Below the pieces are notes generated by a model that was not told where the DNA came from, made no database searches, and worked only from the letters and a program-made list of their open reading frames with translations. 64,000 nt of DNA from Isurus oxyrinchus. Taxonomy: Eukaryota. How positions within the stretch are numbered: the first letter of the stretch is position 1; each line of letters begins with the position of its first letter. A program made the position numbers and the translations under genes. Shown here piece by piece: positions 1-64,000 of the stretch. The stretch is from assembly GCA_026770705.1 (NCBI GenBank), contig JANJGN010000013.1:98642001-98706000 (forward strand), given 5' to 3'.

Positions 1-2076
1 TGTCAACGACCATGGGTGGAAGACCTCGGTTAAGGAAGAAGGAGGACATGTCAGAGGAACTATTTTTGAAGGTAGCATCATTGGAACAGATGCGACGGAG
101 GCGAAGGAACTGAGAGAATGGGATGGAGTCCTTACAGGAAGCGGGGTGTGAGGAGCTGTAGTCGAGGTAGCTGTGGGAGTCGGTGGGTTTGTAATGGATA
201 TTGGTGGACAGTCTATCACCAGAGATTGAGACAGAGAGGTCAAGGAAGGGAAGGGAAGTGTCAGAGATGGACCACGTGAAAATAATGGAGGGGTGGAGAT
301 TGGAAGCAAAATTAATAAATTTTTCCAAGTGCTGACGAGAGCACGAAGCAGCACCGAAGTAATCATCGATGTACCGGAGAAAGAGTTGTGGAAGGGGGCC
401 GGAGTAGGACTGGAACAAGGAATGTTCCACATACCCCATAAAGAGACAGGCATAGCTGGGGTCCATGCGGGTACCCATAGCCACACCTTTTATTTGGAGG
501 AAGTGAGAGGAGTTGAAGGAGAAATTGTTCAGCGTGAGAACAAGTTCAGCCAGACGGAGGAGAGTAGTGGTAGATGGGGATTGTCCGGGCCTCTGTTCGA
601 GGAAGAAGCTAAGGGTCCTTAGACCATCCTGGTGGGGGATGGAGGTGTAGAGGGATTGGACGTCCATGGTGAAGAGGAAGCGGTTGGTGCCAGGGAACTG
701 GAAATTGTTGATGTGACGTAAGGTGTCAGAGGAATCACGGATGTAGGTGGGAAGGGACTGGACAAGGGGAGAGAGAAGGGAGTCAAGATAACGAGAAATG
801 AGTTCTGTAGGGCAGGAGCAAGCTGAGACGATCGGTCTACCGGGGCAGTTCTGTTTGTGGATTTTGGGTAGGAGATAGAAGCGGGCCATCTGAGGTTGGG
901 CGACTATCAGGTTGGAAGCTGTGGGAGGAAGATCCCCAGAGGAGATGAGGTCAGTGACAGTCCTGGAAACAATGGCTTGATGTTCAGTGGTGGGGTCATG
1001 GTCCAGGGAGAGGTAGGAGGAAGTGTCTGCGAGTTGACACTCAGCTTCCGCGAGGTAGAGGTCAGTGCGCCAGACAACAACAGCACCACCCTTGTCAGCG
1101 GGTTTGATGACAATGTCAGGGTTGGACCTGAGAGAATGGAGTGCAGTAAGTTCAGAGAGAGACAGGTTAGAATGGGTGAGAGGAGCAGAGAAATTGAGAC
1201 GACTAATGTCGCGCCGACAGTTCTCAATGAAAAGATCAAGAGAAGGTAAGAATCCAGAGGGAGGGGTGCAGGTGGAGGGAGAATATTGGAGGTGGGTGAA
1301 AGGATCCGTTGAATGGGGAGAGGACTCCTGCCCAAAAAAGTGAGCCCGGAGACGAAGACGGCGAAAGAAGAGTTCAGCATCATGCCGAGCCCGAAATTCA
1401 TTGAGGTGAGGGCGTAAGGGTATGAAACTAAGTCCTTTGCTGAGCACTGAACGTTCAGCATCGGAGAGGGGAAGGTCGGGGGGTATAGTGAATACACGGC
1501 TGGGGCTGGGATTGGAAGATGGGGTGGGAACGGAGGGACAGGCAGGGGTGGAGGGTCCTAGATGGGTGTTGGTGTCGATGAGTTGTTGGAGCTTGCGTTC
1601 CTTAGCACTTGAGAGAAAGAGAAAAAATTTCTTGTTGAGGCGTCGGATGAGCCGAAGAATAAAATGAAACTGGGGGCACGCGTACGGCGGTGCTGCTGGA
1701 GGGAGAGGTCGAGTGTGTTCATATGGCGGTGCATGGCACTGAGTGTGGATTTCAGAATGTGACGGGAACAGCAGTCCGAGAAACGTTTTATGTCCCGGAG
1801 ATACCTGTAATCCTGGGTGGGTTCGAAACATGAGGGGTGGAATTTCAGTTGAAATCCACGTGGGGTAAGTCGGAGACGGAGACAGTCACTGAGAAAGGAG
1901 ATATGGCTGTGAAAGCGGGTTTTAGTAAACACCTTGTCAAACACCAGCAGGGAAATGGAAAGCAACGAAGGTGAGCAAAGCAAAGGAGAGGTACGGAAAT
2001 CTTGTCTCAGAGAAGAACAGAACTTCTTCAAGGAGGTAGGCATTTCTTGAAGAGCAGTGGCAGTCAATTAAACACA
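1..2076 (-). mobile_element. Penelope-like retroelement body (N-terminus + reverse transcriptase), runs off the left edge
   Basis: Minus-strand translation gives HISFLSDCLRLRLTPRGFQLK, LSKGLSFIP (1444), KPADKGGAVVV (1105), MDVQSLYTSI (667), GVAMGT, RYIDD (373) and PFLDL. The four positioned motifs share one frame. A frameshift near 1680 separates them from the N-terminal ORF 1558-2067. Confidence 0.93.
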
Positions 2077-3611
2077 GATAAAAACAAAAAAACTGCAAAT
2101 GCTGGAAATCCAAAACAAAAACAGAATTACCTGGAAAAACTCAACAGGTCTGGCAGCATCGGCGGAGAAGAAAAGAGTTGATGTTTCGAGTCCTCATGAC
2201 CCTTCGACAGAACTTGAGTTCGAGTCCAAGAAAGAGTTGAAATATAAGCTGGTTTAGGGTTGGGGGCGTGGGGTTGGGGGGGGGGGGGGGGGGGCGGCGG
2301 AGAGAGAGAGAGAGAGAGAAGTGGAGGGGGCTGGTGTGGTTGTAGGGACAAACTAGCAGTGATAGAAGCAGATCATCAAAAGATGTCACCAACAATAGAA
2401 CAAAAGAACACATAGGTGTTAAAGTTGGTGATATTATCTAAACGAATGTGCTAATTAAAAATGGATGGTAGGGCACTCAAGGTATAGCTCTAGTGGGGGT
2501 GGGGAGAGCATAAAAGATCTAAAAATATTTAAAAATAATGGAAATAGGTGGGAAAAGAAAAATCTATATAATTTATTGGAAAAAAAAAACAAAAGGAAGG
2601 GGGAAACAGAAAGGGGGTGGGGATGGGGGAGGGAGCTCAAGACCTAAAGTTGTTGAATTCAATATTCAGTCTGGAAGGCTGAAGTTGAGGTGTCGGAAGA
2701 TGAGGTGTTGTTCCTCCAGTTTGCATTGGACTTCACTGGAACAATGCAGCAAGCCAAGGACAGACATGTGGGCAAGAGAGCAGGGTGGAGTGTTAAAATG
2801 GCAAGCGACAGGGAGGTTTGGGTCATTCTTGCGGACAGACCGCAGGTGTTCTGCAAAGCGGTCGCCCAGTTTATGTTTGGTCTCTCCAATGTAGAGGAGA
2901 CCACATTGGGAGCAACAAATGCAGTAGACTAAGTTGGGGGAAATGCAAGTGAAATGCTGCTTCACTTGAAAGGAGTGTTTGGGCCCTTGGATGGTGAACA
3001 GAGAGGAAGTGAAGAGGCAGGTGTTGCATCTTTTGCGTGGTTATGGGGTGGTGCCATAGGAGGGTGTTGAGGAGCAGGGGATGATGGAGGAGTGGACCAG
3101 GGTGTCCCGGAGGGAGCGATCCCTACGGAATGCCAATAGGGGGGATGAAGGGAAGATGTGTTTGGTGGTGGCATCATGCTGGAGTTGGCGGAAATGGCGG
3201 AGGATGATCCTTTGAATGCAGAGGCTGGTGGGGTGATAAGTGAGGACAAGGGGGACCCTATCATGTTTCTGGGAGGGAGGAGAAGGCATGAGGGCGGATG
3301 CGCGGGAGATGGGCCAGACACGGTTGAGGGCCCTGTCAACGACCGTGGGTGGAAGACCTCGGTTAAGGAAGAAGGAGGACATGTCAGAGGAACTATTTTT
3401 GAAGGTAGCATCATTGGAACAGATGCGACGGAGGCGAAGGAACTGAGAGAATGGGATGGAGTCCTTACAGGAAGCGGGGTGTGAGGAGCTGTAGTCGAGG
3501 TAGCTGTGGGAGTCGGTGGGTTTGTAATGGATATTGGTGGACAGTCTATCACCAGAGATTGAGACAGAGAGGTCAAGGAAGGGAAGGGAAGTGTCAGAGA
3601 TGGACCACGTG
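2077..3611 (-). mobile_element. 5'-truncated upstream tandem copy of the same PLE (pseudo-LTR): RT thumb, GIY-YIG endonuclease, 3' UTR
   Basis: 3335-3611 is nearly identical to 1-277. ORFs 3041-3622 (PFLDL..YKPTDSHSYL) and 2666-2965 (NLVYCICCSQCGLLYIGET..RFAEH, GIY-YIG). Ends in the family 3' terminus ...ccagcatttgcagtttttttgttttt directly abutting the next unit. Confidence 0.92.
2176..2214 (-). ncRNA. Minimal type I hammerhead ribozyme motif (variant core) in PLE 3' end
   Basis: Minus strand: agtt-CTGTCGA-a-GGGTC-atgag-GACTC-GAAA-ca-TC-aact. Stem I agtt/aact, stem II gggtc/gactc. Confidence 0.7.
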
Positions 3612-3984
3612 TATTCTTGCACTTCCTTTTAAAGAGAAATATTTGACAAAAGGCGATCTTCCCCATAGAATAAACACTAAGCAAGTTGTTTGCTTGTCCA
3701 GGTAATCAAAAAACACTTCACACCCATTTTTTGGAAAGGATTTTTCTATCTCTGTCTGTCTGTCTGTAAAAATAGATTTGAGCTGAGAGGGAGGATTTTC
3801 AGAGAGGTAGTTTACAAAGCTGGTCAGGCTTACTAAAGGGAAAGCTGTGAGGGCCTGCATACAGGTAAATAAGTTAGAAATGCCAGAGGAAAGTTAGGTG
3901 ATCTCTCATTTGTGTCAAGTAAAATGACCCATTGGGAAGGGGTGGTACACTCTTTATTTTGTATCATTACACAAACAGACAACC

Positions 3985-4125
3985 TCATGAAGGTAGCTCA
4001 GAAGGTCAAGAGCAAAAATGGCTTGCTAAATAAGTCTGCAGGTTCAACCTGGGGAGATAATATGCAAATGTTATGCAGCTCGGCTCAAATTCTCTGTTAC
4101 TCAGTTGGAGTATGCTCTGTTGCTG
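3985..4125 (+). mobile_element. Degenerate Vingi/Ingi-like (I-group) LINE RT C-terminal fragment
   Basis: ORF 3912-4178 contains KVAQKVKSKNGLLNKSAGSTWGDNMQMLCSSAQILCYSV, resembling the KLAGxTWGA..LRTSALALCYS motif. Confidence 0.6.
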
Positions 4126-4509
4126 TGCACTACCTCTTCAGGAAACACCTTCTTCATTGCCAGCCTGATGAGAAATAGTTTTGCTTCCAGCTACCATTTC
4201 ACCTCTAGTCCAAATTTTAGGTGTAGTAAGATGTGTGGAAAATGAACACACCTGAAGCTGGAGGAACAGTCCTCTGTGCAGCTGCTGTGCTGGTGAGGAT
4301 CACTGTACATCTACTGAATGGCTGCTCACTTCATGCTGGTCTACCAAAAGAACTTTCTGAACTGCACATTGCAGGCACTAAACGATTAAAATATGTATTA
4401 CGCTAACCAAGCCCCTTGACACTTCTGACCTTTGTGAATTTATCATTTGTATTTTCAGCTTTCCAATCTTTATTGTATCACTTGTGCATTTGCAAGTAAT
4501 AATTATAAT

Positions 4510-4636
4510 CGAAGGGTCATGAGGACTCGAAACATCAACTCTTTTCTTCTCCGCCGATGCTGCCAGACCTGCTGAGTTTTGCCAGGTAATTCTGTTTTTG
4601 TTTTGGATTTCCAGCATCCGCAGTTTTTTTGTTTTT
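4510..4636 (+). mobile_element. Mini-PLE: 127-bp 3'-end insertion with hammerhead stem II
   Basis: Reverse complement of 2080-2206. 11-bp TSD ataattataat at 4499-4509 and 4637-4647. Confidence 0.92.
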
Positions 4637-5269
4637 ATAATTATAATGGAATGGAGTTGGAAATACGTTCTCACTGAATTCCAGGCAAAACTTTCAATAA
4701 ACCGTGCACAGAAAGCTCTTTAATGGACAGTAATGTTACTCTTCTGTTATGTAAAAGGTCATCTGACCTAATTATAAATACTAGCGTGCAACCATAGAGA
4801 GAATATTTTAAACACTTTCCTGTCGAATATCCCTTCATTTGTTAAATAATTCATTTTCTTTCTTTGCAGTTTTGCACACACATAGTTTATCACTGTTTTA
4901 ATCCCAGACAATCAGCACTAGGTCAGAATGATTTATTACCACAGTCCTAAAGATTAAAAAATAGACAAAATAGCTATTTGAAACAGGGTCATATAGCCAA
5001 TTTTCAGAGCAAAATTTAAATGAAAGTCAAAAATGTCTGCATCTCTACCAGTTGCATTCCATGGATTAAAATCTATTGCCATGCACATGCAGAAAGAATT
5101 TGTGCAATCATTTGTAATTTAATCAATTTACTAAAGAAAATAAGAAACATAAAGAATTAATGAAGGTTTAACAGTCAATATATTGAAATTATCCACTAAT
5201 CCTGAATTTATTCATTATAAACTTCAAAAGGACAAAAAATTCAAACCCCACTAGTGCAGTTTAATTTAT

Positions 5270-5471
5270 GAACAGAGGAATTAGGAACAACCCCTTAAGC
5301 CTGCTCCGCCATTTAATAAGATCATGGCTGATCTGGTTGTAACCTCAACTCCACATTTCCACCTACCCCCAGTTTCACCCACTTGCTTATCAAGAACCTA
5401 TCTATCTCTGCCGTAAGATTATTCAAAGACTCTGCTTCCACCACCCTCTGAGTACGAGAGTTCCAAAGACT
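5270..5471 (-). mobile_element. CR1 LINE 3'-end fragment
   Basis: Reverse complement resembles the CR1 3' UTR at 60090-60170 (tcagccatgatctta..aatggcggagcag). Confidence 0.7.
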
Positions 5472-7005
5472 ATTTATCAGACTAGCTTATTGTTCAAAGT
5501 ACAATTTCTTCTCTTTCACATGGCTAGAGTTGTGTGTTGTCTGGGGCAGCGTGACTATCAAGTGTCTTCAGTCTTTAAATTTATTGCATTCTACTATATC
5601 AGCAATATTTGAGAGAGCCACATCACAGAATGTTGCTAATGTGCTTTTGGGTTGTTTTTGACCATTTTCTACTGAAAGGATGGCAAAGAGTCACTTTCAG
5701 GGCTGAAAATCAACTTTGTGAGGGATACAAAATTGTTAATTGCCAATCAGAGGCCCATAATTTTCTTTCCAAATTGGATGGAGCGTATAAAATGTAACCA
5801 ATTCACTATCACCCATTACATACGATCATCAAAGTTGAATTGCACACTCCTAATTATTTCATTAGCCAAGTATATTTTTAAGGGACATTGCATAAAAGAT
5901 GCTGAGATCATGAATGAGTCAGATTTTCTCCAATTGAACATCTGTAAAGCCAAAGCCACTATTTTCAGTCATTCTTTTGCTAATGACCTTGTCTCCCATC
6001 CCCAGACTCCATCAACTGATGTTCTATTCAAGCCTAGAGCTGAGTTCCAACTTCATGTGCTATCAATCACCAAGCCTCTTGCTTCGACCTATGTATTGCA
6101 CACCTTCATCCCTACCTCAGCTCCAACACTACTGAAACTGTACTTTTATCACCTCCAAGCTCAATTTCTACTAGTGATTTAAAACATTCTGGCAAAGGGG
6201 TCCTTTTCACCAATTAATGCCATGAGATGCTGGGTGAGTTCAGCACGTAGAGAGTCAAGCATTGGCACATATCAGAATTGGTAAAAGATCCCACAATTGT
6301 AACTTATTCATTCTTTTAAATTGCCTTGACCTGCACTCCTAATGCCAACAGTGAAACTCAGCCCAACATGGTGCGTGGTGAACATCTGGCTGGAAATGCA
6401 TGCACACTGTCTGCCTACCATATCATAGGCTTAAGGAACCAGTTAGTGCCCATAAGACAGAGCATTATCAAATTTCTAGGCCACTACCTTACGTGAGTAA
6501 AACTTCTCTGCATCACTGTATTAATGCATGCACTCAATGATTAAGTAGGTATTTCCAGTAATAATATTTCAGAACTTTTATTGGGTGGGTGTTATTAACA
6601 AGTTTTTGGTAATATATTAAAAAAACATTTTTTTCAGTTTCTCTTCAGTCTTTTTATAAATAACTATTTGTGAAAATTTGCTAAAATAAATGCTATTACT
6701 GTGAAAGTGACAGTTTTTTGTACGTTACCTCTTTCCTGTTTTTCTCTCCTGCCCACATGACACGTTTTCCCATGGTTGAGAAAACACAAATTGGCTAATG
6801 TCACTCTGTAAACTTGTCACTCAGGGTTGCATGAGGGATGATTCCCTTCCCTCAACAGTCTCCCTCTTTTTTATATACAGCAAAGCTATAACGGTGTGAG
6901 TCAGACTTTTGAAAGATAATCGCAAACCACAGAGCAGCCCTCGTTGCGAGTTCACAATGGCTAGCTAAAACTTGTGATTGCCAAGTATATTTACACATAT
7001 GTGTA

Positions 7006-7027
7006 AACACACACACACACGCACACA
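7006..7027. repeat. (CA)n microsatellite
   Basis: aacacacacacacacgcacaca. Confidence 0.85.
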
Positions 7028-7205
7028 ACTAGAATACACACAGATATCTTTGATCAAATAAGTCTATTATAATTTCCTGTGTTCTTTTTGTTTCCTTTTC
7101 TTCACGCTTTCTGTTTTCCTCTGTTTCGTATACCTCATTCATGCTCTTCAGTCAAAGTCCACAACAAGAGGAAGAGCAATAATTTCAAATTCTGAAAATC
7201 AAGCA

Positions 7206-7425
7206 GGACACATAAAGGGATAAATACTGGGCAGGAAACCGGGGAAACCTTCTCTACTCTTCTTTGGAACAGAGCCATTGAATCTTTTATGGCCACCTCA
7301 GAGAGGGGACAGGCCCACATTTTAACACTTCAACTGAAGGATGGCACCTCTGATAGTGCACCACTCCTTCAGTACTGCACTGGAGTGTCAGACCAGATGT
7401 TTATGCTCAGGTTTCTGGAGTAGGA
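7206..7425 (-). mobile_element. DeuSINE-like (SacSINE1/AmnSINE1-related) SINE fragment
   Basis: gatggcacctctgatagtgcaccactccttcagtactgcactggagtgtcag and gccattgaatcttttatggccacctcagagagg resemble the Deu-domain SINE body recalled from shark repeats. Confidence 0.65.
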
Positions 7426-8072
7426 AATAATCTGATCAGTTAAATAAATATGGTACTGGGATTCCACACTGGAGCTTCGCTAAACAGCGCAGTAGTTATG
7501 GAATCAACCTTGTAATCCTATTGCCCTGTCTCAGTCCAGCAAGGCACATTATGTCAGCAAAGCCTCACAGCTTTGAGCCCATATGCATAAAATATACCAA
7601 CTTGCTCATTTTTCTCATTAAAAAAATCATTTTGTTTCGCTTTTTTCTCAACTTTCTTTCCTTCTTCCTTTCTACAGATATTACACCTTTTGTTTTAAGT
7701 CTATGTTAATATACATTTAAAAGCCAAAAAATTGTGAGCTACCCTCAAAGTACCAAATTTTCAGTAAAAGTAATCATCAGACCTCTACTAAATAGGGGTT
7801 ATTGGTAATTCAGCCATCAATTTTTGATCTGGTGTATGGAAACCCCCATTAGCATCTATTCCACATATTTCTAATACTAAGTAATGTCTTGCCAAACAGT
7901 AATTGAAGGATACCAAAAAATGTTGCTCCTTTTTTCATGAACAATACATCAACATTAGTCAGAATAAGAATATATCAATAATTGAATGCTCTAAACCAAT
8001 CTAATGACAAGGTGTAAATCTCACACTACTCCTCTCCAGCATACTGCTTGGAATGGGGATAGGTGGAAAGAT

Positions 8073-9150
8073 AAAAACAAAACTGCGGATGCTGGAAATC
8101 CAAAACAAAAACAGAATTACCTGGAAAAACTCAGCAGGTCTGGCAGCATCGGCGGAGAAGAAAAGAGTTGACGTTTCGAGTCCTCATGACCCTTCGACAG
8201 AACTTGATTTCGAGTCCAAGAAAGAGTTGAAATATAAGCTGGTTTAAGGTGTGTGTGTGGGGGGGCGGAGAGATAGAGAGAGAGAGAGGTGCTTGTGTAG
8301 ACAAACAAGCAGTGATAGAAGCAGATCATCAAAAGATGTCAGCAACAATGGTACAAAAGAACACATAGGTGTTAAAGTTAAAGTTGGTGATATTATCTAA
8401 ACGAATGTGCTAATTAAGAATGGATGGTAGGGCACTCAAGGTACAGCTCTAGTGGGGGTGGGGGGAGCATAAAAGATTTTAAAATATTTAAAAATAATGG
8501 AAATAGGTGGGAAAAGAAAAATCTATATAATTTATAGGGAAGAGAAAAAAAGGGAAAAAGGGGGAAACAGAAAGGGGGTGGGGATGGGGGAGGGAGCTCA
8601 CGACCTAAAGTTGTTGAACTCAATATTCAGACCGGAAGGCTGTAAGGTGCCTAGTCGGAAGATGAGGTGTTGTTCCTCCAGTTTGCGTTGGGCTTCACTG
8701 GAACAATGCAGCAAGCCAAGGACAGACATGTGGGCAAGACAGCAGGGTGGAGTGTTAAAATGGCAAGCGACAGGGAGGTTTGGATCATTCTTGCGGACAG
8801 ACCGCAGGTGTTCTGCAAAGCGGTCACCCAGTTTACGTTTGGTCTCTCCAATGTAGAGGAGACCACATTGGGAGCAACAAATGCAGTAGACTAAGTTGGG
8901 GGAAATGCAAGTGAAATGCTGCTTCACTTGAAAGGAATGTTTGGGCCCTTGGACAGTGAGGAGAGAGGAAGTGAAGGGGCAGGTGTTACATCTTTTGCGT
9001 GGGCATGGGGTGGTGCCATAGGAGGGGGTTGAGGAGTAGGGGGTGATGGAGGAGTGGACCAGGGTGTCCCGGAGGGAACGATCCCTACGGAATGCCGATA
9101 AGGGGGGTGAAGGGAAGATGTGTTTGGTGGTGGCATCATGCTGGAGTTGG
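8073..9150 (-). mobile_element. 5'-truncated PLE with intact GIY-YIG frame and hammerhead motif
   Basis: Highly similar to 2080-3190. ORF 8598-9239 has CPRKRCNTC and NLVYCICCSQCGLLYIGET..GLNIEF. TSD tggaaagat at 8064-8072 and 9148-9156. Confidence 0.93.
8166..8204 (-). ncRNA. Minimal type I hammerhead ribozyme motif (variant core, palindromic ACGT stem III)
   Basis: Minus strand: agtt-CTGTCGA-a-GGGTC-atgag-GACTC-GAAA-cg-TC-aact. Confidence 0.72.
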
Positions 9151-10309
9151 AAAGATGTTTGAAGTACCAATTCACTGGTCATTAAAATGGAGTTATAACA
9201 GGAACAACTGGCGAAACAGGGAAGTTTGATGAGGTTCAATTAAGTGACAAACATGGTTACTTATTTCAGTAATTTATTTTATGAGCTTAGTACATTAAAT
9301 TAACAAAATTATGCTACATTATTTTAGTGTGTAAAAAGCACATGATTGACCATGGTTATATCACCTTGCCGTTTACACTTGCTTTTAGTCATATGACAAT
9401 ATTATTAATTTCCCACAAAAACATGCTCCTCAGGGCCACCCAGGGACCAAAGTGACCTGAACCTGCAACTGCTGGCTGGCCTTCGGCATAGCAAAACTGA
9501 ATGGCAAATTTTGACATAACAATTCATATGTGGACATTTTGACTCAAACAATCAGGACAACAGAAAGCAAGATTTCATCATTATGCTGTTATGTTGGGGA
9601 AGTCAGGGTTCCAAACATGAAACTAGATGGAATCTTGTTGCCTGGTCTCCCACCACCATTTTGTTTTTGAAGATTGGAAAAAGCTGTCACAGTTCTTTTC
9701 AAATTGGAGAATATGAATGAAAGTCTAGCAAGCCACCAGCATTTGTATTATCTGCAAAAGCGTACGAGTTTTTGGTGGGGCTTTGTGGTAGCTACCTTTA
9801 TGATAAAACCAATGCTTGAAGCTGCTTCTAGCATTAGGTCACCCTAATAATAATTGCAGGGGAGCAGCAAAAGGAAACAGATTCAGGTTAAAGCAGGGAG
9901 AATCTGCCTCTTGTGATTCATGTATTGGTTACAGCTTATCACTTTAAATTATGTTTTGTGTCTGGTATGAGGTAGGGCCTCAGTTATCTTGCTACCTCAC
10001 AACCCCCAAAAAATCATATAAGGATTTGTCCAAAATTGATAGTTCTGAGCAGAACATAAGTAAGAGCCTTTGGCATAGAAATAGCCCAATGATATGATCA
10101 ATAATCTGATTAATAAACAGTAATAAATTCTCAAATTAAAAGGAAGGCCTGGCAGCCTCCTGTAGGCTGCTCACAATGGCCACTTCCAGGTCACACCACA
10201 GAGGGTCGGCTGAGCAGGGCACACCGGAGGGAGGGGCAGAGGAGCAGGGCAGGCTGCAGGATCTGCCACAGGAGCAGGACAGGCTGCAGGGTAGGCCAGC
10301 AGGGAGCTA

Positions 10310-13030
10310 ATGCGCCCCTTGCTTTTCAGATTAATGCCTTGCTGCCCTCCTCAAGGAGGTGGCAGAACAGCGGGAGGTATTGGTCCCCCAGGATGGGAGG
10401 AGGAGGCCCCCCCACATGACCAAATGTGCCTGGCAGGAGGTGGTGAGCTCCCGCGACGTGGTGCGGCGCACCTGGACCCAGTGCCGTAAGCGCTTCAACA
10501 ATTTGTTGCGCTCTGGAAGGGTGAGTACCGTGTTGGCATTGGGCATTTAAACCAGCAGGTAGCCTTAACCTTTAATGGACCCCTCCCAAGTCTTACTGTT
10601 GTGACTGCATTGAACCATGTTGGACATTTCTCGTACGCTGGGTGAGCAAGCAGATAGTGTCCATGCTTAGATCAGCTTGAGTGGTTCATGAGGAGATGAG
10701 TTCTCCCCCACACCATGTGTTGCTCTTAGTTGCAGGAGATGCAGCTAGGCACTTACTCAGAACTCCAACGCATGTCCTATTCATGTTGATGAGATTGTGA
10801 AAGGGGAGCCTCAAGGTGTCGTGGCCAAGAACCATCTGCTGCCCTCAATGCTGCACGTAGTTGTGCCTCCTTACTATGGGAGCAAAGACCGTGAATGTGT
10901 CCAAGGTGGCCGTTGTGGGGGTTGGGAACAGGCATACTATCTTTGTGTGACTGATCAGCAGTGGATGGGAGAGGAGGCACTGGAAGCCTCATATGGGCCA
11001 CTGTGGCTGGGGTGCGGCGCGTGAGTGCAGAGTCCATGTGCAAATTGCCTCAATGAATGGTCTTCTCTATTTCTCAGGAGAAGAATGCTCACAATGTGTC
11101 TCAGCATTCGAGGACTGGAGGCAGCCAGGCCCAGCTGCTGATGTTAAGCCGCTTTGAACAGGAGGCCCTGGAGCTTGAGAGGCACCATACACTCAGGTCA
11201 ACTCATGTCAGTGAGGCTGGGATGGAATGGCCAGGTATGTAAGGCAAACAGTGAGACCTGCTATTTCCCCCCAACATCCATAGCACTGATGATTGTTTAA
11301 TTTGTTATTGTTGCAACATTGCTCGGTTACAGAGTGATAGAGTCAGACGTGTGGATCATAGAAAAAGATCCCTCGGCCCTTCAAGGATGCGCGGGTCAAA
11401 CACATTCCAAAGTCACCTTACCCCATTTCCCAGCACTATGCCTATGGCCTTGTATGCCATGGCATCGCAAGTGCACATCCAAAAACTTATTACATATTAG
11501 GAGGATTTCTGCATCCACCACCCTTTCAGGCAGTGCGTTCTACATTCCCAACACACTCGGTGTGCAAAAGTTGCTCATCACATTCTCTGTAAACCTCATG
11601 CCCCTTACCATAATCTATGCCACCTGGTTACTCAACCCTCCGCCAAGGGGCAAAGTTCCTTTCTGTCGACCCTATCTATGCCCCTCATAATGTTATATAC
11701 CTCAATAATGTCACGCCTCAACCTCCTCTGCTCCAGCGGAAATAACCCCAGTCTATGCTATGTCTCCTCATAAGTCAAACTCTCCAGCCCAGCCAACATC
11801 CTGGTCAATGACCTCTGCATTCTCTCTACTCCTATCACATCCTTCCCATGAAGCGCATTTCACAACTGCACGCAGGACTATAGCTGTGGCCTAGGCAGCG
11901 TTTTCTGCACTTGGAACATTACCTCTCTGTTCCTATATTCTATTCCTTGACTAATAGAGGCAAGTATGGCATTTACCTTCTTAAACACCTTATGTACGTG
12001 TCCCGCTACCTTAACAGGCCTGTCAACATGCACAGCAAGGTCCCTCTGATCCTTCTTACTTTCCACGGTCCTACCATTCATCGTGTATTGCCGTGCCTTG
12101 TTTCTGCTGCCCAAGTGCATCACCTCACACTTATCCACATAACATTCCATTTGGCATTCCTTAGGCCATCTGACCAGCCCGTCTATATCCGCCTGTAACG
12201 TAAGGGTATCATTCTCATTATTTGCCACCCCACCAATATTTGGCTCCATAGGTTCTGGAAGGTTGAACACATAATGAGCCAGGGGGAAAGGGATGAAGTG
12301 TGTCACTGTGTGCACGCTAACTGATCCACTGTCCTTGTTGTTCATTTCAGCATCATCAGAGCCTGGCTGCCAGGAGGAACTACAGATGCCCCCTCTCACA
12401 CTGAGGGTCCTCAAGTGTCACCTGCGTCACACCATTTCTGCGAGGCAGGCATCAGCACAGATACTAGCTCATCGGTGTGCATTGCAACATCGGCTAGTGT
12501 CCCGGGGCACAGTGGAGAGGGTACTTCACAATCGCTGGAGGAGCTGGCAGAGACAGAGAGTGCCGATGGCACCAGCAGTCGGAGGACTGTAGGGGACCAG
12601 GCACATTCTCAGTCGGTGCGTGATGATGTGCCTCTGGAGTCGTCCGCGACACAGTAGCTGCACGAAATGCGGCCGGGCATGTAGGAACATCTGGAAGTGT
12701 TACATGAGGCTATGCTTCACTTGGTATCCATGGTGGAAGTGACCATGTGGAGCATTACTAATGCAATGAGCCTCATGGCAGAGCGTCATGCTTCCTCCAT
12801 GGAGAGTGGTGACTCTCATGGACAGGAGCCTCCAGGAGAAGAATCAGGTCCTCCTGGGGTTACACTCAGACCTGTAAGCCCTCACAGCACCAGTGGCCAC
12901 AACTGGTCATTGCCAATGTGGGAGACAGTGTGGGCTTCAAGCTTCCCAGCTTGTTTCCCATCCATCAACGGTGAGCAGGGAGGTCCAAGGCAACCTCATG
13001 TCGGCAGAGCAGCTGCCTGTCGTATCTGCA
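10310..13030 (+). pseudogene. Harbinger Myb/SANT-like (trihelix) DNA-binding protein, 3 exons, disrupted
   Basis: Exon 1 AWQEV..RRTWTQCRKRFNNLLRSGR then gtgagt (10521). Exon 2 11078-11234 EKNAHN..RTGG then gtatgt. Exon 3 from 12351 after ttcatttcag, phase-compatible. Confidence 0.78.
11330..12243 (-). mobile_element. CR1 LINE 3' part inserted in intron 2 of the Myb gene
   Basis: ORF 11878-12414 has LQADIDGLVRW..KCEVMHLG..RDLAVHV..PRPQL, the CR1 RT C-terminus. Confidence 0.88.
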
Positions 13031-13126
13031 GGCACCTCTCAGCTGATGACCTGGCAGATTTAGCACTTAAGTGCCGAGTATGGAAGCGTCAGGCAAGGCT
13101 GGTCCTCCTGATCCATTTGTGTGGAA

Positions 13127-14335
13127 CTAGCTGAAGGTTCGTTGGATTAAACGGGTGTCCCTGCCTCCTTGGTGTAGTCCCGGGTCAGTGTTTAGCCCCT
13201 CATCATTCCCCTGTGCTTCCTCATCCTCAGAATCAGTGCTGGACTCATCGTGTGTAGCCGCACCCACTGCATCAATGTCTTCATCGTCCACTGCATCCCC
13301 CCTTTCCAAGCGCAAGATTGTGGAGAGCGCAGCATGCAACCACTATCACCGAGACACGATCTGGGGGATACTAGATTGCACCCCCTGAGCGGTCCAGGCT
13401 TTAGAAGCACATCTTGAGAAGACCAATGGTTCTCTCCGCCACAGCCCTTGTGGAGGTGTGGCTTCTATTGTACCGCTGCTCAGCTTCTGTTCTTGGATGG
13501 CGGAGAGGCATCATGAGTCACCTTCTGATGGGATAGCCCTTGTCACCCAGCAGCCATCCATCAAGCCGAGCCAAAACACTGAAGAGACCCGGCAACTGGG
13601 AGCATCTGAGGATGTAGGTGTTGTGGGAGCTGCCTGGGTGCCTGGCACAGACTTGCAGAATCAGCATTCTGTGATCACACACTATCTGCACAGTCATGGA
13701 GTGGAATCCCTTCCTGTTGACAAAGGCACCGGGCTCACCTGCTCGCGCCTTGATGGCCACGTGTGCAGTCTATTGCACCCTGGATACGGGGGAAGCCAGC
13801 AATGGCCGCGAAGCCTCTGACTCGCCTGGTCGCAGTAGAAATGGATGAAGGTCAATGCACGCCTGAACAGAGCGTTTGGAACTGCTTGACACAAATGTGG
13901 ACAGGTGATTGGGAGACACCGCAAAGATCACCGAGCCGTGGAAGGAACCAGAGGCATAGAAGTTGAGGGCAACTGTGACCTTCAGAGCCACTGGCATGGG
14001 GTGTCCACCCACACAGTTAGGAGAGATCTCAGGGCCAATCATCTGACAGGTGTAGTTGACTGTCTCCCTTGACAATCAGAGTCTCCTTCAGCACTGCACC
14101 TCAATCATATTGAGGTAGCTGCTTCGCCGCCTGTATACTCTGGCATCAAGATAGTGGTGTCTTCTGCGGCCCCTTCCACTTTGGACTACCTCTTGGCCCT
14201 GTGCCCCTTGTGCCTACGCCTGTACTCCCAAAGGTGGCTCCCCTGGAGGCTGTTTGTCCACTCCTGGCCTCCTCCTTATTCTAGCCCTCCCTTCCTCCTC
14301 AGGGGAGCTGCCTCCAGTGGACATCTCTTATCCCA
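13127..14335 (-). pseudogene. Harbinger (HARBI1-like) DDE transposase, frameshifted
   Basis: MSRETVNYTC..PVALKVTVALNFYASGSF, FVNRKGFHSMTVQIVCDH..ARHPGSSH..GWLLGDKGYP, IGLLKMCF, and C-terminal LIQRTFS. Confidence 0.9.
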
Positions 14336-15654
14336 TACACAGACTAAAGGGAGGCCTCCGGAAAGCTGCAGGCCCAATAAAGATTACTGACTGCAGAGTG
14401 CTGACCTGAAGGTTCAAAATACACGGGAAGCTGCTGGAATTCGTTCTGAACTGCTACAGATCACAGAGTCACACAGGCAAGTTTAAAAAACTTTCTGCAA
14501 TAAAGACTCACAGACCAGATTGATGACCCCACTGAGCCCTCTTATCCCACCCGTGGATGAGTTTCATTAAAAAGTCTCTTACCCGCCTGCCCGTTGCGCC
14601 CGTGCGCCGACCTGAAGATCACACGGGCGCCTGAAAATCGTCATTGATTGACAATTTAAGGGCCTTAACTAGCCCATTAATTAATGGCGGGCACACATCG
14701 AACTTCATTGTGCACACATCCAGCGAATTATCGTGATGGCGCGTGGTGACGTCGGGATGCTCGCCCAACGACACCACGCGTCATTTTACACGCTGACGTG
14801 AGGGGCCTGCCTCCTGCACATCAAGCAGAAAATTCTGCTCCAAGTGTACTGTGAAGAGTGCTCTCTGACCATGAGACTAAGGCATATTTTGAAGCAGAGT
14901 AATTGGAGCTTTCCTCTCCATCTGGTCACACTTTATGCCTTAACTAGTTGTCCACGATTCAAAGCTGTTACATTTTCCAGCACTGGCACCTCTCTCTTTC
15001 AGGTCTAAAACACTGCTTTAAAATAACAAATATTGATGGCTGGCTTTTTTATCCCTTCTGAAATCAGTGAGGATGGTAGCAGTAGTGAGGGCCACCTCTC
15101 TGCTATGACTTCAATCTCTCTCCTTCATCTGCCAGGACTGCCATGAGTCACTTACCCTGCATGTTCCAGCAGGTGAAACCTGACAGTAGTCCCCACAATA
15201 GCAGTCCCCTGATTGAAGCAGGTAACCTTCTAGCACCATCCTCTACCTCCAATTTGCCCTCAAGCACTTACCTGAAGGCCTCCATTTTAGCCGAGATCCT
15301 CACTACTAGATGAGTATAAAAGCTTTTCCTCATGTGCCTTTGCTTTGGAGCCTGAAAATAGCTGGAGGGGGGAAACGTCAATGAGTAGTAGCATAGGCAG
15401 AACACTGGGCTCAAGTGAGTGGTTCCAGCAGTGATGTTAAGAGGGGGAGGAGGGAAGAACCAGTCAGGGACTGGGTCGTTGGTTTCTTTGGACATGAAAC
15501 AGTTTATAAAGAACAGCAAAGGGAAGAAAACAAGAAGAGAGGTGAAAATATAATTAAGAAAGGAGGGTAAATCTATTAATGTCACAATTATACTGCATTG
15601 AAGGATGAACTATTTTATAGAAATGGAAGCCACATTTTCACTGTCTGCTTATAA

Positions 15655-16260
15655 TACAGAATCATAGAAATTACAACAGTAAAGGAGTCACTGGCTCACT
15701 GAGCCCATGCCAGAATAATCCCTATAACTGAAGCTGTCTGCTCTCATTTTATTACCTACCATTTCCCTATTTTCTATGATACACACTCTTCTCAAATGAT
15801 TACAAAATCCTCTTTCAAATAATGTTACAGTCTCTGCCTCAATAGCCACTTGCAGTAAAGCATTTTGCTTTCTAGTAACTGTATAAAGAAGAAAGGTCCT
15901 TTGACTCCCTTCCCTCCAATACTCTTCAGCCTATAGTCACTTGTTACTGAATAGCCTGCCTGTGAATACAATCTTCCACTATTTATCCTATCAAAATATT
16001 TCATTATTTCAAAGCCACCCATTAGATTCCAGTGTTTGAAAATGAAGAAAACTCTTTTTTGAGTCTTCCTTTATAATTACAATCTCTCATTGCAGGTAAT
16101 ATTTCCAGTGAATTTGCACTATTTGCACAATTTTGATATTCTTTATCGCATGGTGTTCCCAGAACCTTATGTAATATTCCAGTTGTGGCTTAATAAGGTC
16201 ATGCTCAAATTTCCCTGCAACCCTCCTTAGTACAAAATCTAGAATCTTATTTATCTGTTT
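15655..16260 (-). mobile_element. Old CR1 fragment
   Basis: ORF 16087-16311 LIKPQLEYYIRFW; CR1-type tail near 15655-15700. Confidence 0.65.
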
Positions 16261-16539
16261 ACACCTGCTCAACATGAGCATGGCAGTGCTTGTGCTTTCT
16301 CTCTGAGACATTTGTTTGGGGGGGGGGGCGTGTTTTCACCTAAAACAACGCTCTTAGCTGCAGAAGAATGCTCACATTTGACAAACTTTTCCAAGTGCGT
16401 GGTCACTTCCTTCACCCTCCCTCTGCCTCCCTCACCTCCCTCATCATCCCCCTAGAATGCATGGCGCCTCTTCCTTGAGTTCTACAGGCAATCCTCACAA
16501 GCGCTGCACATCGTGGTGTGCACTCACTTCTAAGTTCCC

Positions 16540-16865
16540 TTCGAAGGTTAGCTCATCAGATCAAAGCCTTTTAAAGGCAGTCGTAAATCATCCCGTTCTG
16601 AAGTCACGCCAACATGGGAGGTAAATTTGATGGGAGGGAAAGGAAGATTCTGGTGTGCAGGCACAAGGGTGAGATGCAAATCCATTAAACGTAAGTTCCC
16701 AATGTTGGATGGCAGGAAACGTGGCCTGCACTGACGGGCAGAGCAGACGATTGCAAACTGGTTACACGATGGCTTAAAACTGATTTTTGGCATTCTCATC
16801 ATATTGTTCACTCAAACACGCCTGCCATGATGCCTGCCATCAACATGAGCGGAAAATTTAAGCCC
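16540..16865. mobile_element. Harbinger-type MITE/terminal fragment
   Basis: Ends in ggaaaatttaagccc, similar to the other Harbinger TIRs in the window. Confidence 0.45.
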
Positions 16866-17408
16866 ACTCCACTCCACTATTTCACTCCACTTCCTCTGCA
16901 TTAATATTCTTCTTACCAGGTGACCTACCCCTTGCACTGTATGTTGTAGGATTCTTTACCCAACCCCCACTTTACTCCACCTCCAGTAGAGCAGAATAGT
17001 TCCAATAATTTCTCATGCTTAGTAACTTTGAACTTATCAGCCTATGGGTGTTCTTCACAATTACGTTTCCCATGCCAGCCCTATGAGCTGTGTGATAAAT
17101 AAAATTCTCTGCTTTAAACTACATTTGTTGCTTTGGTCAGAGGCGATGCCTTAGGAATGTAATTGACTCACAACTTTTACTATCACATGAACAGTGTAGT
17201 TCTTGACTTTGTCCAATTGTGTAATATGGTGATAGTGGGACAGAAGCCCATTTTGTAACTGCCAATTTCTATATCCATTTACTTCAATGAGAATGATGTA
17301 AACTGACTGATGATTTTGTACCATTTAATTTACACCATTTCACCAAGTGGAGACCTAGAGTTTGCTCTAGAATTTGTTCAGTGTTGGTAGCTCTGATGAC
17401 AAGAGCGG

Positions 17409-17484
17409 TGGTGTAGCGTTATTTTCACTGTACAAGTAATCCAGAGACACAGGGTAATGCTCGAGGGACCCAAGTTCGAATCCC
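17409..17484 (+). promoter_or_regulatory. Pol III type-2 internal promoter (A box and B box)
   Basis: A box tggtgtagcg (17409-17418), B box agttcgaatccc (17473-17484). Homologous boxes in the SINE copy at 54463 and 54527. Confidence 0.72.
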
Positions 17485-17884
17485 ACCATGGCAGATGGGG
17501 TGAAATGTGAATTCAATAAAAATCTGGAACTAAAAGTCTAATGATGACATGAAACCATTGTTGATTGTCATAAAAAACAATCTGTTTCACTTCTTTAGGA
17601 AAGGAAATCTGCTGTCCTCACCTGGTCTGGCCTACATGTGACTCCAGACACACACCAATGTGATTGATTCTTAACTACCCTCGAAAAAGGCCTAGCAAGC
17701 CACTCAGTTGTATCGCTAAAAAGTGTAAAAGAAATGGAACTGGATGGATTATCCGGCATCGACATAGGCACCGGAAACGACAACAACAAGCTCAGCCCAA
17801 TCAACCCTGCAAAGTCCTCCTTACTAACATCTGGGGGCTAGTGCCAAAATTGGGAGAGCTGTCTCACAGACTAGTCAAGCAACA

Positions 17885-18038
17885 CTTCTATTTTTACTTA
17901 GGTCTGTTGAAGGGTCATTCGGACTCGAAACATTAACCGTGCTCCTATCTGCAGATGCTGCCAGACCTGCTGAGTTTATCCAGGTATTTTTGTTTTTGTT
18001 TTGGATTTCCAGCATTCGCAGTTTTTTGCTTTTATTTT
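17885..18038 (+). mobile_element. Mini-PLE (related subfamily) inserted in the LINE endonuclease region
   Basis: CTGTTGA-a-GGGTC-attcg-GACTC-GAAA-catt plus the family 3' end. Flanked by aaca on both sides; removal restores LVKQQPDIVIL. Confidence 0.88.
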
Positions 18039-20602
18039 AACAGCCTGACATAGTCATCCTCACGGAATCATACCTTACAACGTCTCTGACACCGCCATCA
18101 CCATCCCTGGGTATGTTCTGTCCCACTGGCAGGACAGACCCAGTAGAGGTCGTGGCACAGTGGTATACAGTCGGGAGGGAGTTGCCCTGGGAGTCCTCAA
18201 CATCAACTGCGGACCCCATGAAGTCTCATGGCATCAGGTCAAAGATTGGCAAGGAAGCCTTCTGCTGATTACTATATACCCCACCCCGCCCCGGTCCCTC
18301 AGCTGATGAATCAATATTCCTTTATGTTGAACACCACTTGGGGGAGGCACTGAGGGGGCAAGAGCACAGAATATACTCTGGGTGTGGGACTTCAATGTCC
18401 ATCACCAAGAGTGGCTCGTTAGCACCACTACTGACCAAGCTGGCAGAGTCCTAAAGGACACAGCTACTAGATTGGGTCTGCAACAAGTGGTGAAGGAACA
18501 TACAAGAAGGAAAAACATAATTAACCTCATCCTCGCCAAACTGCCTGCTGCAGATGCATCTGTCCATGATAGTATCGGTAGGAGTGACCACCGCACAGTC
18601 CTTGTGGAGACAAAGTCCCGTCTTCACATTGGGGATACCCTCCAACGAGCTGTGTGGCACTACCACCATGCTAAATGGGATAGATTTCAAACTGATTTAG
18701 CAACTCAAGACTGGGCAACCATGATGCGCTGTGGGCCACCAGCAGCAGCAGATTTGTAGTCAACCACATCCTGTAACCTCATGGCCCAGCATATCCCCTA
18801 TTCTATCATTACTACCAAGCAAGGGGATCAACCCTGGTTCAGTGCAGGAGGACATCTCAGGAGCAGCACCAGGCGTATCTAATAATGAGATGTCAACCTG
18901 GTGAAGCTACAACAGGGGACAATTTGCATGAAAAACAGCATAAGCAGCAAAGTGATAGACAAAGCTAAGCGATTCCACAGCCAACGGATCAGATCTAAGC
19001 TCTGCAGTCCTGCCACATCCAGTCATGAATGTTGGTGGACGGTTAAACAACTCACTGGAGGAGGAGGTTCCACATCCTAAATGATGGGGAGCCCACCACT
19101 TCAGTGCAAAAGGCAGGCTGAAGCATTTGCAACAATCTTCAGCCAGAAGTGCCAAGTGGATGACCCATCTCGGCCTCCTCCAGAGGTCCTCAGCATCACA
19201 GATGCCAGTCTTCAGCCAATTTGATTCACTCCACGTGATATCAAGAAACGGCTAAAGGCACTGGATATTACAAAGGCTATGGGCCCTGACAACATTCAGG
19301 CAACGGTACTAAAGACTTGTGCTCCAGAACTTGCCAAGCCCCAAGCCAAGCTAATACAGCTACAACACTGGCATCTACCCGGCAATGTGGAAAATTGCCC
19401 AGGTATGTCCTATACACAAAAAGCAGGACAAATCCAACCCGGCCAATTACTGTCCCATCCATCTGCTCTTCAGTAAAGAGATGGAAGGGATCATCATTAT
19501 ACTATCAAGTGGCACTTGCTTAGCAATAACCTGCTCACTGAAATCAGTTTGGCTCCTGCCAGGGCCACTCAGCTCCTGGTGTCATACAGCATGGACAAAA
19601 GAGCTGAACTCCCGAGGTGAGGCAAGAGTGGCTGCCCTTGACATCAATGCAACATTTGACCGAGTGTAGCATAAAGGTGCCCTAGCAACGCTGGAGTCAA
19701 TGGGATAAAGGGGGAAAACTTTCCACTGGTTGGAATCATAGCTAGCACAAAGGATGATGGTTGTGCTTGTTGGAGGTCAATCATCTCAGTCCCAGGACAT
19801 CACTGCACGAGCTCCTCAGGGTTGTGCCCTAGGCCCAACCATCTTCAGCTGCTTCATCAATGACCTTCCTTCTAACATAAGATTAGAAGTGGGGATGTTC
19901 GATGATGATTGCACAATCCTCAACACCATTTGGAACTCCTCAGGTACTGAAGCAGCCCATGTCCAAATGCAGCAAAACCTGGACAATATCCAGGCTTGGG
20001 CTGACAAAAGGCAAGTAACATTCGTGCCACAGGAGTGCCAGACAATGACCATTTCCAACAAGAGAGAATCCAACCATTGCCCCTTGATGTTCAATGGCAT
20101 TACCATCACTGGATTCCCCACTATCAACATCCTGGGGGTTACCATTGACCAGAAACTTAACTGGACTAGCCATATAAATACTGTAGCTACAAGAGCAGGT
20201 CAGAGACTCGGAATCCTGCAGCAATTAACTCACCTCCTGACTCCCCAAAGCCTGTCCACCATTACAAGGTACAATGTGAAGGAATGTGAAGGACTACTTC
20301 CCACTTGACTGGATGAGTGCAGCTCCAACAACACTCAAGAAGCTTGACACCATCAAGGTCAAAGCAGCCCGCTTAATTGGTACTCCTTCCACAAACATTC
20401 ACCCCTCCAACACCGATGCACAGTGCCAGTAGTGTGTACCATCTACAAGATGCACTGCAGGAACTCACCAAGCCTCCTTAGACAGTACCTTCCAAACCCA
20501 CAACTGCTACCATCCAGAAGGACAAGGTGAGCAGACAAATGGGAACACCACCACCTGGAAGTTCCCCTCCAAAACACTCACAATCCTGACATGGTAATAT
20601 AT

Positions 20603-20704
20603 GTGTTCTGTTGAAGGGTCATGAGGACTCGAAACGTCAGCTTTGCTCTTCTTTGCCAATGCTGCCAGACCTGCTGAGTTTTTCCAGGTAATTCTGTTTT
20701 TGTT
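20603..20704 (+). mobile_element. Mini-PLE inserted in the LINE 3' region
   Basis: CTGTTGA-a-GGGTC-atgag-GACTC-GAAACGTC. TSD atggtaatatat (20591-20602) and atggaaatatat (20705-20716). Confidence 0.9.
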
Positions 20705-21589
20705 ATGGAAATATATCACCGTTCTTCACTGTCACAGGGTCAAAATCCAGGTACTCCCTCCCTAATAGCACTGTGGTTGTACCTGCACCATAAGGACTGC
20801 AGTGATTCAAGAAGGCAGCTCACCACCACCTTCTCAAGGGTTATTAGGGATGGGCAAGCTGGTCTAGCCAGTGACAGCCACATTCCATGAATGAATGAAA
20901 AAAACTCTCAATGGGTTAGTTGCATGAGGAAAATTTGAGATCGGAGTAGATTGTGAATGAATCTCCAGAAATTTCAAATTAAAATTGGCAAACCAAAATG
21001 GTAATCAATGGAAGAATTAAAATTTGTAATGATTTGTGTCTTCATCAATGGCTTTAAATTAAATTTAATTAAGTAATATTGCGTCTTTAAATATTAAATA
21101 TATGAATGCATTTCTCAAAAGAAAGGATAATTAATCTATTTCATGATCTTCCATTTTATTCAGCTACTATGGAGATGATACAATATCCTTGGAATTACTA
21201 ATTTTTAAAGTTACTGTAATTTAGATATCAATTTTAATTCCCAGAATACTGATTTCCTAATTTGTAAGAATTGGAATTGTTGTAAGTAAAGGGTGGCACT
21301 GTGCATAATTTTTATATTAAATTTATTTTAATATCATAAAGTAATGCTGACAGCTTCTCCCATTATTTTGATCATTCTCTTAAGTCTACAAGGAGTTAAA
21401 TGTACTTAAATTATATCATACATACGGGCTCTTATATTTGTTTTACTGATAATGACACTATTAATTTATTTAAAATAGGTAGCTCAAGTTCTCTTGCTCT
21501 GAAAAATCTACATTTGACTAACAAGATTGTGCACACAGAGCTAGTAAACAGAGTAACAGTGAGAATTCATTGGTATATATGAGGAATTT

Positions 21590-21940
21590 CTGCTGACGTA
21601 CAGAGTCGTGCACACAGAGCTGGGTGAATCTGCTAAACAGAGTGCTGACAGGAATTTGGTTGGAGTGGGAAATCAATGCTGAAAAGAGGCACAGCCATAA
21701 AAATCTGGTATACATAAATAATTGAATATTAACAAGGAGTAAAGGTACACGAAACAAAAAACAGAGAGTACATAACATAAATCGTTTGGTTTTTAAGTAA
21801 AAAGATGAAACAGATGAGACCTATTCCTTGCAATTTCTGTGTCACCCGGAAAGTCCAGAGTGTTCCACGTATCCTGGATAAACATATATGTATGAAGTGC
21901 CTCCAGTTGCTCAAATACAAACTCAGGCTTTCTAGCCTCC
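21590..21940 (+). mobile_element. CR1 5' UTR and ORF1 N-terminal zinc-finger fragment
   Basis: 21817-21935 translates as RPIPCNFC..LDKHICMKCLQLLKYKLRLS, the CxxC..HxCxKCxQL pattern of CR1 ORF1. Confidence 0.6.
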
Positions 21941-21981
21941 GTCCATGCTGTATTGTTCTATGATTCTATACATGATTCTAT

Positions 21982-22300
21982 ACCAGGGATGAGGCACTTT
22001 AGTTACGTGGAGAGACTGAAAAGTTGGGGTTGTTCTCCTTAAAGTGGTGAAGGTTAAGAGGAGACTTAATAGTGTGTTCAAAATCATGAACAGTTTTGAT
22101 AGAGTAAATAAAAAAACCAGAAGCAACATGATGAAACATTTTTTTTGCAATGTAAGTCATTGTGACCTGGAATGCACTGCCTGAAAGGGTTGTGCAAACT
22201 GATTCAGTCGCAACTTTCAAAAGGGAACTGAATAATACTTGATGATAAAAATATGCAGAGCTCTAGGCAATAAATGTGAGGCTAATTTGACCTTTCATTA
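21982..22300 (+). mobile_element. CR1 3' fragment
   Basis: ERLKSWGCSP/LRGDLIVCSKS-type remnant and tggaatgcactgcctgaaagggt, similar to 25920-26200. Confidence 0.7.
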
Positions 22301-22309
22301 GAACATGGG

Positions 22310-22432
22310 TTCTGATGAAAGATTGAGACTTGACTTTGTTTCTCTCTCCACTGATACTGCCAGACCTGCTGAGTGTTTCCAGCATTTTCTGTTTTTATTT
22401 CAGATTTCCAGCAGTGCAGTATTTTGCTTTTG
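22310..22432 (+). mobile_element. Older mini-PLE 3'-end insertion with canonical CTGATGA remnant
   Basis: tctgatgaaag..gatactgccagacctgctgagtgtttccagcattttctgtttttatttcagatttccagca. Confidence 0.75.
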
Positions 22433-24261
22433 TGTTGTCTGAATACTCAGTCCTGTTATTCCAACATGTCCACAATTTAGTAGCACAGTACAAAAGGATG
22501 ACTAGTCAAATTGCTAAATCCAAAAATCCATTTGAGCATACAGCCAATATCTCATCATAAACACTCCAATGAAAAATGAATCATTTGAAGGTTATAATGA
22601 ACAATTTTTAAGTTCTCAAATTAACAGGAATGTAGCTCCATTCATTTGTTGACAAATCTTATTTAAAAAACAACTAATAATATCTTATGCTGGAGTATAT
22701 ACTAAAACCAACAATGTCTAAACTAAGACAGACAGTGAAAATCATTTACTCTGGGTACTTTCTTCAACTGAGTATATTAATTCCATTCCCATACCCTATA
22801 GATCACTCTCAGACCTCCAATAATTGCATCAATATTCATTTTTCAATTAGAAATTGATGTCGTTTTTATTTTTTTGCTTTATTTTTAATGATTAGTAACA
22901 ATGTTATTCCCTGTTTATTCTGATCATGTTGACTTTGTATTACCAGTGCCGAAATGAACAGGCGACACATATGTTTCTCTTCACTATTTTAACACAAGTA
23001 TAAAGTGGCATACAGAGGAGAATGCTACTTGCTTATTATTGTTATAGGCAACAATAACTGCCAGGCTTCTATCTCTGTAACGTGTTCTGAAATGAAATGT
23101 TTCTGCCAACCGCTATCGCTTTTGCAGTTAGTTACAAATTCTGCACCAAACAACTTGAAAGAAAGTGAATAGATAAAAGCTTCAGGCATCCTCAGATACC
23201 ACATTCAAAGTCACCATCCAGAATTCCCAGCATCACACATCATATTCTCCATGGACCACTCAGGTGATTCTCAACTGGGTACCTGCAAGAGAACAATCAG
23301 CCTGAGTTCCCGGCTGTAGCTTCACGATGGCAATAAAAAGTAAAGCAGTGACTGCCAAAAACCCAAAGTAACGAGAAAATGCTGGAATACACTGAGTTCT
23401 GATGCAGAGTCTGACCTTAAATATTGGCCTATCTTTCTGTTTGACTCACCTACTGTGTGTTTTCAGAATGTTCTGCTTTCATTTGTCAGCTTATGATAGG
23501 ATAAAACCTCTGGAATCACCAAACCACATATGTAGGTAACGCTCAACTTTATATTGCTGTGCAGTTCTACATATGTTTGTAGATGTTCAGCACATAAAAA
23601 TTTTCTTCATTTAATATAACTTTAAAATATGTAATAACATCAATTTGCCATTGCATAAATAGAACACAGGGTGATGTAATTTTTGTGAAGCTCATCAACT
23701 CAACTGGAGTAACACACATATGACTTCATCTCTCATGTCTTATATAATCAGATATGCTCACTGTATAAATATCACATGATATCAAGGCCTCTGGGATATC
23801 CCATAGTGAGTAACAGAAACGAAGGAAAGCAGTAAAACCGAAAGGAAAAGTGAGAGAAAACACCCAGATAGGAAAAATGAAAAACATAAGCGATGTTAAC
23901 AGAAAGAAAAATGAGGAAATTCAAATATCAAACTTAAGAAAGAGGGAAAGGCAAAAATGTATAGAAGAAAAAAAATGAATAAGAAAAAAGTAGAGCAATA
24001 TCTATAGATTTAAAAAATTATATCTAGGTGCACTCCCTGTGAATATTTCTCCATTCTAAAATCCTATGCCCTCATTCATAATGGAAACAGCATACGTAAA
24101 CTTATCATTTGGTAATTACATTCACCCACCCTGAAGAGGTGCTACAGCACTACCACTGGAAGAGGGTGTAATTATACCATGATAGGCAGTGTCAAAATCA
24201 GTCAGGAATTGACGTCCCAGTCATGGTCCACACGATTTTGGTGGATCACGTATACGTCAGT

Positions 24262-26386
24262 GGTAGAGGTATCAGTGGGACAGCATTTTGCAGATAGTGG
24301 TCATAACTCCATTAGATTCAAGGTTGTTATGGAAAAGGACAAGGATGGGCCAGATATCAGAGTTCTAAACTGGGAGAAGGCTGATTTTAAAAAGATCAGA
24401 TATGATTTGGCCAGAGTGGACTGGGAGCAGCTCCTTTTAGGTAAATCTGCGGTCAGAGCAGTGGGACTCATTCAAGGATGAAATAGGGAGAGTACAAGGC
24501 CAACGTATTCCAGTAAAGACAAAGGGTGGGATCAACAAATCCACGGAACCCCAGATGTCGAGAGATATACAGGATTGGATAAAGAGAAAAAAGGAGGCTT
24601 ATGGCAGATACCAAGAGCTCAAAACAGCAGAAGTGGAAGAAGTACATTAAGAGTAAGAGGATAACTAGGGAAAGAGTGGGGCCCGTTAAGGACCATTGTG
24701 GTAATTTGTGTGTGGAGCCAGAAGACATAGGTAGAGTTTTAATGAATACTTTGTGTTGGTGTTCACAAATGACAGGGATGACGTGGGTATGGAAATCAGG
24801 CAGAAGGATTGTGATATAATTAAAGAAATTAGCATAGAAAGGGAGGAAGTTCTAAGTGGTCTGGCAGGCTTAAAAGTAGGTAAATCTCCAGGCCTGGATG
24901 AAATGTATTCTAGACTGTTGAGTGAAGCAAGGGAGGAGGTAGTAGGGGCACTTGCAATAATTTTCAATACCTCTCTGGCCACAGGAGAAGTGCCAGAGGA
25001 CTGCACGACAGCCAATGTGGTACCGTTATTCAGGAAGGGAGGAAGAGGTAAACCAGGGAACTACAGGCCAGTCTAACCTCAGTGGTGAGGAAACTATTGG
25101 AAGAAATTCTGAGGAACAGAGTTAATCTACACTTGGAGAGGCAGGGATTAATCAAGAAAAGTCAGCATGGTTTTGTTAAGGGGAGGTCATGTCTGACCAA
25201 CTTGATTGAATTTTTCAAAGAGGTGATCAGGGGTGTAGGTGAGGGCAATGCATTTGACGTAGTCTACTTGGACTTCAGCAAAGCTTTTGATAAGGTCCCA
25301 CATGGGAGACTGATAACGAAGCTAAGAGCCCATAGGATCCAAGGCAATTTTGCAAATTGGATCCAGAATTGGCTGAGTGACAGGAAGCAGAGGGTGATGG
25401 TTGAGGGGTGCTTTTGTGACTGGATGCCTGTGTCCAGTGGGATTCCACAAGGATTAGTGTTGGGTCCCTTGCTGTTTGTAGGAGGGTTGATCAATAAGTT
25501 CGCAGATGGCATGAAAATTATATAGACGGATATAGACGGGCTGGTCAGATGGGCTGGTCAGGGGCAAATGGAATTTAATCCAGATAAGTGTGAGGTGACG
25601 CACTTGGACTGGACAAACAAGGCACGAAAATACATGATGAATGTTAGGACGTTGGGAAGTACCAAGGATCAGAGGGACCTTGGTCTGCATGTCCACCATT
25701 CCCTTAAGGTAGCAGGACAGGTAGATAAGGTGGTTAAGAAGGCATATGGGATACTTGCCTTTATTAGCCGAGGCATAGAATATAAGAGCAGGGAGGTTAT
25801 GCTGGAACTGTATAAAACGCTGGTTAGGCCACGGCAAGAGTATTGTGTGCAGTTCTGGAATCTGTATTATAGGAAGGATGTGATTGCACTGGAGATAGTG
25901 CAGAGAAGATTTACCAGGATGTTGCCTGGGCTGGAGAGTTTTAGTTATGAGAAGAGATTGGATAGACTGGGGTTATTTTCCCTGGAGCAGAGGAGATTGA
26001 GGGGGGACATGATTGATGTGTATAAAATTAACAGGGCCATAGATAGGGTAGACAGGAAGGAACTTTTCCCCTTGGTGGAGGGATCAATAACCAGGGGGCA
26101 TAGATTTAAGGTAAGGGGCAGGAGGCTTAGAGGGGATGTGAGGAAGAATTTTTGCACCCAGAGGGTGGTGGGAATCTGAAACTCACTGCCTGAAAGAGCG
26201 GTGGAGGCAGAAAACCTCATAACATTTTAGAAGTATTTAGATGTGCACTTGCAATGCCATGGCATACAAGGCTATGGGCCTAGTGCTGGAAAATGGGATT
26301 AGAATAATTAGGTACTTGTTTGACAGGCACAGACTCAATGGGCCAAAGGACCTTTTTCTGTGCTGTCGACCTATATGACTCTATGA
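24262..26386 (+). mobile_element. CR1 LINE, 5'-truncated ORF2 (end of EN + RT) and 3' tail
   Basis: ORFs 24753-25076 (KSPGLD..PGNYRPV), 25082-25525 (QHGF..YLDFSKAFDKV..PQG..FAD), 25568-26179. Tail ctatatgactctatga. Confidence 0.95.
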
Positions 26387-28029
26387 ATTTCTCTCAGCCG
26401 TCTTCAAACTCTAGGTGCGGCATGCAAGTCTGTATGGTTTCTGGCTGAGCCCTCCTGTCAAGTTGGCCAATTCTTCAGTTCAACCCTTCCTCACCAAGCT
26501 GGGCAAACCAAGTTCTGCCTTAGTGACAAGCTTACCAGAGGCAGTTCCCATTATAATGGTGTTTACATGAATTTAATATAGAAGTAAAAGAATAAGGACA
26601 GAATATTTGATATTATCAATTGAGAATTGAATTACATTTTTGTACCCTGGTCCAGTAATTCGGTGCCCTCTGATCCAGCTTCATTTGGAAAATTGATTAA
26701 TCATTATGAGTATCCTAGTGTGTTGATATTTTTCCGTGCAAATAAGAAGGTACCAGTAAAAGTACTGAATACTTTAGCTGTTTCCACCTCTTATATGCAT
26801 ACTTATATGGTAAAATATATAGCCGAGGCATAGAATATAAAACAAAAATACAGGAAAAAATAAATGAGGAAGGCAAATGTCATCATGATATGAGAGCACA
26901 AACATTTATTTTGCTTTGCATGATAAAAAGTACTATTCTTATTCCAACTTGACTACTTGGCTTACAAGATTCACAATAAGTGAATTACACAAACTATTCA
27001 CTGCAAACTCAGTGGCCATATTTTTATATGTCCATGTGGAACAATATAACTGAATACTTAATAATAATCTGAAACGTATATTCCATTGGTAGTGCATAAA
27101 CTGTAATTAATGACCTTTTTCATGAAGTGAGAACTTTCACATACAAATTATATTTGCTTAGTTTATTTCTGGGTCTACTAAAAAAGTCTATTTGCCAACA
27201 CAATCTGCTTTTATATTTTTGTCATTCTACATGTGAAATGAATAAAATGAAAAGAGTCTACACTTGGTGCTAGTCATATGCTATTGATGGGTGCTTGTTT
27301 ATCCATGAAATTCATGTAATTATTTGGGGCATCATGCTTTTTCTAGAACCATTTATATTTTTATTATTTGTTTGCAGTATAATGATTGTTTTAAAAATAT
27401 ACTCCTTATCATGTACTGTGACTTTCAGATGAACTATAATTGGTGTGCTTATGAAAATGTTCAAAATACTAAAATAATTAATATAACAAGTATAGTTCAA
27501 AACTTATAAAGTATTTTTATATTTAACTTTCAAAAAGATGGACACTTTTAAAACTTACTCTAATCCATAAACTGTAGTCAAATGGAATAGAGAATAATAT
27601 GAAGTAACAATGAGAGCTTCCTGCTGAATAATGTATTTATGTGGTTGCTTGGCATCGCAGTGTGCTGATTCACTAATGCAAATTACCATAGAGTAGTTGG
27701 GTTACCCTTCTATGGTGAGTTGGCAATTGAGCCTGAATGCTAGACAGAGGCAGCAAGCACATTTTATTTGCTACAGGAAGAAATGGAAAACTGTACGTAG
27801 ACAAGCTGTGCAACTGATACATCTCCAAGCAACAGACACATGCAACAATAGCCATTAAACCAAGATTGGGTCATAAGCTGGCATTACAAGGGAACTTATA
27901 TATTATATTTTAATAAGGTGTTTATGTTGATTTCATTTTTGGCACTGAATAAGTACCAATATGTTGACTTATATAATATATTTTAAAGTAAGTTAAGAAT
28001 TCAGGTATGTCATTACTTGGGCGCCGAGG

Positions 28030-28715
28030 GCATGATTTGTGACCTGCTCCACTGTTTCTGTTGGAGGTAGGCAGCAGGCAAATTTGGTGTTGTCACCTCA
28101 TTTACATGATAGTGGCATTATGCTGAGCTCTAAACAAGAGTCATGAGGACTTGAAACGTTAATTCTGTTTCTCCCTCTACAGATGCTGCCAGACCTGCTG
28201 AGCTTTTCCAGCATTTTCTGTTTTTATTTCAGATTTCCAGCATCCACAGTATTTTGCTTTTAATTTGTGCTGAGCGGCTCCTGGCTGCTGGTTGCCTCGG
28301 TGCATTATCATCTGCCTCTTTACTGTGTAGGCAGCCAAATGGCATTGCACTGAGAGCCAAATTTCTATTGTTAAAGGCAGCCTGCCCCTCTTAAAAGAGA
28401 AGCTGCACTGAATTACAGGAGGTTGTTGCTGAACACAGCTGGTGAAACAAGAAAAATGGGACACAAGGGCAGAGAGAGGGTCCCAGGGTCACTGATGAGA
28501 CACTGCAGGCTTTAGTGATGCAGGTGAATTGAGCTCTGCTGGACTTTAGTACCAGTAAGCCAGGCCAGCCAAAATTCCACTGTTGTTTGGGGGAGGGGTA
28601 GGGAAGGAGGTGGAAGGATATATCATATATCTGCTCACGCCTCATCCCCCCACTTCCTGCAAAATCATGCAAGCCTACTTGAGGTGAACCCTAGACTATC
28701 CCTGAAATTCCGCTC
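28030..28715. mobile_element. Harbinger-derived non-autonomous element with Myb 5' remnant
   Basis: TIR-like gggcatgattt and gaaattccgctc. 28471-28527 encodes RERVPRVTDETLQALVMQV, like the Myb protein N-terminus. Confidence 0.5.
28132..28260 (+). mobile_element. Mini-PLE 3'-end insertion
   Basis: gagtcatgaggacttgaaacgttaa..gatgctgccagacctgctgag..gatttccagcatccacagtattttgc. Confidence 0.82.
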
Positions 28716-29024
28716 CTTACACCATCACCAGTCTCACTGAAACTCTCAACAGTTAAGAACTGACTCTTAGTCAGTTAGTGTTAAAAGAAACCTTCCCCGG
28801 GTGCAACAAAAGGCCTAAAAAAATCAGTAGGACAAGTTAATGGAATCAATTTCTAGCAATAAATGTTTCTCTAGTTCCATGAAAAACTAAGTTTCAAGTT
28901 CTTAACTTTCATTTGGCTTTTTCCATATTTAATTTACATGTGACAAAGGCATAGTACCAATCCAACAATGCTGAAAGCAGATTGGGAGTGGTTGCATTGC
29001 AAACCCTGCATACCAGGGTTTGCA

Positions 29025-29731
29025 ACAACATCAACAACAACTTATATAGAATGTCTAACGTAATAAAATGTCCCAAGGTGATTCACAAGGGCGCTAACGA
29101 GCAAGATATACAGCAAAGGCAGCATTACCCCACGCACCCCCCCCCCCCCTCCCCCCCCACCCCTCGCCCCTGTCGGGTGTCAGTGGGCAGATTTCTGATC
29201 AGCGCCCCCAGTTGGGGGAGCATCGCCATTTTTGCCATGTGCTCCCTGTGCGGGCCAGCGGTGGGGGGGATGGGGTATCCCCTGAGCTGGGAGTGCGCTC
29301 TTTCGCACACGCGCACAGAAGAGCGCACAGATCTCCCTGGGGCAGAGTGCTGCCTCAGGAAGCTCAGCTCAAGTTTGGAAACTTTATTTAGAGGAGAAAA
29401 AAAAATATCCTTGACATGTCCCCTCAATTACTTTTATTAAAAAATTTTATATACATTTTAAATTCTTCATGAAACCTCATCCAGGCCGTGGATGAGGTTT
29501 TATGTTTTTTCTGAAGGGCGCCTGGTCTCTGCAACCTCAAGGTTGGACGGGCAGGTCCATTAATTGGGTTAATTACCTTTTTTAAAGGCCTTAAGTGGCC
29601 GTTGACAGTTCGGCAGGCACGCAGCTGACTCGGCTGCATTACCGCTGAACTGAAAATCTAAATGACGCGCGGTGATATTGTGACACACGCCCGATGTCAC
29701 CACGCGTCATTTACGTGTCAGCAAGCGGGCA

Positions 29732-29762
<31 letters not shown>

Positions 29763-30496
29763 CGCCCACCCGCTCGCATACGGGAAAATGCTGCCCCAAG
29801 TCACATCAGGACATATTTGGACAAATGACCAAAAGATTGGTCAAAGAGCTAGGTTTTAAGAAGTATCTTAAAAGATGAAAGAGAGCTAGGTAGAGAGATG
29901 GAGAGGTTTCCGGAGGATTGGGGGGGGTGATGGTGGTATTCCAGGTTTTAGAGCTTTGGTAGTTAAAGGGACAGCCAACAATGCTGAAGCGATTAAAATC
30001 GGGGATGTACAAGGGACCTGAATTAGAATGGAGCAGATATCTGAGGGTTGTAGGGCTGAAGGAGATTACAGAGATGCCAAGAAGGAAGGGATTTGAAAAC
30101 AAGGATAAGAATTTTAAAATTGAGATATTGTTTAACCGTGCGCCAGTGCAAGACAGCACGCATACAAGGTGATGGGTGAATGGGGCATTTGCTAGTTAGG
30201 ACATGGACACTAGAATTTTGAATGACCTCAAGGTGGCAAAGGTGGAAGATGGAAGGCTAAACAGGAGTGCTTTGGAATAGACAAGTCTAGAGTTAATAAA
30301 GGTATAGATAAGGGTTTCAGCAGAGGATAAGGGAGATAGGGTGGAGTCAGGTCAAGTGATATTCGGGAGGTCATAATGATGGCACACAGGTATGTGGTCA
30401 GAAACTCAAATATGACACCAACATTCTGCAAAATTTGATGCAGCCTTAGACAGGAAGAGGGATAGTGTTGGTGGCCAGTGAACAGAGTTTGTGGCA
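29025..30496 (-). mobile_element. L2 LINE 3' part (hosts a MITE and abuts a mini-PLE)
   Basis: L2-type tail aacaacaacttatata..aatgtcccaagg..tcacaag. ORF 29806-30159 (LKFLSLFSNPF..LHSNSGPLYIP..FNYQSSKTWN). Confidence 0.7.
29117..29796. mobile_element. Harbinger MITE
   Basis: TIRs aggcagcatt and aatgctgccc. 3-bp TSD caa. Homologous in reverse orientation to 51539-52189. Confidence 0.88.
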
Positions 30497-30630
30497 AAAA
30501 CAAAAACAAAACAAAACTGCGGATGCTGGAAATCCAAAACAAAAACAGAATTACCTGGAAAAACTCAGCAGGTCTGGCAGCATCGGCGGAGAAGAAAAGA
30601 GCCGATGCTTCGAGTCCTCATGACCCTTCG
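30497..30630 (-). mobile_element. Mini-PLE 3'-end insertion
   Basis: Matches 8073-8196. Duplication acagagtttgtggca at 30482-30496 and 30631-30645, of which acaga is also element sequence. Confidence 0.92.
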
Positions 30631-31320
30631 ACAGAGTTTGTGGCAGCCTGCCTCACCTAAATGACCATATTCCCAGGATTTGAGATGTAGCCTGCAGTCA
30701 GAATTCTGTTCTGATATGCTTGTACCAACAACATGGGACCTTCCCCCCAGAATTCCAGATGGAGAATTACTTCACCCAACAATTACTCCATGGCCACAGT
30801 AAACTACAGTTTCCCCTTAACAACACAGGGTTATAACGCTGCTTCCCTTATAATGCAGGAGATCATTCCAAATTACTATCAGCAAGGCCACTTAAGATCC
30901 ACAGAGGCCCTGAAATTCTGCAAAAGGCGTTCTCAGTCTCTCACCATAACTCCAGCAGGAGAACAGTATAAGATCTAGAGAAACGGTGTTAATATCCGAA
31001 GACATTCCTTCGTGCTGTTTACCAAGATAGGAGCCTGGAAGAACCTGCACAGAATTTCCAGCCCAATAGGTCGAGATTTCTAGGTCACACTTTCTTTGAA
31101 CGTATAAAGTGACAAATGCAATATTTTGGAATGTACGAAAATTTTACCCAACAAGAGAAAATACGTCAACTGACATCGGAGTCAAAATCTCTATAACCTC
31201 TGACTGATTTTAGCAATAACGCTTAAAAACAAGAGTCAAAGTTAAGAAATGCAACCTGAAAATCAATTAAACTCTGACCTTGCCCAGTTTACTTAACAAC
31301 AATAAAATTCATTTTAAAAA

Positions 31321-32220
31321 TGCAAAATACTGTGGGTGCTGAAAACCTGAAATAAAAACAGATTTTTATTGGAAATACTGGAAGTGCTCAGCTGGTCTGG
31401 CAGCATCTGTGAAGACAGAAGCGGGGTGAACTTTTCAGGTCAAGGGAAGTCTTCAGTTCTGAAAAAGGATCTTCACCTGAAACATTGGGCAGAATTTTCA
31501 GGTTGGCAGGCGGCCGCGACCGGCAGGCCCGGGAGTGGCCGGGGAACAGAACGCTAACCGCAATCTCACCTTGACCACGATTTCATGCTGGCCGGCCAAT
31601 TAACGTCACACTGAAAGGCTCAATGCTGCCGGGGTGGGGGCGGGGTGAGTGCCAGCGCTTAAGTCAGCACGGGTGCAGGGGAGCCCGGAAGGAAAGCTCC
31701 CTGAAGGCTGAGAGCTGCCTCAGGGAGCTGATGAATTTAAAATCAATAAAAACAGAATTTTAAATCAGGAAAAAATGCCCACGTGTCAGAATGAGACACC
31801 TCAACATACGGATGATGAAAATTTGTTCAAAACATTCTTACCTTTTTTAAAAATTAATCACGGAAACTTCATCCTCATCCCACCCTTGGATGAGGTTTCC
31901 TCAAAAATGCAAAGCCCGCCTGGCCGATTTGCCCACCTGCCAACCGTAAGCTTGAACGGGTAGAGGAAAATTGCCATCACTTGCTACTTTAATGGCATTA
32001 ACATGCCTCTTAATTGTCAGCGGGCACGCTGCCTACTCTTGGGCAGGCCAAATGCGCGATGACGTGGGGAAGCCTGCCCGACGTCGTCATGCACTATTTC
32101 ACTTTCGAGTGTCTGGCGCACACCCGTGTGCTGTGTGAAAAATTCTACCCATTAACTCTGGTACTCTCTCCACAGATGCTGCCACACCTGCTGAGTATTT
32201 CTAGCATCTTCTGTTGTTGT
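31321..32220. mobile_element. Inverted pair of PLE 3' ends, right arm split by a MITE
   Basis: 31321-31456 is a minus-strand end. 31459-31486 plus 32151-32220 is a plus-strand end (ctgaaaaaggatcttcacctgaaacatt|aactctg..gatgctgccacacctgctgag). Confidence 0.75.
31487..32150. mobile_element. Harbinger MITE
   Basis: TIRs gggcagaatttt and aaaattctaccc. 3-bp TSD att. Confidence 0.9.
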
Positions 32221-35200
32221 TCGAGGAAATGTTGTTGGAGAATAGGACATTTTTTTTCCCAATTTGAATATCCAAGATTAGCATCAGGTATTCACATAAT
32301 CAGGTACAAGACATGCACGTGCAACTTATAGCTCTCTCTTTTCTCTTAGTCACCAATCTGCCTCAACATCAAGGCATACTGCACCATTGTGAACTTCTCA
32401 TTTCCCGCAATTAATGCTTCTGTCCTATCTCAGTGACATTGCCAATTTAGCAACAAATAAATAAAGCTTTGTGCTGCGGGCCACCACCCTTCATCTACCA
32501 ATAGGAATAGGCAATCCATTTAACACTGTGCCTGGTTTTCATGCTCAATAACTTAAATAGCAACAAAAATTGTGGTGGGTGAAAAGCAGATGGCTCATCC
32601 ATTACTGCCCACCGGCAAAAGTGAAAGTTCACTCCATTAGGAACTACATTAACACAGCCCAAACTCCTGGCACCTCAGGCCCTTTTGGCTAACCGACAAG
32701 AGGTACCACTTCAAGGATAGCGTACAAATTAAAAAGCCCAAACACCATCCAGTCCTACACATAACTAGGATCCTATGCAGATCAGGAGCTAGTAAACACT
32801 TTTCTTGAAGATAAATGCTGCACTAAAATGGAACATTCTTCATATAATTCTGCTATCAATTAAAATTTAATTCTCTGAATAAAACATGACAATTGCTCAT
32901 GCCACTCAATACATAAAATATGAATTCATATGCTCTGCCAATAACATTTTGAACAAATGTTCACAAATAACGAAATACAAATGAACCCAGCACATCATTA
33001 ATGAAAAGTACAATCTTTAAGATGTCTGTGCATAAGAAACAAATAGAGATAACACCAAGCAAAATAAGATGACAGTAGGGGATGTTTTTTCCTTGGCCAC
33101 TACATATCTGCACCATTGTAATGAAACAGGAATATTTCCTCTGATTACTATTTCTAGCAAAATTGAAAACATGTTATCTGAGAATGTATTTATGCTTTTG
33201 CTAGAATTGGTGATCAGAAAAAATCTTCCTGCTGTGTTTATGAGGTCGCGATCACACAGCAACCAAAGAAAATCTTTACCCTGTAATGCTGAAACAGTCA
33301 GCCACCTGAATTCATTTGATCTTTGAGGCTGCTGACATATGTATGCTGTTGAATGGTAAAGAGCTGTAAATAACAGATACAAACATTCATTTTAAACAGA
33401 TTTACTGCAAGCCAAATTAAATTTATCTTAAGGACCCATGGGGTGCAGAAGAGGGTGATATCAAGGGAAGACCCATAAATTATGAGCCAAAACACCCTTA
33501 TTAATTTAAGAAAAACTGAGTGGCACTGATGCTGGTGACTCTCACTTCAGCTGTTTTGAAATTGGGAATTCATTTTTGTTAAATAAGGGCATCATTTCTG
33601 ATGGTGTAATCACCCCCACGTGGTTGCACATTCCATATCATATATATGTGTTTGCAAAACATTCTCAGGTGTTTTTTGAAAATTCTCTATGGAATAGATC
33701 ATTATAATTAATGGTTAAGTTATTTTATAAAATTTCCATGTACTTAAAGCTGGAGAAAACTTTAAATGTAATATCAAGATCACAGAGATCGTGAGCTATT
33801 TACAAACTTGATGTGAAAAATCTTCGAATTAACATTGTGTGATCAAAATTAGAAAATAACAGATTGTGAGGCCTAAGGCAACAGAACACTACCTGCCAAT
33901 CAAAGTAATGTCACCCAGTAAAGCAGCTTCTTCTATAATAAGCTCACACTGAAGTCAGCATGATGGCTCTTTGTTGATCCTTACAATAAACCCAGTGATT
34001 ATCTGTACATTAAATGCCAAAACAGCTGCAAAAGAATGAAAGGTCCTGTACATCTGTCATGGATGTAGATAATATGTACTTTGAGAAATGTTTTAACTTC
34101 ACAATGCCCTGTGATTCTTAATGAAATCAACGATACTCTTGTTAAATTTGTATTTTTTTTTACTTTTTAAACAAAGCAATTTTTTTTTTAAAATGGTAAA
34201 AAAAACTAACCTTTGATCGCCTGTAGCAGTGAGCCACTCACAAGAGACAAGTGTTTGTCCATTTGAAGATATGGGTGTTCTCAATATCAGTGCAGAATCT
34301 GGTAAAAATCCTTCCATATCACAAGATTTGTTTTAAATGGTTATAGATTTGGGGTAGTTAGAAGCCAGTCCCTAACTTATAATGTTGTCCAAAAGTCCAC
34401 TTCCTCTAAATATTTTCACAAGATAAAGGATGAGTCATAGCAAGTATCAAATCCAGAATGATTTGTAATCATCTAAAATCTGTTCCCAGTTCAAAAAACT
34501 TTTGTTTTGTCGTTTCTTTGTCTGTGGTGGTGTCAATTTTTATTACTTCACAGTTCGTGTGTTTAACTTCTGGTACTGAATCCCAATCTTCATTTGTTCT
34601 CAGATAACCCAGTTCTGCAGATTTACTGTTCAGGATAAATATGCACAGATTTTAAAATCATTATTTTACAGCAATAATATAAAACAATGCATTCATTTAG
34701 GTCATTACAAACATGATCAAGGGGATCCTCAAGTAAATTCCTTTGGATCTTTGCGTACAGTAGCTGATTTGCAACACGTTAAGTGGACTTACAATATACT
34801 TTGACAGCTCTACCAGCAAAGAGAGAGTCAGGTACTTCTCCAAATGTGGAAAATATGTACAAAAAGCTGGAGTTGCTGATTTCAATCTCCAGTAATATGA
34901 AGTAAATAAGAGAAGCTCCAATTATCTAAACATACTGTTCGGTAATTCTTGTATGATCTTCGAATTTTATTTCATGAAGACATTGAAAAACTATACTGTG
35001 AACATAAAAGTACTCTAATGTTGTCTTCATTACCAAAGGACCCTTCAAACCAACTGTTGGATATTTTTCTCCCTCTCTCTGAAGGTAATTACACTGCAAA
35101 TAATACAAAAGCTGTTGCGAACCTTCATCACTACAGGTGTTTTCTCCGTGTTTAAATCGTTTCCCGCCCATCCCATTGACTTGCCACTTCATCAAAAAAA

Positions 35201-35604
35201 ACACAAAACGTTAAAGAAATAAAGCAGAAAACAAAAGATTAAACAGTCCACGATCTTTCTTCTTCACAGCAAAAGTTAAACCGAGCTACTCCACACCTTC
35301 CTTCACATAACAATTCAAAAATACTTAGGGAATTTGAAGACCTCACATTTGTTTCCAATTTACATAAAGGCACAACAAATACAACACGGAATTGTTCGAA
35401 CTATGTACATGCTGTCCTATTGGGCACCTGGACAAAACTGATAAAGAGTTGTCTCATCAACATATTTTCCCCCCAATTTAAGAAACGGCGCCAAAGTGTG
35501 CACCTGGAATTTTTCTTTAGTCTGGTAAAGAATGATGTATAAAATTTGCAGTTTCTTCCCGCCTAACTAATCTAACCTCTGTGGTTTGTACAAATGATGT
35601 GTGT

Positions 35605-35610
35605 TTTATT
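35605..35610 (-). terminator. Candidate proximal polyadenylation signal of KCNA5
   Basis: AATAAA on the minus strand about 65 nt after the stop. Further candidates at 34966-34971 and 34539-34544. Confidence 0.3.
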
Positions 35611-35673
35611 TTAAAGCATGTCCTTCTACACGGAGCGGTCTAAGGTGGAAAGTTGAAGCGCCCTGAGGTCGGG

Positions 35674-37287
35674 CTACAGGTCCGTTTCTGTATTTGGATC
35701 CAGACAAAGTGCGTACAGAGATTTCCTTATGTCCGGGGCACTGTTGGCCTTCAGGTGGGCCCCGGCGCCATTGTTCACCCCTTCACTGTTCTCCAAGGCT
35801 TTGCCCAGGGAGCTTCTGCTTCTCTTCAGCTCCTCCGAGTGACTGGCCTCGCTCTCCGTGTCGTCCTTCAGGTACTGAGCCTGCTCCTCGTTGTCCGTCT
35901 CCCGGTGGTAGAAGTAGTTAAAGTTGGAGACGATGACGGGCACAGGCAGGGCGATGGTCAGCACACCGGCGATGGCACACAAGGATCCCACGATCTTGCC
36001 GCCCATGGTGACCGGCTTCATGTCGCCGTAGCCCACCGTGGTCATGGTGACCACCGCCCACCAGAAGGCGTCGGGGATGCTGGAGAAATGGGACCTGGGC
36101 TCGTCCGCCTCCGCGAAGAACACGGCGCTGGAGAAGAGGATGACCCCAATGAAGAGGAAGAAGATGAGCAGGCCCAGCTCCCTCATGCTGGCCTTGAGAG
36201 TCTGGCCCAGGATCTGCAGCCCCTTGGAGTGTCTGGACAGCTTGAAGATGCGGAAAACCCGCACCAGGCGGATGACCCTGAGGATGGCCAAAGACATGGC
36301 TTGCTGACCATTAGACTGCTGCTCGGCCAGCTCGGTGCCCAGGGTGATGAAGTAAGGGAAGATGGCCACGATGTCGATGATGTTCATGATGTCCCGGGCG
36401 AAGACGGACTTGCTGGGACAAGCCAGGAATCGCACCAGCAGCTCCAGGGTGAACCAGACCACACAAGTGGTCTCAATGATGAAGAAGGGGTCAACCAGGC
36501 TGGTGCTGCTCTGGCTCTGGGTCCCATTTAGCGCCTGCTTTTCGGCGCTGTAGCGGTCATCGCGAAACTCGGGCAGGGTCTCCAGGCAGAAGATGATGAT
36601 GGAGATGACAATAACCAACACCGAGACGATGGCGATGCCCCGGGCTGGACTGGAGCTCTCGGGGTACTCAAACAGGAGCCACATCTGCTTCTGGAACTCA
36701 TTCTTGGGCAAAGCCTTCTCCTCTTCCTTGATGAAGCCCTCGTCCTCCCGGAATCTCTCCATGGCCTCGGGTCCCAGTTTGTAGAAGCGGATCTCGTCGG
36801 CGAACATGTCAATGGAAACGTTGACGGGTCTCCGGATCCTGCCGCCCGACTGGTAGAAATAGAGGATCCCGTCGAAACACGGGCGGTTGCGGTCGAAGAA
36901 GTACTCGTTTTTCAACGGGTCGAAGTACCTCATTCTCTTCTCGGGGTCGCCCAGCAGACTGTCCGGGAACTGGCTCAAGGTGCTCAGCTGGGTCTCGTAC
37001 CTGAGGCCGGCGATGTTGATGACCACTCGCTCCGAGCGGTTGACGTCCAGCAACTGCAGGTTGTCCACCGGCGGCCCCTGGTCCACGGCTTTCAGCAGGT
37101 TGTCGGGCAGCCCCGCCGCGTTCATGTCGTTCATGTTGCCGGCCGAGGGGCCACGAAGCGGCTGGGGGTCGGGCCAGCCACTGTCCGGGGCAGCGCTCAC
37201 ACCCAAGTGCGCCGAGATGCTGTTGCCTCTCTGACAGCTCCCCAGAGCCGCACCGCCGTCCTGCAACCTCACCAGAGCTATGTCCAT
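35674..37287 (-). CDS. KCNA5: Voltage-gated potassium channel Kv1.5 (Shaker family), 537 aa, intronless CDS
   Basis: T1 domain [17 protein letters not shown]4 [23 protein letters not shown], pore TTVGYGD, PVP hinge. N-terminus [13 protein letters not shown] and C-terminus [16 protein letters not shown] match Kv1.5 ([29 protein letters not shown]). Strong Kozak gggATGg. Confidence 0.95.
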
Positions 37288-37520
37288 CCCCGAGCCATTA
37301 AATATTCAACAGCGCGGCTCCCTCACTGATTCCCACATCTAGCAACAACACATCAGTCAGCGGGTAAGCTGGAGCGCTGACAGAGAGAGGAGAGAGCAGT
37401 GGAAATCAGAACCAGCCCCCATCCCAGAGGGAGACACAGAGATATATCAAACCATTGGTTACAGGAGCGGAACCCGGATGAGCAACGAGTAAATTATTCC
37501 AGCTCTCTCTGACGTCGAAT
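37288..37520 (-). promoter_or_regulatory. KCNA5 5' leader/proximal promoter candidate
   Basis: Three upstream ATGs, a polypyrimidine tract plus AG near 37378-37410, CCAAT at 37454-37458, and CRE-like tgacgtcg at 37510-37517. Confidence 0.4.
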
Positions 37521-37569
37521 GCTTGAGGTGAGGAGCAGAGTTGTCATCCACCGTTCCCCCAACCTTCTC

Positions 37570-37750
37570 CCCCTTAACCCTAGCCTCCTTACTAACCCTC
37601 CTCCACGACACCATCACCCTGTACCCAAAAGCCTACACCAAAAGCCTAACCTAACCCTATCCTCCCCACTCACCTCACCCTCTCCCCTAACCCTACCCCG
37701 TCCCCTACCGCTAACCTCCATCATTACCTTATCCACTCCCTCTCCAATCC
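37570..37750. repeat. Degenerate telomere-like (CCCTAA)n low-complexity tract
   Basis: ccttaaccctagcc, actaaccct, cctaacctaaccctat, ccctaaccctaccc, ctaacctcc. Confidence 0.6.
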
Positions 37751-37821
37751 CAGGGTTCGAGACTCAGACCAGGTACCTGCCACGAGAGACTGTTGAGAAG
37801 CAAACCTGGACTTCATCCTCA

Positions 37822-38295
37822 ATCATAGAGTCATAGGGGTCTACCGCACAGAAAAAGGCCCTTAGGCCCATCGATTCTGCGCTGGGCAAACAAGTACCTA
37901 ACTATTCTAATCCCATTTTCCAGCACTAGGCCCATAGCCTTGTATGCAATGGCATCGCAAGTGCACATCTAAATACTTCTGAAATGTTATGAGGTTTTCT
38001 GCCTCCACCGCCCTTTCAGGCAGTGAGTTTCAGATTCCCACCACCCTCTGGGTGAAAAAATTCTTCCTCACATCCCCTCTAAGCCTTCTGCCCCTTACCT
38101 TAAATCAATGCCCCTTGGTTATTGATCCCTCGATCAAGGGGAAAAGTTCCTTCCTGTCTACCCTATCTATGCTCCTCATAATTTTATACACCTCAATCAT
38201 GTTCCCCTTCAATCTCCTCTGCTCCAAGGAAAATAACCCCAGTCTATCCAATCTCTCCTCATAACTAAAACTCTCGAGTCCAGACAACATCCTGC
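37822..38295 (-). mobile_element. CR1 3' end (same family as 24262-26386)
   Basis: Reverse complement of about 25915-26386. ORF 37989-38264 is almost identical to ORF 25945-26220. Confidence 0.93.
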
Positions 38296-38715
38296 ATCCA
38301 GAAATCAACCCTTTTACATAGAATAATTTCAAGGAATGAATCAGGCAGGTAGAATATTAAAATTAAGTCAAAGAGCATGTGTGTGTGATTTTATTTACTC
38401 AGCATGGTGTTTAAAGAGCTTGTCAGGTCAGTGATTTGGAGAATGTATGGGCTTCATTGCAAGGTTCCATTAGTTTGTGGAACATTGAGGCATGTCTCAG
38501 TGACAAGTAATTTTATAGACACCAAAACAAAATTAATCAAAAATAATTGGATTATTTATCTATTATCTAATTAGATCCTGATCTACTGCTGGTATTTCTG
38601 ATTCCAACAAAGTGTACCTAGCCTTCTATCATTAGAACTATTCTATTCAACCCAACACCCCACACCTCAAAAAGTTCAGTTGTAAACATGGTTAGTTTGT
38701 AACAATGCCTTTAAC

Positions 38716-41460
38716 CATAGAACTATAGAGCAGTTATGGTGCAGAAAGAGGCCATTCAGTCCATTGTGTCTACACCAAAAAAAAAGAAACTAGCCACTCA
38801 TTTTAATCCCACTTTCCAGCACCTGGTGAATAGCCTTGCTGGTAACAGCACTTCAGATGCAGATCCAGGTACCTTTTAAATGAGTTGAGCATTTCAGCCT
38901 CAACCACCAATTTAGGCAGTGAATTCCAAATACTAACCATCCTATGGGTGAAAAAGTTTTTTCTCATGTCCCCTCTAATCCTTCTACCAATTACCTTAAA
39001 TCTATGCCCAAGCAATTGACCCCTCAACTAAGGGAAATAGGTCTTTCCTGTCCACCCTATCTAGGCCCCTCATAATTTTGTACACCTCAGTTAGGTCACT
39101 CCTCAGACTCCCGTGTTCCAAGGAAAACAACCCTGGCCTATCCAATTTTGCCTTATAGCTGCAATTTTCAGGCTCAGCAACATTCTTGTAAATCTCCTCT
39201 GCACTCTCTCCAGAGGAATTATGTCCTTCCTGCAATGTGGTGACCAAAACTGTACACAAAATTCTAGCTGTGGCCTAGGCAGCGTTTTATATAGTTCTAG
39301 TATTACATCCCTGCTTTTGTTTTCAATACTTCGTCCAATAAAGGAAAGCATTCCATATGCTTTCTTTACCACCTATCCACCTGGCCTGCTACCTTCGGGT
39401 ACCTGTGGACATGCACACCAAGGTCTCTCACTTCCTCAGTCCCTCTCAATATCCTCCCATTTATTGAGTATTCCCTCGCTTTGTTTGGCCTCCCCAAATT
39501 CACTACCTCACACTTTTCGGATTGAATTCCATTTGCCACTTTTCTGCCCACTCAAACAAATCATTGATATCCTTCTGGAGACAACAGCTATCCTCTTCAC
39601 TATCGACTACATAGCCAATTTTTGTGTCGTCTGCAAATTTCCTTACCGTATCTCCCACATTTAAGCCCAAATCATTAAGATATACAACAAACGCAAGGGC
39701 ACCAACACTGAGCCCCATGAAACACCAATGGAAATCATTTTCCATTCACAAAAACATCCATTGACCATTACCGTTTGTTTCCTGCCAAATTTGGACCCAA
39801 CTCGCCACCTTCCCCTGTATCCCATGGGATCTCACGTTTGTCATGTGCAACCTTGTCAAATGCCTTACTAAAATCCATGTGGACAACATCCACTACACAA
39901 CCCTCATCAATCCTCCTTTTAACTTCCTCAAAAAATTCGATCAAGTTAGTAAGACACGATCTTCCCCAAACAAAACCATGTTGACAAACCCTGATCAATC
40001 CATGTCAAAGTGACAGTTTATCCTGTCTCAGAATTCCAATAATTTGCCCACCACTGAAGTCAGACTGACTGGCCTATAATTTTCTGGCCTATCCCTCATA
40101 CCCTTTTTAAATAACAGTACAACATTTGCAGACCTCCAATATTCTGGTGCCTCGTCTGTATCAAGTGAGGATTGGAAAATGATCCTCAGAGCATCCGTTA
40201 TATCCTCCCTGGCTTCCTTTAACAGCCTGTGATACAATCCATCTGGCCCTGGTGATTTATCCACCTTTAGGATGTGAGTCCCTCCAGTACTTCCTCTCTC
40301 GATGTGCTTATTGTATCTAATTCTTCACACTCCTCTTTAACTAGGATGTCTGCATCATCCCTCCCCTTCGTGAAGGCAGAGACAAAGTACTGATTGAGAA
40401 CCCTGCCCATATCTTCAGCATCAACATGTAAATTACCATGATAAGCCCTACCCTTTCCTTAGTTATTCTCTTGCCCTTAATATACTGGTAAAACATCTTC
40501 GGGTTTTCTTTGATTTTACCTGCCAATATATTTGCTTTCCTAATTTCCTTTTTTACTTCGCCCCTGCACTTTCTACACTCCTCTAGGTTTTCTACAGGAT
40601 TCAGCTTTTTGTGACTGTCAAAAGTTTTATTCTGCTTTATCTAACCCTGAACACTTCGGGATAACCACCCTTTTTCTTTGTGGGGTCATGTCTACACTGT
40701 GCCTGTAGAATCTCGCTTTTGAATGCCTCCCACTACTTTGACACTGTTTTCCCTTGTAGTAGCTGTATCCAATTCACTTTCACCAGTTCACATCTCAGCT
40801 TTATAAAATTTGTCTTCCCTCAATTTAGAACTTTTACTCCTGTTCTATCTTTGTCCTTTTCCATAATCATGCTAAAACATGCTAACCATGTTATGGTCAC
40901 TGTCTCCAAAATGGTTCCACACTGCTACTTCATCCACATACCCAGCTTCATTTCCTATTGCACCCCCCTCTTGTTGGGTTTGGCTAAAAAAGTTCTCTTG
41001 ATTGCAGTTGAACAATTTTGTGCCCTTCACACTGTTAGTATTCCAATTGACATTAGGGTAGTTGAAGTCTCCAGCTATTACTGCCCTAATGTGTTTGTGT
41101 TTGCTTACATATTTGCTCTTCTAACTCCCTTCAACTACTTGGGGATCTATAGTAAACTCATAGCACTCTAGCTGCCTTTTTTTTATTCTAAGCTCAACCC
41201 CTATGGCCTCATTTGATGCTTCATTTAGTATATCATTCCTCCTCACAGCTATAGTTGATTCTTTAACCAATAATGCTACAGCCCTGCTTTTTTTATTCCC
41301 CTCCTCATCCTGTCTGAAAACTCCAAATCCAAGAATGTTGAGCTGTCATTTTTGCCCCTCTCTAAGCTGAGTTTCTGTTATAGTGGTGATATCATGTTGC
41401 CATGTGTCTATCTGTACCCTTAGCTCATCAGCTTTATTTGCTATACTGCTTGCAGTTACA
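38716..41460 (-). mobile_element. CR1 LINE ORF2 (EN + RT), decayed
   Basis: ORFs with [50 protein letters not shown]. Confidence 0.92.
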
Positions 41461-41469
41461 TATATACAT

Positions 41470-41827
41470 TTTTTATTATTCATTCATGGGATGTGGGCAT
41501 CACTGACTAGGCCAACATTTATTGTCCATCCCTAACTGCCATTGTTCAGAGGGCATTTGAGAGTCAACCGTATCTGGAGTCACATGTAGGCCAGACCAAG
41601 TTAGAACTTTCCTAGATTTCTTTCCCTAAAGGGCTTTAGTGAACCAGATGGGTTTTTACAACAATCAGCAATGGTTTCATGGTCGTCATCAGACCTTTTA
41701 TTCCAGATTTCTATTGAATTCAAATTTCACTATCCGCCATAGTGGGATTTAAACCCAGGTCCCCAGAGAATTATCCTGGGTCTCTGAAATATTAGTCCAG
41801 TGACAATACCACTATGCCACTGCCTCC
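41470..41827 (-). mobile_element. tRNA-derived SINE (head and tail shared with the LINE at 17404-20904)
   Basis: Reverse complement of the 54455-54860 family: ctggagtcacatgtaggccagacc, tail cattcatgggatgtggg, head accactatgccactgcc. Confidence 0.88.
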
Positions 41828-42414
41828 CCTTTTAATACTGCCAAATTCCTGTGCTGTACACTTTTTAACCTGTGCTTCTTCTATCTTTCAGAGTCACTCG
41901 TTTTCTATCTCCCGTTCCCACCCTGAATTTGCCCTCAGGTTTCAATCCCCCTGTCAATCTAGTTTAACGCCCCCGCCCCCAACACCACAACCGCCAGCCC
42001 CACTCCCCAATAGCACTAGCAAATTGAAATGTTGAATTGTTTACAGCTTTTAAGCCCAGGACTTTGACAGTTTGCACAATGCACTAACGATTAGAATCCC
42101 AGTCATGTTGTAGGCATGGCTCTGTTTTAGTTTTTAAAAAACAAATTCTTGTTTAGATCTCTCCTTAAACAAAGATTTTTCAAAGGCAGCCTGACTAACA
42201 GTTACCTCATGAGTTTTAGGAATCCATACAGTGAAGTTTTAAGCATATTGATCGGAATGGCTGCACAATATGATTCTTTATAAAATAATGCACAAACACA
42301 ACTGAAGTCTATTTCCTCAGATGATTGTGACGCAATTTGCCCTAGCTTCTTAAAATGATGATGGGATTAGTAATAATGTAAATAGTCATTTGGTAGTATA
42401 GAACTTTATATTGC

Positions 42415-42770
42415 TGAAAAAAAGAGACTTTTTTGTCAAAGCTTTTTGTTTTGCATCATCAGGACAATTTGCAGAATACCAAATGCAAAGGAAACAACAA
42501 TTTATACCACATGAGAAGAGAGTGCTGATTAGCTGGCAAGTGGATGCTGATTGGTAGAAGCGTTACCATGGGGAATTCACCAGTTGATGGTGACTGACAG
42601 TTAACTGCTAAGCACTACCAGTGAATGGCTGTCACTTATTTTGTTTAATTGAAACAGGTGCAATGTATGTATATGTTTTTTCTGTCTGCAAAGAACAAGG
42701 CCCTGTGTATTAATATATTTAGCTTCCAGTACAGGCCTACACCAATCAGTTGCTCTGCATCCCAGTGAAA
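42415..42770 (-). mobile_element. 3' fragment of a second PLE family with hammerhead remnant
   Basis: ORF 42601-42819 VLEAKYINTQGLVLCRQK resembles a GIY-YIG C-terminus. Minus strand ttgtc-CTGATGA-tgcaaaac-aAAA-agct-TT-gacaa at 42433-42467. Confidence 0.68.
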
Positions 42771-43149
42771 GAATGAATCTCGTTGAGGTCATGTCTCTTT
42801 GTAAGTGCCTTTTCCTCAAGGTCTTGGATTAAAATATTGTGGACAGGTAAGCCTGGTACTCATGTAGGTTGTGCAGAATATGGTACATTGCATGTTTATG
42901 TGCTCATACTATGGTGAAGAAAATGGCCACATGCGCGTACATTTTAGAATGAGTTCTGCTGTGTCCCAAACCATCTGTTATGACCTCCCCATATTTACTG
43001 TCTATAAACAACCCAATTTACCTTTCCTTTCAAGTCAATGGAAATTATTCCACTGCAAAGGGAATCGAGTAGGGTGTATAACAGGCAGCTGATCCAATTT
43101 CATGTGTTTTGCACCATAATTGAAAGTTAGACGTACATTTACAACGACA

Positions 43150-44850
43150 ATGATTCATAAAATTATCCATTATGGGAAAAGACTGTTCAGCCCATCATGC
43201 ATACTCTGGCATTTTGAAAGAGCTACCCACATACTTTCATTCCCCCGTCCTTTCCCCATACCCTTTCATTCCCTTTTCAAATAGTTATCCACTTTGCTTT
43301 TAAAAAGCCCTTATGGATTCTGCCTTCCTCCAATGTTTCTCATAAGGAATTTCATGTCCTAATAAATCTAGGTAAACATAAATCTTCTAATCCCCTCCTT
43401 TTGTTCTTTTGCTGACTCTATTAAATTAGTGTCCTCTAGTTACTGATTAATTAACTAGTGAAGACACTTTTTCTATCTACCAGATAACGACATTTCAATT
43501 TTGAGCACCTCTATCAGGTCTCCTCTTACCCTTCTCTACTGTAATGAAAAGAACCTCAATTTCTCCAGTTGTTCCTCATAACTGAAGCGTAGCATCATCT
43601 TAGTGACTCTCTTCCACAGCTCTCCATAGCCTTCAGTTCATTGCTGAATTGAGGAACCAAAACTGGACATAACATACTAACTACATCCTATATTGTTTGT
43701 ATTGTGTCAGCATCACTTTCTTGCTTTTGTATGGAATGCCTATGTTTCTAAAACTTAGGATCCCCTGTACTTTTTGGCAGCTTTATCAGATTGTCCTCAC
43801 ATTTAAAGATTTGTGTACTTGAGACCCACATTTGTGTGCTCCTCTACTGTTAAAGGTTTTGCCATTTAGTTTATATGTCTTCTCCTTATTCTTCCTCCTA
43901 AAAACACATGGACCTAGAAATTGAATTATCCTTGAACCAGGGAGTCACCCCAGTGTAGAGCAAACTGCATGCATGTAATGAGGCCAAAGGTAGAACCAAG
44001 CAGAACTGTTGGACCAACCTCACTTGTTTAGCACCAGTGAGCGGCATGAGCTGATCTTGGCCCAAGTTAACTTGCCACTTTCAGGCAGAACGCACAGCGG
44101 CTGTCTTGGATGCTGGCTTAGACAGTAAGCAGAGTCCGGAGTTGGGGTTGGGGTTGTGGGTAGGTGGGTGGGGGAGTGTTGCGCTGTGGGAAGAGAGAGT
44201 CGTGAAAGTTATGGGACCCATTGCATTGCAGACGGAAGGCTTCCTATTAGAACATGCAAAGGGCCTAATACCTGTTTCAGGCTTTGACCCTGGGCATCCA
44301 TACAGGAATGAGTATGGAAGCCAGGGAACTTTCAGTATGGAAGGTGAGCGTGCACAGCACCTGTCAGATTATTGTCTAGACATTAATTTTACACCTCCAT
44401 TAACGGTACAGAGCCTAAGAATTTCTAGGCCATAATGTCACAATTTTCTGTCTTACATTTCACCTATCACAATTTACCCATTCTGCTATCTTGTCTCTGC
44501 TTCTCCTCTTAAAGTCCAAACTGTCTCTACACAGCTAACCATATTTCCTATTTTTGTGCCATCTTCAAATTTTGATAGTGCCCCTTGTACTCAAGTGCAG
44601 ATCACTTACATGTATATATTGAGAAAAACAATGGTTCCAACACTGATACTGTTTATGTCTCTCCAGTCTGAAACATTGAGCAATCTCTTCTCTCTTCAAC
44701 TTCATATCCATTCTGTGGCAATCATTTTCATATTATGTGACTTTATTTTATCAGTGGAGCTTTAATGCGATGCCTCACCAAATGCCTTTTGCAAGTATGC
44801 ATATAACACAGTAACTGCATTTACCTTTGCACTACATTCCATAATATCCT
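43150..44850 (-). mobile_element. Old CR1 LINE interrupted by a MITE
   Basis: Degenerate similarity to other minus-strand CR1 copies (tcaggtctcctctta, gtgccatcttcaaat, accaaatgcctttt). Confidence 0.65.
43911..44431. mobile_element. MITE with ggcctagaaatt-type TIRs (Harbinger-like)
   Basis: gacctagaaatt and aatttctaggcc. A similar end occurs at 6470-6482. Confidence 0.68.
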
Positions 44851-45109
44851 CAAAAAAAAACTATTACAAGAATAAATCATTATACTAAATTTGTGAAAGA
44901 TAACTTTAATAGGCTACCTGGGGGCTACTTGATTTAAATAATTCTGGACATTATAGAAAATTGATGCTGTTTCTCTCCCCTGAATAATTTATGTAGATGA
45001 AGGATCAAGTACATTCAAAATATCTGGCATAAGTGGCATTTGGCAGGACTTAAGTTTAGGGCATACCTGTCATATGTTTCTCATATTATCCAGGTAAAAC
45101 AAAACACCA

Positions 45110-45360
45110 ATATTGTGGAGTAGGCTCAGCACAGCATCGCATGTGTTCTTTTACATTAGGCATTAAAGCAAGGCCCCATCTGCCTGTCCTGGTGATTGTT
45201 AAAAATCCCAAGGAATTATTCAAAGAGCAGAGAATTCCCCCAATATCCTGGGGAATATTCCTCTCTGAACTAATTCCCCAATGAATCAATCATTTCATTC
45301 ATTGCTGTTTATTGAATATTGCTGGAACAGGATGGCTGTCACATTTGTTTTCATAATAAC
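45110..45360 (+). mobile_element. Old DeuSINE-like fragment
   Basis: attaaagcaaggccccatctgcctgtcctggtga..aaaaatcccaagg..aaagagcagagaattccccc, homologous to the reverse complement of 7220-7330. Confidence 0.6.
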
Positions 45361-48089
45361 AGTACTTTAGTAAATCTCTGTATGATTTCTGAAATTAATA
45401 AAAATAGACATCTTAAGTTTCATAAAAAATCATCTTATTTAATTAATGATAAAGATAAATTAATTACCAATATGTTTAAAAATCTTCATTTAATTGCAAG
45501 GTATGAGGGAACTTTAATTCCAATTTATCATTCCTTAATAATTTATTAACTTACTATTCAAATCTCTGTAAATTGATATTAGATTTTGAAAATTTAATTA
45601 GCTAGTATCTGAGGGAAAATATGTGCACAACATTAGCAACTCACATCTCCAAGTTAATTCCTACTTGTCCCATTTCACATTAGTCCATGTCTAACTATAA
45701 TGTAAAAATATAAAATATTATTTGAAATCCTGATAGATTCTTGAATTGATAAGGTGGTTTCTGATTAGCTCACAGTCTTGACTTTTCATCTTTTTGTTTG
45801 CCTTTTTATACTCTCACTTTTTAGGCTTTCCTGCTTTTCAGTTAGTATTTCCAACTAAAGTAGTGCATCTATTTGCATACGAAGAGGATCCTTTGTTCCA
45901 CATGTTTGTCCTTTTATTGCTCCTACTAGAAACTAGATGCCTCTGAAGGTTTCTGTTGCTGCAGTCCAACATCAAAAACAGTCATATTTGAATTACCCCA
46001 TGCTTGAGCATTGCTTTGGTTGACCATCAGAATCAGAGATCACCCAGTGCTATTAATTAAATGGTGCTTTCACTTTAACCTCATCTGTCGCCACTGATCT
46101 CCCAAACTATTTATGGACATTGAACACACCCAGGACAGTGTCAACCTGAAGGAGACAGCTTCTAGTGGTAAATTCTCCCATCCTCACAGGACTGCTTGCA
46201 TCAATATGGCTATAGGCAATAGGCTCATAAAGATGAACTTTCAGCCCACATATGGCACCATTTATTTTAGAATAGACATCGGGGAATCCAAAGTGCTCTT
46301 ACGAGGTTAACCCAAAATGATAAAATTCCTGACCAAATAATGTTCCAATTTGTATTGTGGCTTTTCTGTTTTAAGTTACATTAACTGTTCTAAATTATAG
46401 ATGGAAGTCCAGATATATGAGTACAAATGATCACTTAATAAGTGGCCATGAGAGAGAGTTTCTTGGGATAGATGGCTGGAAATATATGCAGCATACACCT
46501 ACAAAGGATACAAGAAAGATTCTTTGGATGGCTGACTTTGTTTTCCCATTATTTAGGAGGTAAGTGTTTCTCTATACTTTTGAAGAAACATCTGTTGCAT
46601 CTATACAAACAGGTACATTTTTTGAGCCTGTAGTGAGATTCCCTTCCCCACCAGTACCCTTTGACCTTGTGACGGTAGTGTGTGAAGTACCTTGCTGTGG
46701 GCATGAACTCAGAGAATCTACCCTAATATACTAGAGGGAATTTAAACCTAATGACAAGGGGGAAAAGGGATAGGTTAAATTTCAGAAATCTGCAACCTGA
46801 CACCTACCTGCCTTGACTTCCAGTTTTAATGGAAGCAGGTTAGAGGCGGGCAACTAACTTTCTCTCAAGAGGCAGATCAGATGTTTAAATATGACAATGA
46901 GACCTAATGCTTCAAATTTTAACTGAATTTTAAACTTAATCGCTGTGGACTGGGTTTTCCAGGAGCTTAAAAGAGGTAGGAATGGCCAGATCCAGCAGAT
47001 AAGTGACTTTCCAGCACTGCTTGTAGGCCAGGAGGACTCTTTAGCCATGTGGTTTGCTTCTTGTTATCCTGTTGATAACCTAGTTGCATGCTACATTCTC
47101 TAGAATCTTCCTCTACTGGTGTGTGCCATGTGTGTGTGGTGGGGGGGATGGTCGGTTGAGAGGGGGGTGGTTGTGTATGTGTGTGGGGGGCTTGGGTCAG
47201 TGTGTGTGTGCATGCGCAATGGGAGTGTTTTCATCCCACGGCAACCTAATATCCTGGTTGATGATGGAGGTCGCGATCCTAACATCATCACGCTGGTAGG
47301 CAACAATACAGGTGGGCTGATCTTGAAATTGGGAGCCCATCAGCCATTTTCAAATTGATAATTAATGGATAGTTAACCTCATTAGTAGTCTAATTGACTG
47401 CAATAATATGTTCTGGCTTCAATAATTCGTTCACTGTCTACAAAAAATGTCAGGGTGGATATAAAGGCTGGAGTTGGATCAATGAGTGATTTCAGCAGGA
47501 GAGACTGCTGAGAGGTTTTTAACTTGGTATTCTTGGAAGGTGCAGAATCCCTTGTCTTATTAAGGGTTCCTAACCATTCACTTGTTTGCAAACTTGTGGA
47601 CTTTGTGATTTATCTACACTGCAGCACTGCTTCTCTGAGGAATATTGGAATAATGGTCTCTGTGGGAAATGTAATCTACAGAGAGGGGGAGGAGGCAAGC
47701 TGTTCAGGGGCAGGAGCCATAAAAAGCATGATGAAGCGCCATTGCAGAGGAGCAAGAGGCTACTAAGGGTAGGCTGCAGCAGCACAGAGGCACAGGCAGA
47801 GGTCTTACCCACCCAATTATAAAGCACTGAGGGCAGAGGGTACAACAGCATGCAAGAAACCCAGAAGTAGATGCAGTGCAACGGTCAGTGATTTTTTTAA
47901 ACTAGCGAGTACATTATCATATTATTTCCAGAATTCTTGATCAATTAATGTGTGTAGACATGATGACAACATGCCTGAGGCATTTTTAACTCCAGTATTT
48001 AAAGGGACACTCCAAACATGCAATTTGATGGAATTTGGAACTGGGAGCACAACAGAAGGCATTGGCAGGAGGGAGTCCAGATATTCAAG

Positions 48090-48750
48090 GATTGGGCCTC
48101 ATTTTGGTGACACCTCCCTGGATCTGATGCTGGGGAGTATAAGGGCTCACAGGGAGACACTGACAGAAGGAAGAAGCCTGCAGGTGGAGCACAGAAGCGA
48201 GGTCACTAGCAGCAGCACAATGACACACTTGTGGAATTAATGCCAAGAGTGCTCTAATGACCTAAAATGAGCAGCAATGTTGAGTACAGTAGCTCTTTAA
48301 TCTAAATCCTAATGTTTGTATCATTCCAACCCCCTCACTGCCTACTCAAGTCTACTCCAGGCACAACACTCCTCACACCATCTTACCTTGCTGGTACTCC
48401 CACCCCTCAATGTCTATGCACTTCCTTATATGCCCATTAACCACCATTGACACTCAGCCTCAGCTTTATGCAATGTCTTGCCTCTTCCTTATAGACACAC
48501 TCAACTAATATTCTCCGCCCAGCGATTCAACTAATTCGTTGGGATTTACTTCCCTCCTTGAAGGAGAAGAGAGCACAAAACACAAAGAAGAGACAGTGAA
48601 CCAGCTCACTGCCCCTCCTTTGTGTTTTGTGTTCTCTTATAACGGCACCTGCAGAGGAGGAGGCAATGGGAGCCAGTGGTGTTTTAGGATATCTGGCCAT
48701 CAGAGATGGGGAGATTGAGGCCTTCCAGCTGCCTGACCACAGAATAAAGT
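48090..48750 (+). pseudogene. Harbinger Myb/SANT-like protein remnant
   Basis: HFGDTSLDLMLGSIRAHRETL, VTSSSTMTHLWN*CQECSNDL, and a second exon EKRAQN (48565), paralleling 10310-11234. Confidence 0.62.
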
Positions 48751-49332
48751 ATTAGACAACCACACGGCATACAACACTCACTCATGTTGACTTGATGTCA
48801 GCTATGTGTGAAATATGATCATGTGCATAATGATCACTTAAACATTCTTACCTTCACAGTTCTAATTCATGTCTTTAAAAATCCCCTACAGGGCTTTTAT
48901 GCATCCTGCAGGGTGTGGTAGATGAGGATGATGATGATGCCTCAGAAAAAGTCTCACATACAATGAGGGTACACAGTCACAGGACTCATACAGACCATAT
49001 CCCAGCTCAGATACTCATACCTGCTCACCCCACCCTGGTCAGTCAATAACCCAAATGCTGCCTCATGCCCCAGTGGCCAAGTCTGCCTCTGCACATGGTG
49101 GGGTCCTGCTGGGCTCCAAAACCCAGAGGAGATTGGGCAAGAGCATCACAACAGTCAGCTCTGATCTGAGCAGCCTACCTCTAAATCTGCTGAGGTTACA
49201 GTGTTTGAGCCATGTAAAAGTGCTCAGAAGAAGAACAGTAAAGATTTGTAGCTGTAAAGGAGTCTGCACATTATGTTACACAACATTAAATTTGTTTTAT
49301 TTTTGAGTCAAATAAATATTGTCGGTTTCCAT

Positions 49333-50408
49333 CACAGAACCTTAGAAAGGTTATGGTGCAGAAAGAGGCCATTCAGCCCATCGTGTCTGTGCCAACCAAA
49401 AGAGGAAAAAAGAAACTATCTGCACATTTTAATCCCACTTTCTAGCACCTTGTACTTAGCCTTGCAAGTTTCAGCACTTCAGATCCAGATTCAGATACCT
49501 ATTAAATGAGTTGAGCATTTCAGTTTCAACTACCAACTTAGGCAGTGAATTCCAGATGCCCACCACCTTCTGGGTAAAAAAGTTTTTCCTCATGTCCCCT
49601 CTAATCCTTCTGTCAATCACCTTAAGTGTATTTGGTAATTGGCCCCTGAGCTAGGGGAAACAAGCCTTTCCTGTCTACCCTATCTAGGTCCCTCATAATT
49701 TTGTACACCTCAATTAGGTCACCCCTAAGCTGCCTCTGTTCTAAGGAAAACAACCCCAGCCTATCCAATCTCTCCTCATAGCTGCAATTTTCAAGCCTGG
49801 GCAACATTCTTGTGAATCTCCTCTGCACTCTTCCCAGAGCAATTATGTCCTTCCTGTAATGTGACCAGAATTGTACACAAAACTCCAGCTGTGGCCTAAC
49901 TAACATTTTATACAGTTCCAGCATTACATCCCTGCTTTTGTATTCAATACCTCGCCCAATAAAGGAAAGCATTCCATGTGCATTTTTGACCACCTTGTCC
50001 ACCTATTCTGCCACCTTTGACATGCACTCTAAGATCCCTTATTTCCTCCATCCCTCTCAATAGCTTCCCATTTATTGAGTATTCCTTTGCATTGCCCTCC
50101 CCAAATGCATTACCTCACACTTTTCTGGATTGAATTCCATTTGCCATTCTCTGCCCACTCAACCAAACCATTGATATAATTCTGGAGTTGACAGCTATCC
50201 TCTTCACTATCAACTACACGGCCAATTTTTGTGTCATCTGCAAATTTCCCAATCATGCCTCCCACATTTAAGTCTAAATCATTAATATATACAACAAACA
50301 GCAAGGGCCCCAACACTGAGCCCTGTGGAACACCAGTGGAAACTGTTTTCCATTTGCAAAAACATCAATCGACCATTACCCTTTGTTTCCTGGCACTGAG
50401 CCAATCAT
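49333..50408 (-). mobile_element. CR1 3' part
   Basis: ORFs 50110-50316 ([21 protein letters not shown]) and 49622-50002. Confidence 0.92.
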
Positions 50409-50639
50409 TTTCCTGTGTTCCACATTTTTGTTTACCATCTGGCTGGTGACCTTTTCACTTGTGATGAATGGTAAGGCATGAATTGGCACGGAGTAATGCG
50501 TGGCAATGAAAGGGATATTTGGTTGTTTGTATCGTTACTTTATTAGAGAACCTTGCAATATTGAGGTCATCCAGGGGGACATTATGCCCCACTGGTGGTG
50601 CCTTGCCCATATGACATTCCATCTAATCCTCCTCCTCAG

Positions 50640-52270
50640 AATCATCTGAAGCGATTCTGTGCTCTTTATCTTATTCCTCTTGCTGATCCAAACTCAGTGC
50701 TGCACAATGTTGTGCAGCATTCCATCACCATTTTGGAGACCCTGGCTGGTGTGTACTAAAGGGTGCCCCCGGATTTATCCAGACACCTGAAGTGCATCTT
50801 CAACATGGCGATATTTTTGCCAGTAACGCATCTGTTTAGCATATGGCTTTTAATGTTTCATTCCTGGGCGCCTCTGGTTGAGTTCCTCATTGGGTCTCAT
50901 CAGTCATGTTTTAAGTGGGTATCTCTTGTCTTCGAGCAGCCAGCTGGTGAGTCTGCTTCAAGATGTGAAGTGATCAGGGAGGATGGACTGCCACAGGATG
51001 AAAGCATCATGGCAGCTGCCTGGGAATCTTGTACACCTGCAGAAACATCATTGTGAGGTTACACATCAGCTCACATTCATGGAACGGAAGCCCTTGCATT
51101 GATCAAAGCTGCTGTGTGATTTGGATTTGCCTTAATTTCCACATCCTGCACCTATGGGAAGCCAGTTGGAGCCCCAGACCTGATTGCCTGCTCATTCTGG
51201 CTGACATCGTCAAGGGCAAAGTTCACATAATTGCCAGCCCTGGCAATCAAGCCATCAGTCACCTGTCTTACACATTTGTGGTTCACTGATTGTCAGATCC
51301 TGCAAATGTCTGTGGCAGTACCCTGCAAGGATCCGCAGGCAAAGAAGTTGAGGGGAGTAGTGACTTTTACAGTCACTGGTAAAGCATCATCACCAGGTCC
51401 ACTTGGCAGCAGGTCTTGTTCTAGCAGATTGCAAATGTCTGACATCAGCTGACACCAGCTGACACAGGACCCTGAGATTCCTGAGGAACTGCTGTTCAGA
51501 TATGTCGAGGAAGTTTATCTTCTGCCTGCAGACATTGTGGGCTGGATTTTGCCATCAGCGAGCAGGGGGCGGGGCCTGCTCGCCAATGGCAAAATGACGC
51601 GGGATGACGGGGGAACCATTTAAATTTTCAAGATGGCGGAGGCACAGTAAGATCAGTTGTCTGCCTGCCGACCTGTCAATGGCCAGTTGAAGTCATTGAC
51701 AGGATAATTAAAACAATTAAAGGCCCTGCCCGTCCAACCTTAAGGTTGGCGGGCAGGCCAGGAGCTCCAGCGGGCTTCTGAAAAAACATGAAACCTCATC
51801 CACTGGTGGGATGAGGTTTCATGTAGGGTTTTAAAAAGTTTATTAAAGTTTCAGTGAAATTTATTAACATATCCATGAGGGGGACATGTTAAGGTCTTTA
51901 TTATTTTTCTATTCTTAAAGTTTATACAGCTGTCAGCGACCTCCCTCAGACAGCACTTAGCCTCAGGGAGATGTGCGCTGTTTCGTGTGGTGCGCAAAAC
52001 TGCGCACTCTCACATTTGGGGAATCCCCTCCCGCACAGGAATAGCGCTTCCCAGCGGACATCACACTGGGCGGGCCTTAATTGGCCCACTTAAAATGGCG
52101 GTGGGGCCCGCTTCTCCAGCGGGAATCGACTACCCACCCGCTAGAGATTGGGTTGGGCCCGCCCACCCGACAGGCAGAAAATTCTGCCCTGTGTGTCTGG
52201 TATGGCGCCCTGCGAGCAGCACTTCTCTGCTGATTCCCTCTCTCTCCATGGAGCTGCAGGTCTATGAGCA
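50640..52270 (-). pseudogene. Harbinger transposase remnant (split by a MITE)
   Basis: PVTVKVTTPLNFFACGSLQG (about 51320-51380) and IAMLKMHFRCLDKSGGTL*YTP (about 50750-50812). Confidence 0.8.
51539..52189. mobile_element. Harbinger MITE
   Basis: TIRs gggctggatttt and aaaattctgccc. 3-bp TSD tgt. Confidence 0.9.
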
Positions 52271-52278
52271 ACAGGCTA

Positions 52279-52648
52279 TTTTTTTCTAGTTGTTCCTGGA
52301 ATGTGGGTACCACTGGCTGGGCCAGCATTTATTGCCCATCCCTAATTACCCTTGAGAAGGCGGTGGTGTGCTGCCTCTTGAATTGCTGCAATCCATGTGT
52401 TGTAGGAACATCCACAGTGCTGTTAGGAAAGGAGTTCCAGGATTTTGACTTGGTGACAGTGAAGGAGCAGTGATATAGTTCTAAATCAGGATGGTGTGTG
52501 ATTTGAAGGGAAACTTCCAATTGATGGTGTTCCCATGCATCTGCTGCCCTTGTCCTTCAAGGTGATAGAGGTCGCAGGTGATAGAGGTTGCAGGTTTGGA
52601 AGGTGCTGTCGAAGGAGCCTTGGTGAGTTTCTGCGGTGGATCTTGTAG
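52279..52648 (-). mobile_element. 3' fragment of the tRNA-headed LINE family
   Basis: Reverse complement of about 20450-20900 without the mini-PLE insert. Confidence 0.85.
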
Positions 52649-54454
52649 AGCTCGTGCTGTTCCTGCTCTTGCTGCTCCTACTGGTCATCTTTGTCCTCAT
52701 CTGCAGTCCAAAGTAACACAGCATCAGTGGCACCTGATCCAAATTGCAGATCAGGCATCCAAAGTGTAGATGACACCTCCAAAGTTGTAAAAGTTACTTC
52801 TCAGCACAAGTACTGTGAATAAAGCCTTTCACGTAAGCAGGCAGAAAAGTAGTTGTGAGGTTTCAGTACTTATTGGCATATTTCCCTGATATATCTGCAG
52901 CACCCTCATTTGGCATTGTGTTCTAGCATTGCTTTATTGGGGTTTTCCAGGAAGACCAAGAAATTTGTGGACCCACATTTAAATTGCAAAAGCCATGTTA
53001 ATAATGCTGTAATTACATAACTGCTGTAATTGAGCAATTAAAATATTTAAATTGACAACCTCTCTTTCTGGAGGGGATTGTGCACACATACCCAAACGCG
53101 CTGGAGTTAAATGCGGAAGTCAGTGGGTTGGAGCCCACATCCTGACTTGCTCCCATTTTTCTGAACCCCAACCCACATCCAAACACTCACCCAGGTTAAA
53201 AATCTCTCCAATACTACTACTTTCCAATGGGGTTCATCTACAATAAATTCAGCAGAAGGTCTTCAGAAATGGCATTAACGATACGAATCTTTGGGGCATG
53301 TAAGGATTGTCCACTGAAATTACAGCAGATGGTGGGAAAATTCTCACAGAAGTTCAACCCCAAAATCTTTTATTCAACTTTTGTACTTCATAATATAAGT
53401 CATTTCCCCCTACAAACAAATATGTGTAACATACAATATAACGACTACAATCAAAGAATCGTAAGCCATATTTATGAATTGACACAAATTGCACCATAAA
53501 CATATTACTGGATATTGTATGTGGTGCAAAACAAAGATCAACTTTTAACTTGAGAGTGGTCCTACCTGAAGAGTGCAGTGTCTTCTTCAATATTCAGCCC
53601 TTCAATGGTCCACTTAGGCTGGTGGTCTGCCATGAGCCTCTGACCTGCAAACACTGCTTTGGCTTCTTTGGATGTGCTGGTTCCATTCTGTCATTACTGC
53701 CAAATAGGAAAAGATCAACATAAGGAGAAAGCTCTTGAGGTACTTACACTTCAACAACTCTACAAGTAAGCTCTTGGTTGAAGCCTGTTTTGGATAATTC
53801 TGGAAGGTCATATGCTCACATTAATCATCTAAAAATTAGGTATCAAAAGTCTCCTGATGGCACTTTCTTTGATGTGGGCACTTTCACAATACGGGAGGCA
53901 AACTCAGATTGTATGATCTTCTGTAGGATTGTAAATATAATGTGGCCCCAAGTGGATAATGAATCTGCATGTGGAATCAGTATACAGCTTCAGTAATGGA
54001 AGTAATCTTTCTATTTATTTTTTCCCACAGGGTAGGGAACCTATCGCTGTCTGATTCATTTGCTTGGGTTGACATGTGTGGTCAATTCTAACATCCTCAG
54101 GCTTCCCATTGCAGTGCTGCTAGAACATGGGATAGTGAGCTTGGGTTAATGCATAGTTATTTCCTAATCTCGGCTTTGCCATTATAAGGAAAACTAAATG
54201 AAGATCGCACATTAGATTCTGTTGCACACTACTTGGTTCAAGTGCCATTGATGGATACCAGGAATCAGATCACAGTGAGTAGCATAGTGAGATTTAGAAA
54301 ATGGGAAGAGTAGAAACACAGAAAATAGGTTAAGGGTTTTCAGTGCAGTACATCATGGTGTTCTATAAACTGAGCTTCAGTCGTGCACATATAAATGACA
54401 GAATTGTGCAGAAAGGTTACATTTACTTAACAACATGTTAGGCAGAGTATTTGA

Positions 54455-54860
54455 GGGGATGGTGATGTAGTGGTAATGTCACTGGACTCGTTGCCCAGAG
54501 ACCCAAACTGATGCTGTGGGGACTTGGGTTCAAATCTCACATGGCAGCTGGTGGAATTTAAATTAAATTAATTTTTAAAAATCTGGAATTGAAAACTAGT
54601 CTCAGTAATGTTGACCAGGAAACTATTGTCAATTGTCATAAAAACCCACCTGGATCACTAAAGTCCTTTAGGGAAGGAAATCTGCCATCCTTACCCGGTC
54701 TGGCCTACATGTGACTCCAGGCCCACAGCAATAAGGTTTACTCTTAACTGTCCTCTGAACTTGCCTAGTATGCCATTCAGCTCAAGAGTAATTAGGGATG
54801 GGCAACATATGCTGGCCTTACCAGCGACACAGACATCCCATGAAAGGATAAAATAAAAAT
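54455..54860 (+). mobile_element. Full-length tRNA-derived SINE (about 400 bp)
   Basis: A box tgatgtagtgg, B box ggttcaaatct. Body matches 17404-17707 and tail matches 20833-20904. Confidence 0.9.
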
Positions 54861-56239
54861 TGAGCAAGCCTTGATTTTGTTAAACTATACCATTGTACAA
54901 TATAAGGATACAGCAACTGTTTACAACTTTGGTAATTCTTAGCCCTAGTTAATAGTTTGGTGTAGTGCATTGAACCAGTGTAGGAGATAAAATCTTTAAA
55001 TTTACAAGATGACATTGTTCTCTTGCTCAGTTAAGTGATGATGACAAGGATTTTGTCAATTCTTAAGGTTCACTGTCCCCTAAGAATACATGGGGCTGCT
55101 CCAGCATGAGTACGCACTCTGTATCCCAGTGGACACTTGCATTAAATAAAAGAGCACAAATTTTATACAACATTTTTAAAAAATGTATTTTTATAATCCT
55201 TTAAATTATAAACCACAGTATGAGGTTTTACACTGCTTTTCCTATTCTTAAACAAAGATTCTCCTCTGTCTCTGTACCACCACTTACTTTGTCCCACATT
55301 AAGTTTCCCCAACACGAGAGTGGGTGTCAACCAGACAAGTACTGTCTATGGCTTGATCAACAGCATCTTGGGAGTCAAAAGACGTGGGCCACAAACTTCC
55401 AACTACTGTCCACCTGAATATTATGGCGCTGAAAATCCACAGATCAAGTCTCTCCTGCTGGGTACCTCTAGCAGCAAACCCATGTGAGTACCCAGGTCTG
55501 GGGAGATTTTCTATCCTGTATGAAAATGTCAAGTGATTGGTGTATGTTGGGCACCTGCTAGAATAGTAGGGCAGGGTGCAAGGAAGATCTGGTAACTGCC
55601 ACCTCTGAAGCTGTCAGCAGAAAAATGTTAAAGTCCCAGTGTAACACTTGTAAACACGTTTCACCTATTTTGTGAATCTCTTCATGGGTCTAGGCTTTGA
55701 GCCACATTTCACTGCAAGGCTGTTATGCATCCTTTCATCCAATGTATTGACTACAAGTCTTCCTCCAGACTGGGCTGAGGGTGTTGCTGCACTGGAAGTC
55801 CTTGTTCCCTGTCCATACCCCGTCTCACACAACAGGGAAAAGCAAATATGCATGGCAGGCAGATATGGGAATTTGGAACATTTGGGTTCCTTTGAAGTGA
55901 CCGGTCTTTAAATCACAGGACAGACAGCAAAGAGGAACTGGCGAAACAAAGACTTTTGCAACTTTGGTTACTGAAATTGCAACATAATTTTTCACAATAA
56001 ACCATACAGCCCATATATTTGGATCAATTTTAACTCAGTGTTCCCAGCTGACAAAGGGAAGGATTCAAAGTTACAGGGAGTTGTCAGGTTCCAGTTTTCA
56101 CCTGAATTCTTGAGGTGGGAGCAAGAAAATTCACCCAAAGCATGGGGTGTGAGGTGGGGTTACTTGACATAGAATCTTACAGCAGAAGGTCTTTGAAAGA
56201 GCTATCCAGTTAGTCCCACTGGAGGCATGCCTAGCACCA

Positions 56240-57220
56240 AAGAAATGGTTATGGTTATTGGAGGTCAAACATCTTAGCCTCAAGATATTGATGTAGGAAT
56301 TCATCAGGGAAGTGCCCTAGGACCAACTACCTTCAGCTGTTCCATCTGTTACCTTCATTCCATCATAAAATAATGGCATTCACTGATGATTGCAGTGTTT
56401 AATTTTATTCACAACTACTTAGATAATGAAACAGTTCATGCCCACATATAGCAAGACATGGACAACATTCAGGCTTAGGCTAATAAGTGACATGTAACAT
56501 CTGCACCACACAAGAGCCAAACAATGAGTATTATTATCAAACCCCTCACCACCGACCTCCTAGGGGCCACTATAGACCAGAAAATTAACCGCGCCAGCCA
56601 AATAAATACTATGCCTACAAGAGCAAGTCAAATGTTGGATGTTTTGTGGCAAGCAACTCATCTCATGATTTTCCTAAATCCTGTGCACCATCCATCCACA
56701 AGGCACTAGTCAGGAGTGTGATGGAACTCTCTTCATTTGCCTGGCTGCAACAACACTCAAGAAGCTCCACACCATCCAGGACCAAGCAATCCGCTTGATC
56801 AGCACCCCATCCACCACCTTAAACTTTACTATCATCCAACACAGGTGAGCTGTGGCTGCAGTGTGTACCATATACAAGATGCACTGCAACAACTCGGCAT
56901 GGTCTCCATGATAGCACCTCCCAATGTGGCACCTTCATTACCTAGAAGGACAAGGGCAGAAGATTAATGGGAACACCACCACCTTCAAGTTCTCCTCCAA
57001 ATCACACACCATTCTGACATGGAAATATACTGGTGTACCTGCATCGCCCTAGATTAAATCCTGGAAATCCCTGCCCAACAACACCTGCTTGTAACTTTGC
57101 CACACGGTCTTAAATGGCTCAAGAAGGCAACTCAACACCACCTTCTAGAGAACAACTAGGGATAGGTAATAAATACTGTGCTTGATTGCAATGACCACAT
57201 CCCTTGAATGAATAAAAAAA
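56240..57220 (+). mobile_element. Older 5'-truncated copy of the tRNA-headed LINE family
   Basis: Colinear with 19750-20904 (ttggaggtcaa, gaccagaaaattaac, caacactcaagaagc, tail tgaatgaataaaaaaa). Confidence 0.85.
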
Positions 57221-57859
57221 TCTCCGCTGGTCTTTCTGCATAGCCCTCAAAATTTTCTTTTTCAGTATTTATCTAATTCCCCTCTGAAAGTTACCATTGA
57301 GTCTGCTGTTACTACCCTTTCAGGCAGTGCATTCAGATCATAATAACTTGCTACATAAAAAATGTCTTCTCATTTCCCCAACTTCCCATCCACATGACAC
57401 TCCCCATCCACCACTGCATGCTAGATCCTGATGACGTTTCAGGTCTTCCATAACAGGGATTTATCCCCCCTCCCTCAATTGAGGGGCCCCCGAGGAATGT
57501 CCAGGCAGCTGATCCAACCACTTGCTACCAGGTGACCATCAGGCCCTATGACTTTCTGCAGCTTCCACTGATCTCCTCTCTGGAATAGATGAAGAATGGC
57601 TAACAGCATTTAAATGAGGTCTAGGAAGTAAAATACACCAGGCCTCATTTCTGCAATACTGAGTGAGTTTCCAGTCACACCACTGATCACTCAGATGTGA
57701 ACGCAATTAAAAGTGGGGCTTCAGTCCAGCCTGTGAGCTTCATGTCACCTTATCAAATTCTATTATATTCCCAAAACTGTGGCTCTGGATACTGATAGAA
57801 TCATATAATGGTTACAGCACAGAAGGAGGCCATTTAGCCCATCATCTCTGTGCTGGCAA

Positions 57860-60178
57860 ATTTCCAGGTCCCGATGGACTACATCCTAGGGTCTTAAAAG
57901 AGGCGGCTAATGAGGTAGTCAATGCGCTGGTGTTAATTTTCCAAAACTCGTTAGACTCTGGAAGGGTTCCATTAGGTTGGGAAGAAGCAAATATAACCCC
58001 TCTATCAAGAAGGGAGGGAGGCAGAAAATAGGAAACTATAAACCAGTTAGCTTAACTTCTGTCGTGGGGAAGTTATTAGAATTGACCATTATCATGACGC
58101 TATTAATGTATATAATGTTATTGGAAATTTTTTTTTAAATAGACATTTAGTCTGTGGGTGTATCTGTGTGTGTTTTAATTGGATTAAAGCCAGCTAGTCT
58201 GGGTGCTTTGATGTATAGTAGTTTTTGAGATCTACAAAGGTACATTTGCATTTTGTTGAATAGAGCATTCAAGGGTGGGAGATAAATCTTGCACCTAACT
58301 AGGAGGCATTAAGCAATATGTTTATATTACTAATAAAACTGGTACTATGAAAGGAGTTTTATTGTTAGAAGAGGTGGATGGAGTTCAAAGGGCCTGGTGA
58401 TACAATGAGAATTTATATTCAAAGAGAAGTGCTGGGTATAACAGAAAGCAGTTTTGTGTGTGTAGGGCAGAGGCATATAACATCAAAGCAGCTGTAAGCC
58501 TACAACTGTCTGCAAAGGAACCAAAGTGAAAGGGACCTCATTTTGAATTTGTAAGGTGAAAATGCTTTGCCTGGTGTCCGCTTAAAGCCTATGGGTTGTT
58601 GTTGCCTAAGTGGGGATTAATTTGGGAATTTGTTAAAAAGTTATGATAGTAGTAATTTGCAGCCATGTGTAAATGAATAAATGCCTCATGTAGTTTGATA
58701 TAAAAACCTGATAGCCTTATTCCTGAATTTAGAGCTGCAACTCAGAACATACTACTTGAAAATATAAGTTATGACAGTTGTTTAAAGTTTCCCTCTGGAG
58801 TTTTAAATAACAGCCTTTACCAACTGCTGTGTCATAACAATCATTAAGGAGGTTATAGCTGGGTGCTTAGAAGAGCTGAAGGAAATCGGGAAGAGTCATC
58901 ATGGTTTTGTGAAAGGAAAATCATGTTTAACCAATTTATTGGAGTTTTTTTGAAGGAGTAACATGTGCAATGGAAAAAGAGGAGCCTGTAGATGTACTGT
59001 ACTTGGATTTCCAGAAGGCATTTGATAAGGTGCCACATCAAAGATTATTATGGAAAGGGGTAACATGTTAACATGAATAGAAGATTGACTGGCTGGCAGA
59101 AAGCAGAGATTATGCATAAATGGGTCTTTTTCTGATTGGCAGGATGTAACGAGTGGAGTCCCACAGGGATCTGTACTGGGGCCTCAGCTTTTTACGATTT
59201 ACATCAATGACTTAGATGAGGGGAGTGAAGACATGGTAGCTAAATTTGCAGATGACACAAAAATAGATATGAAAGTTGTGAAGAGGACATGAGGAGGTTG
59301 CAGATTGATATAGATAGGTTGAGTGAGTGGGCAAAGATGTGGCAAATGGAGTTTAATGTGGGAAAATGTGAAATTATTCACTTTGGCAGGAAGAACAAAA
59401 AAGCAGAGTATTACGTAAATGGAAAACAGCTGCATAATTCTGAGGTGCAGAGGGATCTATGCGTTCTAGCAGGAGTCACAAAATGTTAGTATGCAGGTAC
59501 AGCAAATAATTAAAAAGGCTAATGGCATGTTATCCTTTAATTTGAGAGGGATTGAACATAAAATTAAGGATGTTATGCTTCAGTTTTACAGGGCTTTGGT
59601 GAGACCGCATCTCAAATACTGTGTGCAGTTTTGGTCTCTTTATTTAAGGAAGCATGTAAATGCATTGGAGGCGGTTCAAAGGTGGTTTACTAGATTGATA
59701 TCTGGAATGAGTGGATTGGCTTATGAGGAAAGGTTGGACAAGCTGGGCTTGGTTCCACTGGAGTTTAGAAGAGTGAGGGGTGATTTGACTGAAGAATACA
59801 AGATCATGAACGGCCTTGATAAGGTGAACATCGAAAGGATGTTTCCTCTTGAAGGTGAGTCCAGAACTGGGGGGCACTGTTTTAAAATTAGGGGTCGCCC
59901 TTTTAGGACAGAGATGAGGAGAATTTTTTTCTCTCAGAGGGTTGTGCGACTTTGGAATTCTCTGCCTAAGAAGGTGGTGAAGGTGGGGTCATTGAATATT
60001 TTTAAGGCAGAGGTAGATAGATTCTTGTTAGGCAAGGGAATCAAAAGGTTATCAGGTTAGATGAGAATGTAAAAATTGAAACACAAGATGATCAGCCATG
60101 ATCTTAATGAATGGCGGAGCAGACTTGAAGCGCCGCATGGTCTACTCCTATTCCTATTTCTTATGTTCTTATGACTCT
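57860..60178 (+). mobile_element. CR1 LINE RT region and 3' tail, interrupted by a solo LTR
   Basis: [43 protein letters not shown] 59491-60060, tail ttcttatgttcttatg. Confidence 0.92.
58090..58839 (+). mobile_element. Solo LTR (probably Gypsy-type), 750 bp
   Basis: Termini tatcatgac and gtcataaca (TG..CA inverted repeat, 5' G mutated). TSD accat and atcat. AATAAA at 58676-58681. Cleanly interrupts the CR1. Confidence 0.75.
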
Positions 60179-60199
60179 TTGAAGGATTAATTCACCTAC

Positions 60200-60822
60200 T
60201 ACCACTCCCCCACAGCTCTGCACATTCTTCCTTTTCAGATAATAATCCAATTCTTTCTTGAATGCTTCAATTGGATCTGCTTCCTCCACACTCTCAGGCA
60301 GTGCGTTCCAGATCCTAACCACTTGCTGCTTGAAAAAGTTTTTCCTGGTGACACCATTGCTCCTTATCCAATCACCTTAAGTCTGTGCCCTTTTCTTCTT
60401 GATCCTCCCACCAACGGGAACAGTCTTTCCCTATCTGGCCTCATGATTTTGAATACTCCTAACAAATCTCCTCTGAACTTTCTGATCTTCAAGGAAAACA
60501 GTCTCAACTTCTCCAATTTCTCTTTGTAACTATAATTCCTCATCGCTGGAACCATTCTTGTGAATCTTTCCTCCCTCTCTACTGCCTTCACATCCCTCCT
60601 GAGGAATGGCACCTGGAACTGGGTGCAATACCCCAGTTGAGGTCGAACCAACATTGTGAGCAAGTTTAAAATTACTTCCTTGCTTTTGTACTCTATATCC
60701 CTATAATAAAGCCCAGGATGCTTTATTAACCATTCTCTCAACCTATCCTGCCACCTTCAATGATTTATGCATATATACGCCCAGCTCCCTTTGCTCCTGC
60801 ACCCCTTTTAGAATTGTACCCT
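60200..60822 (-). mobile_element. CR1 3' fragment
   Basis: ORF 60364-60741 IEYKSKEVIL..LVRPQLGYCTQF..KGHRLKVIG. Confidence 0.85.
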
Positions 60823-60824
60823 CT

Positions 60825-62533
60825 GGGCCCTAACTTCCGAGCTCCACAGTGTTGGATTGGTTGGGGGAGGCGGGGTAGCCCAAAGATGTGCTGGGGAATC
60901 CCTCTTGGTACTTTACAGGTTAAGGGTTTGCACAGCAATTGCCCAGAAGTACAAACTTCCTTTGGGCAATTGTGATGTGCCTGGAACCATCCGAAAATGC
61001 GATTTAAAATGCAAACTTTGGATGGTTCCGGCTGTGATACACAAACAGTTACCCAGATAAAGTTAGAAGAATTTAAACCTCTTATAACTTCAGGGTAACT
61101 ATTGGAAAGACCGAGACCATGGGACTCCCTCCCACACCCCCAACATTCCTGGGGACACCCCCCACCATCCTACCCCTCCGACTAAACACTCCCCTACGGT
61201 ATACCCCACTCCTCCGACTCCCCATGGGATTTCCCCCTTACCACTTCCAACAGAACCCAACCCCCCCTCCCCGCAGGCCCGACAACCCCCTATCCAACCT
61301 GATCACACCCCCGACCCGACCCCACCACACCCTCGCCCCGCAGTCTCGACACCGCCCCCACCCAGACCAACCACCCTGCAGGCCTGACCTGAGCCTGCCC
61401 CCATGTTCCAACCTCCCCTTCCCGCAAGCTCGAATCCCCCACGAGCCAACACGACCCAATGACCCCCGACCTCCAACCCAGTCCCCCCACCCAAGGCCCA
61501 AACACCCACAACCTCCAACTCCAGCCTGAACACCGAACCACCCACTCCCCACGCCCCCGAAGTCCAAACCCCCACACTCCTCACCCACCTTGAGGTCCGA
61601 ACCCCCTCTCACCCCCAAGGTCTGAGCCCCACCCCTCCCCAAGGTCCAGCCCCTCACACCCCACAACCCAACCCCACCCAAAGTTTGACCCTTCCCCCAC
61701 CCCCCACCCCCACCCCCAAAGCTCTGACCTCCCCACACCACTCACCCCGCCGAGGTCCGACTCCCCATACAACCTGCCCCCACCGAGGTCTGACCCCCCC
61801 ACATCCCCCATCCTCCCCCCCAGGTCCAACACCCCCAACTGTCCCCGCACCACCCCTGAGGTCCAACACACTACCCCCCCCCACCCCACTCCCAGTGTTC
61901 CAAACGCCCTAACATCCCCTTTGGTACAACTGCCACTCCCCTCCACTCAACCCCACTGCACCTGAGGTCCGACCCCCCAACCCCACCCCCACTGAGTTCA
62001 GACACTCCCCAGCACCGCTACCCCTCCCACACCACCCATCCCCCAAGGTATGACTCCCCCTCTGCCCAAGGTCTGACCTGCCCCAGCTCTCCCTCCCCCT
62101 GAGTTCCAACCACCCAACACACCGACCACCGAGGCCCCATCCCTCATTCCTCCAGCCCTTCACCCCCTGCAGTCCAACCCCCTCTCAACACCCCCATGCC
62201 CACCTCTCATGAGGCCAATTCCCCAACCTGCCCCCATGCCCCCCCCCCCACAAGGTCCGACCCCCACCGTCCCCCCCACCCTCCACTGAGTTCCGACACC
62301 CCTCCCAACACGCCCATTCACCTACCCCACCCCAAGCTGACCCCGCAGCCTTATTTTTCAATCCGACTCTGCAGAACGGCAACACTGGGTCTTGTGGACA
62401 GCTGCGCTGCTTGGATCTTGCCCGGCCTGAGTCGGAAGGTCAGGTGAGACAGGCACAGAAGACATTTTGAGTAAGTAATTGGGCACTGAGTGGCAATTTG
62501 TGTCGGATTGCCACTCCAAGGAAATTATAGCCC
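60825..62533. mobile_element. Harbinger-like non-autonomous element with expanded C-rich minisatellite
   Basis: Imperfect TIRs gggccctaacttcc and ggaaattatagccc. Internal 61130-62345 degenerate repeat of ccc(c)gaggtccgacccc. Confidence 0.6.
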
Positions 62534-63289
62534 TCAGTCTTGCAATGTCTTTCCGTGATCTTTGTACCAAAAAAAAACGCAATTTTGCTGTGAGAGTTAT
62601 TAGCAAAAATTGTATTATTCTTGTTTAAACTGTCCGTTGTTTTTGTTCACCCTAAGAAAGAATAGCAAAACCAACAGTGAGTTAGTTGTCTCTGTTGAAA
62701 AATGCAGAGAGCTGTGTCTACATACTCTTCATTAATCTGACTCCTACTAGCAACCCAGAGGGCTGTTTACCACTTATCCAAATTGACTCAATCATTTGTC
62801 CATGCAAGTGCAGTACATCAGAAGTGATTCATTAGCATTTGGACTGCTGTTGCATGGTGCTACAATTAATAACAAATCCCTGATTTGGACACAAGAAGGA
62901 ACACTAGCTCCAAACCCTTGGCTCAAAGTAACTCGCAAATTCAGCAGGATATTTCAGCTCAATTGAATATCTGCCATTGGACTCCAACCCATTCTCATAA
63001 AATGGTAATTTAATCAAGGTCATTATGACCGCCCTTCTATTAAATGGTGATGACTGATGAGAAGTATTTCCCCAATTTAAATAACCTAAGTATTGTGACT
63101 ATTGCCTTTATATAGTCAATAGTACAACAGAAAGAAATTATTTTCCATAGCTTCAGTCCTTTTTTTGGCAACCACAAAAGCTCAGCTATAAAATTTAGTT
63201 AGGACGGGGGGGTGGTGGAGGGAAGCAAGAAAAGGTCTGGGAAGAGGCACCGAGGGTGCAAAAGCAGGGTAACCAGTTTGGTGGAGAGG

Positions 63290-63720
63290 AATTTTCAAAT
63301 GGCAGGTGCCTTTGACATCCATCATGCCAATAATGGTATGTAACAATGGGATGCATTCAATCAACATACAACTTGTCCATGACCATCAGGACAGAATAAA
63401 GTCCTTGGATGCCCATAGCACCATTACCGATATCCTGAAAAGAATTGCTCGACATGAGATGCCGGAAAGAAGAGGATGATCACTGAAGAGATGTCAGGCA
63501 AATCAGGCTGCACGAGAGATGCTTTGTACCACCTGCCATTATTTCCACAACCTGCATCTGAAGACACAGATGACCAGACTTTGCTTTTTGAGGCTCCCAA
63601 TCTCACAGTAGGTTGTGACAATAGCTCCAATGGCAAAGGCGAGTGGAAAGGCTTGACAAACTATAACACTGCATAGTTCTTTAGAAGCATCTCAGACTGC
63701 TTGAAATAAGGCATAGCAGG
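63290..63720 (+). pseudogene. Highly decayed Harbinger transposase fragment
   Basis: 63343-63417 encodes NNGMHSINIQLVHDHQDRIKSLDAH, matching NRKGFHSxxVQIVCDH of the 13518-13760 ORF. Confidence 0.6.
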
Positions 63721-64000
63721 AATTGCCACCTGTACTCCGACTCCTCCAACATCATTAACCATATTTCAGGGGGATGGAGTTGCTGCCTCAAGCTGGCCCT
63801 GATGAAAATTGGGAGCGTAGGCTGAGGCACAGTGTATTTGGGCCTCAACCAATTTTCCACTTGCTTCACTGCATTCCAGTCAACTAACGCCAGTATACAT
63901 TCCCTGAGAGCCTTGGATATTTGAGGCCCCGACTTTTAGCCGAAGAAGACTCCAGAAAGTAAACTACAGAGAAGAATATTCAAATTAAAACAATTTTTTA

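Follow-up and report, generated by a model that had tools for sequence, protein, structure and literature searches.

The window, a stretch of 64,000 nucleotides of Isurus oxyrinchus DNA (shark genome size ~5 Gb), carries at 54455..54860 (+ strand) a decayed copy of a SINE family, here called A, with 88% identity to the family consensus. Its head has two short insertions. Three parts can be distinguished, all on the + strand. A tRNA-like head (54455..54550), in which an A box (~54463-54473) and a B box (~54527-54537) can be read from the sequence, is followed by a middle region (54551..54781) that corresponds, by sequence comparison, to the 5′ untranslated region of a LINE. The remainder (54782..54860) is a LINE-derived tail with the last ORF codons and stop, the 3′ UTR, and a short A tail, again identified by sequence comparison. 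The sequence-only reading had proposed that this SINE equals the head plus tail of a LINE located at 17404..20904 and that essentially the whole SINE, the tRNA part included, lies within that LINE. Both proposals are borne out. Window self-BLAST aligns SINE 54461-54780 with LINE 17407-17707 (71.8% over 323 columns, E 2e-40) and SINE 54781-54857 with LINE 20833-20904 (75.3% over 77 columns, E 3e-7). At the consensus level, SINE positions 1-327 match LINE 2-317 (89.3%) and positions 327-400 match LINE 3218-3291 (90.5%), so that a single LINE accounts, with its 5′ and 3′ ends, for 400 of 400 nt of the SINE, as expected for a SIDE. The SINE consensus derives from 30 loci and the LINE consensus from the window copy plus 20 loci, the latter chosen for having head and ORF. 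This alignment maps the family A junction to LINE consensus 317|3218, and, given two short foreign insertions in the window copy of the LINE, the stretch deleted in the SINE corresponds to 2,900 nt of the LINE consensus. The T5 noted in the middle region is present at 54572-54576; it is private to this copy and not part of the family consensus.

The element at 41470..41829 (− strand) had been read as a further copy of this SINE. It does follow the same plan, since 41470-41827 aligns with LINE 17405-17651 (77.3%) and 20844-20904 (77.3%) in the self-BLAST, but its junction (LINE consensus 294|3219) and its head differ, and it represents another family, B. The family B junction is 23 nt further upstream than that of family A, and the B head resembles that of LINE subfamily B and lacks the two short insertions of A. 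The genome has 6,121 exact 16-mer matches to the family A junction and 6,359 to that of family B. With a length of ~400 nt, no coding capacity, a high copy number, and a tail taken from a LINE, these elements have the properties of SINEs.

The LINE itself is a near full-length, decayed elasmobranch Zenon element of subfamily B (17404..20904, + strand; 86-88% to consensus). The head that it has in common with the SINEs covers 17404..17709 (A box ~17409-17419, B box ~17473-17484, by sequence comparison) and is followed by a broken single ORF (17710..20846) for an endonuclease (from ~17817; Pfam PF14529) and a reverse transcriptase (PF00078), with no ORF1. The ORF is interrupted by two later insertions identified by self-BLAST: one at 17885..18038 (−) that corresponds to the end of a Penelope-like repeat, the long repeat concerned giving a weak match to GIY-YIG, and another insertion of this short repeat at 20603..20705 (+; also given to 20709). 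Two further Zenon fragments, recognized by consensus comparison, are a 5′-truncated 3′ end at 52281..52649 (−; 83%) and an older, 5′-truncated Zenon-like fragment at 56220..57220 (+; 71%). Penelope-like element ends of 100-140 nt are found elsewhere in the window as well (2078-2214, 4509-4638, 8068-8204, 22323-22436, 28136-28268, and 30497-30635), in addition to those inside the Zenon copy (17900-18038 and 20605-20709), and one lies within a SINE at another locus (L150). The window also has an intact 543-codon frame for a Shaker-type potassium channel (35674-37305, −; BTB_2 and Ion_trans domains), within which Rfam places a K-channel RNA editing signal (35923-36036, 107 bits). No ribozyme was detected by Rfam in the window.

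The LINE consensus is 3,294 nt long and has one 975-codon frame (PF14529/PF03372 and PF00078) preceded by 300 nt, without ORF1; its stop codon sits inside the tail common to LINE and SINE. Thirteen of 20 fetched copies extend from head to tail, and both LINE and SINE copies end in short A-rich stretches, as is characteristic of CR1-Zenon. Flanking direct repeats of at least 7 nt were present in 2 of 42 copies, compared to 3.6% by chance, and long target-site duplications are absent. No intact LINE copy was found: the longest open frame was 493 aa among the first 125 loci and 603 aa in another listing. Heptranchias, Mobula, and Heterodontus supply the close named protein matches, with 58-80% across a portion of the query; other relatives do not exceed 47%. 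In a quick reverse transcriptase tree, which has no named Zenon reference, the LINE groups with single-ORF relatives (SH-aLRT 95), and in the Atlas only generic EN-RT clusters were found for a homologue. Comparison with the covered parts of PMC13343379 assigns the LINE to elasmobranch CR1-Zenon. By eye, the first 400 nt of CarCar_Zenon-1 agree almost base for base with the LINE consensus head, and a 17-nt head motif retrieves the Zenon rows in the supplement. Like the LINE here, the elasmobranch Zenon elements listed there (CarCar, RhiTyp, HypSab, ScyCan, and SquAca) have a single ORF, no ORF1, and an A tail, and CarCar_Zenon-1 is 3,288 nt compared with 3,294 nt. The LINE sequence is already published; the head, the SINE families, and the T-run avoidance discussed below were not found described in the covered parts of that paper. 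Neither tRNA nor polymerase III occurs in its text, and SINE occurs once. Likewise, no publication on a tRNA-headed Zenon, on these SINEs, or on a Pol III-made LINE was found in the openly accessible literature.

The head forms the native 5′ end of the LINE. It lies directly upstream in 27 of 29 other LINE copies, the remaining two being cut at the ORF start and having unrelated flanks. These copies were found with 150 nt of LINE-only sequence (the best 40 of 1,921 candidates, of which 30 were fetched, one being the window copy); as those closest to the window copy, they are skewed to one subfamily. Genome-wide, the head-to-ORF join has 6,487 exact 16-mer matches. The sequence-only reading had named LINE copies with another 5′ end, or a separate tail on the head at 17404, as observations that would speak against it; neither turned up, and the head at 17404 runs directly into the ORF. 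Moreover, the same head opens seven of seven published shark and ray Zenon consensuses and none of three from hagfish and coelacanth (first 400 nt of each; covered parts of PMC13343379), and the head-to-ORF join is common to the Zenon consensuses of five species (PMC13343379).

The tRNA character of the head is evident from its A and B boxes, as in SINE2 (tRNA-derived) elements. ARAGORN at default settings recognizes a tRNA in each of the two consensus heads and none in the window copies. Decayed copies have Rfam tRNA scores of 24.9-26.5 bits in three of 10 loci, which is below the cut-off, or no score, and the B box is retained within one mismatch in 51 of 74 LINE heads. The anticodon reads Thr; the long extra arm is reminiscent of Ser or Leu tRNA. 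None of the Lys, Val, Cys, Pro, and Ile tRNA genes retrieved was a good match to the head. Large tandem tRNA gene clusters were seen at 13.3-17.1 Mb of contig C35. Folding of the head, core, and tail, each from a single copy, was no better than that of shuffled sequences (z 0.69, -0.81, and -0.51). Among invertebrate-type relatives, A plus B boxes were present upstream in 0 of 64 with enough upstream DNA, a head profile gave nothing under E 1 in 160 loci, and ARAGORN called no tRNA in 60 loci. It is therefore likely that the head was gained earlier by a LINE ancestor, with a tRNA or a more ancient SINE as its source, and because Zenon-like elements outside sharks and rays do not have it, head capture is likely at that older level only.

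Apparent transfer to corals was considered and rejected. One coral-labelled metagenome run contains the SINE, the whole LINE, and abundant shark-like repeats; the CR1 and Penelope-like repeats of the shark appear in it too and carry identical differences, which points to shark-like nucleic acid in the run and gives no evidence of transfer. A 29-nt core motif had no match in metagenome contigs. Intact animal CR1-type LINE contigs also occur in many prokaryote genome bins (L281-L360), where they are likely host contamination.

How the SINEs relate to the LINE can be traced through their heads, tails, and junctions. A 24-mer common to LINE and SINEs has 13,530 exact matches in the genome. Thirty loci sharing it, the first by position from one chromosome end and sorted by eye, comprise nine LINEs, 13 SINE-B, four with the A junction, three other deletions, and one that could not be assigned. 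A-type heads joined to LINE sequence gave 90 matches, which means that A-type LINEs exist; their consensus protein is 95% like that of the B type, and the dogfish Zenon head is of the A type by eye (PMC13343379). In a tree of 123 heads (four "other" rows left out), all nine SINE-B heads fall within a 100/95 clade together with 41 LINE heads; 29 of 32 SINE-A heads group weakly with older LINE heads, and three of 32 fall outside. This tree is star-like and its bootstrap is unsettled (0.667). The tails agree with the heads: the variant GAAAG is present in 21 of 32 SINE-A and three of five A-LINE tails, and GAATG or GAAC in eight of nine SINE-B, such that the head and tail variants of each SINE pair with its own LINE subfamily. 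Further junctions, with A-type heads, lie at ~353|3136 (L404/L422) and ~337|3179 (L400/L420), twice each, and may represent small incipient SINE families; several others were seen once. The junctions thus amount to a minimum of two large types and two small ones, not to numerous demonstrated births, and some of them have short microhomology. One locus (L145) is a mosaic of a B head with the A junction, which indicates that recombination between elements occurs. Since there are several junctions and the heads follow the LINE subfamilies, repeated deletion from a headed LINE is favored, and the SINEs are very probably deletion products of the LINE. Of the two alternatives put forward initially, internal deletion accounts best for the SINEs, and capture of the head by the LINE holds only as a probable older event.

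Two other explanations of the common head have to be considered in the light of these data. In one, head and LINE are chance neighbors, brought together when a SINE landed immediately upstream of a truncated LINE copy at 17404. SINEs do enter Zenon copies: four of 30 sampled (L130, L135, L139, and L142) are located within other Zenon copies, and L135 and L142 show overlaps of 0-3 nt, which may reflect local density or a target preference. Yet no tail follows the head, and the recurrence of the head-to-ORF join across copies, genome, and species described above refutes this explanation, to which we give a negligible probability. In the second, an ordinary SINE with a tRNA head, a body, and a Zenon tail came first and repeatedly gave its head to Zenon via recombination. 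Such an order of events would fit with the head being foreign to other Zenons, with the mosaic copy, and with module swapping, which is common among SINEs (PMC5786205). It is nevertheless improbable, considering that the very sequence in which SINE-A ends extends onward into the LINE ORF region, that one head is common to at least four junctions, and that SINE-B is nested in the younger LINE clade. Repeated capture would also be expected to leave an outcome other than the one head-to-ORF join that every elasmobranch Zenon covered here has.

The LINE has a further property with a bearing on its transcription. The shortest Pol III terminators are TTTT and TVTTT (PMC8466645), and the 3,294-nt LINE consensus has neither; TTT occurs six times against 27.8 expected, and the consensus from 40 A-type loci has the same deficit as the B-type LINE. 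Runs of four are present for A (15), C (11), and G (9). A shark CR1 consensus constructed by the same procedure contains 12 T4 runs and six TVTTT in 2,146 nt. The observed/expected ratio for TTT is 0.22 in the LINE, compared with 0.69 upward (median 1.1) in 125 related frames of at least 600 aa, and each of 98 related frames of at least 800 aa has at least five terminator-like sites. Avoidance extends to synonymous sites. With a run defined as three T and CpG sites left out, T is found at one of 36 run-forming synonymous T/C sites and at 115 of 381 elsewhere (odds ratio 0.10, p 1.3e-4), and in the A subfamily at two of 38 run-forming and 108 of 382 other sites. The corresponding odds ratios are 0.99 for A-runs, 1.53 for the shark CR1, and a minimum of 0.39 (median 1.0) for the 98 relatives; these controls are unbalanced, consisting mostly of AT-rich invertebrate elements, and the most GC-rich of them (L285) has only one T4. 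Phe is low in the LINE protein, at 1.85% compared with a median of 4.6%, yet the residue persists in 14 of 16 conserved Phe columns. T4 occurs once in the 3,243 nt of the LINE copy in the window and 2.8-7.5 times per kb in the CR1 copies there. The older Zenon-like fragment at 56220-57220, a single decayed copy, has 3.0 T4 per kb, which speaks against a Pol III reading. RNA-type contigs cover the LINE; such contigs say nothing on starts, ends, polymerase, or expression. The LINE begins 4-8 nt before the tRNA fold, a position that would fit a Pol III precursor.

Collectively, the LINE itself is likely made by RNA polymerase III. The competing possibility is that the SINEs are deletion derivatives of a full-length LINE transcribed by Pol II, from its own promoter or by host read-through. 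In this scenario, the head would be a structural or translation element, or a promoter for the short derivatives, and the avoidance of T-runs would have another cause. LINEs are regarded as being transcribed by Pol II and Pol III is described as weakly processive (PMC10886601), and RTE-1_DAn's tRNA-like sequence was noted without a Pol III claim (covered parts of PMC5786205). The sense strand of the LINE is also T-poor overall (20%), and zero TTTT is on its own a weak signal, with P(0) of 0.087, 0.013, 0.185, and 0.70 under four nulls, i.e., non-significant under three of them. Against this alternative, the avoidance is specific to T-runs, acts at synonymous sites in both subfamilies, and is absent in the shark CR1 and the 98 relatives, and the start just ahead of the tRNA fold resembles that of a Pol III precursor. 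We therefore consider transcription by Pol II a serious but unlikely alternative, and the reading that we judge probable is that the SINE arose from head and tail of a shark Zenon LINE by internal deletion, the LINE being transcribed end to end by Pol III.

The first in-frame Met of the LINE is at codon 291, past the endonuclease, and in all seven Zenon-like relatives checked an in-frame Met precedes it. The lack of an in-frame AUG before codon 291 fits with an uncapped RNA. Just upstream of the frame there is an in-frame ATG-x-TAG, with TAG in 44 of 74 copies and GAG in 10; stop read-through as a general start route was rejected, as a further in-frame TAA is present in 13 of 74 LINE copies. 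An out-of-frame ATG (consensus 350-455; window ~17734-17840) opens a 35-codon frame that overlaps the endonuclease start and is a possible candidate for a frameshift start. It is present in the first Zenon consensus of all five species (PMC13343379).

In the model that we favor, the head would have been gained once, before the shark/ray split, a tRNA or a SINE of earlier date being the source. Its A and B boxes would recruit Pol III, which would read the whole 3.3 kb and stop at the first T-run in the flanking DNA. The uncapped LINE RNA would be translated from a non-standard start, and the LINE protein would bind the tail and insert the RNA by target-primed reverse transcription. Skips while copying would join head to tail; because a deletion product of this kind would keep both promoter and tail, it would at once be a mobile SINE, and two such products would have reached thousands of copies. 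The LINE would then amount to an autonomous, 3.3-kb "coding SINE" of sharks and rays, made by Pol III, with its ORF recoded against terminators and translated with neither cap nor AUG, and giving birth to SINEs in one step, a description that we hold to be slightly on the probable side. By the customary split, LINEs use Pol II (PMC10886601) and SINEs cannot encode protein (PMC5786205). If the model is correct, a vertebrate LINE on a tRNA promoter breaks the division between coding, Pol II-transcribed LINEs and non-coding, Pol III-transcribed SINEs, and Pol III can produce a translated 3.3-kb mRNA. It would also provide a one-step route of SINE birth, traceable through several junctions within one genome. 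Two questions thereby become testable, the translation of uncapped Pol III RNA and the origin of SINE bodies.

Known SINEs and their derivatives resemble the shark elements in part. The suggestion that the middle region holds a MetaSINE central domain found no support by eye or exact motif. The Meta domain is a 66-bp sequence right after the tRNA region (PMC4824008), and compared by eye with the bivalve Meta consensuses, the only common word is 11 nt long and ~100 nt too far downstream. Six exact motifs had no matches in the bivalve SINE consensuses of the PMC4824008 supplement; this applies to the Deu, V, and CORE domains as well, as represented in those consensuses, and V showed no likeness by eye. 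The cartilaginous-fish SINEs HE1 (V), SacSINE1 (Deu), and CmiSINE (CORE) are also tRNA-headed; they have conserved central domains, and SacSINE1 and CmiSINE an L2 tail, whereas the shark elements described here have a Zenon body and tail. This distinction is drawn from their descriptions (PMC4824008 and PMC5499810, covered parts).

Similar in build are the bipartite SINEs Bov-tA, CoeSINE4, and SINE2_Gav, derived from RTE and Vingi elements, which likewise combine a tRNA head with a LINE 5′ UTR and 3′ tail (PMC5786205). In these, the deletion came first and the head was joined on later, the parent LINE having none, unlike the situation here. The parents named for bipartite SINEs are of the RTE, Ingi, Vingi, and R2 clades, with Zenon not among them in the covered parts of PMC5786205; RTE-1_DAn and relatives, of another clade, are LINEs holding a tRNA-like sequence as the LINE here does (PMC5786205). 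A parallel in origin is Persaeus, a SIDE of lepidopteran Zenon that comprises the Zenon 5′ and 3′ ends, with ORF start and end included, and that arose several times by internal deletion (PMC6740152), as proposed here. Persaeus shows neither homology to tRNA nor a Pol III promoter, and the definition given with it asks for elements without a small-RNA head (PMC6740152), whereas the head of the shark elements is tRNA-like. Here, the parent LINE carries the tRNA head, and so its deletion product has the anatomy of a SINE. As judged from this comparison, the shark elements would combine the build of a SINE2 with the birth of a SIDE.
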